This document shows, one piece after another, positions 1 to 25,271 of a stretch of DNA of 25,271 nt (its first letter is position 1; each line of letters starts with the position of its first letter). The position numbers and the translations under genes are program-made. The stretch is from Elainellaceae cyanobacterium. Lineage in GTDB: Bacteria > Cyanobacteriota > Cyanobacteriia > CAZCXK01. The DNA is taken from assembly GCA_051162585.1 (NCBI GenBank), contig DBGGTD010000622.1, positions 1 through 25,271 on the forward strand, written 5' to 3'. The notes under the pieces were generated by a model. That model saw nothing but the letters and a program-made list of their open reading frames with translations. It searched no databases and was not told the DNA's origin.

Positions 1-165
1 GATGTGAACGCCATTGTCGTTAACTTTTGGATGGTTGGGGTCGCAGAGTCATTATCCTCAATAACTTAACAATTTCCTAGAAAATGTAGAAAATCAAGCA
101 TATTTGTTAGCAGTGATGCGCGACTTGGTTAATATTGAGTCGGATAGGAAATTGAATAAATTTCA

Positions 166-207
166 AGCGAATATCAGGGTTCCTATAGCGAATATCAGGG
201 TTCCTAT
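166..207. repeat. Perfect 21-bp tandem duplication (AGCGAATATCAGGGTTCCTAT x2) upstream of the SPOR gene
   Basis: Units 166-186 and 187-207 are identical, with no spacer. Confidence 0.95.
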
Positions 208-289
208 ATAGAGATTGATCTTGACTTGGATTGGCTCGTATTGCCTATCCTAGACCTATGAGTTGGCATAAATTTGGCAGGAGTTAGAC

Positions 290-1675
290 ATGCGCCGCCG
301 TTCTTCAGTACAGCATCCTACCTCATCAGTGAATTCAGATTCAGAGTCTCTACATCCTACTCTACAGGCTGCATTGGGCAGTTTAGATGTTCGTATTGAG
401 GAAGAACTCGCTCGATATCGGCAGGTGCGTGGCATTCAACAAAAGTCGGTGAACTCGCGTCAGCGGTCGTCTCGACCGAGGTTGTCATCAGCTGACCAGT
501 CAGAACCATTACTACAGCTCAATCCAAGTCCTGATCGTGACCCAGTAGAGTCTCAGTATCTGCGTGCCGCTCAGACCGATTCTTTAGCGACAGATTTTGC
601 GATCGCTAAACAGGGTGAGCCTGCGTCTGCAGCGTTAGCACGACGTTCGTCTGATGGCTCATCTGAGATAGATCAGGTTAATCCTCATCGTCTGACAAGC
701 GCCCGATTGTCTGCTGACGACTCGCCCTCCTCAAGTCTTGCCAACGTTGGTTCGGTCGATCCAGACGATTATCTAGAATCGTCAGAAGAATTGTTACGCA
801 GTCTGGATGAGTCTGCTGGTCACGTGGATAGCCTGGATCAGCTAGATGACCGCCCAGAATCCAGTATTTTAGCGAGTTTGTTGACCCCGCTTGGAATGGG
901 GTCGATGCTATTGCTATTGGTTTCAAGCACCACACTTGGGTATTTGATCACCAACCCTGATAGCTTTGGCTTACGGATATGGGGCGATCGCCCTCAAAAT
1001 TCAGACGTCGCAAGTCAAGATGGGGAATCTGGCATAATCAGCACTCCCGATTTGTCTGCGGGAGAATTTCAAGACCTCAATTTAGATACGCTCACGACGC
1101 TGCCTGACGAGTCAACACCTGTGTTGCCGTCGCAAGTGCCAAATTTATCGAACCCCGACCCGGGCGCAGAACAGGATGTAGAACAGGGCACTCCGGTGCC
1201 GAGCGGTGCAGCAGCGCCAGTCACCCCTTCTCCCGGTGCGCCAGTGCCATCGGCTGCACCCACGGTTCGTGCAACTCAGTCGGGGCGATCTATGACGAAT
1301 CGGCAAGCCCCATCATCTCGCCCGGCTCCGGCGCCGTCTGCGGCACCGTCGTCTGCTTCCACGCCAAGCCCTGCACCGTCTCGCGCTCCCCAGCCTGCTG
1401 CCCCATCGTCTGCCTCCCCATCTCCGTCTAGTGCCCCCTCTGTGGCAAGTGCCCCGGCTACATCTTCATCGTCGCGCTATTACTATGTAGTCACTGACTA
1501 TACGGGCGATCGCAGCTTAGACCAAGCTCGCGAACGTGTCTCAGGAGCCTACGTCCGTAATTTTTCAGATGGGGCGCGGGTTCAGCTTGGCGCATTTAAC
1601 GATCGAGAAGGGGCACAAAACCTTGCTGAAAGTCTTAGGCAGCAGGGCGTTTCTGCTCAAGTCTTAGAACGCTGA
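290..1675 (+). CDS. Bitopic membrane protein with Pro/Ser/Ala-rich linker and C-terminal SPOR (peptidoglycan-binding) domain
   Basis: 461-aa ORF with AGGAG SD at about 279-283. It has an N-terminal AALGSLDVRIEEELARYR motif, a hydrophobic segment LLTPLGMGSMLLLLVSSTTLGYLI and a long PAPSAAP-type low-complexity region. The C-terminus YYVVTDY...VQLGAFNDREGAQNLAESLRQQGVSAQV matches the SPOR pattern. Confidence 0.8.
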   Translation: MRRRSSVQHPTSSVNSDSESLHPTLQAALGSLDVRIEEELARYRQVRGIQQKSVNSRQRSSRPRLSSADQSEPLLQLNPSPDRDPVESQYLRAAQTDSLATDFAIAKQGEPASAALARRSSDGSSEIDQVNPHRLTSARLSADDSPSSSLANVGSVDPDDYLESSEELLRSLDESAGHVDSLDQLDDRPESSILASLLTPLGMGSMLLLLVSSTTLGYLITNPDSFGLRIWGDRPQNSDVASQDGESGIISTPDLSAGEFQDLNLDTLTTLPDESTPVLPSQVPNLSNPDPGAEQDVEQGTPVPSGAAAPVTPSPGAPVPSAAPTVRATQSGRSMTNRQAPSSRPAPAPSAAPSSASTPSPAPSRAPQPAAPSSASPSPSSAPSVASAPATSSSSRYYYVVTDYTGDRSLDQARERVSGAYVRNFSDGARVQLGAFNDREGAQNLAESLRQQGVSAQVLER

Positions 1676-1834
1676 TTTTTCTGAATCGCAAAACGAAGGT
1701 GCGATAGTATGAGAATAATCAAACGGTTGACGTTGCAATGATTTGAGATCGTGCCTTTCACGAGAGTCAACCGTTAGAACTTTGTTGAAGCGTTTTCCCC
1801 ATCGTTATTGTGCCGCGTCGTTAGGAGTGACATC

Positions 1835-2581
1835 ATGGGATTTTTTGATCGACTCATGCGGGTCATTCGCGCAAATCTAAATAGCCTCGTGGGTCGAGCG
1901 GAAGATCCAGAAAAGATTTTAGAGCAGGCTGTCATTGATATGGAGGAAGACCTGATTCGGCTGCGTCAGTCAGTCGCCCAGGCGATCGCCACCCAAAAGC
2001 GCACAGAACGCCAGTGCAGTCAGGCACAATCGACCTCAGAAGAATGGTATCGACGGGCTCAGCTCGCCCTTCAAAAAGGGGAAGAAACCCTGGCTCGAGA
2101 AGCGTTAGCTCGGCGCAAATCATATCAGGAAACTGCCAATGCTCTGCAAGGGCAACTTGATCAGCAGCGGGGCATCGTTGAGCAGCTTAAGCAAAATATG
2201 GTGGCGCTAGAAAGTAAGCTTTCTGAGGCAAAAACCAAGAAAGACATGTATATTGCTCGCGCCCGTTCCGCTAAAGCTTCGCAGCAGCTTAACGAAATGA
2301 TGGGGGGGGTAGGAACCGGAAATGCGCTAGCAGCGTTTGAGCGCATGGAAGAAAAAGTCAATGAGCTTGAAGCTCGCTCAGAGGCGATCGCCGAACTTGG
2401 CAGTAATGATCTAGAAAAGCAGTTTCAGGCGTTGGAGAGCGGGGGAGATATTGACGACGAGCTGGCAGCGATGCGATCGCAGATGACGGGGCAAGACTCT
2501 GCAAGTTTACCCGCTGGCCGTCAGGATACTGAAGTCGATGCCGAATTAGAAAAGCTCCGCTCTCAGCTCGAAGATGTGTAG
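1835..2581 (+). CDS. pspA: PspA/IM30 (Vipp1) family ESCRT-III-like membrane remodelling protein
   Basis: MGFFDRLMRVIRANLNSLVGRAEDPEKILEQ, AFERMEEKV and DDELAAM are family hallmarks. The ATG at 1835 has AGGAG at 1823-1827 and is preferred over the TTG at 1808. Confidence 0.93.
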   Translation: MGFFDRLMRVIRANLNSLVGRAEDPEKILEQAVIDMEEDLIRLRQSVAQAIATQKRTERQCSQAQSTSEEWYRRAQLALQKGEETLAREALARRKSYQETANALQGQLDQQRGIVEQLKQNMVALESKLSEAKTKKDMYIARARSAKASQQLNEMMGGVGTGNALAAFERMEEKVNELEARSEAIAELGSNDLEKQFQALESGGDIDDELAAMRSQMTGQDSASLPAGRQDTEVDAELEKLRSQLEDV

Positions 2582-2592
2582 CGAATTCGTGG

Positions 2593-3648
2593 TTAAACGA
2601 CTTGCTTTTCTCGTAAGTCTTGCAACTCGGTGGGTGAAACCGCGCCTCTCTCTGTGATGATTGCCGTAATCAAGTTGGCGGGCGTAACGTCAAATACTGG
2701 GTTGTAGCATCGAGCCTCAGGGGGGCACATCCGCTTTTCTCCCACCTGAAAAATCTCAGCCGCATCATGTTCTTCGATGGGAATGTGATTGCCTTCTGAC
2801 AGATCAAAGTCAATCGTCGACAAGGGAGCCGCGACAAAAAACGGAATGTGGTGGGCATTTGCGATGATCGCGATGCTATAGGTACCAATTCGGTTGACGG
2901 TATCGCCATTAATCGCAATCCGGTCGGCTCCGACGACCACGGCATCAACCATCTCCCGCTTCATGCAGTGAGCCACCATATTGTCGGCAATCACCGTAAC
3001 TGGAATTCCTTCTTGCACACATTCCCAGGCCGTTAGCTTCGAGCCTTGAAATCGTGGACGAGTTTCGCCCACATACACTTGCTCAAGCCGCTGAGCTTGC
3101 TGCGCTGAGCGAATGACGCCGAGCGCGGTTCCATACCCCGCCGTTGCCAAGGCCCCCGCATTGTAGTGCGTCAAAATCCTTAGCTTTTGGGGAGAGGAGG
3201 GCAGCACGCTAAGACCATGCTCTCCAATGTCTTGACAAGTTTTGAGCCCTTCAGCGTTCATATCTAGAGCCGTCCTCAAGAGGGTGTGCTTGAGGTGCTC
3301 AGTGGGGCCGATGGTTTGACGAGCCGATTTGAGCATGCGTTCTGTTGCCCAAACTAAATTAACCGTTGACGGGCACGCCGTTTGAAACTGTGCGGCGATC
3401 GCTTCTAGAGTTTGCAGAAACTCCTCCCGATTACTCGTTTTGATATCTCTTGCCCCCAAATACATGCCATAGGCAGCCGCTACTCCAATGGCGGGGGCTC
3501 CGCGCACAATCGTTGATTCGATGGCGCGAATCATATCATCGCAGCGCTTTACGTCTACCAGAGCAAACTCATTGGGGAGTCGGTTTTGATCGATGAGCAG
3601 CACATGGTTGTCATGCCAGACAACAGGATACAGAGACGAAAAAGCCAT
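2593..3648 (-). CDS. mtnA: S-methyl-5-thioribose-1-phosphate isomerase (MtnA/eIF2B-alpha-like) homolog with altered active site
   Basis: [30 protein letters not shown] and FDVTP motifs are present. Start at ATG 3648 ([11 protein letters not shown]). Canonical THCNAG reads THYNAG and RPTAVNL reads CPSTVNL, so isomerase activity is doubtful. The family call is secure but the function is not. Confidence 0.9.
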
Positions 3649-3736
3649 AGGACAAGACACACAAATAGAACAAGGGTGAACACACGCGAGCAAATCTAGT
3701 CATAGATTAACCTCGAATCTTGTCGACAAGCCATGC

Positions 3737-4936
3737 CTAACTGCCAACTGAAGCAGCCGCCTTTTCTCCGATCAGCCGATTCTCAAGGAAGCGATCGCAG
3801 CTAAATGCGGTGATTCGATCGGGTACGCGCTCCGTTGCCACCATCTCTGCCATGTTGTATCCGCTTGCGGGTGATGCCTTAAATCCCCAGGTTCCCCAGC
3901 CACAGGTGATATAGAACTTTTTCAGAGCACTGACGGGCGACATAATCGGTGCGTAGTCGGGAGTCATATCACACATGCCGGCCCACTGCCGTTGGATTTT
4001 AATGGTGTGCAGAATGGGAAAGAGTTCTAAAATATGAGCCGCATAGCTCTCTAAGACATCTAGTGTCGACCGCATCGCATATTGAGGCACGCTATCGACT
4101 GCGCCACCGCACACCAACTCGCCGCGATCGCTCTGGCTAATGTAGATGTGGAGCGTTGAACTCACCACAACATGATGAAGCCAAGGTTTTAGCCCCTGCG
4201 TGACAAATGCCTGCAACGGGTGCGTCACAAGCGGTAACTTAACACCAACGGTTCGGCAGACCTCAGACGTCCATCCTGCTGTTGCCGAGACGAGCGTATC
4301 GCAGTGAATTGTCCCTCGATTTGTCAGAACGCCTGTCACAGTGCCATTCTCAGTCAGAATATCCTCAACCTGAGTCAGTTGGTGAATATGCACGCCATTG
4401 CGGTCAGCGCCTCGTGCAAACCCCCAAACAACAGCGTCGTGGCGGATAATGCCTCCGGGCGGATGATACAGCGCTCCCATGATGGGATAGCGAGGTTTAT
4501 TGGATATATCAATTTCTGGAATCATCGCCTTAATCTCTTGAGGCATCACCATGTAACTGTCAACGCCGAGTGCTTTATTCTGCTCGGCGCGAGTCGTTAG
4601 CGCTGCCATAGATGCGGTGCTGTGCCCAAGGGTAAAGTGCCCCTGTTGGCTAAACATCAAATTGAAGTCTAGTTCTTGTGACAGGGTTTCGTAGAGTTTC
4701 AGGCTTTGGTTATAAAACTGAATGCCTGGCTCCGTACGATAGTTTGAACGAAGAATGGCAGTGTTTCGCCCGGATGCGCCATAGCCGATGTATTTTTGCT
4801 CAAGCACAGCGACGTTTGTGATGCCGTGACGGGTCGCTAAATAATAGGCAGTCGCTAATCCATGGGCGCCACCGCCAATAATGACCACATCGTAGAAAGG
4901 TTTGATGTCGTGGGTTGTCCACATGGGGTCAGGCAT
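3737..4936 (-). CDS. soxB: Sarcosine oxidase subunit beta family FAD-dependent oxidoreductase (SoxB/MgdA-like)
   Basis: YDVVIIGGGAHGLATAYYLA FAD-binding motif, GASGRNT..RSNY, GG..RHDAVVWGFARGAD, THPLQAFVT, CGWGT.GFKA.P and C-terminal GEKAAASV are typical of heterotetrameric sarcosine oxidase beta subunits. The substrate is not established. Confidence 0.85.
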   Translation of the reverse strand: MPDPMWTTHDIKPFYDVVIIGGGAHGLATAYYLATRHGITNVAVLEQKYIGYGASGRNTAILRSNYRTEPGIQFYNQSLKLYETLSQELDFNLMFSQQGHFTLGHSTASMAALTTRAEQNKALGVDSYMVMPQEIKAMIPEIDISNKPRYPIMGALYHPPGGIIRHDAVVWGFARGADRNGVHIHQLTQVEDILTENGTVTGVLTNRGTIHCDTLVSATAGWTSEVCRTVGVKLPLVTHPLQAFVTQGLKPWLHHVVVSSTLHIYISQSDRGELVCGGAVDSVPQYAMRSTLDVLESYAAHILELFPILHTIKIQRQWAGMCDMTPDYAPIMSPVSALKKFYITCGWGTWGFKASPASGYNMAEMVATERVPDRITAFSCDRFLENRLIGEKAAASVGS

Positions 4937-5128
4937 TCGATTTCTCAGTGCTCCCTATGCTGCTGAGCCATTAGCATAGCGTCAATGGTTAATCCACGGC
5001 TGACTCAACGGCATCAATTTCTTGCCGCAAACCTGACGCAAAACCCTACGAAAGAGAGATTCATTGCGTCTCAAAATCAGATACCGTAACATTTGAATTC
5101 CAATATAGAAAATAGTAAGGATAGACTT

Positions 5129-5908
5129 GTGGTTCCTCTTCGTGATGAAAACCCCGTCAAAATTACGCCATACGTGACCTATGGTTTGATTGCGCTCAAC
5201 ATTCTCATCTTCTTTTTTGAGTCGGCGCTGTCTCCTCAAGGGCTGACGGAATTCTTTTACAACTGGGCAGTTGTGCCTGAGCAATTGACTCAAAGCTTTC
5301 AAGGCGGGTTTTCCTATGCCAACGCGTTTGAATGGAGCACCCTGATTACAGCGCAGTTTCTCCATGCAGGTTTTTTGCACGTAGCAGGGAATATGCTCTA
5401 TCTGTGGGTGTTTGGCAACAACTTAGAGGAGCAGCTTGGACGGATAAATTTTGTCGTATTCTACTTGCTCTGCGGCGTGTTGGCATCGCTAGCGCAGTGG
5501 TTTTTCGCCCCTGATTCGACGATTCCGTCGTTGGGCGCGAGTGGGGCGATCGCTGGAGTGATGGGCGCCTATATTTTTCGCTATCCCAAAGTACGAATTT
5601 TAACGTTTATTCCGCTCGGTATTTTCTTCTATACAGTTCGCATTCCTGCGTTGCTGTTCCTCGGTTTTTGGTTTGTCCAGCAAGCGCTTTACGGGCTTGC
5701 CAGTCTAGGCGCACCCGCTAATGTCGGCATGGAGAGTGGTGGCGTTGCCTATTGGGCCCATGCAGGCGGCTTTGTGTTTGGGGCGGCGCTAGGTCCGGTG
5801 TTTGGGTTGTTTAGCGATCAGCCCTCCGATGAGGGCGATGATGCCTACTTAGGCTCTCAACCGACGCAATCTGACTCGCCATCTTCGTCAGAGCAAGAGC
5901 AAATTTAG
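5129..5908 (+). CDS. Rhomboid family intramembrane serine protease
   Basis: FLHAGFLHVAGNMLYLWVFG, catalytic GASG and AYWAHAGG motifs and multiple TM helices. The likely start is GTG 5129 (VVPLRDENP) after AAGG. Confidence 0.93.
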   Translation: MVPLRDENPVKITPYVTYGLIALNILIFFFESALSPQGLTEFFYNWAVVPEQLTQSFQGGFSYANAFEWSTLITAQFLHAGFLHVAGNMLYLWVFGNNLEEQLGRINFVVFYLLCGVLASLAQWFFAPDSTIPSLGASGAIAGVMGAYIFRYPKVRILTFIPLGIFFYTVRIPALLFLGFWFVQQALYGLASLGAPANVGMESGGVAYWAHAGGFVFGAALGPVFGLFSDQPSDEGDDAYLGSQPTQSDSPSSSEQEQI

Positions 5909-5917
5909 TAAGAGACT

Positions 5918-6619
5918 TTATCCTGCTTGCAACTCTACTGGCACGATGGCAAGCCCGGTTGGAACTAAGCCTACTCTGATGCCTACATCAAGAAGCGCGT
6001 CAAATAGAGATTCAGAAAGGCTGCGCGGGTGCACGATGATGTCAAGCTGTGAGGTGCGATAGAGGGTGCAGCGAATCGTGTGGATAGTCGTTTGAATCAC
6101 CGCCCCAGCAACCAGGCGATCGCGCCGTAGATCCATCGCGGTTGAGCGCTCAAACACCTCATCTCGACGCTGCCCTGCTAGCACGAAGCATCCCATCGCG
6201 CCTGTTTGATTGACTACTGTGATGAGGTTCCCAGTGCGATCATCCTTGCGATCGCCATCAAGTTGACCCAGCAGCGATAGTTCGTATCCGGCTTGGCACA
6301 GGATCAGATAATCATTGGCTGTCAGTCGAAGGGCTGCTACATCTGTCGTGCTGACGCTGGTGAGGGGGGAAATAGACGAAGCCCCAGCACAAAGCATTTC
6401 AGCGGTATGGGCTGCCTGCTGACCCGACAGCGAAATTTTGCCGATATGCGACCAGTCTGCTAAGACCGCTCCCGTTTGTAGAGATTGTTTTTCGGCTGGC
6501 AGATTGCCAAAGTGTTCAGCAATCTGCCAGCCCTGCTGATCGATTAGCGTCGCAGAATAGGCCCGATAGATGCCTGAAAGTGGACTGTGTTTCGTCAGAG
6601 TGGGGAGAACCATTGGCAA
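5918..6619 (-). CDS. Sarcosine oxidase gamma-subunit-like / GcvT(aminomethyltransferase)-fold protein
   Basis: The N-terminus SPL...GWQIAEHFG...E...LADWSHIGKISLSG resembles the start of GcvT/SoxA-C folate-binding domains. The remainder (LRLTANDYLI, VVNQTGAMGCFVLAG, MDLR...AG.VIQT, RSLSESLFDALLDVG) resembles SoxG. Confidence 0.7.
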   Translation of the reverse strand: MPMVLPTLTKHSPLSGIYRAYSATLIDQQGWQIAEHFGNLPAEKQSLQTGAVLADWSHIGKISLSGQQAAHTAEMLCAGASSISPLTSVSTTDVAALRLTANDYLILCQAGYELSLLGQLDGDRKDDRTGNLITVVNQTGAMGCFVLAGQRRDEVFERSTAMDLRRDRLVAGAVIQTTIHTIRCTLYRTSQLDIIVHPRSLSESLFDALLDVGIRVGLVPTGLAIVPVELQAG

Positions 6620-6762
6620 TGTCTTACGTTCGAATGTCTTACTTTTGATCGAAGCGTGGAGACGATGAGTTTTTTATCTTGAAACTGTAGCACTGATGTC
6701 TATGAGATTAGCAGGCATTGAGTGCTGCACAATTTGAAGCCCATGCTATAGCACAAGGACAT

Positions 6763-6993
6763 ATGAGTCAGAATGAACCCCAACCTGCTGACGAGCAGCA
6801 AAATCAATCGCAAACTCCCCCCGACACTCAAGCCTCGGAAAATGCTGAACGCGGCAAAAAGGAGCCCGTTGATCCACGAGATCTGGTCTACAAAGAGGGC
6901 ACGCTGGAAAATGCGCGAGAAGTGATTGAAAACCCGGCGGTTACGCCTGAAATGCTCAATGAACCTCAAGAAGGACGGGGCTTTCGCAAATAA
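6763..6993 (+). CDS. Small acidic hypothetical protein (76 aa)
   Basis: ATG 6763 follows AAGGA (6755-6759). The C-terminal half PVDPRDL...NPAVTPEML resembles small cyanobacterial hypotheticals as recalled. An intrinsic terminator lies downstream. Confidence 0.7.
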   Translation: MSQNEPQPADEQQNQSQTPPDTQASENAERGKKEPVDPRDLVYKEGTLENAREVIENPAVTPEMLNEPQEGRGFRK

Positions 6994-7059
6994 GCATTGA
7001 TGGGGACTATAGGCGTTAGGTAAGCATCTACGAGTCGAAGGAGTGACCAGATGTTTGGG

Positions 7060-7085
7060 AAAAGTGGGCATCTCGCCCACTTTTT
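7060..7085 (+). terminator. Intrinsic terminator
   Basis: AAAAGTGGGC-ATCTC-GCCCACTTTT is a perfect 10-bp stem followed by a T-tract, 66 nt after the stop at 6993. Confidence 0.75.
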
Positions 7086-7242
7086 CACTTGCCTTCTCTT
7101 TTGCCTTAGAGACATGCGTATTGATGAAACATGTTGTGTCTCTGAATTGAGCAGGCGTGATGCCGACAGCGTATCATGTCTCAGAGTTACGAGACTTTGA
7201 CTGCGCCCCCAAGATTAGAGTTACAATCAGCAAGCATTTAAC

Positions 7243-8475
7243 ATGGCGCATCGTAGTCATTTGACTTTACAATTGACTTTACAATTTACACGGATGTTTG
7301 TGATTCAACCCTTAGTACTGATTGGCATTATTGCAGGGATCAGTGCTTCCGATCTGGCTGAGGCGCAGACCCTTGAACATTCAAAATCCGCGATCGCCCA
7401 ACGAACGTCTGCCCAACAAACGTCTGATAGAACCCATACCGAAACGCCTGTCGAGATCGTTGCAGAATTGGAACAGGCTCCCGGCAACGTTACGCTTACT
7501 CCTGACGGACGCATTATTTTTAGTCTTCATCAGTTCTACGAGCCAGAATACCGAGTCGTCGAGTTAGGCGATGATAATCAGTTGATTCCGTTTCCAAACC
7601 TAGAATGGGCGGATGGCATCGACGACGCAGGAAAGGGATTAGACGCGGTATTAGGAATTCAGGCTGACCCAACGGGAACTGTCTGGATGCTCGATAATGG
7701 CGGACGGACTGGTAGCACGCCTAAACTGGTCGCCTGGAATAGCGCCACCGATGAACTTGACCGAGTTATAGAGATCCCGCCGCCCGTCACTGAGGCAAAT
7801 TCGTTTGTCAATGACTTGGCCGTTGATCTCACTAATCAAGCGGTTTACATCGCAGATACGGCTCTGGGCGGAACGCCAGCGCTGATTGTAGTAGATTTAA
7901 CCACCAACATGTCTCGGCGGGTGTTGGCCGAACATGTCAGCGTGATGCCTGATGCAGACGTCGACATCATCGTTGAAGGAGAACCTATTCAGAGTCGCCA
8001 GCCTGATGGCAGTTTGGTTCAACCTAGCGTAGGGGTGAACCCCATTGCGCTCGATACCCGTAATGAATGGCTGTATTACGGTCCGATGAGTGGTACTCGT
8101 TTATACCGAATTCGGACTGAGCATTTGCTCAATCCTCAATTAACGGATGCTGAATTGGGCGATCGCGTTGAAGATTATGGCCCCCGTCCCTATTGCGACG
8201 GCATTTCTATTGATGCTGAGAACAATATTTACATCTCTGATCTTCAATCAAGCGTTGTGGGAGTTCTGCGCCCCGATCGCACTTATGAGCCGCTTGCAGC
8301 TGCCCCTTGGATGAATTGGATTGATGCATTCAGCTTTGGTCCAGATGATTATATCTATAGTGTCGTCAACGAGCTTCATCATTCTGCACCGCTAAACGGA
8401 GGGGAAGACACTGCGGAGCCTCCCTTTTATATCTTTCGTCTCACTCCACTGGCGAACGGCGTGGTGGGGCGCTAG
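7243..8475 (+). CDS. Secreted major royal jelly protein (MRJP/Yellow, L-dopachrome tautomerase-related) beta-propeller protein
   Basis: Hydrophobic N-terminal signal-like segment ending AEA-Q. PGNVTLTPDGR, LGIQAD..G.VWMLDNG, PKLVAWN, SFVNDLAVD...YIAD, ALIVVDL and CDGISID match MRJP-family proteins. An alternative start is ATG 7294. Confidence 0.8.
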   Translation: MAHRSHLTLQLTLQFTRMFVIQPLVLIGIIAGISASDLAEAQTLEHSKSAIAQRTSAQQTSDRTHTETPVEIVAELEQAPGNVTLTPDGRIIFSLHQFYEPEYRVVELGDDNQLIPFPNLEWADGIDDAGKGLDAVLGIQADPTGTVWMLDNGGRTGSTPKLVAWNSATDELDRVIEIPPPVTEANSFVNDLAVDLTNQAVYIADTALGGTPALIVVDLTTNMSRRVLAEHVSVMPDADVDIIVEGEPIQSRQPDGSLVQPSVGVNPIALDTRNEWLYYGPMSGTRLYRIRTEHLLNPQLTDAELGDRVEDYGPRPYCDGISIDAENNIYISDLQSSVVGVLRPDRTYEPLAAAPWMNWIDAFSFGPDDYIYSVVNELHHSAPLNGGEDTAEPPFYIFRLTPLANGVVGR

Positions 8476-8533
8476 GCAGAAGAGAACACACAAACGTTTG
8501 CCTCACAACCCTTTAGTGCATCTAGTTCGAGAT

Positions 8534-8651
8534 TCTCACGCTATTGCGTAAGGCTATATAGCCCTATGGGCTTAGGTTTGTGTGTAGAACCCGCGCCCCG
8601 CGCGGGTTCTACACACGTTCAGCGTCCTAACGTGAGAGCGTAAGGCTATAT
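8534..8651. repeat. REP/small-dispersed-repeat-like palindromic element (copy 1)
   Basis: Perfect 17-bp stem GTGTGTAGAACCCGCGC-CCC-GCGCGGGTTCTACACAC (8580-8616), flanked by 14-bp direct repeats GCGTAAGGCTATAT (8546-8559, 8638-8651). There is also a 7-bp IR TCTCACG/CGTGAGA (8534-8540, 8631-8637). Confidence 0.85.
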
Positions 8652-8974
8652 GAACAAAATTCATAACAAGATGCACGTAACTTTTTGAAGATCCAGGTGA
8701 GGTCTAGCTAGATTAGAGATGTCAAGTCGATACCATCAATCCATTGTTTCGCTACGACGGTAGGCAAAACTGTGGGATTGATTGTCTAAGAGGTGCAATA
8801 CCAGCCAAGAGAATCGACGGCGCATATGTGTTGTACAACCTAACGCTGATTCGACATAGGCTAAGCCTCGTTGGATTCCGTTCTTTAAAGATTAGTTTGA
8901 CCGCCTTCCAGGGGGGAGATTTCTTGTAGCTCTGGTTCGGCAAGGACATTAACAGATATCAATGGAGGTGCGAG

Positions 8975-9232
8975 ATGAGGATTTTTCAACAGGTGCAGCA
9001 TTCTCTTTCTCCACAGGGAAGAGAATTAAGTCCAGTATTTATCTGGCTGGTGATGGTGCCAACGGGGATCGTGTATTCACCCATTTGGGCGATATCTGTG
9101 GCGATCGCTCACGTTACTAAACAGCAGCCAACTCTCACTCCACTTCAGTCTGGTCAAGAATTTAGTTCACTCGAACACGAATTTACACAAGAGCTTCAGT
9201 GTCGTCGCCTCAAGGGAAACGCGCCCCTATAA
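8975..9232 (+). CDS. Possible small membrane protein (85 aa), unrecognised
   Basis: Strong SD GGAGGT at 8964-8969, 5 nt before the ATG. One hydrophobic stretch (PVFIWLVMVPTGIVYSPIWAISVAIA) and a HIP1 site lie within the ORF. No family recognised. Confidence 0.4.
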   Translation: MRIFQQVQHSLSPQGRELSPVFIWLVMVPTGIVYSPIWAISVAIAHVTKQQPTLTPLQSGQEFSSLEHEFTQELQCRRLKGNAPL

Positions 9233-9430
9233 TCGTCTAGCGATCTCTGAATGCTCACTTGCTCAATTAACTTGGTTAAGGAAGTTCGCCAAATTCTATA
9301 GCTAATTGTAAGATTTTGACGGCGTTATTCTGATCCCTGCCATACACTTAGGCTAATAGTGCTTTGGGGCTAGATTATCCGCTATCAGACCATTACAATC
9401 AGTTGTTAGTGCTCTGCTTTCTGATGCAGG

Positions 9431-11572
9431 ATGGCAGGCGCTCCGCGAAAGGTGTCGGGGATTATGGTCAGAAAAAAGCTTAACCCAATTTCAAAGCAAG
9501 CAATTCAGCCTACGGCGCATTCTGATATTCGTCTACCAGCGGAGTCGATCGATCTGTCGCAGCCGTCTGAGCCGCATCCGCATCAAACGGTGAAAATGCA
9601 GTCCGCTCAAGGTCACCAAAATCCAACCATTCGAAAGCTTCGACGAGAGGTGATTAAGTCTTCTTCCCATTTAACTCCAGCATCTGTTCCTGTGACTCGC
9701 GCCCAGTCATCGTCTCCCACTCGACCGCCCCGTCAGTCTCGTCCTCGTCAGTCGTCGTGGGATTGGTCAATTATTTGGATTGCCTTAATTAGTTTTTTTG
9801 GCGCAACGGGGGCGATCGCCTTTCAGTGGCTTACTCAGCTTCCTCCGGCTCCTAACTGCGAGCAAATCTCGCCGTTGGCGTCAGATTCAGAGCGACTTTA
9901 CTGTGCTCAGCAAGCGGCTGAAGTCGGAGATGAAGACTCGCTGGCTAACGGAATAAATCTCATCAAAGAGTGGTCAAATCAACATCCCCTGTATGACGAA
10001 GCTCAGGAGCTGATGAGTGATTGGTCAGTCACGCTGCTCAGGGTCGCCCGCTCTAAAACGGATCAGGAAAGCTTAACTGAGGCGATTTCTATCGTTAATC
10101 AAATTCCTGAGTCCAGCCCGCTCTATTCAGAGGCGCAGGCAGAGGTGGCTCAATGGAAGCAGGAGTGGCAAACAGGGAAAGCCATTTACGATAAGGCGAT
10201 CGCCGCAATTCATTCTAAAGATTGGCCGCAGGCATCTGAGCAAATTACGGCATTGGGGCAGATCCAATTCGACTATTGGAGTCAAGAGAGGTCAGAAACC
10301 TTAACCTGGCAAATCTTGAACGAAAAGCAAGCGTGGCAAGACTTAGATCAAGCAGACACGCTTGCCAAGGAAAAGAATCCAGATCAGTTGGTTGAGGCGA
10401 TCGCGCTCGTCCGTCAAATCAATCCTCAAACCGATGCATGGAAACAGGCTGAACCTCGTCTTAAAGAATGGAGCAACCGTGTCGCCAATGCCAGCTTAGA
10501 GGCACTGCAGCGGGGAAACACTCAAGCGGCAATGACACTAGCTCAGCATGTCCCTCCTGACCCGACCTTTGCGCCCAATGCGTTTGACTTAATCCAGTTT
10601 AGCCACTCTAAAACGTTAGCATCAACGACTGAGTCTGCTTGGGAACCGACCCTCCAACAGGTCTGGAATTTGTTTCAAGCGCTTGAGATCGCTCACCACA
10701 TTGAACCCACCAGCCAGTTTTATAGCCAAGCGCAAACCCAGTCTCAAACCTGGCAAGCCCATCTCCAGGATTTGATTCAGCTTCAGTTTGCAACCTGGAT
10801 TGCAGGCTTCAATCAGGAATTTGCGCTGCATGCTGCCATCGAACAGGCTAACATGGTTGGTGCTGATCGCCCCCGTCGACTGCAGGCACAAACTCTAGCA
10901 GCCCATTGGGGGCAAGAGATTCAGCGGATTCAAGATCGGCCTCTATTAGCATCTGCTCGTCGACTGGCAGAGCCGGGCACAATCGATGATTTGCAGGCGG
11001 CAATTCAACAGGCACAGCAGATTGGTCCAAATCGCGCCCTCCGTCCTGATGCCGAAACGGCGATCGCCCAGTGGACAGCTCAAATTCAAACCATTGAAGA
11101 CCAACCTATTTTAGATGAAGCCCGTCAGCTCGCTGAAGCTGGGGACTTGGCAAAAGCGATCGCTCAAGCCAGAAAAATCAACGAGGGTCGAGCGCTCTAT
11201 GATGACGCACAGGCAGCTATTCAAGATTGGCAAGACCAGATTCAGTTAGCGCGCGATCGCTCCTTACTCGATGAAGCGTCGGCTCTTGCCGCCCGAAATC
11301 GATTGACCAATGCCATCAATCTGGCTAGTCAAATTAGCCCAGGACGAGCGCTTTACGATGAAGCTCAAGCAGCGATCGCCCAATGGAGCGCTCGTCGTGC
11401 AGAAATCTGGAGCGACTGGGAAGCCGATGAGTCTCGCCCATCAGCACCGTCTTACAATGAACCGTCTTACAGCGAACCTGCCCAGTCGGGCGCTCCAGCA
11501 GACCCCTCACCCGAGAATCCCTACGATGGATATTACGATTCTCGGTACTACGATGACTATTATGGCTACTAA
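9431..11572 (+). CDS. Membrane-anchored alpha-helical repeat protein (cyanobacterial conserved hypothetical), Tyr-rich C-terminal tail
   Basis: Disordered basic/Ser-Pro N-terminus, a TM helix WSIIWIALISFFGATGAIAF, LPPAPNC...RLYCAQ, then at least 8 repeats of AIxxAxxI...(L)YxEAQxxIxxW. No Walker A motif. An alternative start is ATG 9464. Confidence 0.8.
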   Translation: MAGAPRKVSGIMVRKKLNPISKQAIQPTAHSDIRLPAESIDLSQPSEPHPHQTVKMQSAQGHQNPTIRKLRREVIKSSSHLTPASVPVTRAQSSSPTRPPRQSRPRQSSWDWSIIWIALISFFGATGAIAFQWLTQLPPAPNCEQISPLASDSERLYCAQQAAEVGDEDSLANGINLIKEWSNQHPLYDEAQELMSDWSVTLLRVARSKTDQESLTEAISIVNQIPESSPLYSEAQAEVAQWKQEWQTGKAIYDKAIAAIHSKDWPQASEQITALGQIQFDYWSQERSETLTWQILNEKQAWQDLDQADTLAKEKNPDQLVEAIALVRQINPQTDAWKQAEPRLKEWSNRVANASLEALQRGNTQAAMTLAQHVPPDPTFAPNAFDLIQFSHSKTLASTTESAWEPTLQQVWNLFQALEIAHHIEPTSQFYSQAQTQSQTWQAHLQDLIQLQFATWIAGFNQEFALHAAIEQANMVGADRPRRLQAQTLAAHWGQEIQRIQDRPLLASARRLAEPGTIDDLQAAIQQAQQIGPNRALRPDAETAIAQWTAQIQTIEDQPILDEARQLAEAGDLAKAIAQARKINEGRALYDDAQAAIQDWQDQIQLARDRSLLDEASALAARNRLTNAINLASQISPGRALYDEAQAAIAQWSARRAEIWSDWEADESRPSAPSYNEPSYSEPAQSGAPADPSPENPYDGYYDSRYYDDYYGY

Positions 11573-11591
11573 GTGGCTATCACATGAACTA

Positions 11592-12167
11592 CTACAGTGA
11601 CTGCTGATAATTAGCTCGACACGTGTCTAAAATCCGATGATCGTTATCACTCACTGCATCAATCTGATGGTAGCCTTCTAGCTCTGCGGGTGCGATCGCC
11701 GGACTATCTGCCGTTGCCACAGCAGATGGCGTTGTGATTGCGACCGAGTAAGGATAGGTATCCCGTTCATAGCTGTCGGTGATATTCAATGCAAGCTGAT
11801 TCGCCTGAAGCTCGCCATAAAAACAGTCAAACGACGAATATGGCATATAAAATGCCCCTACGACGCGATCGCCATTCACCTCAAACACCATATACGCAGC
11901 CCCGATTTCATCGGGTTGGGGCGATTGACCGTAGAGATACACGCCATTTAGCATCGATGCGGAAGACTCAGAATTAGCCGCTTGAGATGGCTCACGATTT
12001 ACAGGCGACTGCATCGCGGATGAAGACTCAATACCCTGAGCTGGCAACGCAGAAAGCCCGCCTACTATTAAACCCAGTGTGAGGAGCAAGCCGGTCAACG
12101 ACGATTTATTAAATCGATTGATGATTGAAAGCCTCGGTGGACAAAATTTTATCGTCGGATTTAACAC
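11592..12167 (-). CDS. Secreted conserved cyanobacterial hypothetical protein
   Basis: Signal-like LTGLLLTLGLIVGGLSALPAQG, plus a GVYLYGQSPQPDEIG..YMVFEV...VVGAFYMP.SSFDCFYG motif recalled from cyanobacterial hypotheticals. Two Cys could form a disulfide. Confidence 0.8.
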   Translation of the reverse strand: MLNPTIKFCPPRLSIINRFNKSSLTGLLLTLGLIVGGLSALPAQGIESSSAMQSPVNREPSQAANSESSASMLNGVYLYGQSPQPDEIGAAYMVFEVNGDRVVGAFYMPYSSFDCFYGELQANQLALNITDSYERDTYPYSVAITTPSAVATADSPAIAPAELEGYHQIDAVSDNDHRILDTCRANYQQSL

Positions 12168-12658
12168 CCTTACCTCCTCCCAAATTCAACGCTTAGCCGT
12201 AAAAGCTATAAACAGTAAATTCATCCCCTCTCTAAACGGAAAGGATGTGATGCTAAACCCATTAAACATCTCGCAGGGTCTGAGCAAACATTTAACTAAT
12301 CGAGTGATTAGATCGCTCAATCTAATGCCTTAGCCGTTTCGATCGATGGCTTAAGCAACTACTGATTTCTACACCCACTCACCCACCGATTCCTGATGAG
12401 GCATGAGACATTCGTTATTTGATGATCTCTTAGCAATCTTCTTATGTCGAGCAGCTAAGGATAGTCCGATGCAATGCCTGAATTCACCTCAGCGATCACA
12501 CAAGACACCTAATCACAAGTTGCAAGGCATCTCTATCGCACCTATACCTAATTTATACCGGATAACACGCCCTTAATTCCACCAAAAGAAGGAAAGATGT
12601 CGTTAAGACTTTTGAATCTAAACAAAATATAAACAATTGGATACTCATTTCATAACAA

Positions 12659-12685
12659 AACGGGGTATAACAGTCATACCCCGTT
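12659..12685 (-). terminator. Intrinsic terminator of sigB
   Basis: AACGGGGTAT-N7-ATACCCCGTT 10-bp stem. On the minus strand it is followed by TTTTGTT, about 45 nt after the sigB stop. Confidence 0.75.
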
Positions 12686-12729
12686 ACTTAAAACAAACCT
12701 ATCTGATCAGGAAATTTGCCCGGAGTAAA

Positions 12730-13713
12730 CTAGCTGGCCAAGTATCCTCTGACACTTGCCTTACGACGACGTAAGTGGTCTAGAGCTTTCCGTTCTAGCT
12801 GCCGAACTCGCTCCCGGCTGATGTTCATCCGTTGCCCTACTTTAGCAAGAGATAGCTCATTGCCATCATTCAAGCCAAATCGAAGTGTCAACACTTCTCG
12901 CTCTTGAGGAGTCAGCTCGGCCAGCAGATGCTCTAGATCCTGCCGCAACAACTCCTGAGTGGCATACGATTCGGGCGATAGCCCATCATCTTCTAATAGG
13001 TCTTGTAGCTCAGTATCCTGATTATCTCCCACTCGCATGTCGAGAGATACTGGCTGACGTGCCAAAATCAGATATTCCCGAATCTGGGACGGCTCTAATT
13101 CGAGGGCTTCTGCGATTTCGCCCGGCGTTGCGCTGCGCCCCAGCTTTTGCGTCAGCTCACGCTGTACCTTTTTAATTTTGTTGAGCTTTTCGGTAATGTG
13201 AATCGGCAATCGAATGGTGCGAGCTTGCTGAGCGATTGCCCTCGTGATAGCTTGACGAATCCACCAATAAGCGTACGTTGAAAACTTGTATCCTCGTGTC
13301 GGATCAAATTTTTCTACGCCGCGCTCTAAGCCCAACGTACCTTCCTGAATGAGGTCAAGAAACTCTAAGTTGCGCTTTTGATATTTCTTGGCGATCGCAA
13401 CAACCAATCGAAGATTTGCTTCGATCATCTTTTTCTTTGCCCGCTGACCCACCCGCATAATATTGCTCAGCTCTGTTTCGGTCAGCCCAGATTTTTCCGC
13501 CCACTCTTGAGCGGACGGCTCTTGATCTAAGGTTTCAGCCAGCGTCTCCTTCAGATCTAGGAGTTCCATCATTCGCTGGACTTGCTTACCAAATACAATT
13601 TCTTGCTCGTGAGTCAAAAGGGGAACACGACCAATTTCATGCAGATAGGTTCTGACCATATCTGCAGTAAACATCGGTTTTGGTGTCTTGGCTTTTAAAT
13701 CTACTGTTTGCAT
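12730..13713 (-). CDS. sigB: Group 2 RNA polymerase sigma factor, SigB-like
   Basis: [59 protein letters not shown] and region 4 SRERVRQLE closely match cyanobacterial SigB as recalled. The likely start is ATG 13713; the ORF extends to 13785. Confidence 0.9.
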
Positions 13714-13780
13714 GGGAACGAGGTATCGCGTCAAACACAGCTTGGTTTTTGAAGCTCCCAATGATCTAAATCGTTGGGAG

Positions 13781-13789
13781 AGCATAACA
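13781..13789 (-). promoter_or_regulatory. Candidate extended -10 promoter (TGtTATGCT) for sigB
   Basis: The minus strand reads TGTTATGCT, a TGn + TAnnnT pattern about 70 nt upstream of ATG 13713. No clear -35 element. Confidence 0.4.
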
Positions 13790-14760
13790 TAAGGATTCGG
13801 AAGTTTACTCTTTCGTCCTTAGGAGATTAAGCGGCGAGTGTTAAAAATGCGTGTTTCAGTGCAGTGGAATTGGACTCTCTGGAAATAACGAAACGTATTA
13901 CAACACCATTTAGTTAAAGAACACTTAGCCTCACCTGAGCCTCTCTAGCAGTCTCAGATATGAAATTCACTTCGCTACATCAAATCCAGTCCTAAAATTC
14001 TAAGGCTTTGAAGCTTACAACCGACCCCAAATCACCAAATCCCTAACGAATCCCTGAATCTAAAGTCGAAATCATTATGAGTTCACCTTAAAGATTAGGA
14101 TATTATAAGTCTACGCCCAAGTAAAGACTTAAAGACTCATCCTGTAGGGTGAATCATCAGCAGGAACTTGGCTAATTGATTCTGGGTTTAAAAAATGTAT
14201 CTCAAGCCCTGAGACATTCTATTACTCATGATTAAACTAGTTAGCCTAGCGGTAGCCGTTTATTTCAACCTAAAAACATTTAGGCTATGTCATCATTGTC
14301 ATCTAAATGCTTATAAGACGATAGGAAAAATACATAGGGATAACCGAACAATTATCCAAAAAATGTTTGTGAAGCGCAATCATTAGAAGCTCCGAGAACC
14401 CGTGTTATGAGGGCTCGAATAGGTTTGGATAAATTTTATCTGTCGCGCTGATTAGGCAGGTCAGAGCATCTATCTATGTATGTCGAAGAAACTCCTTAAA
14501 CTGTTCCTATCAGATTTTCCTGAGAAGAAGCTGAATAGTATCTAATTAAACTCGTCATTTTTTACTGACGATTATACTGAGTCTTATCGCTCGATCATTT
14601 AACAGAAACCGTAATGATTAAAATCATTTATCCTACTAGGCAAACCGATTTCGTGTCTCTCTATTCAATCAACAGAGGCAAGCAAATGCTCGCCCCCAAA
14701 TTTATCTTAAGGATCATTTAAGAATCTCATCGCGAAGTTACGGAAAATTGAGATGTGTAG

Positions 14761-14841
14761 AGGGCAGAAGGCAGAAGGCAGAAGGCAGAAGGCAGAGGGC
14801 AGAAGGCAGAGGGCAGAGGGCAGAGGGCAGAAGGCAGAGGG
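14761..14841. repeat. Heptamer tandem repeat array (A[A/G]GGCAG) x11, STRR-like
   Basis: 11 complete units at 14761-14837 plus a partial AGGG. The array lies about 40 nt downstream of the herA stop. Confidence 0.95.
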
Positions 14842-14877
14842 AATGCTCTGATTGACTCGATCTTCACTATTCGCCTA

Positions 14878-16605
14878 TCACCATCCCAGTTCTGCTTTGG
14901 CTGATTCTGCTGCATCAATGACCACTGCGGTTGGCATGTCTTCCCAGCACGCGTCACCAATCTCTGCATAAAACGTCTCGTCGTAAGGACGAGTGCGAAC
15001 CACGACTGGCATTGGAACCGCGTGTCCTAAAATCAAGGCTTGTTGTTTGGAGTCTAATTTTGCCAAAACCGACCGCAAACTTTTGCCGCCCGACACGCCT
15101 GTGAAAATTGCGTCGATGTCCTTTTCGTCATTGAGTAAAGCCGTAATCCGCGTACCGACCTGAGACATGACCTCATTATCAATTCCTGATGGGCGCTGAT
15201 CGACCACTAATAGGGTGACAAAATATTTACGCATCTCGCGGGCGATCGTGCCAAAGATGGTCTGACGAACCGTGCTGGGATCAAGAAACCGATGGGCTTC
15301 CTCAATCGTGATGACGAGCTGATGAGGGCGATCGCTCGGATTTTTGGTCTGTAAAAACTTTTCAGCCTTGCGGACATAGCTCGCGTGAATGCGTCGTGCG
15401 ATGAGATTAGTTGCCAGCATGTACGACAGCATGTTGGACTGCGACCCAAACTCAACGACCACATGCTTACCTGCCTCTAATGATTTGAGAATCTGGCTGA
15501 CATAGTCGTGCGGGCAGCTATTGCGAATGTATTTTAAGTCATCTAAACGGGTTAGCTTACGCTGCAGTGCCATGATAGATGACTTGCTCCCCATCTTTGT
15601 TTCGCAAAATTCTTGAATGTCCTCATTGCTCATTCCTAGCAGGCGATTAATCCAAGATTTGCCAAATTCGTTGCGAAGGATGATGGCGTTTTCTAGGCTC
15701 GCTTCAGACAGATTCAGTTCTCCACGCACCAGCATCAGATCTTCAACCTCAATCTGGCTATAGCTAATGTAGAGATCTTGGGCATCTCGCACCCCGCGAC
15801 GATGGGTTGATTCTGGATCGAGCGTATAAATCTGCACCTGCCCTGGAAACAACTGCCGCAATCCCTTGACGGTACTGAAATGCTTCCCTTCACTAGCCGC
15901 TTCCCAGCCATACTCCGAATGCATGTCGAAAATTAGATTGACGGCTGCCCGTTTGCGAATAATCCCGGATAATAAAAGCCGGGTGAGAAATGATTTGCCA
16001 GTCCCTGATTTGCCAAAGATTCCGTTGCTGCGCTCCACAAACCGATCTAAGTCGAGGCAAATTGGCACATCCATATCAATAGGTTGACCAATCGAAAAAT
16101 TTCGTCGGTGGGGATCATCTTCCCACCCAAACACTGCCCGAAAGTCTCTTTCGCTAGCTTCATACACCTGACTGAAATGGCTAGGAACTGTCTTGACGGG
16201 CAGCAGTTCTATGTCTGCGCTGCTCTGAGCCTGATAGGACGCAGATGGTGACTGTCGAGACATCTGAGTCTCATCTGCCTTTTGTCGTCCATTTCTCTCT
16301 TTATTTTTATCTGGTGTGAGCATCAGCATCGGAGACAGGTCAATCGTGCCATAGGTGCCCGTACCAGCCAACACGTCTTGCAAAAACGTATTGCCGGGAT
16401 CAGGGGGATTCGCCAAGATTCGGGGACTTGCGGTTCCAAGTGATACATCCGTCAGCATACAGAAAAAGTGCGATCGCACGCCTCTGACGACCAAAAACTT
16501 TCCGACCCGCATATCTTCAACCGATACATCAGGATGCAGTCTTACTTCTAGCCCTTGACTGAGAGAACCCTGGATGACGGAACCCAATGGTCGATCTGAC
16601 TCCAT
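14878..16605 (-). CDS. HerA/FtsK-superfamily ATPase (HAS-barrel + DUF87), cyanobacterial HerA-like
   Basis: N-terminal HAS-barrel-like LGSVIQGSLSQGLEVRL..VGKFLVVRG, Walker A GKSGTGKS, Walker B ITIEEAHRF, IAREMRKY and VDQRPS motifs. GGAG SD 7 nt upstream of the ATG. Confidence 0.88.
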   Translation of the reverse strand: MESDRPLGSVIQGSLSQGLEVRLHPDVSVEDMRVGKFLVVRGVRSHFFCMLTDVSLGTASPRILANPPDPGNTFLQDVLAGTGTYGTIDLSPMLMLTPDKNKERNGRQKADETQMSRQSPSASYQAQSSADIELLPVKTVPSHFSQVYEASERDFRAVFGWEDDPHRRNFSIGQPIDMDVPICLDLDRFVERSNGIFGKSGTGKSFLTRLLLSGIIRKRAAVNLIFDMHSEYGWEAASEGKHFSTVKGLRQLFPGQVQIYTLDPESTHRRGVRDAQDLYISYSQIEVEDLMLVRGELNLSEASLENAIILRNEFGKSWINRLLGMSNEDIQEFCETKMGSKSSIMALQRKLTRLDDLKYIRNSCPHDYVSQILKSLEAGKHVVVEFGSQSNMLSYMLATNLIARRIHASYVRKAEKFLQTKNPSDRPHQLVITIEEAHRFLDPSTVRQTIFGTIAREMRKYFVTLLVVDQRPSGIDNEVMSQVGTRITALLNDEKDIDAIFTGVSGGKSLRSVLAKLDSKQQALILGHAVPMPVVVRTRPYDETFYAEIGDACWEDMPTAVVIDAAESAKAELGW

Positions 16606-16937
16606 GCAACGTCTCCAAGCCTTGAGTACACCATCTGGAATTGCTATATGAACTATTCTATTAATACACCTGTTCTGAATTTGAGCAACTAAATTGATGG
16701 ATAGCCTACACTCTCATCTCGATTTTCTTGCTAAATCTTATAAATAAGCATCTCAATAAATACGAAATAATGGGTTTACCCACGCACAGCCTAGTTTGGA
16801 GCTTCTTCTTCAGAGGTTTGCTGGTACCGTTTGCCTGTTTACTTCTCTTCGTACTGCCCGAACAGAAGTTTTCGAAAAATACGCGTGAACCACCACGATT
16901 GAATTCACTTGAAGACGGGGAACGAGAACATTGGACG

Positions 16938-17300
16938 ATGAAACTGACAGACACTGACCGTGCCGCGATTCGAGCGGTTATTGAACAACAGCTTGAAGCA
17001 TTTCAAGCGGACAATGCTAACAAGGCGTTTTCATTTGCAAGTCCGAACATTCAAAGCCAGTTTGGTTCACCAGACCATTTTATGGACATGGTGAAATCGT
17101 CATACCTCCCTGTGTATCGACCGCGTTCTGTCATGTTCGAAGGTATTAACAATATCGAAGGCAATTTAGCGCAACAGGTTATTTTGATGGGATCTGATGG
17201 CAATTTGGTCAGTGCCTATTACATGATGGAAAAGCAGTCAGATGGAGAATGGCGCATTAATGGGTGCGTTTTGATGCCCTTAGAGGGGCAAAGTATTTAA
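16938..17300 (+). CDS. DUF4864 domain protein
   Basis: AIRAVIEQQLEAFQAD...AFSFASPNIQ..FGSP..FM.MV..SY..VYRP and Y.ME.Q.DG.WRINGC are characteristic of DUF4864. ATG 16938 is preferred over the 16728 ORF start. Confidence 0.85.
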   Translation: MKLTDTDRAAIRAVIEQQLEAFQADNANKAFSFASPNIQSQFGSPDHFMDMVKSSYLPVYRPRSVMFEGINNIEGNLAQQVILMGSDGNLVSAYYMMEKQSDGEWRINGCVLMPLEGQSI

Positions 17301-17316
17301 GGAATTTGGGTGAATA

Positions 17317-17344
17317 TAAACGTTAGGCGGTAAACGCTAGGCGG
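17317..17344. repeat. 14-bp near-perfect tandem duplication spanning the folA stop codon
   Basis: TAAACGTTAGGCGG / TAAACGCTAGGCGG (1 mismatch). Confidence 0.7.
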
Positions 17345-17849
17345 TTTTAACGTACGTCTCAAACCGAAAGCCTGAGTGAATCTCATTTGAAATCAACTGG
17401 ACGCGATCGCCCACTCGTGTCTGCCAGTCTGGAAACACCGCATCGCCTGAAAATAGTCCTTCTACTATCGTGAGATCTAATTCATCTGCCAGTTCAATCG
17501 TCTGGTTATAGATAGAGGCTCCGCCGATGATATAGATGATTTGAAATGAGGCGGCGCGTTGGAGTGCTTCATCAATGGAGCCGACAAAGCACAGATTTGG
17601 ATGGGTTGGCTGAATGCTCTCGTACTCGTCAGGAGAAGAGGTGACCACAAGGTTAAACCGATTGGGGAGACTGCGCTGATTTAGCCCAAATTCCCAAGTT
17701 TTACGACCCATCACGACAGCGTGACCGATAGTGAGGCGTTTGAAGCGGTGCAGGTCTTCAGGGATTGTCCACGGGAGTGTGCCGCGATCGCCAATCACCC
17801 GATTCGCTTCTGCGATCGCCGCGATGATGATAATCTTGGGCGTGCTCAT
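17337..17849 (-). CDS. folA: Dihydrofolate reductase
   Basis: IAAIAEANRVIG...LPW.IPEDL.RFKRLT (catalytic Asp), VVMGRKTWE, YIIGGASIY and GDAVFP motifs. Confidence 0.93.
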   Translation of the reverse strand: MSTPKIIIIAAIAEANRVIGDRGTLPWTIPEDLHRFKRLTIGHAVVMGRKTWEFGLNQRSLPNRFNLVVTSSPDEYESIQPTHPNLCFVGSIDEALQRAASFQIIYIIGGASIYNQTIELADELDLTIVEGLFSGDAVFPDWQTRVGDRVQLISNEIHSGFRFETYVKTA

Positions 17850-17870
17850 ACAATTCTAAAATTCACACCA

Positions 17871-18030
17871 TCATAGAAAGTTTTGGGAATATGCCCAATC
17901 TTGAGCCTGCTGCAAAAATACTTGTACAGCCGGTGTTGCCGAATCGTGAGAGAGAATGGCTAGGGCAAGGTCGCGCTGAGGGGATGGGTCTCACTGCAAT
18001 AGATGAAGGTGGGTGAGGTCATTCGGCAGC
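17871..18030 (-). pseudogene. C-terminal remnant of a probable LysR-type regulator with in-frame stop
   Basis: The minus strand reads LPNDLTHLHLLQ*DPSPQRDLALAILSHDSATPAVQVFLQQAQDWAYSQNFL* (internal TGA at 17991-17993, final TGA at 17871-17873). The R.LALA.L....TPAV..FL pattern resembles LysR substrate-binding domain ends. Confidence 0.55.
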
Positions 18031-18033
18031 GTC

Positions 18034-18237
18034 ATTAACGTGGGTGCAACCAATACCCTGACTGTTGCGCTGCTCATCCCTATATTTGGCGTGCTTTGGG
18101 GCTTCCTATTTTTAGATGAGCCGCTCAGCATCGGCACGTTCGTTGGCTTAGCGCTCATTCTGTCTAGCATCGTTTGGGTCGCAAATCTGCGTCTCAGAGA
18201 ACGCATCTATGCGATGCTTTCATCGGGTTTACGATAA
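18034..18237 (+). pseudogene. C-terminal remnant of an EamA/DMT family transporter
   Basis: INVGATNTLTVALLIPIFGVLWGFLFLDEPLSIGTFVGLALILSSIVWV corresponds to the last TM helices of EamA proteins (P.FG.LWG..FL.EP motif). The rest of the gene and a proper start are missing. Confidence 0.8.
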
Positions 18238-18359
18238 GGGATATGCGGATTAATAACGTATCGACCGGAAGAACAAAGCATTGCGATAAAGCACTCTACC
18301 CTCAATCAGGATACGTCTCCGAAATACTTCGCTTAGCCTCATAATCAATGACCGAAACC

Positions 18360-19067
18360 TCATGCTCCACGAAGTTCGTCATATTTCGCTCGAACTGCCT
18401 GAATGTCTTGCCACATCAGCCATTTAGGGCTTCCCTTTTCCTTAGACTGATTTCGCAGCAAATAGGCGGGGTGAAAAATCGGCATACATAACCGATCCTC
18501 CCAATCCATCCATTGCCCGCGAATTTTAGTGATGCCTCGTTTGTCGCCGATGAGCCCTTTCACAGACGACGCTCCTGTCAAGAGAACGATTTTTGGATCA
18601 ACCATGCGAATCTGCTCCATCAGATATGGGCGACAAGCAGCCATTTCTTGCTGCGTCGGAGCCCGATTTCCTGGTGGGCGACATTTTACGATGTTGCAGA
18701 TGTAAACATCTTTTCCGCTATCAAATTTGACCGATTCCAGAATTTTCTCTAAGAGCTGTCCTGCTTTGCCAACAAACGGAAGCCCTGTTTCATCCTCATT
18801 CTGCCCCGGACCTTCCCCAATAATCACAATATCTGCCTGTGGATTGCCTCTACCAACCACCGCATTCGTGCGACCTGCAGCTAGTCCGCACCGTTGACAT
18901 TGGTTGCAGTGCTTCACCATCAGGTCTAGATTCTGATATGTTCCTGGCGGAATCGGCACCTTTACATCCGTCGGAATCAAATCTGGATTGATGTCTTCCG
19001 GTGAGGGAGCTTCCTCGGTAGAGCCAAATAAATCAATTTGCTGGTTATCTGCCATGAATTCGGACAT
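18360..19067 (-). CDS. Uracil-DNA glycosylase family 4 (Fe-S cluster, UdgA-type)
   Basis: C..CQRC.L, GEGPG.NED..G.PFVG.AG, NIVKCRPPGNR, C.PYL and HPAYLLRN motifs. An alternative start is ATG 19055. Confidence 0.93.
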   Translation of the reverse strand: MSEFMADNQQIDLFGSTEEAPSPEDINPDLIPTDVKVPIPPGTYQNLDLMVKHCNQCQRCGLAAGRTNAVVGRGNPQADIVIIGEGPGQNEDETGLPFVGKAGQLLEKILESVKFDSGKDVYICNIVKCRPPGNRAPTQQEMAACRPYLMEQIRMVDPKIVLLTGASSVKGLIGDKRGITKIRGQWMDWEDRLCMPIFHPAYLLRNQSKEKGSPKWLMWQDIQAVRAKYDELRGA

Positions 19068-19111
19068 AGGAGAACGGCATTAAGGACCCTGAAACGTATG
19101 AGTAATGCATA

Positions 19112-19169
19112 CCTAAAGCCTTAGGCTCTACACACGTTCGACATCCTAACGTGAGAGCGTGAGGCTATA
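19112..19169. repeat. REP/small-dispersed-repeat-like element (copy 2, lacking the central hairpin)
   Basis: 19127-19169 matches 8608-8650 at 39/43 nt and is preceded by a CCTAA-AGCC-TTAGG mini-hairpin. Confidence 0.85.
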
Positions 19170-19340
19170 GCATTTAGAATTCAACTGAGTTTTGACAGCA
19201 GAGGAATTCTCAGAGTTAATACACAGGGCACTATGGAAAAAGTGTATTTGATTCTAAATCGAATTGCTAGGCGAGGTCATCCCAATTCGCAAAAGCACAC
19301 CACCCACTAACCCAAGAATTGGAAAATATTAAATTGAAAA

Positions 19341-20549
19341 TTAGGTGTTCGATTTTGCCAAAATCCCGTGGTACGTTTGGATGGCTTGCTGAGCGATCGC
19401 CCTCCAACTGTAATGTAACTGAGCATAGAGTTGAGCATTTGCACCTTTTCGCTGCCGCTCGTCTGCATCGGATAAGGCGATTTTTAATTGATGACTAAGA
19501 GAAGACACGGTGCATTCACACACCCAACCGGCATCTCCCCGCTGCACATCAGGGAAAATATGCACCTGATCAGAAATTAATACCGGGGTTTTAGCGGCCA
19601 TGGCTTCAGCGACCGAAATCCCGAAGTTTTCATAATACGAGGGCAGCACAAATAAATCTGCACACTGGAGCAGTGCCGTTTTGCATTGCCCTGAGACAAA
19701 TCCAGCGATGGTTGTGCGTGTTGCCAAGGGAGATGACTGAATGCTGTGGCGAATAAAATCTTCATACGCCGGATCTTGGGGATTGGAACCTGCCATCACA
19801 ACCTGAAAGTCATGTCCGTCTGTGAAACATGCTTCTAAGGCAGGGATCAACAAATCGAGCCCCTTTTTGGGGTCAATGCGAGACATGTAGAGAATTAGCG
19901 GCAGATGAGGCGAAATCGAAATGCCAGCCTGAGCCAGTATCCGCTGCGGATCAGGCTGGGGCTCAGACACATAAACCCCCAACGGCATTACTAAATCGTG
20001 AGTTTTCAGCCCAAACCGTTCAGAAATGGTTGCTTCTTGCTTGCTGGTGAAATGAATGGCAGCCGCCCCAGCCATATTTGGACGTTCTAGCGCGGCTGCA
20101 TAAAGCTGTTTGAGCCGTCGTTTTTTGTGGAGGTCAGCCGGGTCGAGGGTGCCCAGGGGACGCAAAATATAGGGGAGAGCATGGGAGCGGGCGATCGCCG
20201 CCGAGAAACTGCTCACCGGAGAGAACAGCGCGTGAATATGGGCAATGTCATACTCCTTGGCGTGGCGCGTTAGCCACTGGAGAAGCCCCAGAGAAAACTT
20301 ATAGCGGCGAAACGGAGAGCAATGAAAATAGTGAATCTGGTATCCATCTTGCTCGACGGGGCGATCGAGCGGTACATCCAATGGCGCCTGCCCCGTATCC
20401 CCATTTGAGTCAGTGGTAAGAATCGTGACCTCAGCACCCTCGTCTGCAAGCGCTTGAGAAAATCCCAGCACCATTTGACTGGGTCCGCCATAGACCAAAG
20501 AAATTGACGGAACAATCTGAAGAATTTTGAGAGACGGTGTCATGCTCAA
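19341..20549 (-). CDS. hpsP: GT4 glycosyltransferase, hormogonium polysaccharide biosynthesis HpsP-like
   Basis: KILQIVPSISLVYGGPSQMV...LTTDSNGDTGQAPLDVP N-terminus, SRIDPKKGLDLL and ENFGISVAEAMA (E-X7-E). It is the last gene of the hpsL-hpsN cluster. Confidence 0.8.
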   Translation of the reverse strand: MSMTPSLKILQIVPSISLVYGGPSQMVLGFSQALADEGAEVTILTTDSNGDTGQAPLDVPLDRPVEQDGYQIHYFHCSPFRRYKFSLGLLQWLTRHAKEYDIAHIHALFSPVSSFSAAIARSHALPYILRPLGTLDPADLHKKRRLKQLYAAALERPNMAGAAAIHFTSKQEATISERFGLKTHDLVMPLGVYVSEPQPDPQRILAQAGISISPHLPLILYMSRIDPKKGLDLLIPALEACFTDGHDFQVVMAGSNPQDPAYEDFIRHSIQSSPLATRTTIAGFVSGQCKTALLQCADLFVLPSYYENFGISVAEAMAAKTPVLISDQVHIFPDVQRGDAGWVCECTVSSLSHQLKIALSDADERQRKGANAQLYAQLHYSWRAIAQQAIQTYHGILAKSNT

Positions 20550-20637
20550 TAGGTGGGCTGACCACTGCGATGTCTAAGACACTCCAACGGTGTAGAACGT
20601 TAGGTTGACTAATGTCCTACCCATACATGATTTTGGA

Positions 20638-21813
20638 CTACACCCGTAAGCATTCAAAGACAGCCTGCTCAAAGATGTTACAAAACGTTGACTCGGTATA
20701 GTCTGCGGCTCTGGTCTTCGCGGCATCGCGATATGACATAAGCTGCGCCGAATCAGTCGCCATCGCGGTCATACACTGAGCCAGATGCTCAACATTTCCA
20801 CATTCAAATACCAACCCAGCAGGAGGGTCTGCCATCCAATCTGGATAGGATCCCGTGCGATCGCTCAACAGCAGTGCCGTTCCCGAAATTGCGCCATCGA
20901 GAATGGCATAGGGCCACGGGTCCATTTGTGACGCATGCAAAAGCACATCAGCAGCTTGCAAAATCGCAGGAATCTGGCTCTGATTGCGAAAGCCAAGCCA
21001 AGTAATCTGATCGTCCACGCCTAATTGCTGACTCAGGGTTTTGAGTTCGGCTTCGAGTTGCCCTGACCCCAAAAACCAAAGTTTAATCGGCAGGTCGGTT
21101 AGCCGTGCCAAAGCACGAATGGCATCAGACGGACGCTTGCGCGGTTCTAGCTTACCCGACATCACAAATACGGTTTCATGGGCAGCGGCACCGATATCTG
21201 CGCGAAAGCGCTGCCTTGATGCATCGGTTTCAAACGCAGTCACCCGAAACACTTGAGAATCAGACACGCATGGTACCCAGACAAGCTGATGATCGTTTGC
21301 TCCGTTGCTTTCCCAAAATTCTCGATTTTGACGCCCTTGATACATCACCTTAGATGCGTTGCCCGTAATCGGACGGACGATCTGACGGCGTATCGTAGAC
21401 TTCCAGCCCGTTTTTTTGCCTATGTTATCACCATCGCAACGAATCAAGTAGGGCACCTGATGGCGGATTGCCCACCACCACCCTTGAAGCTGAATCGCAG
21501 TTGTATAGCCATTTAGATGGACGACGTGAGGCTTAAAATCATTAAGTGCCTTATCCAGATAGCGACTGCGACTGTTGAGGAGTGGCCCGTGAGGACGCTC
21601 CGCTGAATCATGTAACACATCGTTAGGAAACGAAGTTGTGTGGCGATTATCCCAGCTAATCTTGCGCCCAAACCCTTTGTCTTGAAAATTTGCCGTCTCA
21701 TGGGCATAGATAGCTTTGACTTCAACGTTCCCGCGATGATGAAGTTCCTCCAATAGATTCGTAAAATATTGAATTCGGTGGGTCAGAAGCCAGACAACGC
21801 GCGGTTTATCCAT
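20638..21813 (-). CDS. GT4 (GT-B fold) glycosyltransferase, not HpsO-like
   Basis: THRIQY..DKGFGRKISWD N-terminus, SGKLEPRKRP, GFRNQSQIP..LQAADV and DPWPYAILD (variant of E-X7-E). ATG 21813 lies 10 nt after the hpsN stop. Confidence 0.85.
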   Translation of the reverse strand: MDKPRVVWLLTHRIQYFTNLLEELHHRGNVEVKAIYAHETANFQDKGFGRKISWDNRHTTSFPNDVLHDSAERPHGPLLNSRSRYLDKALNDFKPHVVHLNGYTTAIQLQGWWWAIRHQVPYLIRCDGDNIGKKTGWKSTIRRQIVRPITGNASKVMYQGRQNREFWESNGANDHQLVWVPCVSDSQVFRVTAFETDASRQRFRADIGAAAHETVFVMSGKLEPRKRPSDAIRALARLTDLPIKLWFLGSGQLEAELKTLSQQLGVDDQITWLGFRNQSQIPAILQAADVLLHASQMDPWPYAILDGAISGTALLLSDRTGSYPDWMADPPAGLVFECGNVEHLAQCMTAMATDSAQLMSYRDAAKTRAADYTESTFCNIFEQAVFECLRV

Positions 21814-21823
21814 CTTTATCTGC

Positions 21824-22801
21824 TCACCCCTTCTTCTCCTGTCGACTATAAATCTGTCCGTCATCCCAAACGGACTGCGTCAATGTTTTTAATGTGCTCA
21901 TCAAGCCCAGAAAATAGAACGCGCCCCGGGTCAGAATTTTGATAGGCGAACCACTTTTGTGACACGGAGGACGACCCAGCACATGACAGTCAAACAGCCG
22001 TGCAGAGAGGCGCAGAAACTGCCACGGGGTGAGATTCTTAAACGCCATCAAGAAATGGTTGTGATAAAAGGTGAACTGATACTGGAGCGATCGCGTGCTG
22101 ATGTCATGACAGCCTCCGCTTTCTTCTCCCAAGTGAATCAAATAAGCATCCGGGTCATACCAGATAATATATCCAGTTTTGCGAATTCGCAGACAAAAGT
22201 CAGACTCTTCTCGCACCGCACTGCCGCGAAACCGTTCATCGAACCAAAGCCCGTGTTTCTCAAAAATCTCTCGTCGAAAGGACATATTGCACCCCCGTGC
22301 AGTCAAGACTCGTTGAGGCTTTATGGTATGCACCAAGTTGATGTAATACCACGCGATGCCAGGGTTCATGGCTTGGGGAGGGAGATATTCGATTTCTAAC
22401 CCCGGTTCAAAGTCAGATAGCTTCATGCGGTCAAACACTCGACCTGCCACGACGCCAACCTCAGAGTGGTCTTGAAAGGTGCGCGCATGAGCCGATAAAC
22501 ATCCTTCCGGCATCTGCACATCATCATCAATAAATAGAATAATGTCGCCTTCTGCATGACGCACACCATAGTTACGGGCTCCAGGTAAACTCGCCCAGTC
22601 CAAGCGAAACCAGCGGATTTTATGTTCGACGACTAATCGTTCGAGGCAGGCTTGTGTGTCAGACCTGTGAGTTTGCGTTTGGTCAATGACCAACACCTCA
22701 AAATTGGCATAGTCTTGTTTGAGAACATCAGCCAGGGTATCGCACAGCACCTGCTCTCGACCATAGGTAGGAATGATGACAGAGATTAAAGGGGAGAACA
22801 C
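21824..22801 (-). CDS. hpsN: GT2 glycosyltransferase, HpsN-like
   Basis: ISVIIPTYGRE, SLPGARNYG, ILFIDDDV (DXD), RGCNMSFRRE and FRGSAVREESDFCLR. GTG start with AAGGAG SD, directly downstream of hpsL. Confidence 0.8.
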   Translation of the reverse strand: MFSPLISVIIPTYGREQVLCDTLADVLKQDYANFEVLVIDQTQTHRSDTQACLERLVVEHKIRWFRLDWASLPGARNYGVRHAEGDIILFIDDDVQMPEGCLSAHARTFQDHSEVGVVAGRVFDRMKLSDFEPGLEIEYLPPQAMNPGIAWYYINLVHTIKPQRVLTARGCNMSFRREIFEKHGLWFDERFRGSAVREESDFCLRIRKTGYIIWYDPDAYLIHLGEESGGCHDISTRSLQYQFTFYHNHFLMAFKNLTPWQFLRLSARLFDCHVLGRPPCHKSGSPIKILTRGAFYFLGLMSTLKTLTQSVWDDGQIYSRQEKKG

Positions 22802-22940
22802 AGGCGATCGCTCCTTCTAGAGCAAAGAAAACATAGATTGAGAGAGGGAATCTATCCATGAAACCAGACTGTAACTGATCAAACGGGTCGACAGAACTGA
22901 TCCAATACTCGATACGACTCAGGACAATGCAACACTTCAT

Positions 22941-24611
22941 CTATGCAAAACTTCCGGTGCGTTTTAAGCGTCGTCGTTTCTTGCCTTTACGTTGACTCTT
23001 GTTTTCGTCTTCGTCTACCTTTTCTTGATGATCTAGTTCAGGAAGTTTGAGCACGACCCCTGCAAAGAACCAGTAGTAGACTGCAACCGGATCAACGTCG
23101 AGGGGATAGTAGTAGGTGTTGTAGCTGATGAAGAGCACATAGACCCAAAAGGACGCTCCATAGCTGCGGAGGGTGCGATCGCGCACGGAGCGATACGCCC
23201 TGAACGTTTGAAAAGTTAGTGTGGTGACTAATGCCAGAAAACACAACAAGCCCAAAGGCCCAATCTCGTACAGCACTTTCGGATAATAGGTCTCGACCAG
23301 CTTGGTTGTTCCTAATGCTCGCGCTGCATTGGTTGCTCGCCCTAACCCATTGCCAAAAATGCCGTTTTGCTCCTTAGCAACCCACGAAAATTGATCGATG
23401 ATGAAATCTTGCGGAGGAGATGCTTCCCATCGAGATTGAAAACTGTTGAATCGCTCCTGCATCAACTCTGGGTTTCTAGCGGCTGCAAAACTCAACACAA
23501 CACTAAGTACGACGGCGATCGGAACAAACCGCTTGAGATTCGCAATTTGCCCGGTCAAGATTAGGAGTAACACAACCGCTACAGGGACGAGAGCTAGTGC
23601 AACGCGCTGTCCCGATAGCACGGACATGACAAACACCGATCCCATCGCAATCAGCCCGATCGTTCGCCATCGTGCCTTGGGATCATTGAAGGCACAAGCA
23701 AAGGAAAGAAACCCGGCTGAAATTAAAAACCATCCCCACTGCCAAGGCGCAACAAATGTTCCGGGAAGGCGGATTTGATTGTGCTGTGGGCTGTAGAGCA
23801 ATGATCCTCCGACGAAGCAACGTGCCTCCAAAGACGCTTTGAATAAGTTGGAGCCTTGTTCAAATTGGGTCCCTGCACAGAGTCCATTTTTGAGGAAAAA
23901 ATACTGAACAAACGCAAGACCGCAGCAAACCAAAATCAGAATTGAGGTAAGACGGGTCAAGAAAAATAGGTCGTGCTTATTTCGAATCAAGTAGTAGGCA
24001 CACACAATTAGGGGCACATACCCAATTAAAACCTTAAGCCCCAAGATGCCAAGCAAGATAGGTTGCTCACTGCCATCGCTGCTAAATTGTTGACTGCCAT
24101 TAACCAGCAATAAGGTCACAAGACAAACCATCAAAAGCGCAATTAACGGAATCATCAGAGGTTTGCAGACGATGATCGGCAACCGTTCTCGTCTGCAATA
24201 TTGAATCACTCCGATCAGGGCAGGAATATAAAATCCATCCTTGGCAAGCTGCAGCAGCGGATTATTGCCAATGGCGTAAGTGATCGTGCCGCCAAAGGGC
24301 AAGTAAATCAAAAAGGCCCAAAGCGCATATCGAGGATAGCGGAAGGACAAGGACGTATACAAAACCCCCACCCCGGTGCCAATTCCTGCTTTGGGATCAA
24401 TAGTTAACCCAACCAAGAAGCCAATCAGCGCTGAGAAAAAAACTGCAAACGTTGTAAAGCTGATGATTTCTTTACGGAGGCGATCGCGCTTTTTTTTCTC
24501 AGCCAGTCGCTCTTTCAACGTCGGAGCAGTTTTTTCGGGCTGATTTTGCTTGGATTTTGCTCGTGACTTTGACTTAAATCGTCGCCCTGATCCTGAGCCT
24601 GCGATCGCCAT
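22941..24611 (-). CDS. hpsL: Polytopic O-antigen ligase/polymerase-like protein, HpsL
   Basis: Basic N-terminus, about 12 TM segments, YLPFGGT.TY, LKVLIGYVPL, RLPGTFVAPWQW, SGQR, G.GLGRATN and YNTYYYPLDVDPVAVYYW motifs. Located downstream of serS and upstream of hpsN. Confidence 0.82.
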   Translation of the reverse strand: MAIAGSGSGRRFKSKSRAKSKQNQPEKTAPTLKERLAEKKKRDRLRKEIISFTTFAVFFSALIGFLVGLTIDPKAGIGTGVGVLYTSLSFRYPRYALWAFLIYLPFGGTITYAIGNNPLLQLAKDGFYIPALIGVIQYCRRERLPIIVCKPLMIPLIALLMVCLVTLLLVNGSQQFSSDGSEQPILLGILGLKVLIGYVPLIVCAYYLIRNKHDLFFLTRLTSILILVCCGLAFVQYFFLKNGLCAGTQFEQGSNLFKASLEARCFVGGSLLYSPQHNQIRLPGTFVAPWQWGWFLISAGFLSFACAFNDPKARWRTIGLIAMGSVFVMSVLSGQRVALALVPVAVVLLLILTGQIANLKRFVPIAVVLSVVLSFAAARNPELMQERFNSFQSRWEASPPQDFIIDQFSWVAKEQNGIFGNGLGRATNAARALGTTKLVETYYPKVLYEIGPLGLLCFLALVTTLTFQTFRAYRSVRDRTLRSYGASFWVYVLFISYNTYYYPLDVDPVAVYYWFFAGVVLKLPELDHQEKVDEDENKSQRKGKKRRRLKRTGSFA

Positions 24612-24746
24612 GAACTATTCCCAAATGCGTCAACAACGTGTATTTGCCTTAGTCCTAACCGTTTTAGAGACATAGACTTGCCCCTAGACTGTACGGAACT
24701 TGTAAAAATCTAGTTTATGTTGAGTCTAGGAAACTCCACCCCAATA

Positions 24747-24766
24747 ATGCCCAAACAAGTGGGCAT
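24747..24766. terminator. Hairpin between serS and hpsL (weak terminator candidate)
   Basis: ATGCCCA-AACAAG-TGGGCAT 7-bp stem about 50 nt after the serS stop, without a good U-tract on the minus strand. Confidence 0.35.
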
Positions 24767-24816
24767 CTTTATTGACTCTTTGTAATCAGGAAACAGTTCC
24801 CCAACACGAAGGAGCT

Positions 24817-25271
<455 letters not shown>

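Follow-up and report, generated by a model that had tools for sequence, protein, structure and literature searches.

The window, which is the whole stretch of 25,271 nucleotides that was analyzed, comes from a MAG of an Elainellaceae cyanobacterium. It contains a gene of the MtnA family that lies between a convergent vipp1 gene and a co-oriented soxB-like gene. The features of this locus, including the codons of the residues discussed below, are as follows.

1808 to 2581, plus strand: vipp1 (PspA/IM30), convergent with mtnA, the two stop codons 11 nt apart; its conserved place beside mtnA is a marker of positional orthology.
2593 to 3648, minus strand: coding sequence of the MtnA-family protein P0001, 351 amino acid residues, ATG start, no stops, with a remodeled active site.
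2767 to 2769, minus strand: codon CAT of His294, in place of a 99%-conserved Arg (EER to EEH).
2890 to 2892, minus strand: codon CGA of Arg253, in place of the phosphate/sugar-binding Lys (B. subtilis Lys251; Lys215 of the ribose-1,5-bisphosphate isomerase R15Pi).
2923 to 2925, minus strand: codon GAC of Asp242, the catalytic Asp, kept within a GADRIA motif.
3067 to 3069, minus strand: codon GGC of Gly194, a D194G change confined to the window MAG.
3163 to 3165, minus strand: codon TAC of Tyr162, where canonical MtnA has the catalytic Cys (Cys160 in B. subtilis, Cys168 in the human enzyme).
3247 to 3249, minus strand: codon GGG of Gly134, in place of a 99%-conserved Asp in the long inter-domain helix.
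3373 to 3375, minus strand: codon TGC of Cys92, in place of the Arg that binds the 1-phosphate (Arg94 in B. subtilis, Arg65 in P. horikoshii R15Pi).
3737 to 4936, minus strand: gene of a soxB-like FAD oxidoreductase (DAO family), 88 nt upstream of mtnA and co-oriented with it; 468.5 bits with TIGR01373, below the cut-off of 529.

The first-pass annotation of this DNA had described an intact frame of 351 residues with several changed motifs. ORF detection and translation recovered this frame without stops on the minus strand, and a codon check placed all the codons that it had quoted where it had put them. An alternative frame with a TTG start extends to position 3693; the N-termini of homologs agreed with the ATG. 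P0001 matched the Pfam family IF-2B (PF01008) with an E-value of 8.8e-84 and passed the NCBIfam MtnA equivalog TIGR00512 (420.9 bits, cut-off 279) as well as NF004326 (455.8 bits, cut-off 271). It scored below the cut-offs of the ribose-1,5-bisphosphate isomerase model TIGR00511 (170 bits, cut-off 314.1) and of the eIF2B subunit models NF006210 (65.9 bits, cut-off 339) and NF004994 (63.8 bits, cut-off 249).

The AF2 model of P0001 had a pLDDT of 84.5 and, in Foldseek, matched B. subtilis MtnA (2yvk_A) with a TM score of 0.87 and an E-value of 2.2e-36. P0001 is thus predicted to adopt the MtnA fold, with an N-terminal helical domain and a Rossmann-like C-terminal domain. The identities between the Elainellaceae protein and the bacterial MtnAs of known structure (B. 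subtilis 2YRF/2YVK and T. maritima 1T9K) were 42–45%, with TM scores of 0.83–0.88. Over residues 281 to 320, the AF2 confidence was 52–76 in P0001 and 81–90 in P0007, a canonical cyanobacterial MtnA modeled as a control, which is weak evidence for local divergence of this region in the Tyr form. The low pLDDT of the loop at residues 163 to 170, initially a candidate effect of Tyr162, was dropped: the dip after the catalytic position is generic, because the AF2 model of P0007 has an equal one.

Alignments to the structures of T. maritima (1t9k) and B. subtilis (2yrf) confirmed that THCNAG reads THYNAG in P0001, RPTAVNL reads CPSTVNL, ANKIGT reads VNRIGT, ADETRP reads VGETRP and EER reads EEH. 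The change of AED to AEG was visible against the canonical cyanobacterial consensus. The roles of the affected residues were taken from the papers on the homologous R15Pi and human MRI1. In human MRI1/MRDI and the archaeal R15P isomerases (P. horikoshii PH0208 and T. kodakarensis), the site is defined by a Cys/Asp pair and an Arg/Arg/Gln/Lys tetrad for the 1-phosphate (PMC2758758, PMC5789824). In the P. horikoshii enzyme, the 1-phosphate is held by Arg22, Arg65, Gln166, Lys215 and the backbone of Gly23, the sugar is contacted by Asp204, Asn214 and Lys215, and the C135S variant is inactive (PMC5789824). The C168S and D248A variants of human MRI1 are also inactive (PMC2758758).

Eight ligand and catalytic positions were mapped onto P0001 by spacing and motifs, namely Arg49, Gly50, Arg92, Cys162, Gln201, Asp242, Asn252 and Lys253. 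Three of the eight were changed and five were kept. The catalytic Cys that marks MtnA is replaced by Tyr162. The 1-phosphate tetrad is incomplete, with Arg49 and Gln201 kept, Arg92 replaced by Cys and Lys253 by Arg. The eIF2B and aIF2B proteins, in comparison, have lost most of their catalytic residues (PMC4787765); if most catalytic and ligand residues must be gone for membership, P0001 with five of eight kept does not belong with them.

Seven distinct sequences (72–95% identical), all from separate assemblies, carried the whole set of changes as fixed differences; they came from four Elainellaceae species genomes and three further metagenome sequences. Orthologs sharing the changes of P0001, which the first-pass annotation had proposed to look for, thus exist and form one clade. 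Position 162 was Tyr in 7/7 distinct clade members, encoded by TAC or TAT, and Cys in 135/135 canonical cyanobacterial sequences. Similarly, position 92 was Cys in every clade member, encoded by TGC or TGT, and Arg in 135/135 canonical sequences. The codons of Arg253 (CGA/CGC/CGG) and Gly134 (GGG/GGA/GGT) also varied across the clade. The catalytic Asp242, equivalent to Asp240 and Asp248, was kept in all members. Arg49 and Gln201 were likewise invariant, Asn252 was present in six of the seven sequences, the exception being N252S in P0004, and Arg49/Gly50 and the NAGALAT motif after residue 162 were unchanged. Not all changes of P0001 are shared. D194G and W183Q were private to the window MAG, and the other members all had Asp and Trp at these positions. 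The VGETRP claim of the first-pass annotation thus stands for the window, where Gly194 is present, but not as a feature of the clade.

In the 135 canonical cyanobacterial sequences, 176 positions were at least 95% conserved. Of these, 133 were untouched in the clade and 15 differed in every clade member: I33V, M46T/N/S, T91A/V, R92C, T94S/L, A95T, F99V/I/T, D134G, C162Y, A193V, L200F, T221A, A251V/I, K253R and R294H. With distance along the sequence as a proxy for distance in three dimensions, 9 of the 15 fixed changes were within three residues of the eight ligand and catalytic positions, compared with 30 of 161 unchanged conserved positions (one-sided Fisher test, p=0.001). The clade-fixed changes concentrate around the predicted active site, a pattern of targeted remodeling. 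Compared with bacterial MtnA, the Elainellaceae protein shares the catalytic Asp, Arg49/Gly50, Gln201, Asn252 and the NAGALAT loop, but has Tyr for Cys, Cys for the phosphate Arg and Arg for Lys, in addition to Gly134, His294 and about ten second-shell changes. The nearest canonical cyanobacterial MtnAs (Oculatella sp. LEGE 06141 P0010, P0007, Phormidesmis and Leptolyngbya), which are 65–71% identical and also single copy, retain the ordinary residues at the five key sites, namely Cys, Arg, Lys, Asp and Arg, with a conservation of 135/135 or 99%.

The Tyr form was confined to a narrow group. Among the other Elainellaceae species genomes, Tyr was found in 3/3, two of the same genus (92–95% identical) and one of another genus (73%), and Cys was found at 20/20 readable loci of other cyanobacterial families. 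The closest relatives, P0002 to P0005 (90–72% identity), carried the key changes, and relatives at 71% identity or less were all canonical. A scan of 185,579 species genomes with the back-translated motif [10 protein letters not shown], which detects only this exact context, matched three contigs, of which two were labeled Elainellaceae and the third was a contig of the family genome G003. When applied to 241 million metagenome records, the motif matched two more contigs, L047 (Hydrogenedentes-like) and L048 (Acidobacteriaceae-like). Their proteins were about 46% identical to the window protein and had the Tyr, but kept the Arg, Lys, Asp and Arg equivalents. The nearest relatives of L047 and L048 (95–99% identity) had Cys in 119/119 and 120/120 cases, respectively. 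L047 and L048 are thus private singletons that illustrate private mutation or error, and the Elainellaceae case differs from them in kind.

A maximum-likelihood tree built from 66 sequences recovered the seven Tyr sequences as monophyletic with 100% SH-aLRT support, nested inside cyanobacterial MtnA and with a stem branch of 0.31 substitutions per site. The tree indicates that the remodeling arose once, in the ancestor of Elainellaceae. Horizontal transfer was ruled out by this nesting together with the locus, which is common with canonical relatives, and sequencing or assembly error was ruled out by the recurrence of the changes in seven independent assemblies. A literature search found no paper describing a remodeled MtnA of Elainellaceae.

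Similar to its canonical relatives, the Tyr-form gene is single copy. Exactly one PF01008 gene was found in each of three family genomes that are 99–100% complete. One was also found in the window MAG, where it says little because this MAG is only 62% complete. The second, canonical mtnA for which the first-pass annotation had suggested a search is therefore absent from the complete relatives, which rules out a paralog alongside a canonical copy. In all clade loci, which represent three sublineages, mtnA is adjoined convergently by vipp1, and in two of the three sublineages a gene for a protein of 471–476 residues and then DciA follow beyond vipp1. The canonical P0007, which is 70% identical, has the order mtnA, vipp1, a 490-aa gene and DciA, and the canonical P0010 of Oculatella also has mtnA next to vipp1. 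Because this arrangement is common to the nearest canonical relatives, the Elainellaceae mtnA must have changed in place, as the single-copy positional ortholog of canonical mtnA at the same locus. The upstream side is different: dxs lies upstream of mtnA in P0007 and P0010 and is gone from the locus in all three Tyr sublineages.

The soxB-like gene had been reported 88 nt upstream of mtnA on the same strand, and the coordinates bear this out. Among the clade loci, a soxB-like gene is upstream in L006, L007, L044 and L051 and is absent there in L002, L004 and L049. By sublineage, the upstream neighbor is soxB-like in this genus and P0002, a divergent sodium:solute symporter in P0003 and a coiled-coil protein in P0004. 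Because the upstream neighbor varies between sublineages, a soxB link is not a property of the Tyr variant, and the proposed connection with methylamine/C1 metabolism falls away as a functional trait of the clade. A scan of the 88-nt gap between soxB and mtnA for promoters and terminators found nothing above background. Across the clade loci, no conserved operon partner or new enzyme neighbor pointed to a pathway.

Under the codon model GY+F3X4, omega was 0.069 in the clade (seven sequences) and 0.070 in a canonical set of equal size, and pairwise dN/dS values inside the clade were 0.045–0.10. Moreover, the codons of the new residues Cys92, Gly134, Tyr162 and Arg253 all showed synonymous variation. 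These sequence comparisons indicate that the Tyr-form mtnA is under purifying selection as strong as that on ordinary MtnA, a result that is equally compatible with a non-catalytic role. Selection rather than decay, as first suggested, is thus supported by the omega value, the clade-wide occurrence of the changes and the synonymous variation at the new codons. The original argument for it, that the change from Lys to Arg (CGA) needs two substitutions, fails because AAR to AGR is a single non-synonymous step, to which one synonymous step suffices to be added; selection itself has the better evidence just given.

All three complete family genomes have MtnP, as do 38/41 of the cyanobacterial genomes sampled. 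MtnB, MtnD (ARD) and enolase-phosphatase gave no match above cut-off in the family, nor in the canonical relatives G025 and G026, which share the complement of mtnP plus mtnA only. The label "methionine salvage" in the first-pass annotation is thus a misnomer here. Many cyanobacteria have been reported with mtnP and mtnA only, and the fate of the products is not understood (PMC8102628); the complement of Elainellaceae fits this report. The family and one canonical relative have a class II aldolase (PRK06208 subfamily), which is unlinked to mtnA and says nothing about a downstream step. In the complete genomes G005, G031, G024 and G033, MtnP is present and MtnA is absent, and the mtnA of G015 is broken, split by a TAG and frame changes. 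MtnA loss is therefore tolerated in this class of cyanobacteria. Retention of MtnP is uninformative about a working isomerase, since MtnP is also found in cyanobacteria without MtnA. Because MtnA is dispensable in this class, a useless copy would be expected to be lost, and the lasting Tyr form is evidence for a selected function, one that the canonical mechanism cannot account for.

By default, the protein would be expected to have lost isomerase activity, because Cys-to-Ser replacement abolishes activity in human MRI1 and in the archaeal R15P isomerase. The canonical Cys/Asp mechanism cannot operate in the Elainellaceae protein. To this extent the claim that P0001 is not a working isomerase holds. 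A Tyr hydroxyl beside a cationic residue can serve as a general acid/base on a sugar hydroxyl, which Ser cannot. The inactive Cys-to-Ser mutants are for this reason compatible with an active Tyr form. A catalytic role is probable on the residue pattern, because the buried catalytic Asp does not vary, nor do most of the residues that contact the sugar and the phosphate, and the new Tyr and Cys are acid/base-competent. The loss of one of the two phosphate-binding arginines speaks against a catalytic reading, and so does the size of Tyr162, which is far bulkier than Cys and could occlude the active site.

The best explanation, to which we assign a probability of about 0.5, is that the sole mtnA ortholog was rebuilt once, in place and under the same constraint as ordinary MtnA, into an enzyme that still acts catalytically on a pentose phosphate through an alternative acid/base center. 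The catalytic and phosphate-binding center was rebuilt in the family ancestor by C162Y, R92C, K253R, D134G and R294H together with about ten second-shell changes. The replacement of Arg by Cys (large to small) and of Cys by Tyr (small to large), both facing the C1/phosphate end, suggests compensated repacking. The protein would still bind a 5-methylthio- or 5-deoxy-pentose phosphate of the type made by MtnP, because NAGALAT, Arg49/Gly50, Gln201 and Asp242 have not changed and only one of the seven sequences has lost Asn252. Turnover would probably be retained, with the hydroxyl of Tyr162, possibly aided by Arg253 or the thiol of Cys92, and Asp242 replacing the Cys thiolate. The outcome may be an isomerase that uses another general base, or one whose substrate or product specificity has changed. 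The RpiB ribose-5-phosphate isomerases use Cys as the catalytic base in E. coli and a Glu from another position in M. tuberculosis. They offer a precedent by analogy for a sugar-phosphate isomerase family in which a Cys base is replaced or relocated with activity kept, with the difference that their fold is unrelated and that the activity of the Elainellaceae protein is only predicted.

A bolder form of the enzyme reading is catalytic-residue migration, in which the thiol would have moved from position 162 to position 92 (R92C), with Tyr162 filling the space of the arginine. The resulting Tyr/Cys/Asp architecture would be new in the MtnA fold and might isomerize 5-deoxy or 5-methylthio pentose phosphates by another acid/base route or make another product. 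We offer this only as a tentative and unlikely idea.

Other readings are set against a rebuilt, still-catalytic center. According to one, which we consider rather doubtful, the protein is a non-catalytic ligand binder that senses or sequesters a pentose phosphate and acts through protein-protein contacts, similar to the eIF2B regulatory subunits or to the catalysis-independent role of MRI1. The essential Cys is lost, as in eIF2B alpha/beta/delta and aIF2B of the same PF01008 fold. Sugar-phosphate sensing has a precedent in eIF2B-alpha (PMC4787765, PMC8187479), a catalysis-independent function is known for human MRI1 (PMC2758758), and strong purifying selection and the lower AF2 confidence over residues 281 to 320, which hints at a diverged surface region, would also suit a binder. 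However, the Tyr-form gene is the sole copy rather than a duplicate, and its only conserved partner, the convergent vipp1, also adjoins canonical mtnA. The eIF2B-like sensor proposed in the first-pass annotation is a weak analogy: eIF2B and aIF2B work in multi-subunit complexes and lost most catalytic residues, whereas Asp242, Gln201 and Arg49 are invariant here and Asn252 nearly so, and the eIF2B-type NCBIfam models gave only 64–66 bits against cut-offs of 249–339. Simple binding, moreover, would not need strict conservation of two new reactive residues.

A further alternative, which we judge unlikely, is a neofunctionalized enzyme with another reaction, substrate (for instance an unphosphorylated or differently substituted 5-deoxy sugar) or product, working outside MtnP-linked salvage. 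The changes cluster at the C1-phosphate end (R92C, K253R, T91A, T94S/L, A95T, M46T/N/S beside Arg49 and L200F beside Gln201), the long stem branch is consistent with a burst of change, and none of the three sublineages has kept at this locus the dxs gene that lies upstream in canonical relatives. M. jannaschii MtnA reportedly accepts unphosphorylated 5-deoxyribose, according to work cited in PMC8102628. Nevertheless, the pocket motif for the 5-substituent is unchanged, as are Arg49, Gly50 and Gln201 among the five residues that contact the phosphate, the change of Lys to Arg preserves the charge, and the clade loci share no new neighboring enzyme. Far less probable is a decaying gene, a strain-private mutation or an assembly error. 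The change of TGY to TAY is a single transition, the unrelated L047 and L048 carry a private Tyr while their 95–99% identical neighbors have Cys, and the window copy has W183Q and D194G as two extra private changes at conserved positions. Against this stand the full change set in seven distinct sequences from independent assemblies, the low omega with synonymous variation at the new codons, by which strain-private decay was ruled out, and a frame intact in all seven lineages, unlike the truly broken mtnA of G015. For the clade, the sequence data refute decay or error, and nothing in them marks a pseudogene. Under the favored explanation, the readings as a decaying gene and as a sensor linked to soxB would both fall away.

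A Cys/Asp pair is the defining feature of the MtnA-family isomerases. Replacement of the Cys by Ser kills the enzymes tested, such as human MRI1 and archaeal R15Pi, yet one family of filamentous cyanobacteria has fixed Tyr in its place and keeps this form of a sulfur/deoxy-sugar salvage isomerase as its sole copy. The automatic annotation "S-methyl-5-thioribose-1-phosphate isomerase" is thus probably wrong or incomplete for the genes of Elainellaceae, which also bear on the known gap of cyanobacteria with only mtnP and mtnA (PMC8102628). Either the chemistry of the family would have more latitude than has been assumed, the general base being Tyr or a Cys that has moved, which would bear on the unresolved mechanism of aldose-1-phosphate to ketose-1-phosphate conversion, or a bacterial housekeeping enzyme would have been turned, without duplication, into something else. 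If residue migration were true, the Elainellaceae proteins would be a natural experiment that could settle proton transfer versus hydride shift for the MtnA family.

In the window, mtnA is convergent with vipp1, and the encoded MtnA carries two private substitutions at highly conserved positions:

1808-2581, + strand: vipp1, tail-to-tail with mtnA (2593-3648, - strand)
3100-3102: W183Q
3067-3069: D194G, in the ADETRP motif

Neither W183Q nor D194G was present in the same-genus genomes, whose MtnA is 92-95% identical to that of the window. They could reflect further drift in the window strain or a consensus artefact of the window's own MAG, which is 62% complete. The tail-to-tail arrangement was kept throughout the Elainellaceae and also occurs in neighbouring families. 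Given that only 11 nt separate the two convergent stop codons in the window, the vipp1 and mtnA transcripts probably overlap at their 3' ends. The window also encodes a 410-aa protein (7243-8475, + strand) matching the Major Royal Jelly Protein/yellow family (PF03022, 2.4e-21), which is seldom met in cyanobacteria.

The Cys-to-Tyr change of the Tyr clade was also found, identically, as private singletons in two unrelated metagenome MtnA genes:

L048:2186-3250, - strand: MtnA gene, Acidobacteriaceae-like contig
L047:125-1180, + strand: MtnA gene, Hydrogenedentes-like contig

Their relatives at 95-99% identity had Cys, without any of the changes that accompany Tyr in the Tyr clade. Errors, or else rare alleles that have lost function, are the likely explanation for both singletons.

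Among other cyanobacteria, one genome contained a broken mtnA:

G015:C23:74149-75195: mtnA that has an internal TAG and is divided into three frame pieces

It is therefore apparently a genuine pseudogene. No MtnA match was found in five other MtnP-bearing genomes of the class (G005, G031, G024, G033 and G036, the last 73% complete), and both MtnA and MtnP were absent from two (G006 and G032).

In the nearest canonical relatives, dxs lies immediately upstream of mtnA in the same orientation:

L052:1491-4559: dxs (DXP synthase) and mtnA region
L053:1268-4565: dxs and mtnA region

At this position dxs was gone in all three Tyr-clade sublineages. Because methylthioribulose-1-P derived from MTA supplies DXP in the MTA-isoprenoid shunt of R. 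rubrum (PMC6302742), the adjacency in canonical relatives might, by analogy, be functional.

A class II aldolase/adducin-family protein (NF004855, ~450 bits) was found in Tyr-clade genomes and one canonical relative, and was absent from a second canonical relative:

L042:1096-1857: class II aldolase/adducin-family protein
L040:1090-1911: same family
L041:1093-1869: same family

This protein could be the aldolase acting on 5-deoxy- or methylthio-ribulose-1-P in cyanobacteria that have only mtnP and mtnA.
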